From an uncultured Eubacteriales bacterium (GTDB lineage: Bacteria; Bacillota; Clostridia; Christensenellales; UMGS416), in assembly GCA_900542005.1 (NCBI GenBank), contig UQLW01000010.1, positions 6,179-70,178 of the forward strand: a stretch of DNA of 64,000 bases, in the 5' to 3' direction. The notes under the pieces are model-generated. The model was not told the origin of the DNA, ran no database searches, and saw only the letters and a list, made by a program, of their open reading frames with translations. Shown here one piece after another: positions 1 through 64,000 of this stretch. The translations under genes and the position numbers were made by a program. The first letter of the stretch is position 1, and each line of letters starts with the position of its first letter.

Positions 1-4
1 AACT

Positions 5-859
5 ATGGATGAAAGGGAGAAACCCGGAGGTTCAGTCAATCATTTGTGTAAGGGCAATATTATCATATTTCCGGATTTTGAAAAACTAAAAAACGACGTT
101 GAGAAAATGCGTGTTGAGCTATCCATGCTTATACTTGAACGCGATGAACTTCAGTTTGTCATTTGCAAAAATATCGAAATGGATTATATGCTAAAACTCG
201 GCGGTATCGAAATTAAGATATATGAAGCTCAATGTTTGGTTTTGCGTTTGAAAAGGAAAATAGAACTGATTCAGGCGAAGAAAAACCGGCAGGAAAAGGT
301 GGATATTTCGGATATTGAAAAAGTCCTTGATCGTGAATTTGTTGAGTATCAGAATCGGCTTGACGAACAAATCAACAAAATGAACGACGCGTTAGAGCGA
401 AGCAAATCAGAGGTTTTATCTGATGAAGAGCGTAAAGAACTAAAAAGCCTGTATCGGAGAATCGTCAAGGCGCTGCATCCCGATATGAATCCCGATGCTT
501 CAGAAGCCCAGGTCAAGTTGTTCGACCATGCAGTACTAGCATATAAAAGCGGCGATTTGGATACTTTGAAAATGATTGGCGAAATGGTGGGCAATCAGCC
601 TTTGCCGGAGCAACATAAAGACGCTATGGCGCAGCTCGCCAAAGAGAAAGTACGTTTAACGATCTTATTGAAAGCCATCAGAGACAGCATTGAGAAAATT
701 CGATCGGAGTATCCGTATACAATGAAAACCATTCTTGCGGATGCGGAGAAAACAGGGCAAAAGAAACGAGAGCTTGAACACATTCTTCGTCAATCCGATG
801 AACTCGTTTTGTTTTATCAGGCGAAACTCAAAGAGATGATGAGGTGTGATGATGAGTGA
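5..859 (+). CDS. J-domain (DnaJ-like) protein with a long coiled-coil N-terminal region
   Basis: The translation has the J-domain signature LYRRIVKALHPDMNPD (HPD tripeptide) followed by helix-rich sequence. The DNA is AT-rich relative to the rest of the window. The ATG is 4 nt from the window edge, so the true start could lie upstream. Confidence 0.7.
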   Translation: MDEREKPGGSVNHLCKGNIIIFPDFEKLKNDVEKMRVELSMLILERDELQFVICKNIEMDYMLKLGGIEIKIYEAQCLVLRLKRKIELIQAKKNRQEKVDISDIEKVLDREFVEYQNRLDEQINKMNDALERSKSEVLSDEERKELKSLYRRIVKALHPDMNPDASEAQVKLFDHAVLAYKSGDLDTLKMIGEMVGNQPLPEQHKDAMAQLAKEKVRLTILLKAIRDSIEKIRSEYPYTMKTILADAEKTGQKKRELEHILRQSDELVLFYQAKLKEMMRCDDE

Positions 860-1250
860 TTTAGTAAAATCAGACGCCGGTGGACTAATAAGATTGTTTC
901 ACGGTAAAAATGACGGGCTTTCCCTACCGAAACCCTTTGAAAGAGATATTTTCCTTTTTGATACTTATGTTGCAGGAACCACGCATATTGAGGGAATTGA
1001 AGAATTGGAGCCGCACTTGAATCAGGATGATCGGCTTGAATTCTTTCGGGAACCGGATAATCCTTTTGACCAGCAAGCCATTGTGATAAAAACACGTGAC
1101 GGCGTAAAAATCGGTTATGTGCCCAAACAGGACAATGTGATATTCGCCCGGTTGATGGATGCTGGTAAACTACTATTTGGTAAGATTACCGCAAAGGAAA
1201 AGAAAGGCTCGTGGTTCAAGATTTATATAAGGATTTTTCTGCACGAATAA
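846..1250 (+). CDS. HIRAN domain protein
   Basis: The translation (FDTYVAGTTHIEGIEELEPHL...LEFFREPDNPFDQQAIVIKTRDGVKIGYVPKQDNVIFARLMD) matches the standalone HIRAN domain pattern. It overlaps the J-domain ORF by 14 nt, suggesting translational coupling. Confidence 0.7.
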   Translation: MMMSDLVKSDAGGLIRLFHGKNDGLSLPKPFERDIFLFDTYVAGTTHIEGIEELEPHLNQDDRLEFFREPDNPFDQQAIVIKTRDGVKIGYVPKQDNVIFARLMDAGKLLFGKITAKEKKGSWFKIYIRIFLHE

Positions 1251-1524
1251 TGCTTAGGAAAAGCCTAAACGCTAATTCCGTTTGAAGCATGAGCCTATCT
1301 TGATAGGTTACAGCCTCAAGCCGCCTATGAGCATTTTTGATCAAACAGGTAAAGCGCTTTTCCATTGTAGGTTTTCGGGAGCGGCCCGAATGCAGCATTT
1401 GAATGCTGCCGTTTTCCCAATATGCGCTGGGATAGCGTCCACGGGCGGCGACAGCCGTATAGCCAAGCCTGTCCATAAAGGGTTTGATCGGTAAATTAAG
1501 ATAGGACGAAATATAAAGAAAATT

Positions 1525-1568
1525 CAGCCTGCGCAGTTATTTCTCCGCAGGCTGTATCGTTTTATTTG
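1525..1568. terminator. Bidirectional rho-independent terminator candidate
   Basis: A 9-bp stem (cagcctgcg at 1525-1533 pairs with cgcaggctg at 1546-1554) is followed by tatcgttttattt on the plus strand and preceded by an A-run. It lies between the AT-rich patch and the minus-strand flavin reductase gene. Confidence 0.5.
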
Positions 1569-1653
1569 AAAAATGGTTCAGTATTTCCGCTCTTCGTCGC
1601 ACAAAGCCAGGAAAATACCATCGCCGCAACCCCTTAGGGCGGGACAAAACCGG

Positions 1654-2163
1654 TTATTCGTTCACATAGCAGGCCAGAATTTCGCCATAGTAGGCGACGT
1701 GCATGTCATGATCCTTGTAGAAGCCCTCCATGATTTCCGGGGCCAGCGCATCCTCATCCAGCAGGGTTCGGGCCACCACGCGGCACTCAAAGTGCAGCCA
1801 GGCCTCCCCGATCACCGGGCAATCCACCTTCTGGCCGGGCTGGGCGGTCAGCTGGCAGGCGGTGAATTTGTCCTCATCGCGGCCCGACTTACTGCCGCAG
1901 AAGGCAAGGGCCTTGTCCAGACTGCCATCCTTGGGCACCGATACGGTAAAGACGGGGTTTTCCTTCAGCTGCCGGTCGGTAAAGCGGCTCTGGCGTACCA
2001 CGCAGGTAAAAACCGGCCTCCGCCAGTAATACCCTACCGAGCCCCAGCCGATGGTCATGGTATTCAGGCGGCCGCCGGCCCCCTTGGTGGTGAGAAAGGC
2101 GCCCTGCCGGGTCATCTTGCCGAAGAGCTCAGGATGCAGCTGCGTGTAGTCGATCTGTTTCAT
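1654..2163 (-). CDS. Flavin reductase-like FMN-binding (split-barrel) protein
   Basis: The translation contains LTTKGAGGRLNTMTIGWGSVGYYWRRPVF, typical of this family. A GGAGG RBS lies upstream of the ATG. Confidence 0.75.
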   Translation of the reverse strand: MKQIDYTQLHPELFGKMTRQGAFLTTKGAGGRLNTMTIGWGSVGYYWRRPVFTCVVRQSRFTDRQLKENPVFTVSVPKDGSLDKALAFCGSKSGRDEDKFTACQLTAQPGQKVDCPVIGEAWLHFECRVVARTLLDEDALAPEIMEGFYKDHDMHVAYYGEILACYVNE

Positions 2164-2214
2164 CTTTGCCTCCTTTTCCGGGGAAAGCCCCCATCAGTCT
2201 ATGCTTGCCGCCGG

Positions 2215-2688
2215 TCAATAGATGCGGGGTTCCTCCCGGCGGGCATGGAAGAACCCGGTAAGAAGCTGGGCGCATTCGGCCCGGAGCACGCCGCCGGTGG
2301 CCCGGGCGCGCCAGGGGAAGCGCTCATCCTCGGGCAGGTTATAGAGCGTGCCGCAGCAGCCGGCGCGGCCGTCGTACGCGCCGAATACCACATGGGCGAT
2401 GCGGGCCTGCATCAGCGCGCCGGCGCACATGGGGCAGGGCTCCAGCGTGACGAAAAGCGTGGCCTCCGACAGGTTCCACCCACCGGCGGCCTGGGCGGCG
2501 GCACGCAGCGCCTCCACCTCGGCGTGGGCCAGGGGGTCGCCGGTCAGCTGGCGGCGGTTGCGGCCCCGGGCCAGCAGGCGGTCCCCTGCGACAATGCAGG
2601 CCCCCACCGGCACGTCGCCGGCCTCGCCGGCCAGCCGCGCCTCCTCCAGGGCGATGCGCATATAGCGCTCCATCATGTCCCGGGTCAT
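2215..2688 (-). CDS. tadA: tRNA adenosine(34) deaminase
   Basis: The zinc-deaminase motifs HAEVEAL and PCPMCAGAL are present, the size is 157 aa, and an AGGAGG RBS precedes the start. Confidence 0.9.
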   Translation of the reverse strand: MTRDMMERYMRIALEEARLAGEAGDVPVGACIVAGDRLLARGRNRRQLTGDPLAHAEVEALRAAAQAAGGWNLSEATLFVTLEPCPMCAGALMQARIAHVVFGAYDGRAGCCGTLYNLPEDERFPWRARATGGVLRAECAQLLTGFFHARREEPRIY

Positions 2689-2805
2689 GGCATCCTCCTT
2701 TTCACCTCCAATTATGGGCTGGCCGATGGCCGCCTGTCAAGCGCCTTGTCTTGTATCCCGGGTAGCAGATGTGATATGGTAAAGGGGAAGGGGGGTGAGG
2801 GAGGA

Positions 2806-3471
2806 ATGACAATGGAAGCTTTGGATCGGATCCGCGCGCCTAAGGCCCGGCGGGGGTTTCCGGGGGCGCTGGCGCCGGTGGTGCTGCTGGCGCTGGCCGG
2901 CCTGGCTGCCGGCGTGGCCGCCAAATGGCTGGACGTGCTGGCTCTTGACGACACGGTGCTGTGGCAGGCGGTTCTGGGGCGTATGGATCTTCGGAATGTC
3001 TTTTCCCGCCCGGCAGCCTGGGCGGCGATGGCCCTGCCCATCGCCCTGTTCAGCCGCGGCCCGCTGCGGGCCGGTCTCCATGTGCTGGCCTTCTTTGCCG
3101 GGATGACGGCGGGATATTACATGTATACCATCGCCGCGGCCGGCTTTTTCCCCCGGCAGCAGATCCTGCTCTGGAGCGCGGTTACGCTGGCTACGCCCCT
3201 GGCGGGCATAGCCGCCTGGTATGCCCGGGGAAGGGGATGGCCGGCAGCGCTCATGGGCGGGCTTGTCCTGGCGTTTTTCCTTACCCAGGCCTTTGCCTGG
3301 GGCAGGTGGTATCTGGATATACGGTATCCGGCTGAGCTGGTTTGCCTGGCGCTGGCCGCGCTGATGCTGCTGCGTTTTCGGTGGGAATACGCCGCCGCAC
3401 TGGCCGCGGCCATGGTTTTGGCGCCGGGCCTGAAGCTGCTGCTGGAGGCTGTGCTTGGGCTCATCCTGTAG
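2806..3471 (+). CDS. Hypothetical polytopic membrane protein
   Basis: This is the C-terminal part of the 632-aa track ORF. The ATG at 2806 is preceded by gggtgagggagga. The product has several hydrophobic helices, and the upstream part of the long ORF is antisense to tadA and the flavin reductase gene. Confidence 0.55.
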   Translation: MTMEALDRIRAPKARRGFPGALAPVVLLALAGLAAGVAAKWLDVLALDDTVLWQAVLGRMDLRNVFSRPAAWAAMALPIALFSRGPLRAGLHVLAFFAGMTAGYYMYTIAAAGFFPRQQILLWSAVTLATPLAGIAAWYARGRGWPAALMGGLVLAFFLTQAFAWGRWYLDIRYPAELVCLALAALMLLRFRWEYAAALAAAMVLAPGLKLLLEAVLGLIL

Positions 3472-3563
3472 GTGGAGCCTGCCGCGGGGCGGCAAAGGAC
3501 CTTGCGCTTTCGGGCCGGAGCAAACGGGCCGGGGCGGGACGACGATAAAGAGGAGGCAACAAC

Positions 3564-4931
3564 ATGACACCGAGGCAGCAATGGATCGCGCAGGCGGTGG
3601 AAAAGCACCGCGCCATGATCCTGGAGGCGGAACGCTGGCTGTGGGCCCATCCCCAGACGGGCTATACCGAGTGGGAGGCCCACCAATACCTGAAAGAGCG
3701 CTTTGAGGCGCTGGGCTATTCGCTGACCCTGGCCGGCGATATTCCGGGCTTTTATACCGACGTGGACACCGGCTGTCCCGGCCCTAAGCTCTGCATTATG
3801 GGCGAGCTGGACGCGCTGGACATCGCCAATCATCCGGAATCGGTCAATGGCATGACCCACTGCTGCGGGCATCATGGCCAGGGAGCGGCCCTGCTGGGGA
3901 TGGCGGCGGCCCTGAAGGAGCCCGGCGCGCTGGAGGGCATGAGCGGCTCCATCCGGCTGATGGCCGTACCCGCCGAGGAGATGATCCAGCTGGCCTTCCG
4001 GGAGCAGCTGCGGCAAAAAGGCGTGATCCGGTACCTGGGGGGCAAGGTAGAGTTTATGGCCCGGGGCTATTTTGACGGCGTGGACCTGGCCATGATGGTG
4101 CATGGCGCGGCCATGGGAGAGGATACCGACTTTAGCTGCGAGCTGGGCAACAACGGATGCCTGGCCAAGACCATCCGCTTTAAGGGGCGTTCATCCCACG
4201 CCGGCGGCGCGCCTCATCTGGGGGTGAACGCCCAGTACGCGGCCATGCTGGGCCTGGAGGCCTGCAATGCCCTGCGGGAAACCTTTCAGGACAAGGATAC
4301 CGTCCGCTTCCATCCCATCCTGATGGGCGCCAACTGCGCGGTCAACATCATCCCCGATGAGATGAAGATCGAAAGCTATGTGCGGGCCAACAACATCGAG
4401 GCCATGAAGCGGGAGAATCAGAAGATCAACCGCGCCCTGGCCGGCGCAGCCCTGGCCATGGGGGCAGGGGTGGAGCTCTCCGACCGGCCTGGCTATTCGC
4501 CGGAATACCATGATCCGGAGATGATGCAGCTGGTGGAGCGCTGCTGCGCCGACCTGGTGGGCGCAGGCCGCGTAGCCTTCGACTACAGCGCCCGAAGCAC
4601 CGGCTCCTCCGATTTCGGCGATTTGACCTGCGTGATGCCCGGCATACAGTTCTACAGCGCCGGCGCATCCGGCACCGGCCACGGCACCGATTATGCCATT
4701 ACCGATCCGGAGCGGCTGTGCGTCAACGCCGCCAAGGCCCAGCTGCTGGCGGCCGATGCGCTGCTGTGCGGCGGCGCGGACCAGGCCCAAAGGATTGTCT
4801 CCGGCTATAAGCCGCAGTATCCCTCCATCCCCGCCTATCTGGCCGCCATCGACCAGCTTTTCCTGGAGAAGGACGCGGTGGTCTATGACGAAGCGGGCAA
4901 CGCGAGGGTGGATTACCAAAACGAAGCATAG
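3564..4931 (+). CDS. M20-family amidohydrolase/peptidase (AbgB-like)
   Basis: The product is 455 aa with the motif HCCGHHGQGAALLG and overall M20D-like sequence. A GAGGAGG RBS is present. Confidence 0.85.
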   Translation: MTPRQQWIAQAVEKHRAMILEAERWLWAHPQTGYTEWEAHQYLKERFEALGYSLTLAGDIPGFYTDVDTGCPGPKLCIMGELDALDIANHPESVNGMTHCCGHHGQGAALLGMAAALKEPGALEGMSGSIRLMAVPAEEMIQLAFREQLRQKGVIRYLGGKVEFMARGYFDGVDLAMMVHGAAMGEDTDFSCELGNNGCLAKTIRFKGRSSHAGGAPHLGVNAQYAAMLGLEACNALRETFQDKDTVRFHPILMGANCAVNIIPDEMKIESYVRANNIEAMKRENQKINRALAGAALAMGAGVELSDRPGYSPEYHDPEMMQLVERCCADLVGAGRVAFDYSARSTGSSDFGDLTCVMPGIQFYSAGASGTGHGTDYAITDPERLCVNAAKAQLLAADALLCGGADQAQRIVSGYKPQYPSIPAYLAAIDQLFLEKDAVVYDEAGNARVDYQNEA

Positions 4932-4937
4932 ACGAGG

Positions 4938-4973
4938 ACAAGCCCGCTGCATCATCCCATGCAGCGGGCTTGT
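4938..4973 (+). terminator. Rho-independent terminator candidate
   Basis: A 15-bp perfect stem (acaagcccgctgcat pairs with atgcagcgggcttgt) lies immediately after the M20 stop codon. Confidence 0.6.
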
Positions 4974-5031
4974 TGCGATTAACATGATGGATAGCGTAGA
5001 TAAGGTATAGGGGAATCATGAGGTGATCGTG

Positions 5032-6834
5032 ATGGCATGGTTCAAGAGGGTGGCGGCCATCATTGCGGCGATGGTATGCGCCTGCTGTACGGGCTGCGGA
5101 CAGGTGGAACCCCATGCGCAAGGGAAGATCACAGGAGCCGCCCCCATCCAAGAGGCGGCCAGCTGGCAGCGCGATACATCGCCGGTGAAGCTGACCATCA
5201 ATTATGGCGGTAAGAATTTGCAATGGGGAAGGGACGATATATCCCGCCGGATCATGGATCTGACAGGCGTGAGCCTTGTCCTGCCGGCGGAAAACCAGCC
5301 GCTGGAAGTGATGCAGGCCTCGGGCGCGCTTACCGACCTTGTGAAGGTGACAACCAGCCAGGAGGTCATCCGTCTGTCCGACAGCGGCGATTGCTGGGCC
5401 TTGGATGAATTAGCCGCGCAATATTGCCCGGATTTTTGGGAATATCTAGACCCACTGGAGCGGCTGAACAACCAGTGCGGGGACGGCCATGTCTATACGC
5501 TGAAGAAAAATAGCCGCAGTGAAGCGAACTATACCGATCCGGCCGTTCCGATTACGCCGCCCTATACGCTGGGCCTGCGGCAGGACCTGTTGAATCGGGC
5601 CGGGGAATCAATCCCTACCTCAGTAGAGGAATTGGAGGCGCTGCTGTACCGGATCAAAGGCCGGGCGCAGGAGCTGGGCTTTGTTTCGCCGCTGCGATTA
5701 GCCGATGTGGTCGAGACCCCGATACCGGGATGGATGGGCATTTGGCAGACTATCTACTGGGACGAAGCCGAAGGCAAGGTGCGGGCGCCATGGAGGCAGC
5801 GGCAGTGGATGGGGTATCTGAAGATGCTTCGCCGGTGGCTTCAGGATGGGATTATTGAATTGCCGGAGGGGCCTCTTCCATGGCGGCACGATCAGTTAAA
5901 TGCCATAATTGATCCGGACGATCCCAATAAAGGTACATATGAGGAAGCCCAATATGCCTACTATGAAGAGACCAGGGGCAGTTGGTTTGCCACAGCCCAG
6001 AGCAAAATCACCCCTGTCTATGATATCTATTCATGGCGGCAAGGGGCCGATGCCCATGAATCCCCCTTTCCCTATGTGTTGGCGGAGGGGCCGCTGCGGT
6101 ATCAGGGGGAAATCCGGTACCGGACAGCGGATGTGGATACGGCGAAGAGCTCCATGCGCATCTGGGATGACGGCGGCCTTTTTATTTCAAAGGCTTGCGC
6201 CCAGCCAGAGCGGGCGATCCTGTTTTTGCAGTTTTTGAAAAGCCCCCAGGGGGCCCGGCTGACCCACTGGGGCGTGGAGGGGCTGCATTATACGGTTCAG
6301 GAGGACGGCACGCTGCGGTATCATGCCGAATACCGGCGTCCGGCAGAGGACGCCAGCGGGGGAGGGCTTGCCTCGTTATCGTCATCGGTTCGGAGCAAGA
6401 CAGGATTGGGGCAATGGATCTTCGTGGAGGATTCGCGGGCGATGGGCGCAATGGCTGCCTCGCCGGAGCTTTATTACAGCAATGCCGATCTGATTGCTTA
6501 CCGCAGGATGGAAATTCAGGCGGGGATGGCCTACAAGGGCTATGCTGCCCGGGGGCGGAATCCGGCGCTTGCCTGTGCGCTGCCCGATGAGCGGACGCCA
6601 GAGTTATTGGAACTGTATCGGAAGCTGGACGACGCCTGGCATAAGGCGGCCCGGGACATGGTAGAAGCGCCCAACGAGGAGGAGCTGGAAAAAGCGTGGG
6701 CGGCAATGGAAGATTTTATGGAAGGCGAAGGGGTGGACGCGCTTGAGCAAGAGATGACCGGGCGCTTCCTCCGGGCGCTGCCGCGCTACCAGCAGGCAGG
6801 GTACCTGGAGGAAATCCAAACATCCGCATCATAA
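5032..6834 (+). CDS. Extracellular solute-binding lipoprotein (sugar ABC-transporter SBP family)
   Basis: The signal peptide has a lipobox-like CCTGCGQ, and the size of about 600 aa fits large family-1 SBPs. I prefer the ATG at 5032 (RBS aggtga) over the GTG at 5023. No permease or ATPase genes are adjacent. Confidence 0.75.
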   Translation: MAWFKRVAAIIAAMVCACCTGCGQVEPHAQGKITGAAPIQEAASWQRDTSPVKLTINYGGKNLQWGRDDISRRIMDLTGVSLVLPAENQPLEVMQASGALTDLVKVTTSQEVIRLSDSGDCWALDELAAQYCPDFWEYLDPLERLNNQCGDGHVYTLKKNSRSEANYTDPAVPITPPYTLGLRQDLLNRAGESIPTSVEELEALLYRIKGRAQELGFVSPLRLADVVETPIPGWMGIWQTIYWDEAEGKVRAPWRQRQWMGYLKMLRRWLQDGIIELPEGPLPWRHDQLNAIIDPDDPNKGTYEEAQYAYYEETRGSWFATAQSKITPVYDIYSWRQGADAHESPFPYVLAEGPLRYQGEIRYRTADVDTAKSSMRIWDDGGLFISKACAQPERAILFLQFLKSPQGARLTHWGVEGLHYTVQEDGTLRYHAEYRRPAEDASGGGLASLSSSVRSKTGLGQWIFVEDSRAMGAMAASPELYYSNADLIAYRRMEIQAGMAYKGYAARGRNPALACALPDERTPELLELYRKLDDAWHKAARDMVEAPNEEELEKAWAAMEDFMEGEGVDALEQEMTGRFLRALPRYQQAGYLEEIQTSAS

Positions 6835-6840
6835 AGGCAA

Positions 6841-6869
6841 AGGCCCGGCATCGTACAAATGCCGGGCCT
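6841..6869. terminator. Bidirectional terminator hairpin
   Basis: A 10-bp stem (aggcccggca pairs with tgccgggcct) lies between the convergent SBP and bcp genes. Confidence 0.5.
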
Positions 6870-6912
6870 TACAATTGCCGTAAACCTGTATTTTTGCTTG
6901 CCTAAACGTACG

Positions 6913-7374
6913 TTATTTCCCCGAAAGATAGGCGGCGACATCGGCGGCGTTGGTGTCGGGCTTCACCTTTTCCATGACCTTTTCCACGACGCCCTTTTCA
7001 TCGATGATGAAGGTGGTGCGCACCGTGCCCATGCTGACCTTGCCGCACATCTTTTTTTCCTGCCATACGCCGTAGGCCTCCATCACCGCGTGATCGGGAT
7101 CGGAGAGCAGCAGGAAATTGAGTTCATTTTTCTCCGCGAATTTACGGTGGGAGGCGGCGGAGTCCTTGCTGATGCCGATCACCGCGGCGTTCAGCGCGGC
7201 CATCTGGTCCTGGGCGTCGCGGAAGGCGCAGGCCTGGCGGGTGCAGCCGGCCGTGTTGTCCTTGGGGTAGAAATACAGCACCACGCGCTGACCGGCGAAA
7301 TCCGACAGGCTGTGGGCCTTGCCGTCCATGTCAAGAAGGGTGAAATCCGGGGCTTTGGTTCCTGCAGTAAGCAT
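6913..7374 (-). CDS. bcp: Thioredoxin-dependent thiol peroxidase (peroxiredoxin Bcp)
   Basis: The translation reads MLTAGTKAPDFTLLDMDGKAHSLSDFAGQRVVLYFYPKDNTAGCTRQ, with the peroxidatic Cys in the TAGCT context. The start was moved to 7374, which has an AGGAGG RBS. Confidence 0.9.
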   Translation of the reverse strand: MLTAGTKAPDFTLLDMDGKAHSLSDFAGQRVVLYFYPKDNTAGCTRQACAFRDAQDQMAALNAAVIGISKDSAASHRKFAEKNELNFLLLSDPDHAVMEAYGVWQEKKMCGKVSMGTVRTTFIIDEKGVVEKVMEKVKPDTNAADVAAYLSGK

Positions 7375-7387
7375 ATGCTGATACCTC

Positions 7388-8125
7388 CTATTGCTGATAG
7401 AATCGATAGATTTGTCCTGTGGAGCGCTCGGGCGAAAAGCGGTAGCCCAGGCTGTCAAAGCCCTTGAGCTCCTCCGGCCGGTCGATGCCTGAGGTAATCG
7501 CATAGCGGGCCATGGCGCCGCGGGCCATCTTGGCCGCCGTCGCCATCACCCGATAGCGTCCCCGGCTGAGCGTGAAAAATTCGCAGGTAATCATCCTGTC
7601 CTTGGGGGTCAGGTAGGGCGTAACCGCTCGGGCATATTCGGCCGAGGCCAGGTTGACCACCGTATCGCCCGGCGTGAACAGCGCCTGATACAGCCTGTCC
7701 CCCCAGTAGGCATACAGGCTGCCCCCAGCCTCCGCCAGGCGGCAGCCCATTTCCAGCCGGTGGGGCAGGATACCGTCCAGCGGCCGCAGCAGGCCATAAA
7801 GGCCGCTGAGGATCCGCAGATGCGCCTGGGCGAATGCAACCTGCCGCTGGGAAAAGCCCTCCGGCGCCATGGTGGAAAAGACGAGGCCGCGGTAGGCAAA
7901 GAGCGCGGGGGCGCCCGGCGCCGACCAATCCATATCCTGGTAATCCATAAAGGCGCGCAGGGCCAGCGCCGGGCTGGTCTTCAGCGCGGCTGCCAGGGCG
8001 CCGGGGCTGTAGCTCTTCAGCCGGTCTGCCAGGTAAGCGGCCTGCGCCATAAACTGCGGCCGGCTCTGGGGCGGGACCGGCGTACCGGCGTCCATCCGCT
8101 TGGCCGGGGAAAGGATCATCAGCAT
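7388..8125 (-). CDS. yaaA: Peroxide stress protein YaaA (UPF0246)
   Basis: The N-terminus MLMILSPAKRMD and the 245-aa length fit YaaA. Only a 13-nt gap separates it from bcp, suggesting an operon. Confidence 0.85.
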   Translation of the reverse strand: MLMILSPAKRMDAGTPVPPQSRPQFMAQAAYLADRLKSYSPGALAAALKTSPALALRAFMDYQDMDWSAPGAPALFAYRGLVFSTMAPEGFSQRQVAFAQAHLRILSGLYGLLRPLDGILPHRLEMGCRLAEAGGSLYAYWGDRLYQALFTPGDTVVNLASAEYARAVTPYLTPKDRMITCEFFTLSRGRYRVMATAAKMARGAMARYAITSGIDRPEELKGFDSLGYRFSPERSTGQIYRFYQQ

Positions 8126-8328
8126 GGCCGCCTCCTGGTTTATGTGGATGGTTCAAAGTATATCATAAGATTGATAACAAATCAATAATTAAAACAAATA
8201 AAGGCGGGCCGCAGGTTTCGTAGGTTTCGCTCCCGATATGCCACAAGGGTCAGTTTTCTTCATATCCATGGGGCGGTGGCCGTGGTATGATGGGAGCGAA
8301 ACGGACAGACCCTGCAAAGGAGGCCCCT

Positions 8329-10380
8329 ATGAGCGAGCAATGGTATTCACGCAGCTTCCGCCGGAACCTGGTGGACATGCACATCGATGATTGGAACCCT
8401 GAATTCCTGGCGCAGTTTGACCCAAAGGCGTATTTTGAATGCCTCAAGGCAGCCCATATCCAGACGCCCATGATCTATATCCATTCCCATGTGGGCCTGT
8501 GCAATTGGGACAGTGCGACCGGCCGCGTCCACCGGGCCTTTGCCGGGCGCAATAAGGTGCGCGAGCTCTTTGACCTGTGCCACGGCGCCGGCATGTCGGT
8601 GGTGGCCTATTACAGCCTCATTTATAACAACTGGGCCTATGACGCCCATCCGGATTGGCGGATGCTGGACAGCCGGGGCCTGGGCTCCCGGGAGGCCGGG
8701 GCGGATCATGGCTTTATGACCGGCAGCCGCTATGGCCTGGTATGCCCCAATAACGAGGATTACCGGGCCTTTGTCAAGGCGCAGTTTGCCGAGCTTTGCC
8801 GGGAATACGAGTTTGAGGGCATCTTCCTGGACATGACCTTCTGGCCCCAGGTGTGCTACTGCGACAGCTGCCGGGCCCGCTTTGCCCGGGAGGAGGGCCT
8901 GGAGATCCCCGGCGAGGTGGATTGGGGAAACCCCGCCTGGCGGCGCTTTCAGCAGGCGCGGCAGCGGTGGATGGGCGAGTTTGCCGCCTACTGCACCGAG
9001 GAGCTCAAGCGGCTGCGGCCCCGGGCAACGGTGGAGCATCAGTTTTCTACCATCTGCCATGATTGGCGCTATGGCGTGGACGAAAAGGTCAACCTGGCCA
9101 ATGACTATACCGGAGGCGACCTGTACGGCGGCTTCCTGCAGCAGAGCTATATCTCCAAAATATTTATGGAGGCCACGGAGAACGCGCCCTTTGAATATAT
9201 GACCTCCCGGTGCGACCCCCGGCTTACCGTGCATACCACCACCAAATCCCTCTATGACCTGAAGCTGCACAACTACCTGACCCTGGCCCATCACGGCGCT
9301 TTCCTTGTCATTGACGCGATCGACCCGGTGGGGACCCTGGATCCGCAGCTGTACAGCCGGGTGGGGCAGGTCTTTGAGGAGTCCATGCCCTATGAGCCCT
9401 ATCTCAAGGGGGACATGGTGTCCGAGGCCGCGCTGGTCATGAGCTATGACAGCAAATACAACCCGGACGCGCCGTCCGCGCCCGACGGGCGCGCCGATAC
9501 CAGCCACCCCCAGCTGGAGGCCCAGCTGGGCGCGGCCCGGGCGCTGAAGGATATGCGGGTACTCTACACCGTGCTGCCCGGTAACCGGATGGAGCGGCTC
9601 GCGGGCAAGTCGCTGGCCATGGTGACCGACGCGCCCGCGCTGCGGCCGGAGCAGATCGACGCCCTGGAGCGGTATGTGCGCGGCGGCGGCAGCCTCTATA
9701 TCTCCGGGGCCACCGACCCTGAGCTGGCGCGGCGCCTGCTGGGCCTGGAATACCAGGGCATGACCCGGGAGCGGGTCACCTACGCCGCCCCCACGGCGCT
9801 GGGCGAGGGCTGCTTTGCCCCTGAGTATTCGGCAAAATATCCGATCAACTATGAAGGGCGGCAGATGCTGGTATCCAATCCGCAGAACCACCCGGTGCTG
9901 GCCCGGGTTGCGCTGCCCTATACTGACCCGGCCGACGCCGGGCGCTTTGCCTCCATCCATTCCAACCCGCCCGGCCCGGAAACCGATTATCCGGCGGCTG
10001 TCCTGGGGCAGGTAGGGGAGGGTAAGGTGCTGTGGCTTTCCTTCTGCCCGGAAAAGGCCCAGGCCGCCGCGCCCCGGCAGGTGACCCGGAACCTGATCGG
10101 CCTGCTGCATAGGCCGTCGCTGGTGGCGACCGACGCCCATCCCTGCCTGGAGCTGACGCTCTTTGATGACGGGGAGGGCTATCTCCTTCACGCGGTCAAC
10201 GTGCAGGAGGAACCGGCCCTGCCCCTGCCCGCCTACCGGCTGACCCTTTCCCTGCCCCGGCCGGTGAAGGAGGCCAGGCTTGCGCCCTCGGGCGAGATGG
10301 TGCCCGTAGAGGTGGCCCCGGGCAAGATCACGCTTCAAATGCCGGCCCCCGGTATGTTTACCACGGTCAGGCTGGCGTAA
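8329..10380 (+). CDS. Putative glycoside hydrolase (GHL6 / GH42-like TIM barrel with a Cys cluster)
   Basis: The N-terminal region (WYSRSFRRNLVDMHIDDW...VCPNNEDYRAFV...FLDMTFWPQVCYCDSCRARF) resembles the hypothetical glycosyl hydrolase 6 and beta-galactosidase trimerisation families. The ATG at 8329 follows an AAAGGAGG RBS. Confidence 0.6.
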   Translation: MSEQWYSRSFRRNLVDMHIDDWNPEFLAQFDPKAYFECLKAAHIQTPMIYIHSHVGLCNWDSATGRVHRAFAGRNKVRELFDLCHGAGMSVVAYYSLIYNNWAYDAHPDWRMLDSRGLGSREAGADHGFMTGSRYGLVCPNNEDYRAFVKAQFAELCREYEFEGIFLDMTFWPQVCYCDSCRARFAREEGLEIPGEVDWGNPAWRRFQQARQRWMGEFAAYCTEELKRLRPRATVEHQFSTICHDWRYGVDEKVNLANDYTGGDLYGGFLQQSYISKIFMEATENAPFEYMTSRCDPRLTVHTTTKSLYDLKLHNYLTLAHHGAFLVIDAIDPVGTLDPQLYSRVGQVFEESMPYEPYLKGDMVSEAALVMSYDSKYNPDAPSAPDGRADTSHPQLEAQLGAARALKDMRVLYTVLPGNRMERLAGKSLAMVTDAPALRPEQIDALERYVRGGGSLYISGATDPELARRLLGLEYQGMTRERVTYAAPTALGEGCFAPEYSAKYPINYEGRQMLVSNPQNHPVLARVALPYTDPADAGRFASIHSNPPGPETDYPAAVLGQVGEGKVLWLSFCPEKAQAAAPRQVTRNLIGLLHRPSLVATDAHPCLELTLFDDGEGYLLHAVNVQEEPALPLPAYRLTLSLPRPVKEARLAPSGEMVPVEVAPGKITLQMPAPGMFTTVRLA

Positions 10381-10402
10381 CAGGTAACGATTTGAGTGGG
10401 AT

Positions 10403-10432
10403 GAAGCCCCGGCTCTATGGAGCCGGGGCTTC
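10403..10432 (+). terminator. Rho-independent terminator candidate
   Basis: A 13-bp stem (gaagccccggctc pairs with gagccggggcttc) lies 23 nt after the stop codon. Confidence 0.55.
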
Positions 10433-10613
10433 AAGCTTTGAAGGCGCCGGACAGCCTGCCGCGCGGTATATGCATGAAGGTAGGCCCGGCTGTAGATAGG
10501 GGTACAGCAAAAAAAGAGCGCCGGTGGGAATCGGGCTCTTTTTTTTATGCTTCTCCGGCCCTGAATGAGGGGGAGTGGGCCTTAGGGCCGGGCGCCCTGC
10601 GCCGGGGGAGGCG

Positions 10614-11489
10614 CTAGACGCTGCTGGTGGCACCACCTCCTTGCACAACCGATAGGGGCTGCTGGGCGCGGTGCGCGTTTTTGGGCACCAGCACCAGGAT
10701 CTCCATATTATCCCCGGCATCCCGTAGGAAATACTGGACCGGCAGGCCGGCCGTGACCATTTGGTTTACCGAGGTTTTGATGGCGTTATTGAGCAGGCGC
10801 CAGTCGCCATAGGCCCGGCGCACACGCCCGGAGGCGGGCTCATCAGCTTCCTCCAGGGGCATAAGCTCCTGCAGGATCCGCTCCACCAGCGTATCGGTCG
10901 CGCGGACGTTAAGCCCTTCGGAGGCAATGCGCTGGGCGATCTGCAGCTGCATTGCGGCGTTGGGCAGGCGCAGCAGGGCCCGAGCGTGGCGCTCGGAGAG
11001 CCCGCAGCGGATGACGATTTCCCGCACCGGCTGGGGCAGGCGCAGCAGCCGCAGCTTGTTGGCGATGGTGGATTGCTGCTTGCCCAGCCGTTCGGCTACC
11101 TGCTCCTGGGTCAGGCCGTGCACGCGGATGAGCGAGGCAAAGCCTTCGGCCTCCTCGAAGAAATGCAGCCCCTCCCGCTGCAGGTTTTCCACCATGCATA
11201 GCAGGGCCGCCTGATGCTCGTCCACCGAAAGCACCACGGCCCGGATGGTGGCCTGGCCGATGAGCCGGCAGGCGCGCAGCCGGCGCTCCCCGGCAATGAG
11301 CTGATACCGCCCGCCAGGCAGGGCCCTGACGCTGATGGGCTGCAGCAGGCCGTGCTGGCGGATGGATAGCGCCAGCTCCTGCAGCGCCTGGGAGGAGAAG
11401 GTCCTCCGCGCCTGATAGGGGGAGGGCTGGATGCTGGCGATGGATAGCTCCTGTATTTCCTTGGAGCAGGGCGTGGTGCATTTTCTCAT
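10614..11489 (-). CDS. ParB/Spo0J-family protein, Noc-like
   Basis: The ParB box reads LLQPISVRALPGGRYQLIAGERRLRA, followed by an HTH region and a Noc-like C-terminal region (DWRLLNNAIKTSVNQMVTAGL...ILVLVPK). An AAGGAG RBS is present. No parA gene is adjacent. Confidence 0.8.
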   Translation of the reverse strand: MRKCTTPCSKEIQELSIASIQPSPYQARRTFSSQALQELALSIRQHGLLQPISVRALPGGRYQLIAGERRLRACRLIGQATIRAVVLSVDEHQAALLCMVENLQREGLHFFEEAEGFASLIRVHGLTQEQVAERLGKQQSTIANKLRLLRLPQPVREIVIRCGLSERHARALLRLPNAAMQLQIAQRIASEGLNVRATDTLVERILQELMPLEEADEPASGRVRRAYGDWRLLNNAIKTSVNQMVTAGLPVQYFLRDAGDNMEILVLVPKNAHRAQQPLSVVQGGGATSSV

Positions 11490-11963
11490 GGATGTCGAGT
11501 CTCCTTTGCGTCTTTGGGGAAATGGTTTCTATGGTAAACGCGCGCCATGGCTGCGGGGCTTCTGTTGCCGCCCGGCTTGGGAGAGAGCCGGGCGGCGGAT
11601 GCAAGGATAGAGGAGAATGAACGCACGGCTCCTATGCCGTTCGCACCGTTCACGGTGGATGTAATTCGTCCTTTGTCCCCGGAATCCTGCCGCTGGCCCC
11701 GGGGTTTCGTGCGACAAAAAAGCCGGAAAGAATGGGGAAAATTGCAAAAAGCTGGCGGCAATTGGGGAACGGGACGCCGATTCGGCAGGGGAACAGAAAA
11801 AGCGACGGCTGATGCTGTCGCAATAAAGGGAAAGGTTTTTATCATCTTTTTTGCCCGTCATGCATAATGGCCCAGGGAGACAGGAAGGACCTTTATGACG
11901 GCAGGGCTTGACGGCGGGAGCCGGATGGCATACCATGGGCATAACAGGATAAGGAGGAGAAGG

Positions 11964-12812
11964 ATGAAACGGCGTGTGCTGATCGGCTGCGGCGTAGTCG
12001 CGGTGATCCTGGCGCTGGGAGCGGTGGCGCTGTTCAGCGGCCAGGAGGCGGTCCGGCGGGACAAGGCGCAGGCGCAGCTGGAGGGAATGCTGGACTTTGC
12101 CTATGGCCCGCTGACCTATATGGGCGAGGTCTTTTCCGGGGATGCGGTCTCAGGCCATGATTACATTATCTTTGAGGACGACTATTATACCTACCAGCTG
12201 GATGCGGGCAGCGGAGCGCTCAAGAGCATGATTGCCCGCCACCTGCCCCAGGGAGAACCGGTCACGCGGGCGCAGCTTAAGCAGCTGATCGCCCAGGCTC
12301 AGCCAGCGCTGGAGGAGGGGGCTGAGATGCATCTGGTGGATGGCAGCGGCCGGCGCCTTTCAGGCGATCCCCTGCCGGGCGACTATTTCGTCCTGTGCAA
12401 GGAGCCGGTCGAAGGCAATGTGCGTACCGGCAAGGAGGCGTTGGCCCTGATCCAGGACGGGCAGATCCGGTATCTGATTACCGTACAGTCCGACTATGAT
12501 CCGCCCATGGGCGCGGCCTCCACAAGCCGCGGCGACGCAATCCGCGCCAGCTATAGCCGGGCGAGGGAGCTAAGCGGCGCCGGGCAGCGGCAGCGCCCGC
12601 GCACGGACAGCCCCTATTGGGATACGGAGCAGGAGGCGGAGCCTATCCGCATGGATCAGGAGGAGGCCCATACGATCAGCTGCGCGCTGGCTGTCTACCG
12701 CAACGCGCCTTATTGGCGGGTGACCATCGGCCATGTGCCCGTGGGGGAGGGGTATACCGAATATACCTTCGGCGTGGATATGTTTACCGGCAACCTGCTG
12801 GAGGATTCGTAA
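11964..12812 (+). CDS. Hypothetical membrane-anchored protein
   Basis: The ATG at 11964 follows taaggaggagaagg. The product has an N-terminal TM helix (VLIGCGVVAVILALGAVALF). I recognise no family. Confidence 0.5.
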   Translation: MKRRVLIGCGVVAVILALGAVALFSGQEAVRRDKAQAQLEGMLDFAYGPLTYMGEVFSGDAVSGHDYIIFEDDYYTYQLDAGSGALKSMIARHLPQGEPVTRAQLKQLIAQAQPALEEGAEMHLVDGSGRRLSGDPLPGDYFVLCKEPVEGNVRTGKEALALIQDGQIRYLITVQSDYDPPMGAASTSRGDAIRASYSRARELSGAGQRQRPRTDSPYWDTEQEAEPIRMDQEEAHTISCALAVYRNAPYWRVTIGHVPVGEGYTEYTFGVDMFTGNLLEDS

Positions 12813-12869
12813 TGCGGAGCCCTCCGGCGGAGGGCGTCCAGCGATATCAATTTGCGGGAGGATAGCCTC

Positions 12870-13424
12870 ATGGAACACAAAGGGACGGTGCGTTTAGAAT
12901 CAAAGCGGTTGGTCCTACGCCCTTTTTTGATCGAAGATGCTGACGCGATGTTCCATCATTGGGCTTCGGATGATGAAGTGACAAGGTTCTTAACCTGGCC
13001 GTCGCATAAGGATAAATCGGTGACGGCAAAGGTGCTGTCCGATTGGATCGAACGATATGCCGATCATGCCTATTATCAGTGGGCGATTGTATGGAAAGAG
13101 GGGCCGAGCGGGCCGATCGGCTCCATTAGCGTTGTCAAGCAGATCGATGACAAGATAAAATCCGCGGAAATCGGATACTGTATCGGTAAGGCCTGGTGGC
13201 ATTTGGGGATTACTTCCGAGGCGCTGAAGACGGTGATGGATTTTTTGTTTGACCAGGTCGGCGTGAACAAAATCGCGGCCAGGCATGATACCCGGAATCC
13301 GAATTCGGGGCTGGTTATGCAAAAATGCGGCTTGCGGCTGGAGGGAACGCTCAGGCAGTGCGATTGGAATAATCAGGGCGTATGCGATGCAAGCTACTAT
13401 GGATTGTTGGCCAGTGAACGCTGA
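12870..13424 (+). CDS. GNAT-family N-acetyltransferase (RimJ/RimL-like)
   Basis: The translation begins LESKRLVLRPF...D and contains SISVV...IGYCIGKAWWHLGITSEAL, typical of the Acetyltransf_3 type. Confidence 0.85.
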   Translation: MEHKGTVRLESKRLVLRPFLIEDADAMFHHWASDDEVTRFLTWPSHKDKSVTAKVLSDWIERYADHAYYQWAIVWKEGPSGPIGSISVVKQIDDKIKSAEIGYCIGKAWWHLGITSEALKTVMDFLFDQVGVNKIAARHDTRNPNSGLVMQKCGLRLEGTLRQCDWNNQGVCDASYYGLLASER

Positions 13425-13446
13425 AGGCATACGGATCCGATCATCC

Positions 13447-13489
13447 AAAACCCTCCCGTCCGATGGAAAAACCGGACGGGAGGTTTTTG
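13447..13489 (+). terminator. Rho-independent terminator
   Basis: The stem aaaccctcccgtccg pairs with cggacgggaggttt and is followed by a T-run. Confidence 0.65.
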
Positions 13490-13808
13490 TCATGATACAT
13501 CCCTGGCCCAGGGGAGGCGTTTGCCAGCCATCCGATAAGCGGCCCTCTGCTGCTTTGGCTGCCGGCGCCCGCATGGCCCGAAAGGCCGGTAGGCGTTTTT
13601 TGTGAAGCGGCATCATGGCTGTGAAGCTCATCATAGGCAGGCGCACCGGCCGGCCGTTTTTCCCCATCAGCCTGGGCCTGCGTATCAAAGGGGCTGGCCT
13701 TTTCCCGCTTCCCCGGTCGTGGGACGGTGATATAGCGCCATGCTTTTGGCCGGACGCCCCCTTTATCCATCGCCCCTTTGAAGGGTGAAATCTGGATTAC
13801 CCCCAGTG

Positions 13809-14426
13809 TCAGCGCTGCACCAGGCATCCCGCCGGGCCGGGAGGGGCCAGCAGGTCGGCTACCCCGCAGAGCACCATCAGCACGCCCTGCACCCTGTGGG
13901 GGATTACCCGGTAGCGCCCGCGGGGGGCGGACGGCTCCTCCTGCACCAGATCAGCGGCCAGCAGCGCCTTGAGGTGGTGGTAGGCCTGGCCGGTCGTGCC
14001 AAAGCCGCAGTCCTCCACCAGCTGGGCGACCGAGCGGCTGCCTCTCAGCATGGCGGTCAGCATGGCAAGCTCCGGGCCGCCCAGGGCCCGCATCATGCGG
14101 TGGGCCACCGGGTCGCCGGCAAGCTGCAGCAGCCCATCGGCGGAGACGGATTCCCTGGACCAGGTGGATTGGTTTTCCCCATTGGTAAAGACGCCGGCAT
14201 AGGCGATCCGTCCGCAATCGCCGCCTTCGCCGCATTCCGTCTCCAGCCGGCGCTGCACCTGGTTCAGCGCTTTGTCCTGGGAGAGGCCCGGCGTCCGGTA
14301 TACCTTGCCGGCGGGTTCCCCCATGGGGGATGGCACCGCAGAAGCGGCCCCCTCGCCCAGCTGGCGCCGGAGCGCCTGAAGCTCCCGCCGTATCTCGTCC
14401 AGCTCTGCGCCATAGTTGCGTTCCAT
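13809..14426 (-). CDS. Winged-HTH (ArsR-like) transcriptional regulator with coiled-coil N-terminus
   Basis: The C-terminal half (LAMLTAMLRGSRSVAQLVEDCGFGTTGQAYHHLKALLAADLV) resembles the ArsR/SmtB recognition helix region. The ATG at 14426 has a perfect AGGAGG RBS. Confidence 0.6.
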   Translation of the reverse strand: MERNYGAELDEIRRELQALRRQLGEGAASAVPSPMGEPAGKVYRTPGLSQDKALNQVQRRLETECGEGGDCGRIAYAGVFTNGENQSTWSRESVSADGLLQLAGDPVAHRMMRALGGPELAMLTAMLRGSRSVAQLVEDCGFGTTGQAYHHLKALLAADLVQEEPSAPRGRYRVIPHRVQGVLMVLCGVADLLAPPGPAGCLVQR

Positions 14427-14550
14427 CGTCTTTTCCTCCTTTTTCAAGGGTCCCGTGACGGATCCCCCTTTTCCCCTTTAGTTTAGCATGATTATGATAT
14501 TATGTAAATCCGTAAAATAATAATTAACAAAAAACGAAAACCCTCTCGGG

Positions 14551-14579
14551 TTGCAGGAAGGCACAAATTGTGGTAGCAT
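14551..14579 (+). promoter_or_regulatory. Sigma-A-type promoter candidate
   Basis: The elements are TTGCAG, a 17-nt spacer and TAGCAT with an upstream TG (extended -10), about 28 nt before the 14607 start. Confidence 0.4.
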
Positions 14580-14606
14580 ATTCCGTAATGATAGGGGGGA
14601 GTTGCG

Positions 14607-15470
14607 ATGCGGATATTATGGAAGGTCCTCTCGGCTATTTTGGCGCTGCTGCTATGTTGCGGGGCTTTGGGCGGGCTGGTCGCCTGGGTCACGATCCAGT
14701 CGGTGGAGCGGATGATGACCGAGGAAGCCCTTTACCGTATTATGGACGAGGCGGATACGGACGCGATTCTGACCTCGCTGCTTTCCAGCAGCGGGGAGAA
14801 TGTGCTGACGCAGATGGCCAACTCGGAGGCCACGAAGGAGCTCATCGTCAACTATTATGTGGGTTATTGCCACTACCTGATGACTGGCGAGGGCGAATTC
14901 ACCCTCTCTGACGAAGAAAAGAGCGCGCTGGTGGATGCGATCGTCGAGGCGGCCGCCGGCCAGGGCGGCGCCGCCAGCGAATCGCTGGAAAAGGTGCTGC
15001 GGATGCAGATGGAGGCTACGCTGGAAGGCGTGCTGACGCAATACATCCCCTCCTACAGGGAGCTGGATATTGGCCTTAGCCAGTCGGATATCCAGGTCAT
15101 CCGAACGCTGTTCTCCACGACGGTGAAGGCGCTGCTCCTGGGGCTGGTCATAGCCTGTATGCTGCTCATTATGCTGGTGCGCTTCAGCTGGCACGAGTGG
15201 CTGGCCTGGGGCGGCTTTACAGGCCTGGTCGCGGGCGCGGCGCTGGTCAGTGTCAATATGGTGCTGGGCATCGCGGCCCAGAGCTCCCTTTCGGGTAATG
15301 CCATGGCCGATCAGCTGGTCATGGCGGTGCTGCAGGAGCTGGGAGGCGGCTTCACCCGCTATGGGCTGTGGGTGCTCGCTGTCTCCGTGGTGATGGTGGC
15401 GTTGTTCTTTGTGGTGCGCGCCATGCTGCGCCGCCGGACGGCGGGGCAGGGGCTGCATATGGCCGGATAA
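14607..15470 (+). CDS. Hypothetical membrane protein
   Basis: The product has an N-terminal TM helix plus several C-terminal TM helices, and GC3-rich codons. I recognise no family. Confidence 0.55.
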   Translation: MRILWKVLSAILALLLCCGALGGLVAWVTIQSVERMMTEEALYRIMDEADTDAILTSLLSSSGENVLTQMANSEATKELIVNYYVGYCHYLMTGEGEFTLSDEEKSALVDAIVEAAAGQGGAASESLEKVLRMQMEATLEGVLTQYIPSYRELDIGLSQSDIQVIRTLFSTTVKALLLGLVIACMLLIMLVRFSWHEWLAWGGFTGLVAGAALVSVNMVLGIAAQSSLSGNAMADQLVMAVLQELGGGFTRYGLWVLAVSVVMVALFFVVRAMLRRRTAGQGLHMAG

Positions 15471-15515
15471 CGCCGCTTTATAGGGAACAGGATGGGGATT
15501 CATTCCATCGTCTAT

Positions 15516-15555
15516 AAAAAAATGGCTTGGGGCATTGCTCCAAGCCATTTTTTTG
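15516..15555. terminator. Bidirectional rho-independent terminator
   Basis: An A-run, the stem atggcttgg/ccaagccat and a T-run lie between convergent genes. Confidence 0.6.
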
Positions 15556-15565
15556 TAGCCTGATG

Positions 15566-16096
15566 CTATAGCGTTTTGTCCTCAAAGTCCTGAAACAGCA
15601 GGCTGGGTTGAATTCCGGTGTTGTTTTGATACTTTCCGCTGTGGTAGCTTTCATAGTCGCCTAAAAGGGTATGATAATAAATTTGGCAGACCTCAACCCC
15701 CGGATAGATACGGATGGGCTGCACGCAGAAGATTTCCAGCGTCCAGTAACCGGCAAAGCCTACGTCGCCAAAGCCGGCGGTTACATGGATGAAGAGCCCC
15801 AGACGGCCGATAGAGGATCGTCCCTCCAGCATGGGCACCAGGCCCTCGGTACGGGTATATTCCCGAGTACGGCCCAGATAAAGCCGTCCCGGCGTTAAGA
15901 GCAGGCCCTGCTCAGGAATATCCAGCCGGCAGGTGGGATTTGGTCTCTTCATATCTAATGTGTTCTCACGATAGGTCAATAGCTCCGGATACAGCGTTAG
16001 GTTGTAGCTGTTGGGGTTCAGCTGCTTCTCATCGAAGGGATCGATGATGATATCGCCGCCAAGACGGCGCTGGATCTCCTTGCCGGACAGAATCAT
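15566..16096 (-). CDS. dcd: dCTP deaminase
   Basis: The N-terminus MILSGKEIQRRLGGDIIIDPFDEKQLNPNSYNLTL, the later GRSS.GRLGL motif and the 176-aa size all fit dCTP deaminase. Confidence 0.9.
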   Translation of the reverse strand: MILSGKEIQRRLGGDIIIDPFDEKQLNPNSYNLTLYPELLTYRENTLDMKRPNPTCRLDIPEQGLLLTPGRLYLGRTREYTRTEGLVPMLEGRSSIGRLGLFIHVTAGFGDVGFAGYWTLEIFCVQPIRIYPGVEVCQIYYHTLLGDYESYHSGKYQNNTGIQPSLLFQDFEDKTL

Positions 16097-16127
16097 AGGC
16101 GCTCCTTTCAGGCGTTGGGTGAATGCA

Positions 16128-16165
16128 TAAAAAGAGAAACCCCGGCCCTTGCCCGGCCGGGGTTT
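16128..16165 (-). terminator. Rho-independent terminator (minus strand)
   Basis: The stem aaaccccggcc/ggccggggttt is followed by ctcttttt on the minus strand, downstream of the YbjN-like pair. Confidence 0.55.
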
Positions 16166-16221
16166 TATGTGCGAAATTATAGCCCGCCGTACACCCCGGA
16201 GGGAAATGGGAATGGTGCCGC

Positions 16222-16674
16222 CTAGCTTTCCGCCAGGTTAACGGCGGCTTCGGGGGTGAGGTTGCCGTAAATCATGGGCAGCAGGCCCTTGCCGTAGCGA
16301 TCCAGCACCAGGAAGGAGAAATCGACGCACTTCTCCACGTCCGCCAGGTTGGGCAGGGCGTCCTTGGCGATGATGTAGGTACGGTTGCGGATCTCACCGT
16401 CGTTCATGTCCATCTCCAGCGTGCCGACCTTCAGGCCATAGTTGGCGCGGGCGATAAACTCACAGGCAGCCTGGCGCTTCTCCTCCGGCACATTGATGGG
16501 GGCGATGGCGTAGGCGATGATGCTGTCGTCGTTGATCTGCACGACAACCCGGGAGCCGGTAAAGTTTTTCGTGGACATATTCAGGGTAAAAAGGCCGCGG
16601 TCGGCATTGTAGCCAAATTTCCAGTTCTGAGAATTGAGGTAGGTTTCCACCAAGACTGCCAGTTCCTGTCGCAT
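16222..16674 (-). CDS. YbjN-domain protein (copy B)
   Basis: This 150-aa protein has the YbjN-like pattern (N-terminal ..YL..Q.WKF......GLFT; later RANYGLKVGTLEMD). It is a near-duplicate of the upstream gene. Confidence 0.65.
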   Translation of the reverse strand: MRQELAVLVETYLNSQNWKFGYNADRGLFTLNMSTKNFTGSRVVVQINDDSIIAYAIAPINVPEEKRQAACEFIARANYGLKVGTLEMDMNDGEIRNRTYIIAKDALPNLADVEKCVDFSFLVLDRYGKGLLPMIYGNLTPEAAVNLAES

Positions 16675-16758
16675 GTTGTTCTCCTTTCAGCGGTTCAACG
16701 GATGATACGTCCCAAAGGGGCGATGAATATAGGATAATAGGATGAGTGGGTGTAAGCC

Positions 16759-17211
16759 TTATCCCTCTACCAGCTTTACGGCGGCTTCAGGGGTGAGGTT
16801 GCCGTAAATCATGGGCAGCAGGCCCTTGCCGTAATGATCCAGCACCAGGAAGGAGAAATCCACGCACTTCTCCACGTCCGCCAGGTTGGGCAGGGCGTCC
16901 TTGGCGATGATGTAGGTGCGGTTGCGTATCTCGCCGTCGCTCATATCCAGCTCCAGCGTGCCGACCTTCATACCATAGTTGGCCCGGACGATGAATTCGC
17001 TGGCGGCCTGGCGCTTTTCCTCCGGCACGTTGATGGGCGACATGGCATAGGCGATGATGCTGTCGTCGTTGATCTGCACGACAACCCGGACGCCGGTAAA
17101 GTTTTTCGCCGACATGTTGAAGGTAAAGAGGCCCTTCGTCGAATTATAGTTGAATTTCCAGTTCTGAGAATTGAGGTAGGTTTCCACCAAAACTGCCAGT
17201 TCCTGTCGCAT
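16759..17211 (-). CDS. YbjN-domain protein (copy A)
   Basis: The product is 150 aa. The first 20 residues are identical to copy B, and similarity is high throughout. Confidence 0.65.
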   Translation of the reverse strand: MRQELAVLVETYLNSQNWKFNYNSTKGLFTFNMSAKNFTGVRVVVQINDDSIIAYAMSPINVPEEKRQAASEFIVRANYGMKVGTLELDMSDGEIRNRTYIIAKDALPNLADVEKCVDFSFLVLDHYGKGLLPMIYGNLTPEAAVKLVEG

Positions 17212-17265
17212 AGTGATCTCCCTTCCCTTTCAAAATATGGATAAGGCCAGCCCTTGCCGGGCCGG

Positions 17266-18486
17266 TCATAGTCCGCCAAGCCGGATCAGCGTCAGCATGG
17301 CCTGGGCGCCGCGCCGCTCGCGCTCCAGCACCAGAAGCCGCCCGCGCCCCCAGAGGCCGGGCTTGGAGGAGGCCATCGCCTCCATGGCCGTGTGCAGCCG
17401 CATGGGGCCGTCCAGCGAGCCGGTAAGCCCGCCGCCGTTTTTGAGCTCCCGCAGGATATTGCGGTAGGCCGGCGATTCCAGCTTCTGCTCGAAACGGGGC
17501 TGTTCGCGCTCAAAGGCCTCCAGAAGGCCGTCAAAGAATTCTTCCGCGCTGTAGGGGCGGTCGCGCTTAAGGCCATAGAGCAGCGCCGCCTCCTCCAGCC
17601 CCTCGCAGGTATAGCGGGAAAAGTGGGCGGTCATCCGCCCATATTGCGCGCGGGGAAAGAAATAGTACCTTCCCTGCATCCGGCCAAAGACCTTCATCGT
17701 ATCCAGATAGCCCAGGGCCTGGTTGAAGGCCAGGGTCTCCGGAGAAAGATCGAAGAGCCCGCCCAGGGGCATGGAATACTTGATGGTGATGATGGTGGCG
17801 CCGTCGGGACGCACCGGACGGACCAGCCCCACGCCGCCAATGTCTACGGTAATGATATGCCTGCACCCCCGGCGCAGCAGCATCCGTACCGGCATATTGT
17901 CGCCAATTCCCCCGTCGATGAATTCATGCTCGCCGATCTGAACGGATTTGAAGATGGGGAAGCAGGCGCTTGCCATAATATAATCGATGAGCTGGCCCTG
18001 GGGGATTTCCCCCACAAAGATCTCCGTGGTGGAAAGGTCCGTCTTGGAGAAGGTGGTCATGCCGTAATCAATCCCCGAGGCGCGGATCCGCTCCTCGTCC
18101 AGGATCGCGGCCAGCGTATCGCGCAGCGGCGTGTTGTCCAGCCCCCTGCGCATGATCATCTCCCGGGTGATGGCGGCCAGGTTCCGGGGATCCAGCAGGT
18201 TTTCCGTGGCGTCGGATATGCCGTCGGCCTTGACAATCTGGCTCATGCGCACGCTGTGCCAGGCGTCCAGGGCCGCCTGGAAATCCCCCTGGGCCAGCAG
18301 GGCCCCATTGATGGAGCCGATGGATGCGCCGGTGACCGCCTGGATGGGGATATCCATCTCCCGCAGCGCCTGCCAGACGCCCAGCTGATAGGCGCCCTTG
18401 GCCCCGCCGCCCATAAAGACAAGCCCAAAGCCCTCCGGCGGGATCACAATGTCCCCCTCCCGGCGGGGAAGCAGGGCCTGGCCCAT
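17266..18486 (-). CDS. Patatin-like phospholipase
   Basis: The oxyanion motif GGGAKGAYQLG, the nucleophile elbow GASIGS and a later DGG motif are present. Its start overlaps the ppiB stop by 1 nt. Confidence 0.85.
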   Translation of the reverse strand: MGQALLPRREGDIVIPPEGFGLVFMGGGAKGAYQLGVWQALREMDIPIQAVTGASIGSINGALLAQGDFQAALDAWHSVRMSQIVKADGISDATENLLDPRNLAAITREMIMRRGLDNTPLRDTLAAILDEERIRASGIDYGMTTFSKTDLSTTEIFVGEIPQGQLIDYIMASACFPIFKSVQIGEHEFIDGGIGDNMPVRMLLRRGCRHIITVDIGGVGLVRPVRPDGATIITIKYSMPLGGLFDLSPETLAFNQALGYLDTMKVFGRMQGRYYFFPRAQYGRMTAHFSRYTCEGLEEAALLYGLKRDRPYSAEEFFDGLLEAFEREQPRFEQKLESPAYRNILRELKNGGGLTGSLDGPMRLHTAMEAMASSKPGLWGRGRLLVLERERRGAQAMLTLIRLGGL

Positions 18487-18992
18487 TATAGAAGCTTTTC
18501 CGGCTCGCCCACGTCCTCAGCGTCTACGGTGATGCGGGCGATGCGCATATCGTCCAGGGGCTTGTCGCGCATATCGGTGGCCACAGAGGCGATCCGGTCC
18601 ACCACATCCATCCCCTCGGTTACATGGCCAAAGGCGGCATACTGGCCGTCCAGATGGGGCGCGTCCGCGTGCATGATGAAGAACTGGGAGCCGGCCGAAT
18701 TGGGATGGGCGGCACGGGCCATGGAGATGACGCCGCGGGTATGGCGCAGCGGATTGTTGTACCCGTTGCTGGCAAACTCTCCCCGGATGGTATAGCCGGG
18801 GCCGCCGGTACCGTTGCCCATGGGGTCGCCGCCCTGGATCATGAAGCCGGGGATGACGCGGTGGAAGATGAGGCCGTCGTAAAAGCCGGCCTTGGCCAGC
18901 GAGGCGAAATTCTTCACCGTGTTGGGCGCGTAGTCTTCATCCAGCTGGATTTTGATGACGCCGCCCTTTTCCATTTCAATGGTTGCAATCAT
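18486..18992 (-). CDS. ppiB: Peptidyl-prolyl cis-trans isomerase (cyclophilin type)
   Basis: The translation contains FHRVIPGFMIQGGDP.GNGTGGPGY and SAGSQFFI. Confidence 0.9.
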   Translation of the reverse strand: MIATIEMEKGGVIKIQLDEDYAPNTVKNFASLAKAGFYDGLIFHRVIPGFMIQGGDPMGNGTGGPGYTIRGEFASNGYNNPLRHTRGVISMARAAHPNSAGSQFFIMHADAPHLDGQYAAFGHVTEGMDVVDRIASVATDMRDKPLDDMRIARITVDAEDVGEPEKLL

Positions 18993-19112
18993 GCTGTACT
19001 CCTTCGCCGGCGCGGTATGGGGGCGCGCCAGTATTTCTCTTGTGTGCTGTTATAATACGCCGCAGGCGGCCAAAACCCTTCCCGCCGGCACAAAAATCTC
19101 AAAAAAGGAGGG

Positions 19113-21299
19113 TTATACCTCAGCGATCTCCCACTGTACCGCCCCATGATCCCCCGGCATGGGCGTAAGGGGCAGGCCGGCGGACATGAGCGCCGCGCCG
19201 GAGAGGGTCAGGCCCGTATCGCCCACGCGATAGCGGGCATGGGGCTTGAGGCCCTTGAGCCGGACCCGGAAGCCGGGGGAGGCCGCCTGGGCATAGCGCT
19301 GCACAAAGCTGAACAGCGCCCGGTCGCGCTCCGGGCTGACGAACATCCACGCGGCGTATTCGCTCTGGGCCATGACGTCGCTGAGCCGGTAATAATCGCC
19401 CCGGTTGATCAGCGCTTCATTGCGCTTGTAGGTCGCCACCTGGGCGGCCACCTGGCCCTTTTCCTCCTCGCTCATGCGGCTGATGTCCAGCTCATAGCCG
19501 AAGGTGCCGGCCATGGCCACAACCCCGCGGGTATGCAGCGGGGTGCTGCGGCCGGTCTGGTGGTTGGGGCAGACCGACACATGGCTGCCCACGGCGCTGA
19601 CAGGATAGCCAAAGCTTGTGCCATACTGGATGATAAGGCGCTCTGCGGCGTCGGTATCGTCGCTGCACCAGATCTGGGGCGTATAGTAGAGCATCCCCGC
19701 GTCAAAGCGGCCGCCGCCGCCGGAGCAGCCCTCAAAGAGGATATCGGGGAAGGCCGAGGTCAGCCGCTCCATCAGCCGGTAAACCCCCAGGATGTGGCGG
19801 TGGCCGGCCTCGCCCTGGCGGCTGGCAGGCAGGGCGGCGGAGCCGACCTCCGTCAGGTGCCGGTTCATATCCCACTTGACATAGGCGATATTGGCCGAGG
19901 CCAGCACAGCGCTGATGGAATCGAAGAGATAATCCTGCACGTCGCGGCGGCCCATATCCAGCACCAGCTGATTGCGGCTGCGGCTGCCGGGGCGGCCGGG
20001 AATATGGAGGCACCAGTCGGGATGGGCGCGGTACAGATCACTGTCCTCGCTGACCATTTCCGGCTCGATCCAGATTCCGAGGCCCAGGCCGCAGGCGTTC
20101 ACCCTGTCCGCCAGCTGGGCCAGGCTGCCCTTGAGCTTCCGCTCGTTGACGGTCCAGTCTCCCAGGCCGGAATTGTCGTCGTCCCGCTTGCCGAACCAGC
20201 CGTCGTCCATCACCAGCAGCTCCACGCCCAGCGGGGCCGCGCTGCGGGCGATCTCTACGAGCTTATCGCTGTCAAAGTCAAAATATACGGCCTCCCAGGA
20301 ATTGATGAGCACGGGACGGCGGGCGGCCCGGTACTTGCCCCGGCACAGATGGTCGCGGAAGGCGCGGTGCAGCCGCTGGGACAGGCCCGTCAGCCCTTCG
20401 CCGCTGAAGGTCAGGCACACCTCGGGCACGGGGAAGGTTTCCCCGGGCGCCAGCGCCCAGCGGAAAGTGTCGGGATGGATCCCCATGACCAGGCGCGTGG
20501 AGCCGGTCTGATCCACCTCGGCCTGGGCCAGGAAGCTGCCGCTGTATACCAGGCTGGCGCCGTAGCAGCAGCCGGCGTCCTCGGTGGCGTCCCGGTCGCA
20601 GAGGATCACAAAGGGGTTATACTGATGGCTGGAGGCGCCGCGGAGCGAATCCACCCGGAGCTTGCCGTGGGGCAGGGGCGTGCGCTGGGGCATCCGTTCC
20701 CGGCAGTGGCGTCCATGGAAGGTATACAGGTCGTATTCGCTGGAGGGGAAGTCCAGCCCCAGGGAAAGGGCGCGATCCAGAAGCAGGGGGGCCGTGCCGC
20801 GGTTTTCGATGAGAGCAGCGCGGGTGATCACATCGTCCCGCTCCAACACGCCGTAGAGCAGCGTGACCCGCAGGCCGGTATGGGGATCGGCCAGGTAAAT
20901 CTTCAGCGTGTCAAAGCCCTCGCCATAGAGGGCCGGAAGCCCTTCAAGGCTGTATTTACCGGCGCACAGCTCAAAACCGTCATAGCGCAGGTCGGCATAG
21001 GCTACGCCGTCGAGGCCGGTTACGGCCAGGGCGCTTTCCCGGAAATCCGTAGCCCCATAGGTCGGGTATTCCTGCGGCTGGTTATCCAGGGAAAAGCTCC
21101 GGTCGCCGCCGGTATCGGCGGGGTTGGCGGAGAAGGACATGGCGTAGTGGGGCAGCAGATAGCTCAGATCCTCGCCGTCGATCCGGGGGCCATAGTAGGT
21201 ATGCAGCAAAAAGCCATAGGGCCCCACCTTCAGCTGATAGGTGGAGGCCTGGGTATGCAAGGTGAAAAGCCCCTGATTTGGGTCGGCTACAATGGACAT
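19113..21299 (-). CDS. Alpha-galactosidase (GH36)
   Basis: The product is 728 aa. The sequence VMDDGWFGKRDDDNSGLGDW...KWDMNR...CSGGGGRFD is characteristic of GH36 AgaA/MelA-type enzymes. Confidence 0.9.
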   Translation of the reverse strand: MSIVADPNQGLFTLHTQASTYQLKVGPYGFLLHTYYGPRIDGEDLSYLLPHYAMSFSANPADTGGDRSFSLDNQPQEYPTYGATDFRESALAVTGLDGVAYADLRYDGFELCAGKYSLEGLPALYGEGFDTLKIYLADPHTGLRVTLLYGVLERDDVITRAALIENRGTAPLLLDRALSLGLDFPSSEYDLYTFHGRHCRERMPQRTPLPHGKLRVDSLRGASSHQYNPFVILCDRDATEDAGCCYGASLVYSGSFLAQAEVDQTGSTRLVMGIHPDTFRWALAPGETFPVPEVCLTFSGEGLTGLSQRLHRAFRDHLCRGKYRAARRPVLINSWEAVYFDFDSDKLVEIARSAAPLGVELLVMDDGWFGKRDDDNSGLGDWTVNERKLKGSLAQLADRVNACGLGLGIWIEPEMVSEDSDLYRAHPDWCLHIPGRPGSRSRNQLVLDMGRRDVQDYLFDSISAVLASANIAYVKWDMNRHLTEVGSAALPASRQGEAGHRHILGVYRLMERLTSAFPDILFEGCSGGGGRFDAGMLYYTPQIWCSDDTDAAERLIIQYGTSFGYPVSAVGSHVSVCPNHQTGRSTPLHTRGVVAMAGTFGYELDISRMSEEEKGQVAAQVATYKRNEALINRGDYYRLSDVMAQSEYAAWMFVSPERDRALFSFVQRYAQAASPGFRVRLKGLKPHARYRVGDTGLTLSGAALMSAGLPLTPMPGDHGAVQWEIAEV

Positions 21300-21323
21300 G
21301 GGGGTGCTCCTTTCTTCCGGGGG

Positions 21324-22478
21324 TTATTTTCCAGCGTCGGCTATCGCCGCCATCAGCGCCTGGCGGCTCGCATCGCTGAGCGTATCCTGCAGGGTTTCAT
21401 AGGTCATCCCATCAAAGCAGGGGCCTGCAATATAGGGCCCCTTGCCCTGGGCATAGCATACCAGGGCCGCCTTCTGGGGATCCAGGGCCCGGTTGTATTC
21501 GCTGAAGAGCTCGTTTTCACAGAACACAAGCCGGTAGGGGCCCAGGCAAAGGGTATCAATCTTGGCGTCGGCCTGCAGCCTTTCCGGATGGGCCAGGTTC
21601 CTTTGGGAGAATTCGATGCCGTACTGCAGCACCTCCCGCTCCCGGGCGCTGTAGTATTCGGGGATCACCAGGCTGCTTGGATCCTTGAGGCTGTGGGACA
21701 GCGGCAGCAGCCGCTCCCGATAGGCCAGGGTAAGGGGATGGGCCGGGGCTGACAGCGCCAGCAGCCGGTCGAATTCATCGGCCATTTTTCTTCCAAAGGC
21801 CTCCATCTGCCCTTCTGTCTGCTCCTTCCGGGTAAAGCGGGTGCTTACGTCGCCGGCCGCGCCCTGCAGGAAGGCGAAGAATTCACCGGGGTGGCGCGCC
21901 TCCAGCAGCCGCAGGGCTGCGCCGGGATATTCGCCGGTAAAAAAGGGCGTGTCGCCGCCCAGCACGGTGGGGTGGCAGTTGTAGAGGCAAAGCGAGGCGA
22001 TGCGGGTGGCCCCTTCATAGAGGCAGAGCGTATGGGCCAGTATCTGGTCGGTCTGCCAGCGGCTGATCCGGCTGTCGCCGATTTGGCGGTAGGGCTCCCA
22101 GGCATAGCCGCAGGTAAGCGCAGCGCTCCGGGGCTTCAGGGCAAGGATGGCCTCTGTAAGCTGCCGGAGGACCAGCGCCTCATAGGCGGGGTCGTCAATA
22201 TCGGGCCCGAAATGGGTGTGGGTGCAGCAGATGACGACGTGCGCGGCGGCGCCCCAGCGGGCCTCCAGGGCCTGCTGCAGCTGGCGCTGCAGGCTGCGCG
22301 GGCTGTAGCATAGATCCAGCGCGCAGAGCACAAAGGACGCCTCTTCCTGCCGCAGCAAGAGAATGCGCCCATAGAGGAAATCCCGTATCCGCTCCATGGG
22401 CTGGGTTTGCTGGGCGTAGCCGATGGCCTTAATGGGGGCCTGCGGGTTGATGCAGACCTTGGTGGTGGCAATTTGCAT
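21324..22478 (-). CDS. Hypothetical hydrolase, neutral-ceramidase-N-terminal-like
   Basis: The match is weak (CCTHTHFGPD plus overall layout). It probably shares an operon with the alpha-galactosidase gene (24-nt gap). Confidence 0.45.
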   Translation of the reverse strand: MQIATTKVCINPQAPIKAIGYAQQTQPMERIRDFLYGRILLLRQEEASFVLCALDLCYSPRSLQRQLQQALEARWGAAAHVVICCTHTHFGPDIDDPAYEALVLRQLTEAILALKPRSAALTCGYAWEPYRQIGDSRISRWQTDQILAHTLCLYEGATRIASLCLYNCHPTVLGGDTPFFTGEYPGAALRLLEARHPGEFFAFLQGAAGDVSTRFTRKEQTEGQMEAFGRKMADEFDRLLALSAPAHPLTLAYRERLLPLSHSLKDPSSLVIPEYYSAREREVLQYGIEFSQRNLAHPERLQADAKIDTLCLGPYRLVFCENELFSEYNRALDPQKAALVCYAQGKGPYIAGPCFDGMTYETLQDTLSDASRQALMAAIADAGK

Positions 22479-22571
22479 GGAAATACCTCCCCAGGGAAAT
22501 GCCGCTCCCCGCCGGGCGTATAAAAAACGCGCCCCGGGCTCCCGGCGGCGGGCGGAGTCGATCTATCTGCC

Positions 22572-22600
22572 ATTATACCATAGGGCAATGGGGCCGCCAA
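22572..22600 (-). promoter_or_regulatory. Sigma-A promoter candidate with extended -10
   Basis: On the minus strand the elements read TTGGCG, a 17-nt spacer and TATAAT preceded by TGn, about 95 nt upstream of the 22478 start. Confidence 0.4.
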
Positions 22601-22644
22601 GGCTTTCGCAGCGGGCCAGGCAGGGGAAAAGCGACAGCATGGAG

Positions 22645-22674
22645 GCAAAAAAAGAAGCCGCCTAATAGGCGGCT
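22645..22674 (-). terminator. Rho-independent terminator (minus strand)
   Basis: The stem agccgcct/aggcggct is followed by a T-run on the minus strand, downstream of the serpin gene. Confidence 0.55.
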
Positions 22675-22726
22675 CCTAGGCGGGCGCGGCCTGCGCGCAT
22701 CCGATCAGGCGCGCGGCGCGGCCCCG

Positions 22727-24184
22727 TCAGGGCTGGTTCACCACGCCCATGAAAAGCGTCATGCCGTCGGCGCCGGTAACGGCGAACAGGAAGGGGCGGT
22801 CGAGGGTGAAGTCCACCTCGTCCTGGGGCATGGCCGCGCCGGCCATCATCATGACCGTGTAGGCGGCGGCTGTGCAGCCCTCCTCGTCGATCGCTACCCG
22901 GACCCCCTGCTGGGCCTGCGATAGGAAAATTCCGTCCACCGCCCCGGTCATGGGGCTGAAATCGGAGACATCGGGCTGGAATACGTCGGTGACGCCCAGC
23001 GATTCCAGCCCCTCGCGCAGCGAAAGCTGGGCGCTGATATCGAATTTGGGTACCGCGAGGTTGACCAGCGTGGCTTTGTGGTTTGCCCAGTCCTCCTGGC
23101 CGGTGAATAAGAACGCCATCGCCTCGTCATCCTGAAGCAGCGACTGAACGTCCGTCCCCTCGTCCGGAAGAATAAACCACATGGCCCCGCCGTTTTCCAG
23201 CCCCTGAGCCACGGCGGAGAAATTCTCGCCCCAGTAATAGTCGCCCATGACCGATTGACGCATGAAATCCACGGATTTATCGCCGGATGCGCTGTGAAAA
23301 ACGCCGGGCCCGGTCAGGGAGGGATCAAATTCGTGGCTCCACTTGGCCCGGAAGTAAACGGTGGTGGCCAGGGCCATGACCGTGCCGGCATCCAGCTTCA
23401 GCGCGTCCACCTGATCCTTCAGGAGGCCGCCCGTCTGCTCGTTGAGCCAGTTTTGCAGGGCGGCGTTAAAGGCGTCGGAGCCCATCTCACCCCGGTAGGC
23501 CGAGGCATAATAGCTTTGCGCCAGCCGGTCCAGGGTCTCCTGGCGGAAGGGCACCCGCTCATCCAGCCACAGGGAGCTGGCCAGGACGCTGGTAACTGCG
23601 CCATCGTTCCGGTAGGCGCCGTTCCATAGGGCTGAAGCCTGGGCGCGCAGGGCGTCCATGTCGGCCACGTTCAGCAGCGAAAGCACCTGCTGCCGGCTGT
23701 CGCCCTCCGTCAGCTCGGCCAGCATGCCCAGCGCGATATACAGGTTCAGCGGGGAATAGGCCCGGTTCTCGGTACCGGCCCCTGAAAGGAATTGGCGGGC
23801 TGCCGCGGTGAAGAAACCGTCCATGCCCTGGGTATAGCCTTCCGAGCGCTGGCGCTGCGCCTGGACATCGTGCCACCAGGCGTCGTAGCTCTCCTGGAAG
23901 GAATCAAGATATTCGCCGGTTTCCGGATCAATATGGGCCTGCTCATCAGGATAGGGGGCCATTTGGGGATAGGCGGGCTGGGCCAGAGCATAGGCGGTAA
24001 GCGGGGACGGGCTGCCCTGGGGCCAGAGCAGCACCACGGCCAGCACCGCCGCCGCCAGCACCGCGGCGCAGGCCGCCTGAAAGGCAGGGCGCCGGACGAG
24101 AGCCGTGGGGCGGGCCTCCAGCGTCCGGCGCTTCAGGGCGTCCGGCACATGGAGCTGTTCATTGGCCCTTCGATAGCGGTTCAT
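22727..24184 (-). CDS. Membrane-anchored serpin (short cytoplasmic N-terminus + TM helix + serpin domain)
   Basis: The serpin body runs from YSPLNLYIALGMLAELTEG to the hinge DEEGCTAAAYT and the C-terminal FTLDRPFLFAV. Residues 33-55 or so form a hydrophobic helix (AACAAVLAAAVLAVVLLW). The start overlaps the sigma-factor stop (ATGA). Confidence 0.85.
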   Translation of the reverse strand: MNRYRRANEQLHVPDALKRRTLEARPTALVRRPAFQAACAAVLAAAVLAVVLLWPQGSPSPLTAYALAQPAYPQMAPYPDEQAHIDPETGEYLDSFQESYDAWWHDVQAQRQRSEGYTQGMDGFFTAAARQFLSGAGTENRAYSPLNLYIALGMLAELTEGDSRQQVLSLLNVADMDALRAQASALWNGAYRNDGAVTSVLASSLWLDERVPFRQETLDRLAQSYYASAYRGEMGSDAFNAALQNWLNEQTGGLLKDQVDALKLDAGTVMALATTVYFRAKWSHEFDPSLTGPGVFHSASGDKSVDFMRQSVMGDYYWGENFSAVAQGLENGGAMWFILPDEGTDVQSLLQDDEAMAFLFTGQEDWANHKATLVNLAVPKFDISAQLSLREGLESLGVTDVFQPDVSDFSPMTGAVDGIFLSQAQQGVRVAIDEEGCTAAAYTVMMMAGAAMPQDEVDFTLDRPFLFAVTGADGMTLFMGVVNQP

Positions 24185-24651
24185 AGGTCAACCTCCTTCA
24201 GGGATGCACGCAGCAGGCCGCGGCCCCGGCTGAGCCTGGACTTGACGGTCCCCTGGGCGCAGCCGCAGGCCGCCGCAATCTCCGCCACGGACAGCCCTTC
24301 AAAATAATGCAGATGGATGACGGTGCGGTAGGGAGCGGGAAGGGCCAATACGGCGGCGTACACCGCCCGGTCAGGCTCGGGGACCGAGAGCTGGGCGGCC
24401 AGCTCCATGGGCAGCACCCTGCGCCGCCAGGGCGCAGAGGCCAGGCTCTTGGCGCGGTTGACGGTACAGCGAATCAGCCAGGCCTTCTGGTGCTCGGCGG
24501 TAGTGAGCCGCCCTTCATGGCGGAAAAAGCGCAGAAAAACCTCCTGAAAAATGTCCTCGGCGTCCTGGAGCTTACCCGTACGGGCCAGCGCCAGCCGCCA
24601 TACCATATCGCCCCAACGCTCGACCATGCAGGCGCGCTGCTGTTGATTCAT
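24181..24651 (-). CDS. ECF-type RNA polymerase sigma-70 factor
   Basis: Region 2 (DAEDIFQEVFLRFF) and the region 4 HTH (LSVAEIAAACGCAQGTVKSRLSRGR) are present. I prefer the ATG at 24651, which follows a GGGGAAGGGG RBS. Confidence 0.85.
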   Translation of the reverse strand: MNQQQRACMVERWGDMVWRLALARTGKLQDAEDIFQEVFLRFFRHEGRLTTAEHQKAWLIRCTVNRAKSLASAPWRRRVLPMELAAQLSVPEPDRAVYAAVLALPAPYRTVIHLHYFEGLSVAEIAAACGCAQGTVKSRLSRGRGLLRASLKEVDL

Positions 24652-24860
24652 GACCCCTTCCCCTTTCTTCTTTACACCGGCGTTCATCTATAATACCCTG
24701 GAGGAGGGCGAAAGGTTGCATAGAATTTTAGCCCTTTTTGCGGCCCCCTACCGCGAAAGGGGGCCGGGTCTTCAGGCAAGGCTTGATGCCTGCCCGGCGC
24801 CGCCGGGAAAGCCGGCGAAAACGGGAAGCGCCGCCGCCCCGACGCCAATCAAACGGCGGG

Positions 24861-25394
24861 CTATGGGAGAAAGTACCCCCTGCGCTCGCGGTTCAGGGTT
24901 TCCGCGGTGGCGGTAATAACAAGCTCCTCCACTGCGGCGGCAAGGGCGGCGAAGCAGACAATAGCGCCGGCTACCGATATGCCCCATTGTTTGTAGAGCA
25001 TCGGAAACAGAAAAATGAGCGCCCCCGCAGCCTTGTTGGCATCGGTATGGAGGGCGGAAAAGGTTCGGTACCGATAAAAGCCAATCCCATATCCGGCAAT
25101 CCGCAGCAGGGCGATGCAAACTATCCATTGCCATAGCCAGCTGGGGAGACGGATAGAGCCAAGCATGGAAAAGAGCAGGGCGCTGACCCAAATGAGATCC
25201 GCAATGCTGTCGAGCTTTGCCCCGGCGGGGCTTTGCTGCTTCAGCAGCCTTGCGACGGCTCCATCGAGTAAATCGCTGAACCCGCCGCCTAGGTAGCATA
25301 GCCAAAAAGGCCCGGAATAGGGCGGGATAAAGACAAGCGCCGCCGCGGCGGCGATGCGGAAAAGCGTAATAAGGTTGGCTGCGTTTTGCCTCAT
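24861..25394 (-). CDS. CDP-alcohol phosphatidyltransferase family protein
   Basis: The motif DLLDGAVAR...G.KLDSIADL (D-x2-DG-x2-AR...G-x3-D-x3-D) is present, and the product has multiple TM helices. Confidence 0.8.
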   Translation of the reverse strand: MRQNAANLITLFRIAAAAALVFIPPYSGPFWLCYLGGGFSDLLDGAVARLLKQQSPAGAKLDSIADLIWVSALLFSMLGSIRLPSWLWQWIVCIALLRIAGYGIGFYRYRTFSALHTDANKAAGALIFLFPMLYKQWGISVAGAIVCFAALAAAVEELVITATAETLNRERRGYFLP

Positions 25395-25480
25395 ATCCTA
25401 TCCCCTCCTGAGCACAAATTTCTCGTTTCCGGCAGCATACCCTGCCCAGCGCGCACCGCACAACGCTATGGGCTGGGTAC

Positions 25481-25527
25481 AAAAACCGGGGACAGGCCCT
25501 CTGCCTGTCCCCGGCTACGCTTTTTTT
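25481..25527 (-). terminator. Rho-independent terminator (minus strand, after era)
   Basis: An 11-bp stem (ccggggacagg pairs with cctgtccccgg) is followed by a T-run on the minus strand. Confidence 0.6.
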
Positions 25528-25533
25528 GGAAGC

Positions 25534-26439
25534 CTACTGGCGGTCGTCATAGCCCAAGTCCCGCAGGACGTTGGCCGAGTCCCGCCAGTTGTCGCGGGCC
25601 TTGACCCATAGCTGCAGGTTGATGGGGCTGCCCAGCAGGGTTTCCATATCGGCGCGGGCGCGGGTGCCGATTTTCTTGAGCATGTCGCCCCTTTTGCCCA
25701 CGACGATCCCCTTGTGGTTTTCCCGCTCCACAATGATATCGGCATGAATATCCACAAGGTCGCTCCCCTCGCGCTTTTTCATCTGCACGACCTCCACGCC
25801 AATGCCATGGGGAATCTCGTCGCGCAGCAGCGAGAGGGCCTTTTCGCGGATGATTTCCGCCACGATGACCCGCTCGGGCTGGTCGGTATACATTTCCTCA
25901 GGAAAGTAGCGCGGGCCTGGAGTCAGATGGGCGGCGATCAGCTGCTCCAAAAGGTCGACGCCCTCGAAGGTGCGGGCGGAAATCGGTACGATTTCCGTGA
26001 TAAACTCGTATTCCCGGAACAGGTCCATGGTTTTGAGCAGCGAGGTTTTGGGCACCAGGTCAATCTTATTGAGAACCAGGATAACCGGCGTGCGCTTGAG
26101 GGTAGCGAGCCGGTCCATCACGGCCCGGTCGCCGCCGCCGACCGGTACCGAAGCGTCCATGACCGCCAGCACCACGTCCACATCCTCCAGCGCCGCGCCT
26201 GCGGAGCGGACCATGAACTGCCCCAGCCGGTTGTGGGGCCGGTGCAGGCCGGGCGTGTCGATAAAGACAATCTGATAGTCGGGCCGGTGCAGCACGCCGC
26301 GGATCTGATTGCGGGTGGTCTGGGGGCGGTCGGACACGATGGCCACCTTTTCGCCTACCATGGCGTTGACCAACGTGGATTTGCCCACGTTGCTGCGGCC
26401 GATCAGCGTAACAAAGCCGGATTTATACTCTTGTTGCAT
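25534..26439 (-). CDS. era: GTPase Era
   Basis: The G1 motif GRSNVGKST, G3 motif DTPG and G4 motif NKID are present, with a C-terminal KH domain. The product is 301 aa. Confidence 0.95.
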   Translation of the reverse strand: MQQEYKSGFVTLIGRSNVGKSTLVNAMVGEKVAIVSDRPQTTRNQIRGVLHRPDYQIVFIDTPGLHRPHNRLGQFMVRSAGAALEDVDVVLAVMDASVPVGGGDRAVMDRLATLKRTPVILVLNKIDLVPKTSLLKTMDLFREYEFITEIVPISARTFEGVDLLEQLIAAHLTPGPRYFPEEMYTDQPERVIVAEIIREKALSLLRDEIPHGIGVEVVQMKKREGSDLVDIHADIIVERENHKGIVVGKRGDMLKKIGTRARADMETLLGSPINLQLWVKARDNWRDSANVLRDLGYDDRQ

Positions 26440-26463
26440 ATCATTCTCCTTTTGGGAAGGGTG

Positions 26464-27231
26464 TCAGGATGGAAGATACCAGCCGCCGTCCCGGCGGCAA
26501 TAGAGCGGGCAGGGAGGCGGGCTGGCGGGCATGGCGGTACAGGCGCAGGCCAGCGGCCCTACGGCTGGAGGCAGCTTGGCCAGCGCGCCTGCAAGGGCGG
26601 CGCTTCCATCGGGCCCTGCGGCTACATACAGCGTACCATCCTCGCCCAGCACCGCCGCCCCCTGGGGCGCGGCGGCGTCATCAGCCCCGCAGGTGAGCTC
26701 GGCCAGCGCGCCCTCGGTGACAAGGGCTGTCCGCGGCAGGCCCAAAGCCAGAAGGATCTTCTCCTCCAGGGCGCGCATCAGCGCCTTATCCTCGGCGGTC
26801 TCGTGGTCGTATCCCAGCAGGTGCAGCATACCATGCACGGTCAAATAGGCCAGCTCCCGGGAGGGGCTGTGGCCGAATTGCTGCGCTTGGCGGTCCGCCG
26901 TGGGCATGGAGATGACAAGGTCGCCCAGCATGACCTCGCCGGTCAGCGGATCCTTTTCCAGCTGCAGGGCTTCGTCCTCCTCCCAGGGGTCGGCCCCCTG
27001 CTCGTAACCGTCGCCATAGTCGATCATGGGGAAGGAGAGCACATCGGTGGATCTGTCGATTCCCCGGAAGCGTTGGTTCAGCTGGCGGATGGCCTCATCA
27101 TCCACCAGCGTAAGGCCCACCTGGGCGTCGGAGACGCCGCCATGGAGAGCCAGGGTCGTCTCGACCGCCCGCTTAAGCAGCGCTTCGTCCACGGGGAAGG
27201 CCTGCTGCTCGTTATTGATCATAATGGTCAT
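26464..27231 (-). CDS. ybeY: Endoribonuclease YbeY with a C-terminal extension of about 90 aa
   Basis: The YbeY zinc motif HGMLHLLGYDH is present. The product is 255 aa, against about 150-165 aa for typical YbeY proteins. The start overlaps the pgpH-like stop (ATGA). Confidence 0.85.
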   Translation of the reverse strand: MTIMINNEQQAFPVDEALLKRAVETTLALHGGVSDAQVGLTLVDDEAIRQLNQRFRGIDRSTDVLSFPMIDYGDGYEQGADPWEEDEALQLEKDPLTGEVMLGDLVISMPTADRQAQQFGHSPSRELAYLTVHGMLHLLGYDHETAEDKALMRALEEKILLALGLPRTALVTEGALAELTCGADDAAAPQGAAVLGEDGTLYVAAGPDGSAALAGALAKLPPAVGPLACACTAMPASPPPCPLYCRRDGGWYLPS

Positions 27232-29420
27232 GCCTTTTGCTCCTTTTCCATGGGCGGATACTGGATCCGCTCATGATAGATGCCGCTGAGCACCGAAAGG
27301 AAGACCTGGGTAATATCCTCCAGCTGACCGAAGGTCAGGTCGCAATAATCCAGCTGGCCGTCCTCCCGCTTGCCCTTTATGATGCGGCGCACCATCTCCT
27401 CCATCCCCTGGGGCGTGTGCTTGGGCATGGAGCGCACCGCAGCCTCCACCGAATCGGCCAGCATGATGATGGCTTCCTCCTTGGTGGCCGGTACGGGCCC
27501 GGGATAGCGGAAATCAGCCTCCTGAACCGTGGCGGGATCCTCGGCCTCCTTTTGGGCTTTTACGTAGAAATAGGCGGCCAGCGTATCGCCATGGTGGCTG
27601 GCAATGATATCAACGACCTCCTTGGGCAGGCGGAATTTACGGGCCAGCTCCTGGCCGTCCAGCACATGGCTGACCAGGATGCGGGCCGACAGCGCGGCGT
27701 CGATCTGATCGTGGGGATTTTCTATCCCCACCTGATTCTCCTTGAAGAAATTCGGCCGACGCAGCTTGCCGATGTCGTGATACAGCGCGCCGCATCGGGC
27801 CAGCATGGGATTGGCCCCGACCTCCTCGGCGGCGGATTCAGCCAGGTTGCTGACCACCACCGAATGATGGTAGGTACCGGGCGCCTCCAGCAGCAGCTGG
27901 CGCAGCAGCGGCTGGTTGGGATTGGTCAGCTCCATTAGCTTCATAGGCGTCACCAGCCGGAAGAGGCCCTCCCACAGGGGGAAGGAGCCCAGCACAATGA
28001 CAGCCGAACCCAGGCCGTTCCCCAGGCAATACAGCGCGGTGGACAGCAGCCGGTTCTGCACGAAATCCATGATTTCCATACCCATCATCTGACAGATGCC
28101 AAAGACGGCCAGGCAAACGGCCGATACGGCGGCCCCGCAGAGCATGACCGTGCCGCGTTGGGCGCTGGTGGTCATCATGTTGATGGATAGGGTGCCCGAA
28201 AGCAGGGTGGCGGCCATGACCGGCAGGGCGTTGGCCGAGAGGGGGACGCCCGCCTCGCCGGCCAGCATCCCGGCGAAGATCGCCAGCAGCGCGTTCATGA
28301 CATAGGCTACCCTGCGGTTGAGCAGCATGGCGTAGAGGGTAGCGGCCACGGCCATGGGCATCAGCTGGTAGGAGACCTTGCGGCCCAGCCAGCACAGGGC
28401 GATGGAGAGCACCGCGACCATAACGAGCAGGGCATAACGGGGCAGGTCGTCCCACAGGGGACGCTCGAAGAGCACAAGATACATACCGCCCACAGCAAAA
28501 ACGATCACGATGAGCAAGATGATGCCCCAATACAGCGGCGCGTCGTTACGCTCCTCCTCCAGGATGCCCAGCGCGCTGAGCATGTCGTATTGGGCGGCCG
28601 AAATCACATCGCCCTTGCGCACGATGGACTGGCCGCTCATGATCATGACGGGCGCCACCTTATCGGCGGCCTGCTGCTTGGCGTTTTCCGTCGCCTCCTC
28701 ATCATAGATGAAGTTAGGCTGCACCAGCGCGCCGGCTACCTCGACCGCAACGCGCTGGGCGTCCTCCGTCAGCCCCCATTCCTCGCTTCGCAGCGCGCGG
28801 CCGATGAAGACAAGCTGTTCATTGAGCTGATCCTGCTTGATCCCGTTTTCCAGCGCGGTGTTGACCTGCTGCAGCGTTACCTCGCGCATGGTGTCAAAAT
28901 CCTCCTGGCGCATATCCAGCAGGGCTATCAGCGACTGATTGGAGAGGGAGACGCCCTGGATGGTTTCGTTGCAGGAGGCGAGGAACTCTGCGGTATAGTC
29001 CATGCTGGCGGTTGCGCTGCCCGGCAGGGAGGCCTGCTGCATCATGCGGGAGCGCTCCTGTTCGCCCAGGGCCCGTACCTGCTGCATCTGGTCAAAGCAG
29101 GTGTTCATCGCGCTCATCACGCTTTGGGTGATGGCGGTATCCTCGGAATAGCTCATGCCCACCGCCTCCCGGGCCGCCTCCCGGGCTGCCTCGGTTTTCG
29201 CAGTGTCCTCCACGGTGCGGGGCGCATAAATATCCTCGGTAGCCACCATGCCCTGCTCCACCGTGTGCCGCTGGGGGGTGATGACCGTCTCAATCATCAT
29301 GGCGTAGACCAAAAGCGCCGCTACAAACGCGATCAGCGCGCGGAAGAGCACACCGCTGGCCCGCCGCCAGCCGGCTAAAAAGCGCTGCCCCAAGACGGCC
29401 TTATTCTGCGCCTGTTCCAT
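27228..29420 (-). CDS. 7TM-HD membrane phosphohydrolase (PgpH/YqfF-like)
   Basis: A large extracytoplasmic N-domain is followed by about 7 TM helices and an HD domain (HSVVVSNLAE...LYHDIGK). I prefer the ATG at 29420, which has a GGAAGGA RBS. The track start at 29438 lacks an RBS. Confidence 0.85.
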   Translation of the reverse strand: MEQAQNKAVLGQRFLAGWRRASGVLFRALIAFVAALLVYAMMIETVITPQRHTVEQGMVATEDIYAPRTVEDTAKTEAAREAAREAVGMSYSEDTAITQSVMSAMNTCFDQMQQVRALGEQERSRMMQQASLPGSATASMDYTAEFLASCNETIQGVSLSNQSLIALLDMRQEDFDTMREVTLQQVNTALENGIKQDQLNEQLVFIGRALRSEEWGLTEDAQRVAVEVAGALVQPNFIYDEEATENAKQQAADKVAPVMIMSGQSIVRKGDVISAAQYDMLSALGILEEERNDAPLYWGIILLIVIVFAVGGMYLVLFERPLWDDLPRYALLVMVAVLSIALCWLGRKVSYQLMPMAVAATLYAMLLNRRVAYVMNALLAIFAGMLAGEAGVPLSANALPVMAATLLSGTLSINMMTTSAQRGTVMLCGAAVSAVCLAVFGICQMMGMEIMDFVQNRLLSTALYCLGNGLGSAVIVLGSFPLWEGLFRLVTPMKLMELTNPNQPLLRQLLLEAPGTYHHSVVVSNLAESAAEEVGANPMLARCGALYHDIGKLRRPNFFKENQVGIENPHDQIDAALSARILVSHVLDGQELARKFRLPKEVVDIIASHHGDTLAAYFYVKAQKEAEDPATVQEADFRYPGPVPATKEEAIIMLADSVEAAVRSMPKHTPQGMEEMVRRIIKGKREDGQLDYCDLTFGQLEDITQVFLSVLSGIYHERIQYPPMEKEQKA

Positions 29421-29655
29421 ACCCTCATCCTTCCTCATCCGGCCGGTATGCCGTTTTTTGCCTGTTTCCTAGGCGCCTAGGTGTATCTATCCAAATTATA
29501 CCCTTCTTCGGCTTTTCTGTATAGTGGCTGTTTTTCCTGAAAGGACGGGGATTTCACCGGATCGTGCCGTAGTGCGCACAGCGCCGGGCGGCAGCCGACA
29601 TCCGGGCCTTATGCGGCCCGTTTGCGCTGAAATCCCGTGAAAAACGCCATATCGC

Positions 29656-29684
29656 TTGACATTTTGCATGCAAACTATTATGGT
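29656..29684 (+). promoter_or_regulatory. Sigma-A promoter candidate upstream of the glycan island
   Basis: The elements are TTGACA (29656-29661), a 17-nt spacer and TATGGT (29679-29684). Confidence 0.3.
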
Positions 29685-29744
29685 ATACCCAAGAATAGGG
29701 CAAAATGGCAATGCGACCGTATGCCGGCCGGGCAATTTGAATTT

Positions 29745-29773
29745 TTGATAGTCAAGCCCCTGCGATCTATGCT
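29745..29773 (+). promoter_or_regulatory. Second sigma-A promoter candidate upstream of the glycan island
   Basis: The elements are TTGATA, a 17-nt spacer and TATGCT. A TATAAT also lies at 29773-29778 but with a spacer that is too long. Confidence 0.3.
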
Positions 29774-29957
29774 ATAATAATTGGGCTTCTGGCAGAATTC
29801 GGCGGCTTAGCCCCAGGGCGGCCATCCTGTTTTATCCTCAGGTTCCAAAGATTGCGATGCAAAATGCAATAGGCGGCGGAATAATCGCGCTTCTGCCCCC
29901 GTCTAACAAAGAGATGGGGACAGCCGGCCGCCCTGTGTCATAGGAGATACGCAGCAT

Positions 29958-31187
29958 ATGAATATCTGGTTGATCAACCATTATGCGGTTCCGCCGCAGT
30001 ATTATCCCCTGGCCAGGCAGACATACTTTGCCAAATACCTGATGGAAATGGGCCATTCGGTGACGATCTTCGCGGCCAGCACCGTTCATAACTCCAATCA
30101 GAACCTCATCACCGACGGCGCTCCTTATCGGGAGGAAACGGTGAACGGCGTCCATTATGTATATATACGCTGCCGGGACTATACGGGAAACGGCGTATCC
30201 CGAATATATAACATGATGGAGTTCGCCTGGAAGCTGCCCGGGGTTTGCAAGCGCTTCCCGCGCCCTGACGCGATTGTGGCAACTTCGATGCCGCCGGTAT
30301 CCTGCGCGGCGGGAATACGTATTGCCCGCAAGTACGGCTGCCGTGGTATAGCGGAGATTGCCGACCTCTGGCCGGAATCCATCGTCGCCTATGGGATCGC
30401 CGGAAAAAACAATCCGCTGGTTGTGCTGCTGCGGCGGCTGGAGAAATGGATCTATAAAAAGTCAGACGCCGTTGTGTTCACCATGGAGGGCGGCTACGAT
30501 TATATTATCGAACAGGGCTGGGAAAAAGAAATCTCCCGCTCGAAGGTTTTCCATATCAATAATGGAGTGGATTTGATATCGTTTTATAATAATCGCGAAA
30601 ATAATCGCATTCAGGATTCGGATTTATCAGATCCGCACACGTTTAAAGTAATTTACACAGGCTCAGTCCGGCATGTAAACAATCTGGGCTTACTGCTGGA
30701 GGCTGCTAAAAAAGTAAAAAACCGAAGGATCAAGTTTCTAATATGGGGAGATGGCGACGAGTTCTTGGGGTTGAAGAAGAAGGTTGAAGACGAAAAGATT
30801 GAAAATGTATGCTTCAAAGGAAAAGTAAATAAAGCTTGCATTCCCTATATCGTCAGCTGTGCCGATTTAAATATTGTGCATAACACCCCGACGAAGCTAT
30901 TAAGATTTGGTATCAGCATGAACAAGATTTTTGACTATTTTGCCGCGGGTAAACCGATGGTAGTCGATTTCCCTTGCCGGTACAATCCTGTAATACAATA
31001 TCAGGCCGGTATCATGGTGGAAGACCCTGAAGCATCAAATATCGCGGCTGCTATAGAATCCTTTGCCAGTATGGACAAATCAGAATATGATACATATTGC
31101 GATCATTCGTTGGCTGCGGCCCATGAATATGACTTCAAACGGCTTACGCAGAAACTCATGGACGTAATAGAAGGCAGGCGGGAGTAG
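29958..31187 (+). CDS. Glycosyltransferase family 4 (WbuB-like)
   Basis: The N-terminus MNIWLINHYAVPPQYYPLARQTYFAKYL is typical of WbuB-type GT4 enzymes. The gene is AT-richer than the backbone. Confidence 0.8.
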   Translation: MNIWLINHYAVPPQYYPLARQTYFAKYLMEMGHSVTIFAASTVHNSNQNLITDGAPYREETVNGVHYVYIRCRDYTGNGVSRIYNMMEFAWKLPGVCKRFPRPDAIVATSMPPVSCAAGIRIARKYGCRGIAEIADLWPESIVAYGIAGKNNPLVVLLRRLEKWIYKKSDAVVFTMEGGYDYIIEQGWEKEISRSKVFHINNGVDLISFYNNRENNRIQDSDLSDPHTFKVIYTGSVRHVNNLGLLLEAAKKVKNRRIKFLIWGDGDEFLGLKKKVEDEKIENVCFKGKVNKACIPYIVSCADLNIVHNTPTKLLRFGISMNKIFDYFAAGKPMVVDFPCRYNPVIQYQAGIMVEDPEASNIAAAIESFASMDKSEYDTYCDHSLAAAHEYDFKRLTQKLMDVIEGRRE

Positions 31188-32321
31188 ATGAGTATGCAAT
31201 TTATTGATTTAAAGGCGCAGTACCGTGCGCTGAAGGATGAGATTGACGCCGGTATCCAACAGGTACTGGATGCCGCGCAGTTTATCAGCGGGCCCCAGGT
31301 CAAGGAGCTGGAGGGTGAGCTAGCGGCCTTTGTGGGCCGGAAGCATTGTGTCAGCTGCGGCAACGGCACCGACGCGCTGCAGATCGCCTATATGGTCTAC
31401 GGCATAGGCCCGGGCGACGCGGTATTCTGCCCGGATATCACCTTTGTTTCCTCCACAGAGCCGGCCAAGATGTTTGGCGCTACGCCGGTATTCTGCGATA
31501 TTACGCCGGATACCTACACGCTTTGCCCCCAGAGCCTGGAGGCCCAGATCAAGGCGGTACTGGCGGAGGGCAAACTGACGCCCAAGGCGGTGGTGGCTGT
31601 AGACATCCTGGGCAATCCCTGCGACTACGACGCCATCGTGCCGCTGTGCGAGAAATATGGCCTAGTCCTCATTGAGGACGCGGCGCAGAGCTTTGGCGCC
31701 AGCTATAAGGGCAAGCGCTGCTTAAGCTTCGGGCAGATCGCCATCGCCTCCTTTTTCCCGGCCAAGCCCTTGGGGTGCTATGGCGACGGCGGCGCCGTCT
31801 TTACCGATGACGATGAGATTGCCGATATCTGCCGGTCCATCTGCGTGCACGGCAAGGGCCCCGGCGGCAAATATAACAATATCCGGGTGGGCATGAATTC
31901 CCGGCTGGATACGCTCCAGGCGGCGATTCTGCTGCCCAAGCTGAAGGCTTTGAAGGACTATGAGATCGAGGCGCGCCAGCAGGTGGCTAAGCGGTATAAC
32001 GAGGCCTTTGCCGGACGCTTTACCGTGCCCTATGTGGCGGAAGGCTGCGTATCCGTTTACGCGCAGTACGCCATACTGGCGCCGGATACCGCCACGCGGG
32101 ACCGGGTCATTGCCCATCTGAAGGAAAAGGGCATTCCCAACATGATCTATTACCCCACGCCGCAGCATGCGCTGCCGGTGTTTCAGGATGAACCCCGCTA
32201 TGGGGAGCGCTATACCCATGCCGACGATTATTGCGCGCGGACGCTTTCGCTGCCCATGCATCCTTATATGGAGGCGGATGACCAGCAGAGGGTCATCGAC
32301 GCCGTGCTGGAGGCCTTGTAA
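31188..32321 (+). CDS. DegT/DnrJ/EryC1-family sugar aminotransferase (WbpE-like)
   Basis: The N-terminus MQFIDLKAQY, the sequence FISGPQVKELE and the SFFPAKPLGCYGDGGA region carrying the PLP lysine are present. Confidence 0.85.
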   Translation: MSMQFIDLKAQYRALKDEIDAGIQQVLDAAQFISGPQVKELEGELAAFVGRKHCVSCGNGTDALQIAYMVYGIGPGDAVFCPDITFVSSTEPAKMFGATPVFCDITPDTYTLCPQSLEAQIKAVLAEGKLTPKAVVAVDILGNPCDYDAIVPLCEKYGLVLIEDAAQSFGASYKGKRCLSFGQIAIASFFPAKPLGCYGDGGAVFTDDDEIADICRSICVHGKGPGGKYNNIRVGMNSRLDTLQAAILLPKLKALKDYEIEARQQVAKRYNEAFAGRFTVPYVAEGCVSVYAQYAILAPDTATRDRVIAHLKEKGIPNMIYYPTPQHALPVFQDEPRYGERYTHADDYCARTLSLPMHPYMEADDQQRVIDAVLEAL

Positions 32322-32902
32322 TGGACAAGGCCTATTTCGTGCATGAATCCAGCTATGTGGACGAGGGCTGCGAGATTGGGGCTGAGACCAAGATCTGGCA
32401 CTTCTCCCATATCATGAAGGGCTGCATCATCGGGAAAGGGTGCAATATTGGCCAGAATGTGGTCATCTCGCCGGGGGTGGTCCTGGGTGACGGGGTTAAG
32501 ATCCAGAACAACGTCTCGGTCTATACCGGGGTGATCTGCGAGGATGGCGTTTTCCTGGGGCCCTCCTGCGTCTTTACCAATGTGATCAACCCCAGAGCCT
32601 TTATTGAACGCAAAAGCGAATACCGCAGGACGGTGATCCATAAAGGCGCCAGCATCGGGGCGAACGCCACCATCGTCTGTGGACATGATATTGGGCGCTA
32701 TGCCCTGGTGGGCGCCGGGTCTGTTGTAACCCGGGATGTCCCGGATTACGCTATGGTTTACGGCGTCCCGGCCAAGGTTCGCGGCTATGTCTGCCAGTGC
32801 GGCGAACAGATTGCCTTTTCAGAGGGGCAGGCGGCTTGCTCCGCCTGCGGAAAAACATATAAGATGGATGAAAACTTGCAAATAAAGGAGTGCGAAGGAT
32901 AA
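32321..32902 (+). CDS. Hexapeptide-repeat N-acetyltransferase (WbpD/WlbB-like)
   Basis: Left-handed beta-helix repeats are present (IGKGCNIGQNVVISPGVVLGDGVKIQNNVSVY...). The start overlaps the upstream stop (TAATG). Confidence 0.8.
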   Translation: MDKAYFVHESSYVDEGCEIGAETKIWHFSHIMKGCIIGKGCNIGQNVVISPGVVLGDGVKIQNNVSVYTGVICEDGVFLGPSCVFTNVINPRAFIERKSEYRRTVIHKGASIGANATIVCGHDIGRYALVGAGSVVTRDVPDYAMVYGVPAKVRGYVCQCGEQIAFSEGQAACSACGKTYKMDENLQIKECEG

Positions 32903-32905
32903 ACC

Positions 32906-34225
32906 ATGAGCATGAAGGAAGAGCTGATTGCCAAGATTCAAAATAAGACGCTGCGGATGGGCGTGTGCGGCCTGGGCTATGTGGGTCTGCCCCTGGCGGT
33001 GGACAAGGCGAAGCACGGCTTTAAGACCGTAGGCTTCGACGTGCAGCAGAGCAAGGTGGACATGGTCAACGCGGGCGAGAACTATATCGGCGACGTGGTG
33101 GATTCGGATCTCAAGGAGCTGGTAGATTCCGGCATGCTGCGGGCCACCACGGACTTTTCCCAGATCTGCGACGTGGACTTTATTGCCATCTGCGTACCGA
33201 CCCCGCTGGATGCGCACCAGCAGCCGGACATCAGCTATGTGCGCGATTCAACGGTGGCCATCTCCAAGTATTTGAAGAAGGGTACCATGGTGGTGCTGGA
33301 ATCCACCACCTATCCGGGTACCACCGAGGAGCTGCTTAAGCCCATCCTGGAGGAGGGCAGCGGCCTTACCTGCGGCGAGGATTTCTATCTGGGCTTTTCC
33401 CCGGAACGGGTCGATCCCGGTAACCAGATCTATAAGACCAGCAACACGCCCAAGGTAGTGGGCGCGATCGGGGCTGACGCCGCCGAGGTAATTTCCATGG
33501 TTTATTCGGCCATCCTGGATGGCGCGATCCATACCGTGTCCTCCCCGGCTGTGGCGGAGATGGAGAAAATCCTCGAGAATACCTACCGCAACATCAATAT
33601 TGGCCTGGTCAATGAGCTGGCCATCCTGTGCAACCGTATGGGGATCAACATCTGGGAGGTCATCGACGCGGCCAAGACTAAGCCCTACGGCTTCCAGGCC
33701 TTCTACCCCGGCCCGGGGCTGGGCGGCCACTGCATCCCGCTGGATCCCTATTATCTGAGCTGGAAAGCCCGGGAGTACGGCTTCCACACCTCGATGATCG
33801 AGTCCTCCATGATGATCAACGACCGGATGCCGGAATATACCGTGGAGCGTGCGGGCAAGATCCTGAACCGCTACAAGAAGGCTTTGAACGGCAGCAAGGT
33901 GCTGGTGCTGGGCGTGGCCTATAAGCAGGACATCGACGACTACCGGGAGAGCCCGGCGATCCGTGTCATTGAGGAGTTTGAAAAGACCGGCGCCCAGGTC
34001 AGCTACTATGACCCCTTTGTGCCCAAGTACCGCCATAACGGACAGTGGCACGAGGGTCTCGCGGCCATTGATCCGGAAGTGATCGCCCAGTACGACCTGG
34101 TAGCCATCACCACCGCCCATACCACCGTAGACTATCCGATGGTGGCTGGCGCCGGCGTGCCGGTGTTTGATTGCAAGAACGTCATGAAAAACATCCAAAA
34201 CCGCGAGAATATCGAGGTATTGTAA
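32906..34225 (+). CDS. UDP-N-acetyl-hexosamine 6-dehydrogenase (WbpA/WecC family)
   Basis: The Rossmann motif GVCGLGYVGLPLAV and the catalytic region GGHCIPLDPYYL are present. The product is 439 aa. Confidence 0.85.
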   Translation: MSMKEELIAKIQNKTLRMGVCGLGYVGLPLAVDKAKHGFKTVGFDVQQSKVDMVNAGENYIGDVVDSDLKELVDSGMLRATTDFSQICDVDFIAICVPTPLDAHQQPDISYVRDSTVAISKYLKKGTMVVLESTTYPGTTEELLKPILEEGSGLTCGEDFYLGFSPERVDPGNQIYKTSNTPKVVGAIGADAAEVISMVYSAILDGAIHTVSSPAVAEMEKILENTYRNINIGLVNELAILCNRMGINIWEVIDAAKTKPYGFQAFYPGPGLGGHCIPLDPYYLSWKAREYGFHTSMIESSMMINDRMPEYTVERAGKILNRYKKALNGSKVLVLGVAYKQDIDDYRESPAIRVIEEFEKTGAQVSYYDPFVPKYRHNGQWHEGLAAIDPEVIAQYDLVAITTAHTTVDYPMVAGAGVPVFDCKNVMKNIQNRENIEVL

Positions 34226-35307
34226 TGAAAAAAATCTGCTCCGTGGTGGGGGCCCGTCCGCAGTTTATCAAGCTGGCGGTGGTTTCCCGGCAGCTGCGCA
34301 GGCGGTTTCACGAGGTCATTATTCACACCGGACAGCATTATGATCCCAATATGTCCGACGTGTTCTTTGAAGAGATGGATATTCCTAAGCCGGACTATAA
34401 CCTCGGCATTTCCGGCGGCACCCATGGCCAGATGACCGGCCAGATGCTGATGAAGATCGAGGAGGTTTTGCTGAAGGAGCAGCCCGATATGGTGCTGCTC
34501 TTCGGCGATACCAATTCCACCATGGCGGCCGCGCTGGCGGCGGTGAAGCTGCATATCCCCATCTGCCATGTGGAAGCGGGCAACCGCTTCGGCACGCTGG
34601 AAAGCCCGGAGGAGGTTAACCGCACTGTAACGGACCATGTGTCCACCATCAATTTACCCTGCACCCAGTCGAGCATGGAGTTCCTTCAGCGGGAGGGGCT
34701 GGGCCATACCGCCGCGGTGGTGGGCGATCCCATGTACGACGCCTTTTGTTATTATACCCAGCGGCTGGACGGGTCGGAGCTGAAGGAGATCACCGATTTT
34801 GACGGCTGCCCGGTAAGCCTTCCGGAGGATTTTTATTACATGACCTGCCACCGGCAGGAGAATACCGATACAGACGAGAAATTACGAGAAATCCTCTCGG
34901 CGATGAACAGCCTGGACGCGCCGGCCGTGTATCCGGTGCACCCCAGAAACCATGCCCGGGCGCGGCGGCTTTGCCAGGAGGCAGGTTTCCGTAATATTAT
35001 GCTGACCCTCCCCGTGGGCTATCAGAGCTCCATCTCCCTGGTAAACCGCGCCAAGAAGATCGTCACCGATTCCGGCGGCGTGCAGCGCGAGGCTTTCTTT
35101 GCAAAAAAGCCCTGTGTGACGGTGCTGGACTTCGTGGTGTGGCCGGAAACCATGGCCAATGGCTGCAACCAGCTGGCCAAGCCGGACAAAGAGGACATCC
35201 TGGCCAAGCTGGCCGCGCCCATCGCCTTTGATCCAGCGTATCAGCCCTTTGGCGATGGCCACTCAGCGGAACGGATCGTGGAGAAGATCCAGGAGTATCT
35301 TGCATGA
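34225..35307 (+). CDS. UDP-sugar 2-epimerase, non-hydrolysing (WbpI/WecB family)
   Basis: The translation reads MKKICSVVGARPQFIKLAVV...HTGQHYDPNMSDVFF. The start overlaps the upstream stop by 1 nt. Confidence 0.85.
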   Translation: MKKICSVVGARPQFIKLAVVSRQLRRRFHEVIIHTGQHYDPNMSDVFFEEMDIPKPDYNLGISGGTHGQMTGQMLMKIEEVLLKEQPDMVLLFGDTNSTMAAALAAVKLHIPICHVEAGNRFGTLESPEEVNRTVTDHVSTINLPCTQSSMEFLQREGLGHTAAVVGDPMYDAFCYYTQRLDGSELKEITDFDGCPVSLPEDFYYMTCHRQENTDTDEKLREILSAMNSLDAPAVYPVHPRNHARARRLCQEAGFRNIMLTLPVGYQSSISLVNRAKKIVTDSGGVQREAFFAKKPCVTVLDFVVWPETMANGCNQLAKPDKEDILAKLAAPIAFDPAYQPFGDGHSAERIVEKIQEYLA

Positions 35308-36410
35308 CAAAAGTATGCCATATTACCTGTGTGCATTCTAAAGAGGATGTGCGGATTTTTTGGAAGGAGTGCTGTTCTCTAGCTCAGGCAGGGTATGACG
35401 TTTCGCTGGTACAGCAGGGTGAAAGCTATGAAAAGAATGGAGTCCATATTATGGGCTTCGGTGCGATTGCATCTAACCGGGTTCGGCGGATGCTGCAAAC
35501 GGCGCGGCAAGCATACAAAAAAGCTATAGAGCTGGATGCGGATATTTATCATCTGCACGACCCGGAGCTTCTGCCTTATGCTACGAGGCTAAAGCGTAAG
35601 GGCAAAAAGGTTATCTTTGACAGCCATGAGCATACAGCCGAGTCAATACTGGAGAAGGAATATCTGCCTTCTTCCATAAGGCGCCTGATCTATAAAGCCT
35701 TTGTAGCCTATCAGTCGTATGTTTGCCGGAGGCTGGATGGGATTATATCGGTAACGCCTAACATTGTCGAATTTTTTCGGAGGATCAATCCCAGAACGGT
35801 TCAAATAGCCAATTACCCGATATATCAGGAGGACATTCAGTATCCAAACTTTCAGGAGCGCAAAATCGTCTTTGCCGGGGGTATTTCTAAACAATGGAAC
35901 CATCATACGATTATTCAAGCGCTGGAGAAGCTACCAGATAGTCATTATTGCCTCTGCGGAATAGCAGATTCGGGATATATGCAGCAGCTGGAAGCGCTAC
36001 CAGGCTGGAAGCAGGTGGATTACCTTGGGAAGATCCCTCATCAAGAGGTCGCCGGGAAGATGGCGGGCTGTTCTGTTGGTATGGCGCTGCTTTCGCCTGG
36101 CCGTAATACAGACTGGCAGAATGGGACCATTGGCAATACTAAAATCTTTGAGGAAATGATGGCAGCCCTTCCAGTAATATGTACGGATTTTGTGCTGTGG
36201 AAGGATTTTGTAGAGCGCTATGCATGCGGATTTTGTATAAATCCTGAGGACGTCGACGCTATTGCTGAAAAGGTACAATATTTGCTGGATCATCCTCAAG
36301 AGGCAAAGAGGATGGGGGAAAACGGTCGAAATGCAGTACGGGAATCGTTTAACTGGGGGAAGGAAGAGAGCAAACTATTTGCTTTTTATGAAGATATCCT
36401 GAAGAATTGA
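35304..36410 (+). CDS. Glycosyltransferase family 4
   Basis: The GT-B layout is present, with a C-terminal E-x7-E-like region (NTKIFEEMMAALPVICTD). The gene is AT-rich, and its ATGA overlaps the upstream stop. Confidence 0.8.
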   Translation: MTKVCHITCVHSKEDVRIFWKECCSLAQAGYDVSLVQQGESYEKNGVHIMGFGAIASNRVRRMLQTARQAYKKAIELDADIYHLHDPELLPYATRLKRKGKKVIFDSHEHTAESILEKEYLPSSIRRLIYKAFVAYQSYVCRRLDGIISVTPNIVEFFRRINPRTVQIANYPIYQEDIQYPNFQERKIVFAGGISKQWNHHTIIQALEKLPDSHYCLCGIADSGYMQQLEALPGWKQVDYLGKIPHQEVAGKMAGCSVGMALLSPGRNTDWQNGTIGNTKIFEEMMAALPVICTDFVLWKDFVERYACGFCINPEDVDAIAEKVQYLLDHPQEAKRMGENGRNAVRESFNWGKEESKLFAFYEDILKN

Positions 36411-36422
36411 GGAGAAAATGAG

Positions 36423-37517
36423 ATGAAGTACGCGTTGATCGGCTGCGGCCGCATATCTACCAACCATATTAAAGCGGCGGTCGCTAACCATTTGGAAATT
36501 GTGGCAGTCTGCGACGTTGTGCCGGAGCATATGGAGGCAGTGCTGGCAAAGCATGGCCTGGAGCGGGATGGCTCCATCCACCGGTATACCGACTATAAGG
36601 AAATGCTGGAGAAGGAGAAGCCGGTTTTTGTAGCAATTGCAACCGAGAGCGGGCTTCATGCGGAAATTGCCCTGTATTGCATCGAGCATGGCGTGCATGT
36701 CATCATTGAAAAGCCCATGGCCATGAGCATGGCCGACGCCGACCGCATTGTAGCGCTGGCAGAGGAAAAGCAGGTGAAAGTCTGCGCCTGCCACCAGAAC
36801 CGGTTCAATCTGTCGGTACAGGAAATGCGGCGTGCGCTGGAATCTGGCCGCTTTGGCCGCTTATCCCATGGATCCATTCATGTGCGGTGGAATCGGAATA
36901 AGGACTACTATACCCAGGCGCCCTGGCGCGGCACCTGGGCCCAGGATGGCGGCTGCCTGATGAACCAATGCATCCACGGGATCGATCTGCTGCGCTGGAT
37001 GATGGGCGACGAGGTAGACGAGGTCTACGCGCAGACGGCCCAGCAGTTCCATGACTATTTGGAGTGCGAGGATGTGGGGATGGCCGTAGTCAAGTTTAAA
37101 AACGGCGCAATCGGCACCATCGAAGGTACGACCAACGTCTATCCCAAAAACCTGGAGGAGACGCTCTACCTATTTGGGCAAAACGGCACGGTAAAGCTGG
37201 GCGGTAAATCCTGCAATGCTATCGACGTATGGGAGATGCAGGATGAAACCGAACATGATACACAGCTGAAGCAGGGCTTCTTCGAGCACACGGAAAACGT
37301 CTATGGCAATGGTCATACTTCGGTTTATGCCGATATGATTGAAGCGATTGAGCAAGACCGGCCGCCTTATATAGATGGCAAGGCAGGACGGCGTGCGCTG
37401 GAGATGGTGCTGGCGATTTATCAGTCAGCGGCGACGGGCAAACCGGTTAAGCTGCCATTGAAGGACGTTTCTTCGACGGATTTTGTAGGAAGGTTTGGCA
37501 TCAGCCCCACTCGATAG
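36423..37517 (+). CDS. Gfo/Idh/MocA-family oxidoreductase (WbpB-like)
   Basis: The translation reads MKYALIGCGRISTNHIKA...EKPMAMS. The gene context with an aminotransferase and acetyltransferase supports a UDP-GlcNAcA 3-dehydrogenase role. Confidence 0.8.
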   Translation: MKYALIGCGRISTNHIKAAVANHLEIVAVCDVVPEHMEAVLAKHGLERDGSIHRYTDYKEMLEKEKPVFVAIATESGLHAEIALYCIEHGVHVIIEKPMAMSMADADRIVALAEEKQVKVCACHQNRFNLSVQEMRRALESGRFGRLSHGSIHVRWNRNKDYYTQAPWRGTWAQDGGCLMNQCIHGIDLLRWMMGDEVDEVYAQTAQQFHDYLECEDVGMAVVKFKNGAIGTIEGTTNVYPKNLEETLYLFGQNGTVKLGGKSCNAIDVWEMQDETEHDTQLKQGFFEHTENVYGNGHTSVYADMIEAIEQDRPPYIDGKAGRRALEMVLAIYQSAATGKPVKLPLKDVSSTDFVGRFGISPTR

Positions 37518-37520
37518 GCG

Positions 37521-38912
37521 ATGGATGTAATGGCAAAAATGGAAATTTGTACTCAGCGTATTTTATACCGCATCCGGACGAGCAGGATGATTAAGGCTAT
37601 TAAAGCGTCACGACCGGTTCAGCGGTGCCGTGAATTCGGTGCATTCTGCAATACAAATCGATATCTGCTGCAAATCGCATTGATCATTTTGTATCGGTTG
37701 TGTCTGGATTTTGTATATATAAAGGAAATATCCCCTCTATACAGTTATGCGGGCTTTACAGTCGACTTGAATCCATTGTGGTATTTATGCACCCTGTTGA
37801 CGGTAGCTATTTTTTCGCCCTTCTTGGCAGCTTTGCTGGAAAAGCAAGCTCCATCGGCAGCTATGATAACTTTTATTAGTTTATTGTATTTTATACCGCT
37901 TACATCCTACTGCGGCTGCAGACAGGGAAATATATTGTTTTTTATAATTGGAATTTGTTATTGGGCTATTCTTCTTTTGCTTGAATTTCGATTGCCCATA
38001 TTATATATAAAGCGACCATCCTATCGCCATGCCAGTGCATTTTTTGCTGTTTTAACAATTCTTTCCGCACTATTTGTACTATATATATCAGGCCGGTATG
38101 CCGGCTTCCGTATTACGTTAAACCTAACAAATGTTTATGGAATTCGAGCTGAGGCTGCTGACTATAATATACCTGGTATATTTTCATATATTTTATCGGG
38201 GATGCCTATTCTGCTATCCTTTTTGTTGCTGTATTGGCTACAACGAAGAAAATATTTGGTTGTCGGCGGCCTGTGCATCGTTTTTCTGCTCCTATTTTCT
38301 ATCAGTGCGCAAAAGTCTACGTTCTTTTTACTCCTTCTTATCCTGGCCGGATATTTTTTCTATCGGAAATGGATGCTAAGATGGGCGCCTGCGCTGTTGA
38401 TTCTAATGGTTATTGGCTCTGTTCTAATTAAAGAGCTGTTTGGTTCATTATGGATTATGTCTATGTTTATTAGACGAGTAATGTATCTGCCTGTTCAAAT
38501 AAGTGAAGCGTATATGGAATTCTTCCAAAATCAGCCGTTGAATCTATTCCGATATGGGATTATGGGAAAGTTGTCCTTTGATGGAATTTATTCTAGCGGG
38601 GTGCCTTATATTATCGGCGAATATATGGGCAGCGCGGGTACGTCGTGTAACAATGGCCTTTTAGGCGATGTATTTGCAAATTTGCCCACGATTATGGGAT
38701 TGTTTATTTTGCCTTTGATTTTAGTTCTATGCTTCCGTTTGATGAATGCTGTTACTTATCAGCATGAACCTAAGGTAACGATAGCACTGTGTATATATTT
38801 TGCTAATTCTTTTATCAATTGTTCTTGGAGTGTCGCATTGTTATCTCACGGATTTTTAATCGCCTGCCTGATGCTTTACTTTTTCCCCAAAAAGGAGATA
38901 CAGACGTCATGA
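37521..38912 (+). CDS. Polytopic membrane protein, O-antigen polymerase (Wzy)-like
   Basis: The product is about 460 aa with at least 10 predicted TM helices. It is very AT-rich and sits in a glycan locus. The start codon is uncertain. Confidence 0.55.
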   Translation: MDVMAKMEICTQRILYRIRTSRMIKAIKASRPVQRCREFGAFCNTNRYLLQIALIILYRLCLDFVYIKEISPLYSYAGFTVDLNPLWYLCTLLTVAIFSPFLAALLEKQAPSAAMITFISLLYFIPLTSYCGCRQGNILFFIIGICYWAILLLLEFRLPILYIKRPSYRHASAFFAVLTILSALFVLYISGRYAGFRITLNLTNVYGIRAEAADYNIPGIFSYILSGMPILLSFLLLYWLQRRKYLVVGGLCIVFLLLFSISAQKSTFFLLLLILAGYFFYRKWMLRWAPALLILMVIGSVLIKELFGSLWIMSMFIRRVMYLPVQISEAYMEFFQNQPLNLFRYGIMGKLSFDGIYSSGVPYIIGEYMGSAGTSCNNGLLGDVFANLPTIMGLFILPLILVLCFRLMNAVTYQHEPKVTIALCIYFANSFINCSWSVALLSHGFLIACLMLYFFPKKEIQTS

Positions 38913-39865
38913 AAAACCAGCTGATTACTTTTCAAACCCTGTGCAATGCTGTTAAGCACCAATATAAAATTTGGCTGCTTACAATCTTAGTTTTTACTGT
39001 AATTGGGGCGGGCGCAGGCTTTTTATACGCAAGCCGTGGATCCTCCAGCCAGGCGGGTGGAGCTCAGCCCTTAGAAGGGGTAGCAATATCCCAAGTGCCA
39101 TATAACGAAGAATACTATTTTACTATGCTGAACGCTATAGAAGAATATGCTGCGGACTGCTCGCGGTATTTGAATCAGCTCTTGGAAGAGGGTAGCTTAA
39201 CGGAAGAACAGATTAAGTCGCTGAAGGGTTATTCGGAAGCTTTGGTAGATTATCAAAAAATGCAGATAATACCGCTAAAGGAGATGTTAGCCTCGTCTGC
39301 ACGGATTTTTGTACCGGATGAATTTCAAAGCGTTTTAATTGAGAAGTATGAAGATAAACTTATAAATGCACGTTGGTGGTTTGAATCCACGAAATTAGCG
39401 GCTGAATTGGCGAAATCTATAGAAGCACCACGGGTGGATAATGAATCTGCAATGAAGTCTTATGCTGATATTTTAGATCAGGCCTCTCAGCATAGCTTAT
39501 GGGAAGTAGAAATTCAAAGTTTGGAAACGAAGCTTAACCTGTTAAAAAATGATTCGGCTCAGGTACATGCTGATGGAGCTATAGCTGAAAATACATTGGA
39601 TGCGGCAGTTCAATCGCTTCAAAGCATAGTGAATGGCATCAACCATACGGTTAATGATATTGCGGAAAAGAATCATTTAGAGATTACTATGGATCAGTCT
39701 AGCGAAGGGCTTATTACTTCAATACGGCATACTCACGCGGCATCCTCCACTAGAGAATCCTTTTTCATTATGGTGATTTTCTGCCTGCTGGTGGGCATCT
39801 GCTGCGGATTCTTTTTGGCTGTATACCGGGAATGCCGCGCGCAAAGCGCCTGTGACAGAGAGTAA
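38909..39865 (+). CDS. Polysaccharide co-polymerase (Wzz/PCP)-like protein, called from topology
   Basis: The product has an N-terminal TM helix, a helical ectodomain of about 250 aa and a C-terminal TM helix (FFIMVIFCLLVGICCGFFLAVY). The ATGA overlaps the upstream stop. There is no kinase domain. Confidence 0.45.
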   Translation: MKNQLITFQTLCNAVKHQYKIWLLTILVFTVIGAGAGFLYASRGSSSQAGGAQPLEGVAISQVPYNEEYYFTMLNAIEEYAADCSRYLNQLLEEGSLTEEQIKSLKGYSEALVDYQKMQIIPLKEMLASSARIFVPDEFQSVLIEKYEDKLINARWWFESTKLAAELAKSIEAPRVDNESAMKSYADILDQASQHSLWEVEIQSLETKLNLLKNDSAQVHADGAIAENTLDAAVQSLQSIVNGINHTVNDIAEKNHLEITMDQSSEGLITSIRHTHAASSTRESFFIMVIFCLLVGICCGFFLAVYRECRAQSACDRE

Positions 39866-41399
39866 ATCATCGAAAAGACGAAGAATCCTGGGAGGGCCTT
39901 CCTATTTGAAACAAAACAAATTACTTCGCGTATTTACATCCATTACTGGGGTGATTATCCTATCTAAGCTACTGGGGTTCGTCAGACAGATGATTACTGC
40001 CAGTGTGTTTGGCGCCACAATAGAAACGGATGTTATTAGTCTTTCGGAAGGCCTGATTGGCAACATTAAATATGTTCTGGTGCAAACACTGCTGACCTCT
40101 TTTGTGGCCATTTATCTTCATATTCGGGAGGAAGATCCTCGGAACGCCCGCCGTTTCGGCGTGGATGTCGGTAAAGCTTTTTCCCTTGTTGCGATGGTCA
40201 TAATTGGTGTAGTGTTGATATTTGCACAACAAATTGCAAAATTAATTGCGCCATCGTACTCTGCAGAGCATACTGCACAACTAGCTACATATCTGCGGAT
40301 TTATGCGCCTGTCCTCATACTATTTGTTTGGATGTCTGTTTTTCATGCTTTGCTCAACGCGAATCAACGGTTTATTCCTGGCGAATTGGAGGGCATGAAT
40401 CAAAGCATTATTCTGATCATTTTTATTCTGGCGCTCCAATCATTTTTAGGCGTACAGGTGCTGGTGGCTGCATTTTGGGCCTATGTCATATGGAATACAG
40501 TATTTCTTGGTTTTTTGTCGAAACCCTATTGGGAAAAATCTAGCGGAAATCCCTTTCGGAATCCTGCAATTAAAAGATTGCTACGGATGACAACGCCCTT
40601 GTTATTGGGATATTCAATGGTTTATATTAATCAGCAGGTAGATAAAATATTGGTTTCGGGCGAAGCAGCAGGCACTGTGACAGCACTAGGATATGCGGCA
40701 GTATTGTCAAATCTTGTCAGTACGTTAATTGCGTCGTTTTGCTCCATCTTGTTTACCTACATTACGATGCATATTTCAAAAAACGATGACGAAGTTGCAG
40801 CGAACATGGTGACGCGATCGGCGACAATGCTTATGATGATATTCTTGCCCATTAGCATCTTGACCATTATTTGCTCAGAAGATATTGTATCGATCGCCTT
40901 TGGACGGGGTGCTTTTACTTCGGAAAGCGTTAGTATTGCTGCCTCGGCTTTATGCGGGTATGCGCTTATGTTTGTTCCTTTGGTTCTGCGGGAGTTGTTT
41001 AGCCGCTTTCAATATGGGTATCAGAATTCAAAAATTCCTATGATTAACAGCACGATAGGAATTGTATTCAATATTGTGTTAAGTATCGTATTGTGTCCGC
41101 GATTTGGCGTGTTTGGCGTAACCTTTGCCAGTAGTGTGTCAGTATTGATATGCGGCGCCCTGAACACGTTTTCATCAAAGCGGAATAATGCTTACCTCTC
41201 AATGAAGCCATTACTGCGTTGCTTACCTTGGTTGTGTGTAGGTGGGACTGCCTGTGTAGCCGCAGCAATGTGGAGCTTGCATATAGTTACTATGGATTCA
41301 GCTTTACTTCGATTTGCCGTTGCTACGCTATGTGGGGGCGGTGCATATCTAATAATCGTTTCTCCCTATATATATCGCATCATAAAAAAGCGAACTTAG
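39852..41399 (+). CDS. MOP-superfamily flippase (MurJ/MviN-like)
   Basis: The N-terminus SKLLGFVRQMITASVFGAT is typical of MurJ, and there are about 14 TM helices. The track start at 39852 is a GTG. Confidence 0.75.
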   Translation: MTESKSSKRRRILGGPSYLKQNKLLRVFTSITGVIILSKLLGFVRQMITASVFGATIETDVISLSEGLIGNIKYVLVQTLLTSFVAIYLHIREEDPRNARRFGVDVGKAFSLVAMVIIGVVLIFAQQIAKLIAPSYSAEHTAQLATYLRIYAPVLILFVWMSVFHALLNANQRFIPGELEGMNQSIILIIFILALQSFLGVQVLVAAFWAYVIWNTVFLGFLSKPYWEKSSGNPFRNPAIKRLLRMTTPLLLGYSMVYINQQVDKILVSGEAAGTVTALGYAAVLSNLVSTLIASFCSILFTYITMHISKNDDEVAANMVTRSATMLMMIFLPISILTIICSEDIVSIAFGRGAFTSESVSIAASALCGYALMFVPLVLRELFSRFQYGYQNSKIPMINSTIGIVFNIVLSIVLCPRFGVFGVTFASSVSVLICGALNTFSSKRNNAYLSMKPLLRCLPWLCVGGTACVAAAMWSLHIVTMDSALLRFAVATLCGGGAYLIIVSPYIYRIIKKRT

Positions 41400-41430
41400 C
41401 GGAATTAACCTTTGATCAAGGAGGCATTTC

Positions 41431-43092
41431 ATGAAGAAGCTGTCGAATATCGGTAACTATCTAAAAGATCACCCGCTTTTCATTTGTTTAGGCGTACTGC
41501 TTTTAGCTGGTGCCGTAGTCGCATGTATTAAGCTAGTCCATATATCCCAAAACCGTCTTTCTGTTGATTCATTATGCGATTATGGTGTAGAAGTATTTGA
41601 CGTTCTGTTGGGTGGTGCGGCTGGTGACAATACGGAAGCTCAGGATGCACTGCGTCTGTGCCCATATCTTGTGACTACGCTGCGCTTTGGCGATGAAGCA
41701 AACTGGACAGAAGAGCTATATGAGCCCATAGATAAATTAATGGAGCAGTTCTACCAATATGGATATTTACCGCGGGAGCCCTATGATACATTGGAAAATT
41801 ATGTAACTTCAATGGACGCGCCGCTTTTGGCTGTAACTGCCCAGTTAGCTTATGAGCGGAGTGGAAATGAACGGTTTAAGAAATATGTGGAAGATTTAAT
41901 TCCCTATCTTGTCCAAGATACAAGCCAAATGGGTTATGTTTTAAAGCTAAATGATTCAGAGTGGTGGCCTCTGGAATATGCTTGGCAGGATATTACAGAA
42001 GATGACGCTTGGTTTGTATTAAATGGCTCTCTATATGGTATGGTTTGTGTAGAAATGCTGGAAAATCTTACAGGAGACGTACGATTGACAGAATTATCAG
42101 AAAAGGCTTTAAACGCTTACCGTACCAGAGCTGACAGCTTTCTTTATCCAGATGGTTCGTGGTGCTGGTATGATCTAAACAGCAAAAATGGCCAGAAAAA
42201 TATTAATAGCATTGAGAAGATGCTGATTGAGCTTAGAGCTTATAAATCTTTATATGTTTTGACCAATGAATCGTTTTATCTTGAGCAATATAATGTCCGC
42301 AGAGATTTGTTAGAAGCTGCCTTGCCTATGTATGTGTGTAGAACGGAGCAAGGCAACACCGCTATGCTGTTACGTGCTTGCTTACCGCATCCTTATATGG
42401 TCGACACATATCAAAGCACAATAGAATTTCTTGATGAGAAAGGAAATGTAGTTGCAACGACGGAGGCAACATCACGTGAAGTGGAAAACAGCTATATAAA
42501 GGTTTCAGTACCAGATAGCGTTAAATCTTATCGGCTATGGGGTCAGGTAAATACGGTAGATAAAACGCTTTTGGTTGAAGCGCCGGTTATTGACATAACG
42601 CCGGAAGCTTTGGAATTGAGCCCTGTTTCTGGAAAATGGAGCGCTACCGAAGATGGTCAGATAAACGACAAAAAGTTGACTGTTACAGCCGATGCTACTG
42701 AAAGCCTTAATGCACGTATTTATTTTGACATGGAAACTGCGCTTACGCTTCAGCAAAATACATATATTATTGTAGAGCTGAATAATCATTCGGATCAAAC
42801 AGTGCCCATGCGAGGATACTTTTATGATGAAAATGGCAATGCGGCAGATCGGACATTATTACCTTGTAAGCCAGGAAAAAGTATACAAATTCTGAATCAC
42901 ATTGGATTTAGAAATTTGTCGTTTCCCATCGCAAAGCTGCAAAAAATGTCCTTTGCCTTTGCAACCAACAATATGACTGAACCTGTTGCGGAAATTGAGA
43001 TTGGTAATATCTATGTTTGCCAAAATACCGCTCAAGTTATATCATATTTGGATCAATATGAATGGAAAGATTATTGGAGTGTAATCGAATAG
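41431..43092 (+). CDS. TM-anchored protein with a D-glucuronyl C5-epimerase C-terminal-like domain plus an uncharacterised beta-rich C-terminal domain
   Basis: The segment SMDAPLLAVTAQLAYERSGNERFKKY...WWPLEYAW...FVLNGSLYGMVCVEML...YPDGSWCWYDL follows the C5-epimerase (alpha/alpha barrel) pattern. An AAGGAGG RBS is present. Confidence 0.5.
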   Translation: MKKLSNIGNYLKDHPLFICLGVLLLAGAVVACIKLVHISQNRLSVDSLCDYGVEVFDVLLGGAAGDNTEAQDALRLCPYLVTTLRFGDEANWTEELYEPIDKLMEQFYQYGYLPREPYDTLENYVTSMDAPLLAVTAQLAYERSGNERFKKYVEDLIPYLVQDTSQMGYVLKLNDSEWWPLEYAWQDITEDDAWFVLNGSLYGMVCVEMLENLTGDVRLTELSEKALNAYRTRADSFLYPDGSWCWYDLNSKNGQKNINSIEKMLIELRAYKSLYVLTNESFYLEQYNVRRDLLEAALPMYVCRTEQGNTAMLLRACLPHPYMVDTYQSTIEFLDEKGNVVATTEATSREVENSYIKVSVPDSVKSYRLWGQVNTVDKTLLVEAPVIDITPEALELSPVSGKWSATEDGQINDKKLTVTADATESLNARIYFDMETALTLQQNTYIIVELNNHSDQTVPMRGYFYDENGNAADRTLLPCKPGKSIQILNHIGFRNLSFPIAKLQKMSFAFATNNMTEPVAEIEIGNIYVCQNTAQVISYLDQYEWKDYWSVIE

Positions 43093-43130
43093 TCGTAGTC
43101 CAACATTTAACTAACCTTTGACAGCCGAAT

Positions 43131-43184
43131 AAAAGCCCAAGCTGATTTCATCCAAGTGAGAGGATGAGATTCGCTTGGGCTTTT
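43131..43184 (+). terminator. Terminator candidate at the end of the glycan island
   Basis: A 12-bp stem (aaaagcccaagc pairs with gcttgggctttt) encloses a long loop of about 30 nt, followed by ttttgctgc. Confidence 0.4.
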
Positions 43185-43201
43185 GCTGCAAAAATTTTAT
43201 G

Positions 43202-44194
43202 TTACCTCCTCTGTTCCCTCTCCCGCTTTTTATCCCGCTTTTCATAGGCTTGGATGATGGCCTGGACCAGCTCGTGACGGACGACGTCCTTGGCGGTGAG
43301 TTGGCAGATCTCGATGCCGGGGACATGGGCGAGCACGTTGGTAGCGTCGACAAGGCCGCTGGTTTTGCCGGCCGGCAGGTCGATCTGGGTGACGTCGCCG
43401 GTGATAACCATGCGGCTGCCCTGGCCCATGCGGGTCAGGAACATCTTCATCTGCTCGGGCGTCGTATTTTGCGCTTCGTCCAGCACAATGAAGGCGTCGT
43501 TCAGGGTGCGGCCGCGCATATAGGCCATGGGCGCGACCTCAATGACCCCCTTCTCTTGCAGGCGGGCATAGCTCTCCTGCCCCAGCATATCGTAAAGCGC
43601 GTCGTAGAGCGGACGGAGATAGGGATCCACCTTGTTCTGCAGGTCGCCCGGCAGGAAGCCCAGCTTTTCGCCGGCCTCGACGGCCGGACGGGTCAGGACG
43701 ATGCGGCTGACCTCTTTATTTTTGATGGCCAGGCAGGCCATGGCCATGGCAAGATACGTTTTGCCGGTGCCGGCAGGGCCCACGGCAAAAACCACGGCAT
43801 TCTTCCGGATGGCGTCGATATACTTTTTCTGGCCGACGGTGCGGCACTTAATCTGCTTGCCCCGATGGGTGACCAGCACCACGTCGCCCATCATCTGCGA
43901 GATGAGGTCGGCCTGGCCCTCCCGGGCCAGGGATACGGCATAGCGCACCCGGCTCTTATCGATGGGTTCCTTCCGGGCGATCATTTCCAGCATCTTATCG
44001 AGCACGGCCACGGCGACCTGAACGTGGGCATCCTCGCCCTCCACGGTGAGCTCCCGGTCGCTTACGCGAATCTTCACGCCGCACTCCGATTCCAGTACCT
44101 GCATATTCTCGTCAAAGCTTCCGTAAAGGGCGATCAGCGCCTCCTGGCTGGGCACCTCCACCGAAGCGATAACCGTAGAAACTTCCTGCGTCAT
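43202..44194 (-). CDS. phoH: PhoH-family ATPase
   Basis: The Walker A motif [15 protein letters not shown] and the sequence [11 protein letters not shown] are present. The product is 330 aa. Confidence 0.9.
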
Positions 44195-44344
44195 TGCATC
44201 CTCCTTGAAATGGGACGCCGAATCCGGCGGATCGACGAAAAGGCCGCGCGGCAGCGATTCCGCGCAGCCTTTATTTTTTCATTATAGCACAGGGCCACAG
44301 CCATTGCCACCGGTAGATTGGACAGGGCGATCCGGGCCCAGCAT

Positions 44345-44380
44345 AAAAGCGGCGCGCCGCCTGTCGGCAGGCGGCGCGCC
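44345..44380 (-). terminator. Rho-independent terminator (minus strand)
   Basis: A 13-bp perfect GC-rich stem (ggcgcgccgcctg pairs with caggcggcgcgcc) is followed by gctttta on the minus strand. Confidence 0.5.
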
Positions 44381-44386
44381 ATGGGC

Positions 44387-44564
44387 TTATAGGTCGTCGG
44401 CGTCCTGTACGGGGCGATCATCAGCGACAGGGGAGCCGGTATAGCTGCCCTGCACGTCCGAGGGCACCTCGCGGCCGCTTTGGCGGGCCAGGGTTGATCC
44501 GGCTTTTACGCCTTTCTCGGTGGGCTTTTTGCGGCCGCAGCCGCACTTGGTTTTCTCCTTCATG
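44387..44564 (-). other. Small ORF with a strong RBS and an apparent frame switch
   Basis: The ATG at 44564 follows GGAGGTG plus 7 nt. In that frame a 47-aa basic product stops at 44421. After the CCCACCC run, GC3 and amino-acid composition look better in the adjacent frame, which runs to a TAA at 44387-44389. Confidence 0.3.
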
Positions 44565-44581
44565 GACGTTCACCTCCGCCA

Positions 44582-46471
44582 TTAGTATGGCGGACAGAAG
44601 GGATTTTCATCCTTGGGCGGCAGGCAGCTGGGACGGTATCCCTGGCAGCTGTCCTCAGGCCATGGCGGACAGGCGGGCATCACGCGCTCATTGATAAAAT
44701 CAATTCCGCAAACGGGCTCATTTTTCAGTGTGACCACATACCGGTTGCATCCGACGCTCTGCCAGCCCTCCCGGGGCGCCTCGGTCACCCGGTAGCGCCC
44801 CCGCGGGAGCCCATCAAAGCAATAGCGGCCGCGGCAGTCGGTGACCTGGGAACGGAAGGGCGCTGCATCCTCGCGGTCCTGCTCCCGATGCAGGAGGATC
44901 CGCCAGCCGGGCACAGGACGCCCGGTGGGCGTGCGCTTCATGCCGCTGATGGAAGGGCCCTTACGAAACACATTGGTAAAGACCGGTACGCCGCTGAGCA
45001 GACCCTGAGGCCCATGGTAGATCACCGTTTGATCGCAGGGGCGGACGAATACCTGATACCGGGTCCGGTCCAGCTTCCAGCCGGATGCGGAGCAGCGGGG
45101 CTGCGCCTCCCGCATGATAAACCATTCCCCCTGGGGCTGCAGCGCGATACGGGGGATAAAGGTGAAGTGTACCCAGCCGGCGCTGTCGTTGCTGCCGCGC
45201 GCTACGGCGAAGCCATCGCTGCGCTCCAGCACAAATTCAAACTGCCCGGCCCGAAGCGTGCCGCCGCGCACCTGCTTATAGGCGCGCACCTGCAGGACGC
45301 CGGGCGGACAGGGCGGAGGCGACGGGGGACAGGGCGGAGGCGACGGGGGACAGGGTGGAGGCGATGGTGGGCAGGGTGGAGGCGATGGCGGACAGGGCGG
45401 AGGCGATGGTGGGCAGGGTGGAGGCGACGGGGGACAGGGCGGAGGCGATGGCGGACAGGGTGGAGGCGATGGCGGACAGGGTGGAGGCGATGGCGGGCAG
45501 GGTGGAGGTGATGGCGGACGGCAGGGTGGCTCCGGAGGCAGCCCCCTGGGGCAATTGACAAAGCGCGCATAGGGGGAGGGCAGAAGCTCCACGGCGAAGC
45601 TGAAGGCTTCGCCGGGCGCCGCCTGGCGGCCGCGCTGGGTGAAGGCGGCGTAGCCTTCCAGCACAAAGGGGCTGTTGGCGGGCGCATAATCGGCGGGCAG
45701 CATGGCGACACAGCGGCCCGGCCGCGCGGCAGCGGCGTCCGGTATGCGGGCGCCATTGAGGGTCAGGTTGGTCAGCGAGATCCCTGCCGCCTCCGGCAGG
45801 GTAAAGAGGAAGCTCACAGCGTCATACCGGCCTTGTCCCCGGGGGAGGCGGAGCTGGCTTTGGGCTCCCAGAAGCCGGGCGGTGAGGCAGAGCTGCTCCT
45901 GCCCGGAGAGGCCGGTTTCATAGGCCAGCTCCACGCAGAAGGGCACGCTTTGGCCCAGGGGGACAGGCTGATTGACCGGAGGAGCGGCGTATTCGTCGGA
46001 GCAAGCCTTCAAACCAAAGAAGTCCCGGGTAAAGACGGCCCGGGCGACGGGATAGCCGCGGCGGTAGCGGAAGACGACGCAGTCGCCCTGGGCGGCCAGT
46101 ATGCTTTGCCCAGGGCAGCCATTGTCCACACGAATGGCTTCCAGCCGGCTGCCGGGGACGGGCCGCTCCCGGATGGTAATGGGGAAGTCGTTGCCGGTCC
46201 AGGGGAAATCCGGACGGCCCTGGGCAAGCAGGTCGGCAATGGTTCGCCCCGTGCCGTCATCCAGCGGAGTATCCTCCACCTGGAAGCAGCCGCCGGGGCC
46301 GGTGGAGGTGTTGAGGCAAAAAGCCTTGCCGGCAAAGGTGAAATCCAGCTGGAAGGGCCAGCCCCGGGCTGGATTGTCAAGCTGCCAGGGGGAAATGGGG
46401 GGCTCCTCCAATACCTTGCAGATCCTGCTGGGCGGGAAGCGCTCCTGATAAAACCCATTGATACCGGTCAT
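44582..46471 (-). CDS. Cys/Pro-rich repeat protein with prealbumin-like (SpaA/SdrD-B-type) beta-sandwich domains and no signal peptide
   Basis: The ATG at 46471 follows an AAGGAAAGGAG RBS. The central region carries about 10-11 PPSPPPC heptads. The C-terminal segments GTLRAGQFEFVL...GWVHF and GRYCFDGLPRGRYRVTEAPREGW resemble pilin/Cna-B-like folds. The tail is Cys-rich. Confidence 0.7.
   Translation of the reverse strand: MTGINGFYQERFPPSRICKVLEEPPISPWQLDNPARGWPFQLDFTFAGKAFCLNTSTGPGGCFQVEDTPLDDGTGRTIADLLAQGRPDFPWTGNDFPITIRERPVPGSRLEAIRVDNGCPGQSILAAQGDCVVFRYRRGYPVARAVFTRDFFGLKACSDEYAAPPVNQPVPLGQSVPFCVELAYETGLSGQEQLCLTARLLGAQSQLRLPRGQGRYDAVSFLFTLPEAAGISLTNLTLNGARIPDAAAARPGRCVAMLPADYAPANSPFVLEGYAAFTQRGRQAAPGEAFSFAVELLPSPYARFVNCPRGLPPEPPCRPPSPPPCPPSPPPCPPSPPPCPPSPPPCPPSPPPCPPSPPPCPPSPPPCPPSPPPCPPSPPPCPPSPPPCPPGVLQVRAYKQVRGGTLRAGQFEFVLERSDGFAVARGSNDSAGWVHFTFIPRIALQPQGEWFIMREAQPRCSASGWKLDRTRYQVFVRPCDQTVIYHGPQGLLSGVPVFTNVFRKGPSISGMKRTPTGRPVPGWRILLHREQDREDAAPFRSQVTDCRGRYCFDGLPRGRYRVTEAPREGWQSVGCNRYVVTLKNEPVCGIDFINERVMPACPPWPEDSCQGYRPSCLPPKDENPFCPPY
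45306..45515. repeat. Ten tandem 21-bp repeats (coding)
   Basis: The units follow ggRcagggYggaggYgaYggB, starting at 45306, 45327, 45348 and so on up to 45495. Degenerate copies flank both ends. Confidence 0.9.
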
Positions 46472-46524
46472 GGGATCGATCTCCTTTCCTTGGGGTACGC
46501 GCGCAGGGACTGCGCGCATCCCTA

Positions 46525-46552
46525 TATCCTATGACCATGGAGGAAATGCGGT
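46525..46552 (-). promoter_or_regulatory. Sigma-K-like promoter candidate
   Basis: The minus strand reads AC, a 17-nt spacer and CATAGGATA (consensus AC-16/17-CATAnnnTA), about 55 nt upstream of the 46471 start. Confidence 0.3.
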
Positions 46553-46590
46553 TCCCAGGGCGCATTTTCTGTGCGGATAAGCGGGCGGTA

Positions 46591-46599
46591 TGGTATAAT
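46591..46599 (+). promoter_or_regulatory. Extended -10 promoter element
   Basis: The sequence TGGTATAAT lies about 35 nt upstream of the 46634 start. The -35 element is poor. Confidence 0.35.
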
Positions 46600-46633
46600 C
46601 ACAGCGGGACTCGACTGACAAGGAGGAAAGAAT

Positions 46634-47554
46634 ATGATTCGTCAGGCTGCTTTTGCCCAGGGAGCCAGGCTCCTCAAGGGCGCGCTGCATTGCCACACCA
46701 CCCGCTCGGACGGCGCCGGTACGCCGGAGGAGACGATCCGCTACCACGCGCAGCATGGCTACGATTTTATGGCGCTGACCGATCACCGGGTGTATAACTA
46801 TACCAACTTCGCCCCTGACGCCGGCGTTACCCTGATCCCCGGTATGGAGATGGACCGGAACCTTCCCGGCCCCGGCATCCACTGCCACCATATCGTGACG
46901 ATCGGGCCGGAAAAAGCGCGGGGCAACGGCTTTTCCCAGGATCAGCGCTTTGAGAGCGCGCAGATCACCACGGCGGACGAATGCCAGCAAATGCTGGATA
47001 TGCTCCATGAGAACGGGAATATGACGATTTACTGCCATCCCCAGTGGAGCGGCGTGTCGGCCCGGGAGTTTGAGGGGCTCAAGGGCAACTTTGCCATGGA
47101 AATATGGAACAGCGGCTGCGCTATGGAGGACGGCGTGGATACCAACGCCGCCTACTGGGACGAGCTGCTGGCGCAGGGGCAGGTGATCTATGGCGTGGCC
47201 ACTGACGACGGCCATTCGATGCGCCAGCACTGCAACGGCTGGGTGCGGGTGAACAGTGCCAACAGGGTGGACGATATCCTGCAGGCGCTGAAGGCCGGCG
47301 CCTTCTATTCCTCCTGCGGGCCGGAGATCTACGATTTCCGGGTCGAGGACGGGCAGGCGTATATCGAATGCTCCCCGGTTCAGCGCATCCAATTCCGCCA
47401 TTTCCGGGCACCCTATCACCTCATTGAGGGCGAGGATGGAGCCAGCGTGACTTCGGGCTCCATCAAGATTTGGGAGGGCACCGGCTATATCCGCGCCGTG
47501 GTAACCGATGAAGCCGGGCGCCGGGCATGGACGAACCCCATCTTCTTTGTATAA
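46634..47554 (+). CDS. PHP-domain metallohydrolase (CehA/McbA-like)
   Basis: The motifs LKGALHCHTTRSDG and FMALTDH are present, with later His/Asp motifs. Confidence 0.8.
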   Translation: MIRQAAFAQGARLLKGALHCHTTRSDGAGTPEETIRYHAQHGYDFMALTDHRVYNYTNFAPDAGVTLIPGMEMDRNLPGPGIHCHHIVTIGPEKARGNGFSQDQRFESAQITTADECQQMLDMLHENGNMTIYCHPQWSGVSAREFEGLKGNFAMEIWNSGCAMEDGVDTNAAYWDELLAQGQVIYGVATDDGHSMRQHCNGWVRVNSANRVDDILQALKAGAFYSSCGPEIYDFRVEDGQAYIECSPVQRIQFRHFRAPYHLIEGEDGASVTSGSIKIWEGTGYIRAVVTDEAGRRAWTNPIFFV

Positions 47555-47594
47555 TGGCCGGGACGGACAGCCGCCATTTGGTTACACAAAAAAA

Positions 47595-47625
47595 CAAGCC
47601 GCAGGGGAGAAGCTCCTGCGGCTTG
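47595..47625. terminator. Bidirectional terminator hairpin
   Basis: An A-run, the stem caagccgcagg/cctgcggcttg and ctgctttc lie between convergent genes. Confidence 0.55.
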
Positions 47626-47684
47626 CTGCTTTCAGGCGGGCGGGAAAGGGCCAGGGACGTTCCCCTGGGCTGCGCCGGGAGGGA

Positions 47685-48689
47685 TTATTCCGCATCCAGA
47701 CCAGGCGTAAGGCTGGAGGAACCAAAGATCAGCATATCGGGGATGCGGCGCTGGCCGTTGGTGGTTTCGCCCTGGTGGGTGTTGAGCTGTTCGCCCATAA
47801 AGACCATGGCGGTAGACTGACCGCCGTCCAGGTTATAGGCGGTTACGCAGCCCTGATCCACGAATTCCTGGGCCAGCCGCTCCAGGGTGACGCCGCGGCT
47901 TACGCCGGGCTTGCGCCCGTCCACCAGGATGCCCACATAATGGCCGTTTTCTACCATACCAAAGGCGCCCCGGGGGTTGTTGCGGAAAAGGTTATGGCCG
48001 GACAGGCCCTCGGCGATCCGGCCGTCCTCCACCAGGATGGGGCCGAAGCTGAAGGTATTCTCAATGCCCAGATTCTGGAAATCCTCCACGGAATAGGGGT
48101 CCCGGCCGCGCTTAAAGACCCGCAGCGCGCCGTCGGGCATAAAGGCCATGGTATCGGGCCCCAGCTTTTCCTTGTATACGGTTCCGTTGCGGATATCCGG
48201 CCCCAAATCCTCATTCCAGGAATCATGGAAATAATTGGCGTTCTGCCCGTAAACAGCCTGATATTTCCGGGCGAGCTCTTCGGGCATTCCGGTGGAGCGA
48301 CCCTTCTTCTCGTCCAGCAGGCCGCTGATCATGTTCTGTGTGTCCCTGGAGTAAATGTGCGCGATATAGAACCAGCTGCCGCAGTCCTCCTTATAGGACT
48401 TTTCTATGAATACGCCCAGCGTGGGGCCGCGATAGCGCCAGGACTGATCCTCCACAATGGATACCTCCTCCTTCATGGAGAAGAACTGGGCCCAGGGATC
48501 CGGCGTGGGCGTAGGGCTGGGTGTGGGCGTTGGCCTGGGCGTAGGCGTGGGGCTGGGCGTGGGCGCCGGGGTGGATGTCACGGCCGGCGTGGATGGCTCA
48601 GGCGTGGGCCCCCCATCGGCTGGCTGTGAGCCGCAGCCGCCGCAGGCCAGCAATCCAGCGAGCATAACAGATAACATCATTTTTCGCAT
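47685..48689 (-). CDS. Lipoprotein of the phosphodiester glycosidase (NAGPA-like, DUF2233) family with a Pro/Thr linker
   Basis: The lipobox is LLACGGCGS, the PT-rich linker is TPAPTPSPTPTPRPTPTPSPTPTPDP, and the C-terminal motif is YNLDGGQST. Confidence 0.75.
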   Translation of the reverse strand: MRKMMLSVMLAGLLACGGCGSQPADGGPTPEPSTPAVTSTPAPTPSPTPTPRPTPTPSPTPTPDPWAQFFSMKEEVSIVEDQSWRYRGPTLGVFIEKSYKEDCGSWFYIAHIYSRDTQNMISGLLDEKKGRSTGMPEELARKYQAVYGQNANYFHDSWNEDLGPDIRNGTVYKEKLGPDTMAFMPDGALRVFKRGRDPYSVEDFQNLGIENTFSFGPILVEDGRIAEGLSGHNLFRNNPRGAFGMVENGHYVGILVDGRKPGVSRGVTLERLAQEFVDQGCVTAYNLDGGQSTAMVFMGEQLNTHQGETTNGQRRIPDMLIFGSSSLTPGLDAE

Positions 48690-48845
48690 CGGTCGGTCTT
48701 CCCTTCTTCCTTGCTGCCATTTTGGACGGAAAAAAAGGAGGATTTTTCGCCGGAAAAGAAAAATATTCCAAGAAAAAAGGGAAAACAGGCGATGAAACGC
48801 AAAAAGCCGGGCAAAGCCCGGCTATCGCAAACGCTTATGCTGCGG

Positions 48846-49817
48846 TTAATCGTCGTAATGGCACAGGAATTGGGCATAGCGGGTTTTCAGCAGGTTCAGC
48901 TCGTCCTCCGGAAGCTGGCTGCGCCCCTTCAGCGCCACCTCGACCACGCCGCCCATGATCGGCTCAAAAATGGGACGCCGTACCGGGGTCTGAGGCTGCT
49001 CGGCATGGATCAGCGCGGCAAAATGCTCGAACATCACCGGTGCGCCCTTCCAGGCGGAGCCTGCAATGACGACGGGCACGGAAGGATCGAGCTTCTTATT
49101 GCGGTACATGGCCAGGCACTGGCGGGCCAGGATACCGGCCGCGTCCTTGTATACCTGGATTGCGGCCTCATCGCCCATACGGGCGGCGCGGCCGACCAGG
49201 GGAGAGAGGGAGGAAAGCTCCACCCGCATGGAGCGGCCATGGAACACCCGGGGCACGACGCCCCACAGCGCGTCCAGCTCCCATTCCTTGATGATCATAT
49301 CCTCGAGGATGGTAGCCGGGCCCCAGCCGTCATGGCCGGCGATGGCCGCGCTGACGCCATGCTGCCCGATCCAGCAGCCGGAGCCCTCGTCGCCGATAAA
49401 GCCGCCCCAGCCGCCGGTTACATATTTGGCCTCGCCGTCCACATAGTCGACACGGGAGCCGGTGCCGGAGAGCACCGACACGCCGCGGCTGGCGGCAAGG
49501 CCGGCATATACGCCGTTAAAGCCCTCGGAAAGGGCCTCAAAACCGCTGCTTTTCAGTACAGCCTTTTCCCGCAGGATCTTCTCAGCCTCGGGATAGGGAC
49601 CGGGGCCGGCGATAAAGAAGCGATCCACCTGGCTGACGCCGGCGGCCGCCAAGCAGCCGTGGATACAGGCGGTCAGGTGCTCCTTGACCACCTCCATGCT
49701 CTCGAAATTGGTGTTCATTCCGCCGCTGCGGCCCATGCCCAGCAGGTTAAGGTCTTCGTCAAAAAGGATGGCGAGCGTTTTGGTGCCGCCGCCGTCCAGC
49801 GCCATAATGGTAGACAT
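48846..49817 (-). CDS. BadF/BadG/BcrA/BcrD-type ATPase (N-acetylglucosamine-kinase-like)
   Basis: The N-terminus is MSTIMALDGGGTKT, with later GTGS and GGWG motifs. The ATG at 49817 follows a GGGGAG RBS. Confidence 0.75.
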   Translation of the reverse strand: MSTIMALDGGGTKTLAILFDEDLNLLGMGRSGGMNTNFESMEVVKEHLTACIHGCLAAAGVSQVDRFFIAGPGPYPEAEKILREKAVLKSSGFEALSEGFNGVYAGLAASRGVSVLSGTGSRVDYVDGEAKYVTGGWGGFIGDEGSGCWIGQHGVSAAIAGHDGWGPATILEDMIIKEWELDALWGVVPRVFHGRSMRVELSSLSPLVGRAARMGDEAAIQVYKDAAGILARQCLAMYRNKKLDPSVPVVIAGSAWKGAPVMFEHFAALIHAEQPQTPVRRPIFEPIMGGVVEVALKGRSQLPEDELNLLKTRYAQFLCHYDD

Positions 49818-50070
49818 GCATTTCTCCCCTGTTCTCATTGCGCGGCGCTCCGCGCTTTACTTTGATTTTACCCCAAGAAAGGGTATCACGTCCCTGCCCG
49901 CCCGTCAATGCCCGCGGGCCGCGAAAACATTCATAATATTGACTATTCATTCACGGCATTGACATAAGCATCTAATTTTATGACGGGGGCGCGGCGGCAT
50001 TTTTGGCAATCCGCGGTATATGGGCAGAGGATTTTTGCTGATATACTAAAGAAAAAGGAGGATACAGCCT

Positions 50071-51807
50071 ATGGAAAAGCTTTTACTTGCCGATCAGGGG
50101 CGGGCGCAGCTGCCGATCCAGCTTAACCCGGAGGCCTGCCCGGGCCAGGAGCGGGCGGCTGGCGAGCTGGCCCACTATCTGCGGCGGATTACGGGCGCGG
50201 ACTTTGCAATCGAGCGCGGGACGCTCTCGGAGGGCGTGATCGCGCTGGCCATAGACCCCTCGCTGGAAGAGGAGGCCTTTTGCATTGAGATAACCGGCCG
50301 GGGGCTGTCCCTTGCCGGCGGCAGCCTGCGGGGGCTGTTCTATAGCGTGTACGGCTTCCTGGAGGATGTGCTGGGCGTAGGCTTCTACACCCACGACGTG
50401 ACGAAGATACCCCGCGCCCCGCGGCTGGAGCTAACGGCGGGCATCCTTCGGGATAAGCCAGCCTTGGAATACCGGCAGCTGGATGGAACCCTGGAGTATT
50501 TGCCCGATTGGCGGGCCCACAACCGGCTCAACGCCGCGCGGACCGATGCGGCCGGCGCGCCGGTGGCGTCTCTGGAGCGCTATGGCGGCGGCAAGTCCTA
50601 TTCGCTCTTTGTGCATACCTTCGATACCCTGGTGCCGGCGGCGCAATATTTTGACGAGCATCCCGAATACTATGCCATGATCGACGGGAAGCGGCGGCGG
50701 GAGGAAACGCAGCTGTGCCTGACCAATCCCGAGGTGCTGGCCATCGCCATCGAGAGCGTGCGGCAGAACCTGCGGGCCCATCCGGAGGCCACCATCATCT
50801 CCGTATCCCAGAATGACTGGTACAACCCCTGCCAGTGCCCGGAATGCGCCCGCGTGGACGCGGAGGAGGGCAGCCATGCAGGCACGCTGATCCGCTTTGT
50901 CAATGCCGTGGCCGAGGCGATTGAGGATGAGTTCCCCCATGTGGTGGTGGATACGCTGGCCTATCAATACACCCGCATGCCGCCGAAGCTCACCCGGCCC
51001 CGGCACAACGTGTGCGTGCGGCTGTGCTCCATCGAGTGCTGCTTCGGCCACCCGCTGGAGGCATGCAACCGGGTTGTGGGCCCCTTTGTCCGGTGGCATA
51101 CGCCGGGCGCCCCGACCTTCCAGGAGGACCTTGCCGGCTGGGGGAAGATCTGTGACCGGGTCTATATCTGGGACTATGTGACCAATTTCGCCCAGTACTG
51201 GCTGCCCTTCCCTAATTTCCATGTAATCGGGCCCAATATGCGGTTCTTTGTGAAAAACGGCGTCAAGGGCGTCTATGAGGAGGGCAACTACCACAGCCCC
51301 AGCCCCGACCTTAACGAGCTGCGGCAGTGGCTGCTGGCCAAGCTGATGTGGAACCCGGACTTTGACGTGAAGCAGGGCATCTATGACTTCACAGAGGCGG
51401 TATATGGCCCGGCGGCGGGCGAGATCCGCGCCTACATGGAGCTAATGGAAAAACGGGTGACCGAGGGGAATATCCACTTTGGCATCTATGAGCGGGCCGA
51501 TGTGGCCTACCTGGACGAGGCGACGCTCTCCCGCGCCCAGGCGCTGATGGCGGCGGCCCGGGCCAAGGAGCTGACGCTCTCCCAGCGGAACTATGTGGAA
51601 AAGGCGGCGCTTTCGGTGGAGTACGCCGCGGTGGCCCAGGGGCTGCTGCAGGGGAACCGGGATGTGGAGCGCATCGACGCCATGATGGAGAAGGCCCGGG
51701 CTTTGGGCATCACCGAGCTGTGCGAATTCCTCCGGTGGGACGAGGTCTACGACCAGATGCTGGGCATCGGGCATCATATGCGGAACCTGTTCGCACCGGC
51801 GCGGTGA
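50071..51807 (+). CDS. DUF4838-like glycan-active protein (paralogue 1)
   Basis: The N-terminal pattern LLLADQG.A.LPI.L...ACPGQ..AAGELAHYL.RITGADF and a CQCPEC Cys cluster are present. The product is 578 aa. Confidence 0.65.
   Translation: MEKLLLADQGRAQLPIQLNPEACPGQERAAGELAHYLRRITGADFAIERGTLSEGVIALAIDPSLEEEAFCIEITGRGLSLAGGSLRGLFYSVYGFLEDVLGVGFYTHDVTKIPRAPRLELTAGILRDKPALEYRQLDGTLEYLPDWRAHNRLNAARTDAAGAPVASLERYGGGKSYSLFVHTFDTLVPAAQYFDEHPEYYAMIDGKRRREETQLCLTNPEVLAIAIESVRQNLRAHPEATIISVSQNDWYNPCQCPECARVDAEEGSHAGTLIRFVNAVAEAIEDEFPHVVVDTLAYQYTRMPPKLTRPRHNVCVRLCSIECCFGHPLEACNRVVGPFVRWHTPGAPTFQEDLAGWGKICDRVYIWDYVTNFAQYWLPFPNFHVIGPNMRFFVKNGVKGVYEEGNYHSPSPDLNELRQWLLAKLMWNPDFDVKQGIYDFTEAVYGPAAGEIRAYMELMEKRVTEGNIHFGIYERADVAYLDEATLSRAQALMAAARAKELTLSQRNYVEKAALSVEYAAVAQGLLQGNRDVERIDAMMEKARALGITELCEFLRWDEVYDQMLGIGHHMRNLFAPAR
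50707..51059. repeat. 353-bp tract 100% identical to 52639-52991
   Basis: My base-by-base comparison found identity from acgcagctgtgcctg through cacccgctgga, at an offset of 1932 bp. The flanking paralogous sequence is clearly diverged. Confidence 0.9.
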
Positions 51808-51846
51808 TCCGGCGGCTGGCGCGCTGCTTTTCGCCATATTTTCACC

Positions 51847-51887
51847 CGTGCAAAGGGCCGGCGCATCATGCGCCGGCCCTTTGCACG
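51847..51887 (+). terminator. Perfect 20-bp palindrome (terminator or attenuator candidate)
   Basis: The arm cgtgcaaagggccggcgcat, one central c and the arm atgcgccggccctttgcacg lie between the two DUF4838 paralogues. No clear T-run follows. Confidence 0.45.
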
Positions 51888-52002
51888 CCATGGAGGCAGT
51901 TACCACGGAAGGTCAAAATGTTCATCTTGTGGGCGGCCGCGGCCGGGGTGTATACTGAGCTTGGCCCCCTGCGGGGCAAGCGGACAAAAAGAGGTGGAAA
52001 AA

Positions 52003-53715
52003 ATGACGAAGCTTTTACTTGCGGATCAAGGGCAGGCCAAGCTGCCCATCCTGCTGGAGGCGGGCGCATGCCCGGGACAGCGCACGGCGGCCGGGGAGCT
52101 GGCCCATTACCTCAAGCGCATCACCGGCGCGGATTTCGAGCTGAAAGAGGGCGCCCATCCAGGCGATGCCATCGCCCTGAAGGTGGATGGGGCGCTGCCG
52201 GAGGAGGGCTTCCGGCTGAAGACTGGAAACGGCGGGCTCACCATTGCCGGCGGCAGCCTGCGGGGACTTTTCTATGGGGTGTACGGCTTTCTGGAGGATG
52301 TGCTGGGCGTGGGCTTTTATGCCCATGATGTGACCCGCATCCCCACGGTGGAGCGCCTGGAGCTGGAGGAGTTGGATATAAGCGATCAGCCGGCCCTGGA
52401 ATTCCGGCAGCTGGATAACCCCATGAACGACTACGCCGACTGGCGGGCCCATAACCGGCTCAACGGGCCGGATCATAACCATGTATCGGCGGTAAAGGAC
52501 GGCCTGAACCACTTTGGCGGGATGAAGTCCTATTCGCTCTTTGTGCATACCTTTAACCGGCTGGTGCCGGTGGAGCAGTATTTTGACCAGCATCCGGAGT
52601 ATTTTTCCATGGTGGACGGCCAGCGGATCCGCGAGCGGACGCAGCTGTGCCTGACCAATCCCGAGGTGCTGGCCATCGCCATCGAGAGCGTGCGGCAGAA
52701 CCTGCGGGCCCATCCGGAGGCCACCATCATCTCCGTATCCCAGAATGACTGGTACAACCCCTGCCAGTGCCCGGAATGCGCCCGCGTGGACGCGGAGGAG
52801 GGCAGCCATGCAGGCACGCTGATCCGCTTTGTCAATGCCGTGGCCGAGGCGATTGAGGATGAGTTCCCCCATGTGGTGGTGGATACGCTGGCCTATCAAT
52901 ACACCCGCATGCCGCCGAAGCTCACCCGGCCCCGGCACAACGTGTGCGTGCGGCTGTGCTCCATCGAGTGCTGCTTCGGCCACCCGCTGGAAACCTGCGA
53001 CCGGGTGACCGGCAGCTACTCCCACAACAGCAAGACCAGCGCCGCCAGCTTCCAGGAGGATCTCATCGGCTGGGGGAAGATCTGCGACCGGATCTATATC
53101 TGGGACTATGTGACCAACTTCCGCCACTACTGGCTGCCCTTCCCCAACTTCCATGTGCTGGGCCCCAATATGCAGTTCTTCGTGAAGAACGGCGTCAAGG
53201 GCGTCTATGAGGAGGGCAACTACCAGTCGGTGAGCCCCGATCTCTTTGAGCTGCGGGGATGGCTGATGGCCAAGCTTTTGTGGAACCCGGACTTTGACGT
53301 GAAGCAGGGCATATACGACTTTACAGAGGCGGTATACGGCCCGGCGGCGGGCGAGATCCGCGCCTATATCGAGCTGCTGGAAAAGCGGGTGACCGAAGGG
53401 AACATCCACTTTGGTATCTACGAGGGGCCGGACGTGGCCTACCTGGACGAGGCGACAATGGCCCGTGCCCAGGAGCTGATGGCGGCGGCCCAGGCCAAGG
53501 AGCTGACGCTGTCCCAGCGGATCTATGTGGAAAAGGCGGCGCTTTCGGTGGAATTCGCCGCGGTAGGCCAGCAGATCCTGAAGGGTCAGGTGGACGCTGC
53601 GCGCATTGATGCCATGATGGACAAGGGCCGCACCCTGGGGATCACCTACATCAGCGAGGGCTGCCCCTGGGATCTGGCCCATGAAGGCATGCTGCAGGGT
53701 AAGCTGTACCGGTAA
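52003..53715 (+). CDS. DUF4838-like glycan-active protein (paralogue 2)
   Basis: The ATG at 52003 follows a GAGGTGGA RBS. The product is collinear with paralogue 1. Confidence 0.65.
   Translation: MTKLLLADQGQAKLPILLEAGACPGQRTAAGELAHYLKRITGADFELKEGAHPGDAIALKVDGALPEEGFRLKTGNGGLTIAGGSLRGLFYGVYGFLEDVLGVGFYAHDVTRIPTVERLELEELDISDQPALEFRQLDNPMNDYADWRAHNRLNGPDHNHVSAVKDGLNHFGGMKSYSLFVHTFNRLVPVEQYFDQHPEYFSMVDGQRIRERTQLCLTNPEVLAIAIESVRQNLRAHPEATIISVSQNDWYNPCQCPECARVDAEEGSHAGTLIRFVNAVAEAIEDEFPHVVVDTLAYQYTRMPPKLTRPRHNVCVRLCSIECCFGHPLETCDRVTGSYSHNSKTSAASFQEDLIGWGKICDRIYIWDYVTNFRHYWLPFPNFHVLGPNMQFFVKNGVKGVYEEGNYQSVSPDLFELRGWLMAKLLWNPDFDVKQGIYDFTEAVYGPAAGEIRAYIELLEKRVTEGNIHFGIYEGPDVAYLDEATMARAQELMAAAQAKELTLSQRIYVEKAALSVEFAAVGQQILKGQVDAARIDAMMDKGRTLGITYISEGCPWDLAHEGMLQGKLYR
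52639..52991. repeat. 353-bp tract 100% identical to 50707-51059
   Basis: See the partner repeat feature. Confidence 0.9.
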
Positions 53716-53735
53716 AGCGCCCCAGCGGGAATATA

Positions 53736-53770
53736 GGGGCAGCGGCGCCGCCGCTGCCCCTTTGCCCTTT
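53736..53770 (+). terminator. Rho-independent terminator
   Basis: An 11-bp GC stem (ggggcagcggc pairs with gccgctgcccc) is followed by tttgcccttt. Confidence 0.6.
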
Positions 53771-53837
53771 ATCCAGCCGGCGGGCAAAGCGTTCCGTGAA
53801 CCGTATGGCGCTCCGGCGCCAAGAAGGAGGAATATCG

Positions 53838-54566
53838 ATGGCCCTGTTAACCCTGAACTTTGAAAGCCAGTATCTTATGAATAACCATGAGGTGAGCGTC
53901 ATCCTGCCGGACAAGCCCCGGGGCATGACGCCGGAGGGCTTTTATGGCAGCGGGCGGCGCTATCCGGTGCTATGGCTGCTGCACGGTACCTTCGGCGATC
54001 ACAGCGACTGGATCCGCAAGAGCAATATTGAGCTGTACGCCTGTGAAAACGACCTGATTGTGGTGATGCCCAGTGCCCTGAACAGCGATTACCTGGACTG
54101 GCCGGGCTTTGGGACCGGATACCAGGGATGGGAATATCTGGAGAAGGAGCTGATGCCGCTGGTGCATCATTGGCTTCCCGCCTCCCCACGGCGGGAGGAT
54201 AACTATATCGCCGGGCTGTCCATGGGCGGTATGGGCGCGATCCAGTATGCGGTGGGGCTGCCGGAGCGGTTTGCGGCGGCGGCTGTGCTCAGCTGGGCCC
54301 CGGTTAACCTGCGGGCGCAGCTGGCCCAGGGCCGCCTGCCCGATTCGCCCCGGGAGGCCAACCGCATCGCGGCGGCCGGCAGCGTGGAGAACTACCTCAA
54401 CAGCGCCGTCAACGTATGGGACCGCCTGCCGGGCAGCATCCGGGAGGGGAACCTGCCCCGGTTGTATTTCGCCATGGGCAAGGAGGATTTCCTCTATGAG
54501 AATTTCCAGGCCTTCCGGCAATATGCCGGGGAGATCGGGCTGGATGCAGTGATAGAGTGCATTTGA
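53838..54566 (+). CDS. Putative esterase (esterase D / alpha-beta hydrolase family), possibly 3'-truncated
   Basis: The sequence YPVLWLLHGTFGDHSDW, the nucleophile elbow GLSMGG and the Asp region GKEDFL are present. The ATG at 53838 follows an AGGAGG RBS. No His motif appears before the stop. Confidence 0.7.
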   Translation: MALLTLNFESQYLMNNHEVSVILPDKPRGMTPEGFYGSGRRYPVLWLLHGTFGDHSDWIRKSNIELYACENDLIVVMPSALNSDYLDWPGFGTGYQGWEYLEKELMPLVHHWLPASPRREDNYIAGLSMGGMGAIQYAVGLPERFAAAAVLSWAPVNLRAQLAQGRLPDSPREANRIAAAGSVENYLNSAVNVWDRLPGSIREGNLPRLYFAMGKEDFLYENFQAFRQYAGEIGLDAVIECI

Positions 54567-54631
54567 AAATTCGCTTCGGCGGAGGAAGAAAGAACGGCTG
54601 CCCGGCCGGAAGATGGGAGGATTTTGCGTTT

Positions 54632-55714
54632 ATGAAAAGAATAACGACCGTGTGCGGGGATATTGCTCCGGAGAACCTGGGATTTACGGATATGCATGAA
54701 CATATTATGTTCAATGGCGCGGATATGGGGGCAATCTGCAGACCGGCCATGCCCACGGACCTGCCGGTAAAATATGAGGATAAGGTTTCGCTGGAGAATA
54801 TCGGTTTTTTGAAGAGAAACTTTCCGCTTGTAGCAGATGCCATGGATCTGAACGATGAGGAAGCCATGACCAGGGAGGTACAGGAGTATAAAGATTCCGG
54901 CGGAGATTCCATGGTGGAGCTGAGTGTCCCGGGAATCCGCCTGGATGTAAAGGCAGTGAAGCGTATTTCACAAAAGACAGGAGTCAATGTTATTACAGCA
55001 ACTGGCTATTATGTGGAGTCCTCCTGGTCGGGAAAATATGACGGCTGGAGTATCCGGCAGTTCTACGACCATATGATAGATGAAATAGAAAACGGAATCG
55101 AGGATACACAGATAAAGCCGGGTTGTGTGAAAATTGCACTCAATGATTTTACAGAGGCGGAGGAAAAAGCTCTCCGGGCAGGCGGACAGGCCGCAAAAGA
55201 CACAGGTATGTCCATTACGGTACACCCGGACTATGCCTACGGTGGTACTCCGGGTGAAATTGTGGAGATACTCGTGGAGGAAGGTGTGGATCCGGAGAAG
55301 ATCGTGATCGCCCACATGGAAACAACCGTAAAAAGACCCATGAAGGAAATGGTCCTCTACCCGGAAAAATGGGGACTGGACTTGGATGTGGCAAAAAGGG
55401 TGCTGGATAAAGGAGCAAACTTTTCTGTAGAATTTTTATCCGGTGATATTGGCCTGGAAGCATTGGGGACTGCGCCGATTCCGGATTGGATGAAGATGGC
55501 AGGCATTGTACGCCTCATCCAGCAGGGATACAGCAGTCAGATTGTACTTGGCACGGACATGTGTGTGAAGACCATGTGCAGACAGTTTGGAGGAGAGGGG
55601 TACTGCAGACTGACAAAATTCGGAGTTCCTGCACTGAAGAAATACGGGGAGGTCTCTGATCTGGCTGTCCGTAACATGACTGTAAATAATCCGGCCAGGA
55701 TTCTTGCCTATTAA
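54632..55714 (+). CDS. Phosphotriesterase-related protein (PTE-family amidohydrolase)
   Basis: The N-terminal LGFTDMHEHIMF carries the HxH metal motif, and the layout is a TIM barrel. This is the first gene of the AT-richer block. Confidence 0.8.
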   Translation: MKRITTVCGDIAPENLGFTDMHEHIMFNGADMGAICRPAMPTDLPVKYEDKVSLENIGFLKRNFPLVADAMDLNDEEAMTREVQEYKDSGGDSMVELSVPGIRLDVKAVKRISQKTGVNVITATGYYVESSWSGKYDGWSIRQFYDHMIDEIENGIEDTQIKPGCVKIALNDFTEAEEKALRAGGQAAKDTGMSITVHPDYAYGGTPGEIVEILVEEGVDPEKIVIAHMETTVKRPMKEMVLYPEKWGLDLDVAKRVLDKGANFSVEFLSGDIGLEALGTAPIPDWMKMAGIVRLIQQGYSSQIVLGTDMCVKTMCRQFGGEGYCRLTKFGVPALKKYGEVSDLAVRNMTVNNPARILAY

Positions 55715-56000
55715 ATCAGGGTATTTAAGAATTTTGGGCTGTGAACCAAACAAAAGAATCAGTATCCTGCATAAGAATCAGGAGTACGCTCCCTGCCGGG
55801 ATGGGTATTCCTGGTTTTTTATTTGCTGTAATTTATATAAAGGGGGAACAGCGGGACTCGGATATACAAATAAAATATAATATAAGTATGGTATTGCAAA
55901 ATTAAAAATTGCATTATATACTGATATTAAAGAATAAATACATGATTTTATATTTTTTGTCACATGTTGGTATCCCAAGAGATGTCTCTCCCTGGAAGAG

Positions 56001-56525
56001 ATGATCTGCCTGCCGGATGATGCGGCAGAGTTAAAAGAGTATCTTCCCAGGTATAAAGTACATTTGGTTGATCCCAAGAACACAGACCCGGGTAAATTTC
56101 CCGGTGACTGGAGGCTGATATTGGAAACATTGAGCTGTGGAAACCATAAAAAGGATCTTATACAGTATATTAAAAATCATGAAAGAGAACTGGAGGGTCT
56201 GTCTGCAAAAGCCAGCAGAGCTTTGCTTACAATGCTGGGAAGCGACATGAAACGAAAATATTATAAGGAGGAGATCACTGTGTGCAGAGCATTGGAAGAA
56301 TTAAAAGAGGAAGGAAAGTCAGAAGGAAAAATAGAGGGAAAAAGGGAGGAGGAGGTCAATATTATACGTAAAATGCTGAGAAAGAGACTTACAGTGATAA
56401 CCATCTGTCATTGGCTCGATGTGGAGGAGGAATTTGTTAAAACAGTTGCAGAACTGCAGGATAAATACCCTGATTACAGCAGTTCACAGATTTTGAATGC
56501 ATATGAGTCAGAAAATAAGCATTGA
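56001..56525 (+). pseudogene. 5'-truncated Rpn-family (YhgA-like PD-(D/E)XK) recombination-promoting nuclease / putative transposase remnant
   Basis: Only the C-terminal half is present (ELKEYLPRYKVHLVDPKN... and the EELKEEGKSEGKIEGKREE tail). The nuclease N-domain is absent, and AT-rich non-coding DNA lies upstream. Confidence 0.55.
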
Positions 56526-56567
56526 CAAAGGAATAAAATCTTTTTTATAATAAATCCAGACCAGAGT

Positions 56568-56600
56568 AAAGAATCCGGCATTCCGGATTCTTTCTTTAAA
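56568..56600 (+). terminator. Rho-independent terminator
   Basis: The stem aaagaatccgg/ccggattcttt is followed by cttt. Confidence 0.5.
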
Positions 56601-56608
56601 AGATTGAA

Positions 56609-56624
56609 GTTAGTAAAGACTAAC
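56609..56624. promoter_or_regulatory. Palindromic operator candidate GTTAG-N6-CTAAC (copy 1)
   Basis: The sequence gttagtaaagactaac lies 35 nt upstream of the first DtxR-like gene. Confidence 0.4.
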
Positions 56625-56658
56625 CAAATAAAGAAATACTGGAGAGGTAGAGAAGTGT

Positions 56659-57504
56659 ATGAAAACTGAATGTGTCAAAGATATTTTTCACGGAGAAATC
56701 GGACAAAATTTCCCATCTTCTAAAGGGGAGCGGGAGGAGGATCTCCTTGAAATACTCTACGAATGGCAGAAAAATGGAACCCAACCCACGAGCTCGGAGC
56801 TGTGCAGTAAGCTTGATATGGCAAAGCGGGAGCTGAATTACTATCTAAAGCAGATGGTAAAGCATGGTTATCTCTATAACCTGGATAACAGAGAGAAGCT
56901 TAAACTAACTGAATTTGGAAAATCCCAGGGAGCACAGTGCCGGTTCCGCCATGAACGTCTTGCACAGTTTTTCCAGCTTATCGGAATGGAAGAGAAGCAG
57001 GCAGAGGAGGATGCCTGCCGTATGGAACACGTGCTGAGTGATGAGGCTACAAAGAAAATATGTAATTTTTTGAATTATGGAGACACTTATGATCGTGTCA
57101 TGCGTAATGCCAATCTTTATTCTATGTACAGGGAAGGATGGTATGAGTTTTATATGGGTATCTATTATACAGAGAAGAGATATCCAAGGATTTTGGCAAA
57201 AGAGTTTTTTTTGTTTTCCGATGAGATTGCTTTAAATGTAAAAAGTGCAGAAAGTTATTTTTATCTGAGAAAAAAGGGCGAAGCAGAGATGGACAGTATC
57301 GACAGTATCTGGTACAGGGATGAAGAGGAATGGAAGCAGGCAGAAGAAACGAAAGAAGGTTATCAAATCCCCTCAGATATTTTTATATTTACCGTCTGCA
57401 CGGATGATCCGGTGACAGAAGGGAGCTGTATGATTGCTTTTCCACCCAGGATACAGCCGCCAAAAGAAGAGGATATTCGGGAATTAAATGTACATATCTG
57501 GTAA
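56659..57504 (+). CDS. DtxR-family metalloregulator-like protein with an uncharacterised C-terminal domain
   Basis: A wHTH domain is followed by a dimerisation helix, RFRHERLAQFFQLIGMEEKQAEEDACRMEHVLSDEA. This closely parallels the DtxR segment that carries the Cys-x-x-Glu-His metal ligands. The last 140 aa or so are not SH3/FeoA-like. Confidence 0.75.
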   Translation: MKTECVKDIFHGEIGQNFPSSKGEREEDLLEILYEWQKNGTQPTSSELCSKLDMAKRELNYYLKQMVKHGYLYNLDNREKLKLTEFGKSQGAQCRFRHERLAQFFQLIGMEEKQAEEDACRMEHVLSDEATKKICNFLNYGDTYDRVMRNANLYSMYREGWYEFYMGIYYTEKRYPRILAKEFFLFSDEIALNVKSAESYFYLRKKGEAEMDSIDSIWYRDEEEWKQAEETKEGYQIPSDIFIFTVCTDDPVTEGSCMIAFPPRIQPPKEEDIRELNVHIW

Positions 57505-57516
57505 AGGAGAGAAAAT

Positions 57517-58359
57517 TTGGGAATGGGAAAAGAAGAGCATCTGAATCAGGAAAACCGTCCGAATATACAGCAGCTTCAGTATCTTTTGGAACTGGAGAAA
57601 ATTGACAAAAAAAGAGGGTGCGTCATGCAGATCGCAAAAACCTGCGGGGTCAGCCACAGTCCGGTCAGCCGTTATCTGCAGTTCTGCTGTGAGAAAGGGT
57701 ATTTGACAGAAGATTATGAGTTTACTAAATTAGGAAAAGCGTGGCTTGGGGGGTATAAAAAGCTTATAGAGGAATTAAAGGGCTATTTACTGCGCATAGG
57801 AGAACCGGAAGCGGAAGTTGCTGAGAATGTAAGGAATCTGATAGAAAATGTGAGTTACCATACATTGATGTCAATGATGCGGAATGATCAGGAGATGAGA
57901 CGGATGTATATTGCTGAAAAAAGAGGAGCAGTATCTAAAAATTTTCTGGCCAGTACCTTTGAAAACGGAATGTGGCATGTATGCTTTGCACTTTATAAAA
58001 GGGATTCTGAGGATAAGATCAGTATATCCATGGCAGACAGAGGTTTTCAAAAACCGGCAACCATACGGCATAACAAGAGAGGGAGCTGGCTGGAACTTCG
58101 AGTGTGTGAAATGAGTGCCAGATCACGGGCAGATGGTGAAGAAAAGCTGGGGCATCTGGAAACACTGAAATATGAGTACAAAGGTATGTTGTGTCAGGCA
58201 GAAGTAAAGGAAGATAAGCTGAGAATTCCACTGGACGCATGCCGCTTCCAGAGAAAACGCGAGGGCAGAATCAAAGGCGTGATTCCGGTAACGGTGACCT
58301 GCAATGTAGGCAGAACCCATATGCCGGAGAGTACGGCACTTTTGTTTTTTTGGATGTAA
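57517..58359 (+). CDS. Second DtxR-like wHTH protein, metal-ligand motif not conserved
   Basis: The HTH reads IAKTCGVSHSPVSRYLQFCCEKGYL and a dimerisation-helix-like region follows, but there is no C-x-x-E-H. The track start at 57517 is a TTG, and an alternative ATG lies at 57523. Confidence 0.6.
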   Translation: MGMGKEEHLNQENRPNIQQLQYLLELEKIDKKRGCVMQIAKTCGVSHSPVSRYLQFCCEKGYLTEDYEFTKLGKAWLGGYKKLIEELKGYLLRIGEPEAEVAENVRNLIENVSYHTLMSMMRNDQEMRRMYIAEKRGAVSKNFLASTFENGMWHVCFALYKRDSEDKISISMADRGFQKPATIRHNKRGSWLELRVCEMSARSRADGEEKLGHLETLKYEYKGMLCQAEVKEDKLRIPLDACRFQRKREGRIKGVIPVTVTCNVGRTHMPESTALLFFWM

Positions 58360-58441
58360 CCGGATAGATATAAGAATAATTAAAATTTGAAATTTTTTTA
58401 GAGACGAAAAAGAAACAAAAACACTTGTACTTATAGGGAAA

Positions 58442-58467
58442 AAACCGTGCAGGACGGGAACGGTTTT
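58442..58467 (+). terminator. Terminator candidate after the regulator pair
   Basis: The stem aaccgt/acggtt lies within aaaaaccgtgcaggacgggaacggtttt. It is weak. Confidence 0.35.
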
Positions 58468-58478
58468 AAAAAAATCAG

Positions 58479-58508
58479 TTGACAGTATTTGCCAATATAT
58501 GCTATATA
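58479..58508 (+). promoter_or_regulatory. Sigma-A promoter candidate for the NEAT-like genes
   Basis: The elements are TTGACA (58479-58484), an 18-nt spacer and TATATA (58503-58508). Confidence 0.45.
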
Positions 58509-58518
58509 TTTAGCACGG

Positions 58519-58534
58519 GATAGTTGAAACTAAC
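58519..58534. promoter_or_regulatory. Palindromic operator candidate GATAG-N6-CTAAC (copy 2, one mismatch)
   Basis: The sequence gatagttgaaactaac begins 11 nt downstream of the candidate -10 element. Confidence 0.35.
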
Positions 58535-58603
58535 TATACGATGAAGCTAAAAATCATATGCTTTTGACAGGCGGGCAAGGACTGCTTTTTTTTAAGAATA
58601 AGC

Positions 58604-58619
58604 GTTAGTTTGTACTAAC
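58604..58619. promoter_or_regulatory. Palindromic operator candidate GTTAG-N6-CTAAC (copy 3)
   Basis: The sequence gttagtttgtactaac lies about 70 nt upstream of the small NEAT-like gene. Confidence 0.4.
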
Positions 58620-58691
58620 TATAGCTATCATCGTAAGAACGCCCTAAAATATTAAAGTTTTATAGCCGTTAAGGCAGAAAGGATGGAAGAT

Positions 58692-59183
58692 ATGTTTAAG
58701 AAATTAGTAGCATTTGGTACAGCAGCAACTATGATGATGGCAATGGGGGTTACAACATTTGCGGCTGAAGGGGACAGCACTACACTTGTTACAAAACTGT
58801 ATAAAAATGACAAATTCGATGCAAGTGCACCGGACAGCAATCTGTCTATGGGAGATGCTGCGGTAGAGAATACTACATATGTTGAGCAGGCGGATGGTAC
58901 ATATAAAGTGACTATTAATCTGAAGGAATCATTTAAAGCTTATGGCATGACAGGATATCTCACCAATGTGCAGATAGATGCCAATGGTGATGGACAATAT
59001 GATGCAGAAGAATATAAGCTTACATATAACGAGTCAGGAAAAGCAGTTGTAGGTGTTACTTTTAACTCTCCCACTGTTCCGACAGAAGCGACAAAGTATG
59101 ATGCAAGTTTTAAAACAAATGTTTCAATCATGCCGGCATCCGAAGGTGATTTCATTATTTTCCCCACAGTTGTGACGGAATAA
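58692..59183 (+). CDS. Small secreted single-domain NEAT-like protein
   Basis: The signal peptide is MFKKLVAFGTAATMMMAMGVTTFA. The body (GTYKVTINLKESFKAYGMTGYLTNVQID...) parallels the NEAT-like domain at 63120-63600 of the downstream giant ORF (GFTGYLAKLNYF). I prefer the ATG at 58692 on RBS spacing. Confidence 0.6.
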   Translation: MFKKLVAFGTAATMMMAMGVTTFAAEGDSTTLVTKLYKNDKFDASAPDSNLSMGDAAVENTTYVEQADGTYKVTINLKESFKAYGMTGYLTNVQIDANGDGQYDAEEYKLTYNESGKAVVGVTFNSPTVPTEATKYDASFKTNVSIMPASEGDFIIFPTVVTE

Positions 59184-59204
59184 TATAAAAGAAATTCGCA
59201 GGGG

Positions 59205-59231
59205 GAGGCATACCAGATGTTGGTATGCCTC
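59205..59231 (+). terminator. Intergenic hairpin (partial terminator or attenuator)
   Basis: An 11-bp stem (gaggcatacca pairs with tggtatgcctc) has a 5-nt loop and is followed by tcttactg. Confidence 0.4.
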
Positions 59232-59255
59232 TCTTACTGACGTTGGAGGTAAAGT

Positions 59256-62200
59256 ATGAGGGATGGAATGAAAAGTAAGATCTATAAAATAGTCTGTGCA
59301 ATCATGATGGTTTGTCTATTGATGTCCAATTTGACGAATGCTTCATATGCGGCTTCAAATAATACACCAAATACAAAACAAACTGCTCAGAAATCAAGTT
59401 CCACTTTATTAGATAAGCTTCTGTCCTTACTGGAAGAGGCGGACAGCTTAAAGGAATCAGACTACACGCCGGAGAGCTGGGAGGCATTCAAAGACCAGAG
59501 GGATACCATCACAGAGCCGGAGGAGATTCCGGAGCAGTTCCTTGACACAGTGATAAACACACTGCAGGAAGCCATGGATGGACTTGTGAAACAGGAGAGC
59601 AAGCTGGACAAACTGCTTGCCTTACTGGAAGAGGCGGACAGATTAAAGGAATCAGACTACACCCCGGAGAGCTGGGAGGCGTTCAAAGACCAGAGGGACA
59701 CCATCACAGAGCCGGAGGAGATACCGGAGCAGTTCCTTGACACAGTGATAAACGCACTGCAGGAAGCCATGGATAGACTTGTGAAAAATGAGACTACTTT
59801 AGAGAAACTCATTGCATTGCTGGCAAAAGCAGACAGTCTGGAGGAATCAGAGTATACAAGGGAAAGTTGGAATGCATTCCTTGAGGTGAGGAACAGCATC
59901 ACAGAACCGGAGGAGATTCCGGAGCAATACCAGAAAATGCTTCTGAATTCACTTCAAAAAGCAATGGACAGCTTGGTGAAAAAGGAAGATGACGCAAAGA
60001 ATCACACCCAATTAGAAGACGGATATTATACGGTGCCGCTCACAGAAAATGAGCCGGGTAGGTCTATGAGAAGTGCAAGAGCTTTGATAAAGGCTGAGAA
60101 TAGCAACTACGAAGTCACTTTGCAGTTGGCTAAAGCGACAGTGGATGAGGGCGCGTTCTTAGGGATCATGAAGCAGGAATATTATAATTATGACTTGTCA
60201 GATTACTGTCTGACGGGGACAAAAGGCTGGGCAGATGATTTTGACCTGCAGAATTCCCAGTTTTCACAGGAAATAAAAGATGGAGCGGTAGAAGAAAATA
60301 ATAAATACTGGTTTGACTATACACGGGAAGATAAGGACGAATGGGTATATCTGACATTCCAGGTTGAAAATCTGGACGATCCATTTAATATCACACAACT
60401 TCTAAAACTTGGTGATGGCAAAAGAGTGAGTCGTAGCGATACTGCACTTAATGTACAGACATCTGTGAAAATAAATCTGGATGAATTTCAGGATATTACG
60501 GAAATTGGGTTTAGAGCAGTTTATGCCGCAAGCGGCGCTGATTGCCAAAAATATTTTCTGGATACAACCGCTGAGTGGAATATTGATGGAGATACAGCTA
60601 CAGGCGTTTTTTCACTTAATCTGGATTTGCTGGACGAGGATCAGGCTGTGATCAGGGATGCGGACGGTAATGATATAGATATCAGCACCGGAAAATTAGA
60701 GTTGGTGTATGAATTAAATGATTATAATGATTTTGTTTTCGGAAAGTCGATTGTTATTTACCGGAAATTTGCCGGTGGAGGAATAGGTTTTTATGATACT
60801 TGTATTATCCCTGAGCTTAATGGTGCGTCAACGGTTCAACTAAAAGACGATAAGACAGGAACCCTTCTTGTCACGGATTCTTTTGTATTGCCTGACAGCA
60901 GCCAATTGCTTGCGGAAGAAATCGTAGATGATCCGAATGATAACGTGGACGCCTATTCTCAGATCATGAACAACATATCATATTCTGATATGTATATGTA
61001 TAACTGGAAGATACAGTTCCAGGATGGTAGGGAGACAAGGCGAACCACCAGTACGGTACAGCTTAAATTCAAAATACCGGATAGCTGGAACCTGGACAAT
61101 GTGAAATTAGTCAATGTGGATGAAAACATGATAATATCTCTTGATTTGAAGGGAACCATAGAAAAAACGGACAGCGGAAATTATTTTGTCATTAAAACAC
61201 AAGAGTTGGGTTATTATGCTTTGTATGAAGTGAAGGGCAGCCAGGATGCGGGAGAGATGGAAGATGGTACCTACACGATTCCTCTTTCTATCATGCACCT
61301 GACAAATGAGGGCGCCAATTCCATGGCGAATCAGTGTGTTGACAATAATGCCAGACTGGTTGTCAAGGGAGATGAGAAGATCCTGTACCTGGATTATACA
61401 ACGGTCACCTATCTTGATATGACTTCATACATGACAAAAATGTGGCTTTACGGAGAAGACATGACCATGGTGGGTGCTTATCCCACAGGAACGCTGATAC
61501 CGGTTACTTTTTACTCCTACTACAAGAATCTGGACGGAAGCTTTTTTATGGACTTTGCCAACGAGGGTACTCTCAACTATTATCCTAAATCAGGATATGT
61601 GAAGTTGGTGAGTGATACGGCAAAATGGCCTGCCAGGTTCAAGGTACCTATCATGGATGAAATCGGCGGCGGAGACTTCCCACAGGATGCATGGCTGACT
61701 CTGGATTGGGAAAATGCAGAAAAGATTTCCAATGACACGCCGGATGAACCGGTAAAAGAAGCACTTGGCCAGGCGATCACCATAGCTGAAACAGCGGTGA
61801 GGGAAGAATATACACAGGAAACCTGGGAAGCTCTTGAGACTGCTTATGCCGCAGCCGAAGAAGCATATCAAACGGAAACAGCCGAATCTATGGAACGTGC
61901 ATACACCGCTCTTATGGAAGCTGTCAACAACCTGAAATCCCCAGATGATGTCATTCTGAATCAGGGGTTGTACACAGCATTAGGATCCATAACCGACACA
62001 GATATTGTGACGGATACCAGGATACTTGTGAAAGAGGAAGGCGCGGATATCTCTCTTGGTGTACAGGGAATTCAAAGTTTTCAGTATTATGACCTTGCAG
62101 AAAAACAGTATGTGGATGCTGAAATGGAAAAAACAACAGGTGATGACGGCAAGGAAACAGTTACAGGGGCAGTATTTACACTTGGCACCATGTCAAACTC

Positions 62201-64000
62201 TGTTTCTATAAAATATGTAGACATCCAAGGAAAAGAAGTGCAGACAGCTCTTAAGTTTTCAGATTTTGCTGAACAGACAGTAAACAAGGACGCACTGACA
62301 GAAACCTTAAACCAGGCCAATGAAAAGCTGAAGGAAGCTGCTGAAAATCCGGATAAATATCAGGCAGATGCGGTGGCAGAACTTCAGAAAGCAGTGGCAA
62401 TGGCAGCACAGACAGCCCAAGACCCCTTCGCTCTGCAGACAGAGGCGGATGATCAGACGGAAAAAGTGAATACGGCTATCAGCGCATTGATAAAAGACGT
62501 AAATCTGGATGCTTTGAAAGAAGCTGTCACCTCCGCAGAGGCGGTATTGGCAGATGCCGAAAAATACACACCTGCCTCTCTAGAGAAGCTGAGAGGAGAA
62601 ATCCAGAATGCAAAAGCCCTTCTTGAGGATCCCAATACATCTGGGCAGGATGTGGAAGCGCAGCTCATGAAACTGCAGGCAGCAGTAGAGGGCCTTATTG
62701 TCAGGGCTGACAAGACAGCACTTCAGGCGGCATATGACACAGCAGCAGCGATAACGAATAACGATTATCCGGGTTGGGATAACCTGCAGACAGCCCTGGT
62801 GAATGCAAAAACGGTCTTAGACGATGAAAACGCATCCCAGGCACAGGCAGATGAACAAACCGCATCTCTGGAGGCTGCTGTAGAAAATTTATATGGCGCT
62901 GTTGACAAAAGCCAGTTAAAGGACCTGGTAGAACAGGCAGAAAAACTGGATACCAGCCCATATGCAGATAAGACGGTTGAATTTTTTAAAGCATCTATCC
63001 AGTCTGCGAAGGCAGTATACAATGATACAGGAGCCACCCAGACTGAGGTGGACAAGCATCTGCAGCTCCTGAAAGATGCGTCGGCTTCCATGGTCCAGAA
63101 GGAAGAAGAAAATGTGGTATATGACGGAACTTATACTATAGACGGAAGAATCTGGCATGCAGCAGCAAACCAGGCATCCATGGGGAACGCAGCTCTCAGA
63201 AAGCCAATGCAGGTGATCGTGAAGGACGGCAAAGCCACCTTGAGAATGGAATTTGGCCCGTTGACCACATCCGGATTTACCGGGTACCTGGCAAAACTGA
63301 ACTATTTCCCGGGATGGGAAGGCGGAGAAAGCGGCTATCAGATGCCAACCGATGAAACACCGATTTCGCTGGATGTGGAAGAGTATTTTGAAGGCGTATA
63401 TGACACATACAATGATCCGGACAATGGAACCGATGAGAATGTGAAAGGGCAGTTGTACCCCCACTATATGACCATGCCGGTGGACCTGGGGGATGGGGAA
63501 GTATGGGTACAGGTGTATGTACCTGTAATGGAAGCCATCAACACAGGCAGCGGTCTTCAGTACGCGAAGCTTCAGATTGACTGGAGTACGCTGAGCCAGA
63601 CCGGAGGGACACAGACAGATAAGACAAAGCTGGATACAGCCATCAAATCCCTGGAGACCTTGAAGGCGGAGCTTTACGCGGCAGCAGAGAAAATGAAACA
63701 GGCAGAGACAGAGAACACAGACCAGGCGGATGCACAGAAAACTGTCCTGTCAGCCGCAGACTTTACACAGGAAAAACTGAATCTTCTTGATAAGGCGATC
63801 GAAGCCGGAAAATTTGTACAGGATAATGTGAATGTGGGCCAGGAAGCTGTGGATGCTATGACAAAAGCCCTGAATACAACAAAAACACTGTTTAATCAGG
63901 AGGAGGTTAAGACAGACAAGTCCGAACTGAAGAAAGCGATTGAAGTGGCAGATACCTATTTAAATGCAGAAGACGTAACTTATACTGCCACAACAAAGGC
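59256..64000 (+). CDS. Giant secreted surface protein with FIVAR-like helical repeats and at least two NEAT-like domains (3' end beyond the window)
   Basis: The ATG at 59256 follows a GGAGGT RBS. I read the frame codon by codon to position 64000 and met no stop. The signal peptide is MKSKIYKIVCAIMMVCLLMSNLTNASYA. NEAT-like segments begin DGTYTIPLSIMHLTNEGANSMANQ and DGTYTIDGRIWHAAANQASMGNA. The ORF is absent from the supplied track because it has no stop within the window. Confidence 0.8.
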   Translation, partial: MRDGMKSKIYKIVCAIMMVCLLMSNLTNASYAASNNTPNTKQTAQKSSSTLLDKLLSLLEEADSLKESDYTPESWEAFKDQRDTITEPEEIPEQFLDTVINTLQEAMDGLVKQESKLDKLLALLEEADRLKESDYTPESWEAFKDQRDTITEPEEIPEQFLDTVINALQEAMDRLVKNETTLEKLIALLAKADSLEESEYTRESWNAFLEVRNSITEPEEIPEQYQKMLLNSLQKAMDSLVKKEDDAKNHTQLEDGYYTVPLTENEPGRSMRSARALIKAENSNYEVTLQLAKATVDEGAFLGIMKQEYYNYDLSDYCLTGTKGWADDFDLQNSQFSQEIKDGAVEENNKYWFDYTREDKDEWVYLTFQVENLDDPFNITQLLKLGDGKRVSRSDTALNVQTSVKINLDEFQDITEIGFRAVYAASGADCQKYFLDTTAEWNIDGDTATGVFSLNLDLLDEDQAVIRDADGNDIDISTGKLELVYELNDYNDFVFGKSIVIYRKFAGGGIGFYDTCIIPELNGASTVQLKDDKTGTLLVTDSFVLPDSSQLLAEEIVDDPNDNVDAYSQIMNNISYSDMYMYNWKIQFQDGRETRRTTSTVQLKFKIPDSWNLDNVKLVNVDENMIISLDLKGTIEKTDSGNYFVIKTQELGYYALYEVKGSQDAGEMEDGTYTIPLSIMHLTNEGANSMANQCVDNNARLVVKGDEKILYLDYTTVTYLDMTSYMTKMWLYGEDMTMVGAYPTGTLIPVTFYSYYKNLDGSFFMDFANEGTLNYYPKSGYVKLVSDTAKWPARFKVPIMDEIGGGDFPQDAWLTLDWENAEKISNDTPDEPVKEALGQAITIAETAVREEYTQETWEALETAYAAAEEAYQTETAESMERAYTALMEAVNNLKSPDDVILNQGLYTALGSITDTDIVTDTRILVKEEGADISLGVQGIQSFQYYDLAEKQYVDAEMEKTTGDDGKETVTGAVFTLGTMSNSVSIKYVDIQGKEVQTALKFSDFAEQTVNKDALTETLNQANEKLKEAAENPDKYQADAVAELQKAVAMAAQTAQDPFALQTEADDQTEKVNTAISALIKDVNLDALKEAVTSAEAVLADAEKYTPASLEKLRGEIQNAKALLEDPNTSGQDVEAQLMKLQAAVEGLIVRADKTALQAAYDTAAAITNNDYPGWDNLQTALVNAKTVLDDENASQAQADEQTASLEAAVENLYGAVDKSQLKDLVEQAEKLDTSPYADKTVEFFKASIQSAKAVYNDTGATQTEVDKHLQLLKDASASMVQKEEENVVYDGTYTIDGRIWHAAANQASMGNAALRKPMQVIVKDGKATLRMEFGPLTTSGFTGYLAKLNYFPGWEGGESGYQMPTDETPISLDVEEYFEGVYDTYNDPDNGTDENVKGQLYPHYMTMPVDLGDGEVWVQVYVPVMEAINTGSGLQYAKLQIDWSTLSQTGGTQTDKTKLDTAIKSLETLKAELYAAAEKMKQAETENTDQADAQKTVLSAADFTQEKLNLLDKAIEAGKFVQDNVNVGQEAVDAMTKALNTTKTLFNQEEVKTDKSELKKAIEVADTYLNAEDVTYTATTK
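59415..59999 (+). repeat. Three tandem 195-bp (65-aa) coding repeats
   Basis: The landmark ttactggaagaggcggacag occurs at 59427 and 59622, a period of 195 bp. Copies 1 and 2 are nearly identical at the nucleotide level. Copy 3, from about 59817, is diverged. Confidence 0.85.

Follow-up and report, generated by a model that had tools for sequence, protein, structure and literature searches.

The window, as we call the whole 64-kb stretch of DNA analysed here, contains a sigma/serpin operon of two genes, both on the minus strand, with an ECF-type promoter at one end and a terminator at the other. The promoter-proximal gene (24181..24651, minus strand) encodes an ECF (group 4) sigma factor of 156 residues, hereafter referred to as class A. 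Its product consists of sigma regions 2 and 4 only and has the small size of ECF factors (~150–200 residues). It matched the Pfam models Sigma70_r2 (E=9e-12), Sigma70_r4_2 (E=2e-16) and Sigma70_ECF (E=9e-5), and scored 66.2 bits against the NCBIfam sigma70-ECF superfamily model TIGR02937, the cut-off of which is 42.9 bits. The score against the NCBIfam SigV equivalog model, 60.6 bits, lay under the 190-bit cut-off, and the protein was not assigned to SigV. Orthologues of this sigma factor are 57–87% identical to it.

The longest open reading frame of the sigma gene spans 24687..24181, within which we prefer the ATG at 24651 (MNQQQR...), the start also chosen in the initial annotation. This preference is based on the length of the orthologues (156–160 residues), on a ribosome-binding site (GGGGAAGGGG) just upstream of 24651, and on a conserved promoter from which transcription would start at about 24686; the alternative ATG at 24687 lies upstream of that point. 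The promoter, recognized as a conserved motif, has a −35 element, GCAACC (24714..24719, minus strand), and a −10 element, GGGTAT (24693..24698, minus strand). The arrangement GCAACC-N15/16-GGGTAT is kept upstream of the sigma gene at related loci (L001, L047, L065, L077, L081–L088 and L097) and upstream of the nearer non-serpin relatives that are linked to beta-propeller proteins (L090–L102). The operon's own promoter was the only perfect GCAACC/GGGTAT match in the window; when up to one mismatch per hexamer was allowed with spacings of 15–17 nucleotides, 10 sites were found in the 64 kb, as against 10.3 expected by chance. The operon is presumably autoregulated by its own sigma factor. As it is the only detectable target of a promoter of this type in the window, the serpin would regulate the system of which it is also the output.

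The second gene (22727..24184, minus strand) encodes a serpin-bearing, single-pass membrane protein of 485 residues, which we consider below as a putative anti-sigma factor. The two genes overlap by the sequence ATGA (24181..24184, minus strand), in which the sigma stop codon TGA occupies 24183–24181 and the serpin start codon ATG 24184–24182, an arrangement indicative of translational coupling that had been pointed out before and that we confirmed. An intrinsic-terminator-like hairpin of 11 pairs followed by a T-run (22653..22677, minus strand) lies 50 nucleotides downstream of the serpin stop codon and thus closes the operon after two genes. The GC content is 0.63–0.67 across the operon, the same as in the flanks; horizontal transfer of the operon was considered and rejected, as no sign of a foreign island was seen.

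The architecture of the serpin protein proved to be as initially described, with a cytoplasmic N-terminus of about 30 residues, one membrane-spanning segment and a complete extracytoplasmic serpin. Residues 1–32 (MNRYRRANEQLHVPDALKRRTLEARPTALVRR; 24089..24184, minus strand) form the cytoplasmic N-peptide, a candidate sigma-binding module. They include 9 K/R and 3 D/E residues (net charge +6), and the AlphaFold2 (AF2) model has two short helices in them, at residues 2–9 and 15–23. Residues 33–53 (24026..24088, minus strand) are the transmembrane helix, a hydrophobic stretch (PAFQAACAAVLAAAVLAVVLL) modelled as a helix at 33–52. The basic residues preceding this segment, together with the complete lack of K/R in the 32 residues that follow it, indicate an N-in/C-out topology. 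A juxtamembrane linker (residues 54–59) and a pre-serpin extension (residues 60–128; YPxMAPYPDE...YDAWW) come next (23801..24025, minus strand). The extension is present in the sigma-linked and the lipoprotein-anchored members of the family alike, and its residues Y72, P73, P79 and W103 are invariant across 109 homologues. Its pLDDT values of 76–92, as against less than 50 for residues 53–59, suggest that it packs against the serpin body in the model. Close to the membrane, the window protein has a signal-peptidase-like A-x-A motif (A63-Y-A65). We considered this motif as a site-1 signal like that of RsiV and discarded it as not discriminating, since it occurs in 40 of 46 sigma-linked serpins and in 22 of 28 lipoprotein-anchored ones.

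The serpin domain (residues 129–485; 22730..23800, minus strand) is of full length, aligning with positions 11–370 of the 370 positions of Pfam PF00079 (E=1e-62). The AF2 model of the protein had a pLDDT of 85 and a pTM of 0.81; Foldseek searches with it returned matches with target-normalised TM-scores of 0.8–0.89, the top hit being tengpin (2pef; 0.85), and sequence matches in the PDB included conserpin and tengpin. The reactive-centre loop comprises residues 436–455 (GCTAAAYTVMMMAG-A-A-MPQD; 22820..22879, minus strand). Alignment to the conserpin-AAT reactive loop predicts Ala450-Ala451 as P1-P1′, and hence a small P1 residue. The hinge DEEG(C/V)TAAAYTV is conserved family-wide and reads G436-C-T-A-A-A-Y-T443 in the window protein. 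It is of the inhibitory type, which is characterized by glycine at P15, small residues at P12–P9 and an exposed loop, although P14, usually Thr or Ser, is Cys or Val in this family, the Cys of the window protein being unusual. The tip of the loop (residues 445–453) had low pLDDT values, as fits an exposed loop. Hinge and loop, as predicted, are consistent with an inhibitory serpin.

The recurrence of membrane-anchored serpins behind ECF sigma genes in Clostridia had been proposed for a survey, and we addressed it with the 80 best-matching loci in related genomes, out of at least 586 stretches with relatives of the serpin in species-representative genomes. Among these 80 loci, 49 encode serpins with a cytoplasmic peptide and a transmembrane segment, and 46 of the 49 have an overlapping ECF sigma gene upstream; the three exceptions are one serpin at a contig end and two with degenerate peptides. 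In contrast, none of the 28 lipoprotein-anchored paralogues has a sigma gene next door (Fisher p=6e-18 for anchor type versus sigma linkage, in a test that ignores shared ancestry). The sigma-linked loci make up more than half of the sample, and the most frequent junction among them is the 4-nucleotide overlap. The overlapping sigma/serpin pair, seen at 46 of the 80 best-matching loci, is thus not due to chance, and the adjacency, which would have spoken against the initial annotation had it been confined to this genome, is conserved in relatives. Members of the serpin family occur widely in gut Oscillospiraceae, Lachnospiraceae and related Clostridia, and the system is also present in cultured strains: Pseudoflavonifractor phocaeensis An507, Flavonifractor sp. 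AGMB03687, Cuneatibacter sp. NSJ-177 and Hominifimenecus sp. rT4P-3. Some of the related operons have an additional, secreted serpin downstream.

To what extent the N-peptide resembles those of other sigma partners was evaluated with a hidden Markov model (HMM) built exclusively from non-serpin partners of related sigma factors (46 proteins, including the DUF4179 proteins at loci L104, L106, L114 and L120). The window N-peptide scored 33.6 bits against this model, the maximum being 12.2 bits for 5000 shuffled sequences and 7.8 bits for the N-termini of unrelated open reading frames, and scanning all six frames of the window gave no other match. The ectodomains of the non-serpin partners are diverse: DUF4179 (RsiV-type), RsgI_M, Beta_propel, Peptidase_M23 and VWA. 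As judged by this homology, the window protein and the partners of related sigma factors, single-pass proteins as well, have their N-terminal module in common, which supports the anti-sigma position originally ascribed to the serpin.

The survey also uncovered a second, unrelated class of sigma factor and N-peptide (class B), fused to the same serpin family. Close relatives of the class-B sigma factor likewise pair with non-serpin partners bearing the class-B peptide, and class B represents an independent recruitment of the same serpin. Searches with curated anti-sigma models matched nothing on the serpin N-terminus (Pfam, E≤10; NCBIfam, E≤0.01), the sole hit being a spurious one to TetR_C_34. 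The presence of a separate anti-sigma gene had been named as possible counter-evidence; no further ECF sigma gene, anti-sigma gene or copy of the N-module was found in the operon or elsewhere in the 64-kb window. The match of the N-peptide module, the conserved pairing and the second class with the same serpin make it very probable that the serpin protein is an anti-sigma factor.

Among known systems, sigmaV/RsiV is the closest. There, too, an ECF sigma factor is co-transcribed with a single-pass partner with a short N-terminal segment in the cytoplasm; RsiV, an anti-sigma factor of the DUF4179 type, binds a host hydrolase directly through its ectodomain and is then cleaved by signal peptidase and RasP, the output being resistance to that same hydrolase (PMC8844934). 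Two further links exist: relatives of the window sigma factor pair with DUF4179 proteins carrying the N-peptide motif of the window protein, and SigV is among the NCBIfam matches of the window sigma factor. The window ectodomain, however, is a serpin and not a lysozyme-binding fold, and Pfam found in the window protein no DUF4179 juxtamembrane domain, the amphipathic helix of which conceals a signal-peptidase site in RsiV-type factors. A serpin would also differ from RsiV in that it binds its target covalently and irreversibly, so that any one sensor molecule could signal no more than a single time.

The class I anti-sigma factors RsiW, RseA (for which DegS is the site-1 protease) and RslA resemble the window protein in being single-pass proteins encoded directly downstream of an ECF sigma gene and presumably controlled via regulated intramembrane proteolysis. 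Nevertheless, membership of class I, or of the ZAS group, was rejected: the cytoplasmic part has 32 residues, with a core of only ~25, instead of a four-helix domain of ~80 residues, and it has neither a Cys/His motif such as HxxxCxxC nor a match to Pfam zf-HC2, RskA or any other anti-sigma model.

As to the ectodomain, tengpin, the siropins, the Bifidobacterium serpin and miropin likewise have a full serpin fold with an inhibitory-type hinge, and tengpin, the best structural match, also has a functional N-terminal extension. These proteins are described as secreted or soluble, unlike the membrane-anchored window serpin. Among the targets of serpins from gut bacteria are elastase-like proteases of the host (PMC5127057). 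Expression of the Bifidobacterium breve serpin is autoregulated via a two-component system, according to work cited in PMC8201313; by that account the regulator is separate from the inhibitor there, whereas in the window system the inhibitor itself would be the receptor. In agreement with the earlier statement that no serpin is known to have been characterised as an anti-sigma factor, we found in the literature, the main text of the ECF reclassification paper included, no report of a bacterial serpin that has a sigma-binding anchor or an ECF sigma factor as its partner, and no prior description linking a serpin with an anti-sigma, ECF or sigma factor.

Taking these lines of evidence together, we favour, with somewhat more confidence than doubt, the reading that the operon is a self-regulated ECF sigma/anti-sigma module of two genes, the anti-sigma factor of which displays an inhibitory serpin outside the cell. 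At rest, the N-peptide would keep the sigma factor at the membrane. The reactive loop would then come under attack from a serine protease outside the cell, probably an elastase-like enzyme of the host or of other microbes, whereupon the serpin would capture this protease covalently and switch to the relaxed form; alternatively, the ectodomain may simply be degraded by excess protease. The spent or damaged ectodomain would then be cut near the membrane (site 1), followed by an intramembrane cut by a site-2 protease, as for RsiV, RsiP and RsiW. Cleavage of the reactive loop takes off only ~35 C-terminal residues, which leaves the ectodomain too long for a site-2 protease, and an additional site-1 step is assumed for this reason. 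The released sigma factor would transcribe its own operon and so replace the consumed inhibitor. A serpin being a single-use inhibitor, the coupling of its destruction to sigma release would provide a resupply that is matched to consumption.

A more specific version, which we put forward tentatively and think the less probable side of an uneven bet, is that of a spring-loaded, single-use transmembrane protease receptor. Here, capture of the protease and the flip from the stressed to the relaxed form would free the conserved N-terminal extension from the serpin body and leave the juxtamembrane segment open to a site-1 cut, leading to intramembrane proteolysis and sigma release.

The serpin protein could be an anti-sigma factor and yet not a protease sensor. 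The ectodomain might be a non-inhibitory, ligand-binding or structural serpin, comparable to ovalbumin and the hormone-binding serpins, or the signal might be general envelope stress, with the serpin doing no more than shielding the anti-sigma factor from stray proteolysis. The many unrelated ectodomains among the partners of related sigma factors would be in keeping with this possibility, in that the module seems to tolerate any sensor, as would the Cys/Val at P14 in place of Thr/Ser, the hinge being drawn as a strand in the AF2 model and the best fold matches being latent or cleaved serpins. However, glycine at P15, AAA at P12–P10, threonine at P8 and a variable exposed tip constitute an inhibitory signature, the hinge is identical in the sigma-linked and the lipoprotein forms, and the second secreted serpin of some related operons fits an anti-protease output. 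We therefore regard this explanation as unlikely, although it deserves some weight.

In another explanation, which we judge improbable, the serpin would be an effector only: a sigma-dependent, membrane-tethered protease shield whose N-terminus is a signal anchor, the sigma factor being controlled otherwise, by an unlinked anti-sigma factor, by its own transcription or by turnover. It is true that the serpin is the sole visible output of the sigma-type promoter, that the curated anti-sigma models miss its N-terminus and that the lipoprotein-anchored paralogues show the ectodomain working without a sigma factor. A mere anchor, however, needs no cytoplasmic motif in common with DUF4179, RsgI_M and beta-propeller partners (33.6 bits versus ≤12.2 bits for the controls). 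If the sigma factor served only to express a shield, it would be expected sometimes beside the lipoprotein forms, but the respective frequencies, 0/28 and 46/49, do not bear this out; two unrelated sigma classes, moreover, each have their own matching N-peptide, and other candidate regulators are absent from the operon and the window. The protease sensor and the sigma-controlled shield, which had been offered as alternatives in the initial annotation, are not mutually exclusive.

Finally, that the serpin is directed against an envelope serine protease of the cell itself (HtrA/DegS-like, or a subtilisin-like site-1 enzyme), thereby setting the threshold of its own cleavage, is distinctly improbable and in any case a variant of the favoured reading rather than its true opposite: signal peptidase (site-1 protease for RsiV and RsiP; PMC8844934) and DegS (for RseA) are known site-1 serine proteases and a small P1 residue (Ala) suits subtilisin-like enzymes too, but neither the window nor the loci inspected have a protease gene linked to the operon, and the family is found predominantly in Clostridia of the gut, an environment rich in elastase-like proteases of the host.

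The favoured reading, an anti-sigma factor with an inhibitory serpin as its ectodomain, has implications beyond this locus. Pairs of ECF sigma and anti-sigma factors are a major route of bacterial signalling, for most of which the input signals are unknown. In the present case the biochemistry of the sensor domain is well understood and the class of ligand, serine proteases, is obvious, so that the signal is directly testable. If the reading is correct, the input would be mechanistically distinct, an irreversible suicide inhibitor acting as a receptor and inhibitor use being coupled to resupply, and the same molecule would both detect and block attacking proteases. The spring-loaded version, if true, would provide the first case of a serpin conformational change in transmembrane signal transduction, and would mean that abundant commensals of the gut sense host proteases directly. 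Serpins of gut bacteria are under study for their inhibition of elastase, which is of relevance to inflammatory bowel disease; should many of them be protease-inducible and membrane-bound, their interpretation and exploitation would change. Synthetic biology might also make use of the sigma/serpin pair, adapted as a biosensor for proteases.

In a neighbour-joining tree, drawn with no support values, the serpin domains of class A, class B and the lipoprotein-anchored forms are interleaved; we therefore relied on pairwise identities alone. By these, the class-A domains are not mutual closest relatives: the window serpin domain is 51–54% identical to those of four other class-A proteins, whereas its identity to class-B domains reaches 61%. 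This pattern suggests that sigma factor and peptide have been exchanged as a unit relative to the ectodomain.

Both genes of the pair lie on the minus strand, the ECF sigma gene at 24651..24181 (156 aa from the ATG at 24651) and the ORF of the serpin-bearing membrane protein at 24184..22727 (485 aa). The ATGA overlap between them that had been reported in the initial annotation is read directly from the sequence at 24184-24181, where the TGA stop of the sigma gene (24183-24181) overlaps the ATG of the serpin ORF (24184-24182). A conserved promoter motif, with GCAACC at -35 (24719-24714) and, 15 nt from it, GGGTAT at -10 (24698-24693), lies on the same strand 5′ of the sigma gene, and an 11-bp hairpin followed by a T-run (22677-22653, minus strand) forms a terminator 3′ of the serpin ORF. 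From promoter to terminator, the unit therefore comprises two translationally coupled genes. Although the sigma ORF is readable from 24687, its true start is almost certainly the ATG at 24651, as chosen in the initial annotation, because the orthologues have 156-160 residues, the promoter position predicts a transcription start at about 24686, and a G-rich ribosome-binding site lies just 5′ of 24651. Of the sigma-70 regions, the 156-aa product has only 2 and 4; it scores above the NCBIfam cut-off for the ECF superfamily but below every NCBIfam equivalog cut-off (for SigV, for instance, 60.6 bits against 190).

The partner has the layout originally proposed, namely a cytoplasmic N-terminus of about 30 residues, one transmembrane (TM) helix and a full-length serpin. 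Its N-terminal peptide (residues 1-32, MNRYRRANEQLHVPDALKRRTLEARPTALVRR; hereafter referred to as the N-peptide) contains nine K/R and three D/E residues and is followed by a hydrophobic membrane helix (residues 33-53). Since the 32 residues after this helix have no K/R, the N-terminus is predicted to be inside and the remainder outside the cell. An extension (residues 60-128, YPxMAPYPDE...YDAWW), several positions of which are invariant among 109 homologues, precedes residues 129-485, which give a full-length match to Pfam Serpin (E = 1e-62). With 109 sequences as input, AlphaFold2 gave a model (pLDDT 85, pTM 0.81) in which the N-peptide forms two short helices (2-9 and 15-23) and the TM helix spans 33-52; the linker (53-59) is disordered, the extension packs confidently and includes a long helix (94-114), and confidence is low in a loop at 445-453. 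The top Foldseek match of the model in the PDB was the serpin tengpin, which comes from a thermophilic species of Clostridia, and further serpins scored nearly as high; a PDB sequence search returned conserpin, plant serpin-ZX and tengpin. The hinge, G436-C-T-A-A-A-Y-T443, follows the inhibitory-serpin pattern except for an unusual Cys at P14. The protein is thus a genuine serpin by fold and hinge. Alignment to the loop of alpha-1-antitrypsin predicts Ala450-Ala451 as P1-P1′, which suggests elastase-like or subtilisin-like targets. In the model, the hinge (residues 436-443; window 22856-22879) forms a beta-strand beside strand 425-432, and serpins in the latent or cleaved state rank highest in Foldseek; the model may show the loop partly inserted.

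More than 4600 database relatives of the serpin were found, and the best 120 of them have 426-656 residues, with the extension present in all but one. Their N-termini are of two types, a lipoprotein signal peptide (about 458 aa in total) or a cytoplasmic peptide of about 35 residues followed by a TM helix (about 485 aa). Among species-representative genomes, at least 586 stretches were found to encode a relative, and we analysed the best 80 of these loci, all from gut-type Clostridia and the closest from Candidatus Parachristensenella avicola (79% identity). An ECF-type sigma gene, as judged by Pfam, lay directly upstream of 46 of the 49 peptide-plus-TM serpins and of none of the 28 lipoprotein serpins (Fisher's exact p = 6e-18, counting loci as independent of phylogeny). 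In all 46 cases it was on the same strand as the serpin gene, usually with a 4-nt overlap; one of the three exceptions ends at a contig edge, and two have degenerate peptides. On a distance tree built from the serpin domains, branches with the two anchor types are intermingled. The adjacency is therefore conserved in relatives, and the sigma-linked arrangement is widespread in gut Clostridia.

The linked pairs comprise two classes. Class A (the window and the related loci L001, L047, L061, L065 and L077) combines a 156-aa sigma with the peptide MNRY+KANExIHxPxxLK, and class B, the majority, combines a sigma of about 185 aa with the peptide xxLYdAItdIdDdLIeeAE. The sigmas of the two classes are barely alike (phmmer E ~1e-4), and each is always paired with its own peptide class. 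The serpin domains do not follow this division: that of the window shares 51-54% identity with four further class-A serpins and up to 61% with class-B serpins, and class-A serpin domains are not mutual nearest relatives. This suggests that sigma-peptide units and serpin ectodomains were joined more than once. TM-anchored serpins at L073:3372-4874 (a second copy behind a normal sigma/serpin pair) and L014:4004-5431 have lost the class-B motif from the peptide and have no adjacent sigma; they resemble anti-sigma forms that have decayed or been orphaned.

When metagenome contigs were searched with the class-A sigma alignment, a serpin followed the sigma in seven of nine relatives at 60% identity or more, and in one low-GC relative at 45%. 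Downstream of sigma relatives at 31-55% identity lie genes for non-serpin single-pass proteins, whose cytoplasmic N-termini share the class-A motif xYrxxxdxIhxPxxLxxrT, then basic residues and a TM helix. Their ectodomains are diverse, with Pfam matches to Beta_propel (five partners), RsgI_M, the 'anti-sigma factor RsgI-like central domain' (two), DUF4179 (four, one of them above the gathering cut-off and the others weaker), Peptidase_M23 and VWA. In RsiV, the anti-sigma factor that pairs with sigmaV and binds lysozyme, DUF4179 forms the juxtamembrane domain (PMC8844934). Against an HMM trained only on 46 of the non-serpin peptides, the window N-peptide scored 33.6 bits, whereas the maximum was 12.2 bits for 5000 shuffles of it, 7.8 bits for 1364 unrelated ORF N-termini and 2.1 bits for lipoprotein N-termini; class-B peptides averaged 1.8 bits. 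A six-frame scan of the whole window returned the serpin N-terminus as the sole match (26.7 bits; runner-up 5.8). This match and the RsiV-type DUF4179 among the partners place the N-peptide, by homology, in a family of N-terminal modules of sigma partners, some of which are recognised anti-sigma types. The proposal that the serpin protein is an anti-sigma factor is thus supported as far as sequence analysis reaches, by N-peptide homology and strict sigma linkage, and we consider it probable.

Class-B sigma relatives that are 61-65% identical to a serpin-linked class-B sigma likewise have non-serpin single-pass partners with a class-B peptide, the start codons of which overlap the sigma genes. 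By these comparisons, serpin linkage arose in two independent lineages of predicted sigma/anti-sigma pairs. The class-B partners (L161:3555-4640, L162:3557-4477, L164:3558-4571 and L166:1684-2646; 306-361 aa) have ectodomains without a Pfam domain, and the class-B sigma query found more than 6900 sigma relatives; these partners seem to form a large anti-sigma family of Clostridia that is as yet uncharacterised. Just 5′ of the class-B pair in L162, a second ECF sigma (160 aa) and an overlapping 697-aa single-pass partner are encoded (L162:246-2811). The N-terminus of this partner, MKYKERYKEVFSQIHPTNEF..., is similar to the class-A motif, so both module classes occur in one genome.

The promoter motif is kept 5′ of the serpin-linked sigma orthologues and of the nearest non-serpin relatives; a conserved promoter upstream of its own gene is the usual mark of ECF autoregulation. 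The 64-kb window contains no further site of this type above chance and no second ECF sigma; regulator and main product of the system would thus seem to be the same protein, the serpin. Some related genomes have a second serpin gene 150-230 nt downstream of the pair (L004:5563-7299, L059:5454-6230 and L064:3488-5269). Its product begins with a signal-peptide-like sequence and has an additional N-terminal domain of about 150 aa without a Pfam match; it may be secreted and sigma-controlled, which fits an anti-protease output. Genes of this type also stand alone (L013:3539-5272 and L019:3434-5272).

The operon structure, topology, N-peptide homology, strict peptide-sigma linkage and inhibitory type of the serpin form the basis of the following model. 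The N-peptide would sequester the sigma factor; an attacking extracellular serine protease would use the serpin up, whether the protease is trapped covalently as the serpin passes from the stressed to the relaxed state or the serpin is simply degraded; the used ectodomain would be clipped close to the membrane, leaving a stub for a site-2 protease to cut; and the freed sigma would re-express the operon. Membrane-proximal clipping followed by a site-2 cut is known for RsiV, RsiP and RsiW (PMC8844934). Reactive-loop cleavage alone leaves the ectodomain unshortened, and the model therefore requires a separate site-1 event; a conserved A-x-A near the membrane is no commoner in sigma-linked than in lipoprotein forms. 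We give protease-triggered release of the sigma an even chance, and the chain as a whole, from sequestration to re-expression, slightly better than that. If it is true, the supply of a single-use inhibitor would be matched to its consumption.

The closest known system is sigmaV/RsiV, in which a host hydrolase is bound by the ectodomain of the anti-sigma factor and the response makes the cell resistant to this hydrolase (PMC8844934). The window protein shares the N-module family with the RsiV type but lacks DUF4179, and its sigma does not qualify as a SigV equivalog; it would therefore work like RsiV yet stand outside the RsiV family. Membership in the class I or zinc-binding anti-sigma factors was rejected. 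Known bacterial serpins (tengpin, siropins, the Bifidobacterium serpin and miropin) are described as soluble or secreted, unlike the membrane-anchored window serpin, and a reference cited in PMC8201313 describes a separate two-component system as the regulator of the Bifidobacterium breve serpin. In agreement with the initial annotation, which knew of no characterised serpin anti-sigma factor, a full-text literature search found no paper that links a serpin to an anti-sigma factor or an ECF sigma, and serpins are absent from the main text of the 2021 ECF reclassification. While the ECF sigma/anti-sigma pair is itself a known type, a serpin as its putative sensor domain is previously undescribed and mechanistically suggestive.

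The operon has the same GC content as its flanks and lies among housekeeping genes for a CDP-alcohol phosphatidyltransferase, an Era-like GTPase (25534-26439) and a GH36 alpha-galactosidase. Between the GTPase gene and an ORF for a 736-aa multi-pass membrane protein (27228-29438) lies a 255-aa ORF (26464-27231, minus strand), which overlaps the latter by 4 nt and encodes an Ala/Pro-rich C-terminal tail. The first gene downstream of the operon terminator (21324-22478, minus strand) has its own sigma-70-like promoter match at 22600-22572 and resembles the N-terminus of neutral/alkaline ceramidase only weakly, its score of 28.7 bits falling short of the 32.1-bit cut-off.
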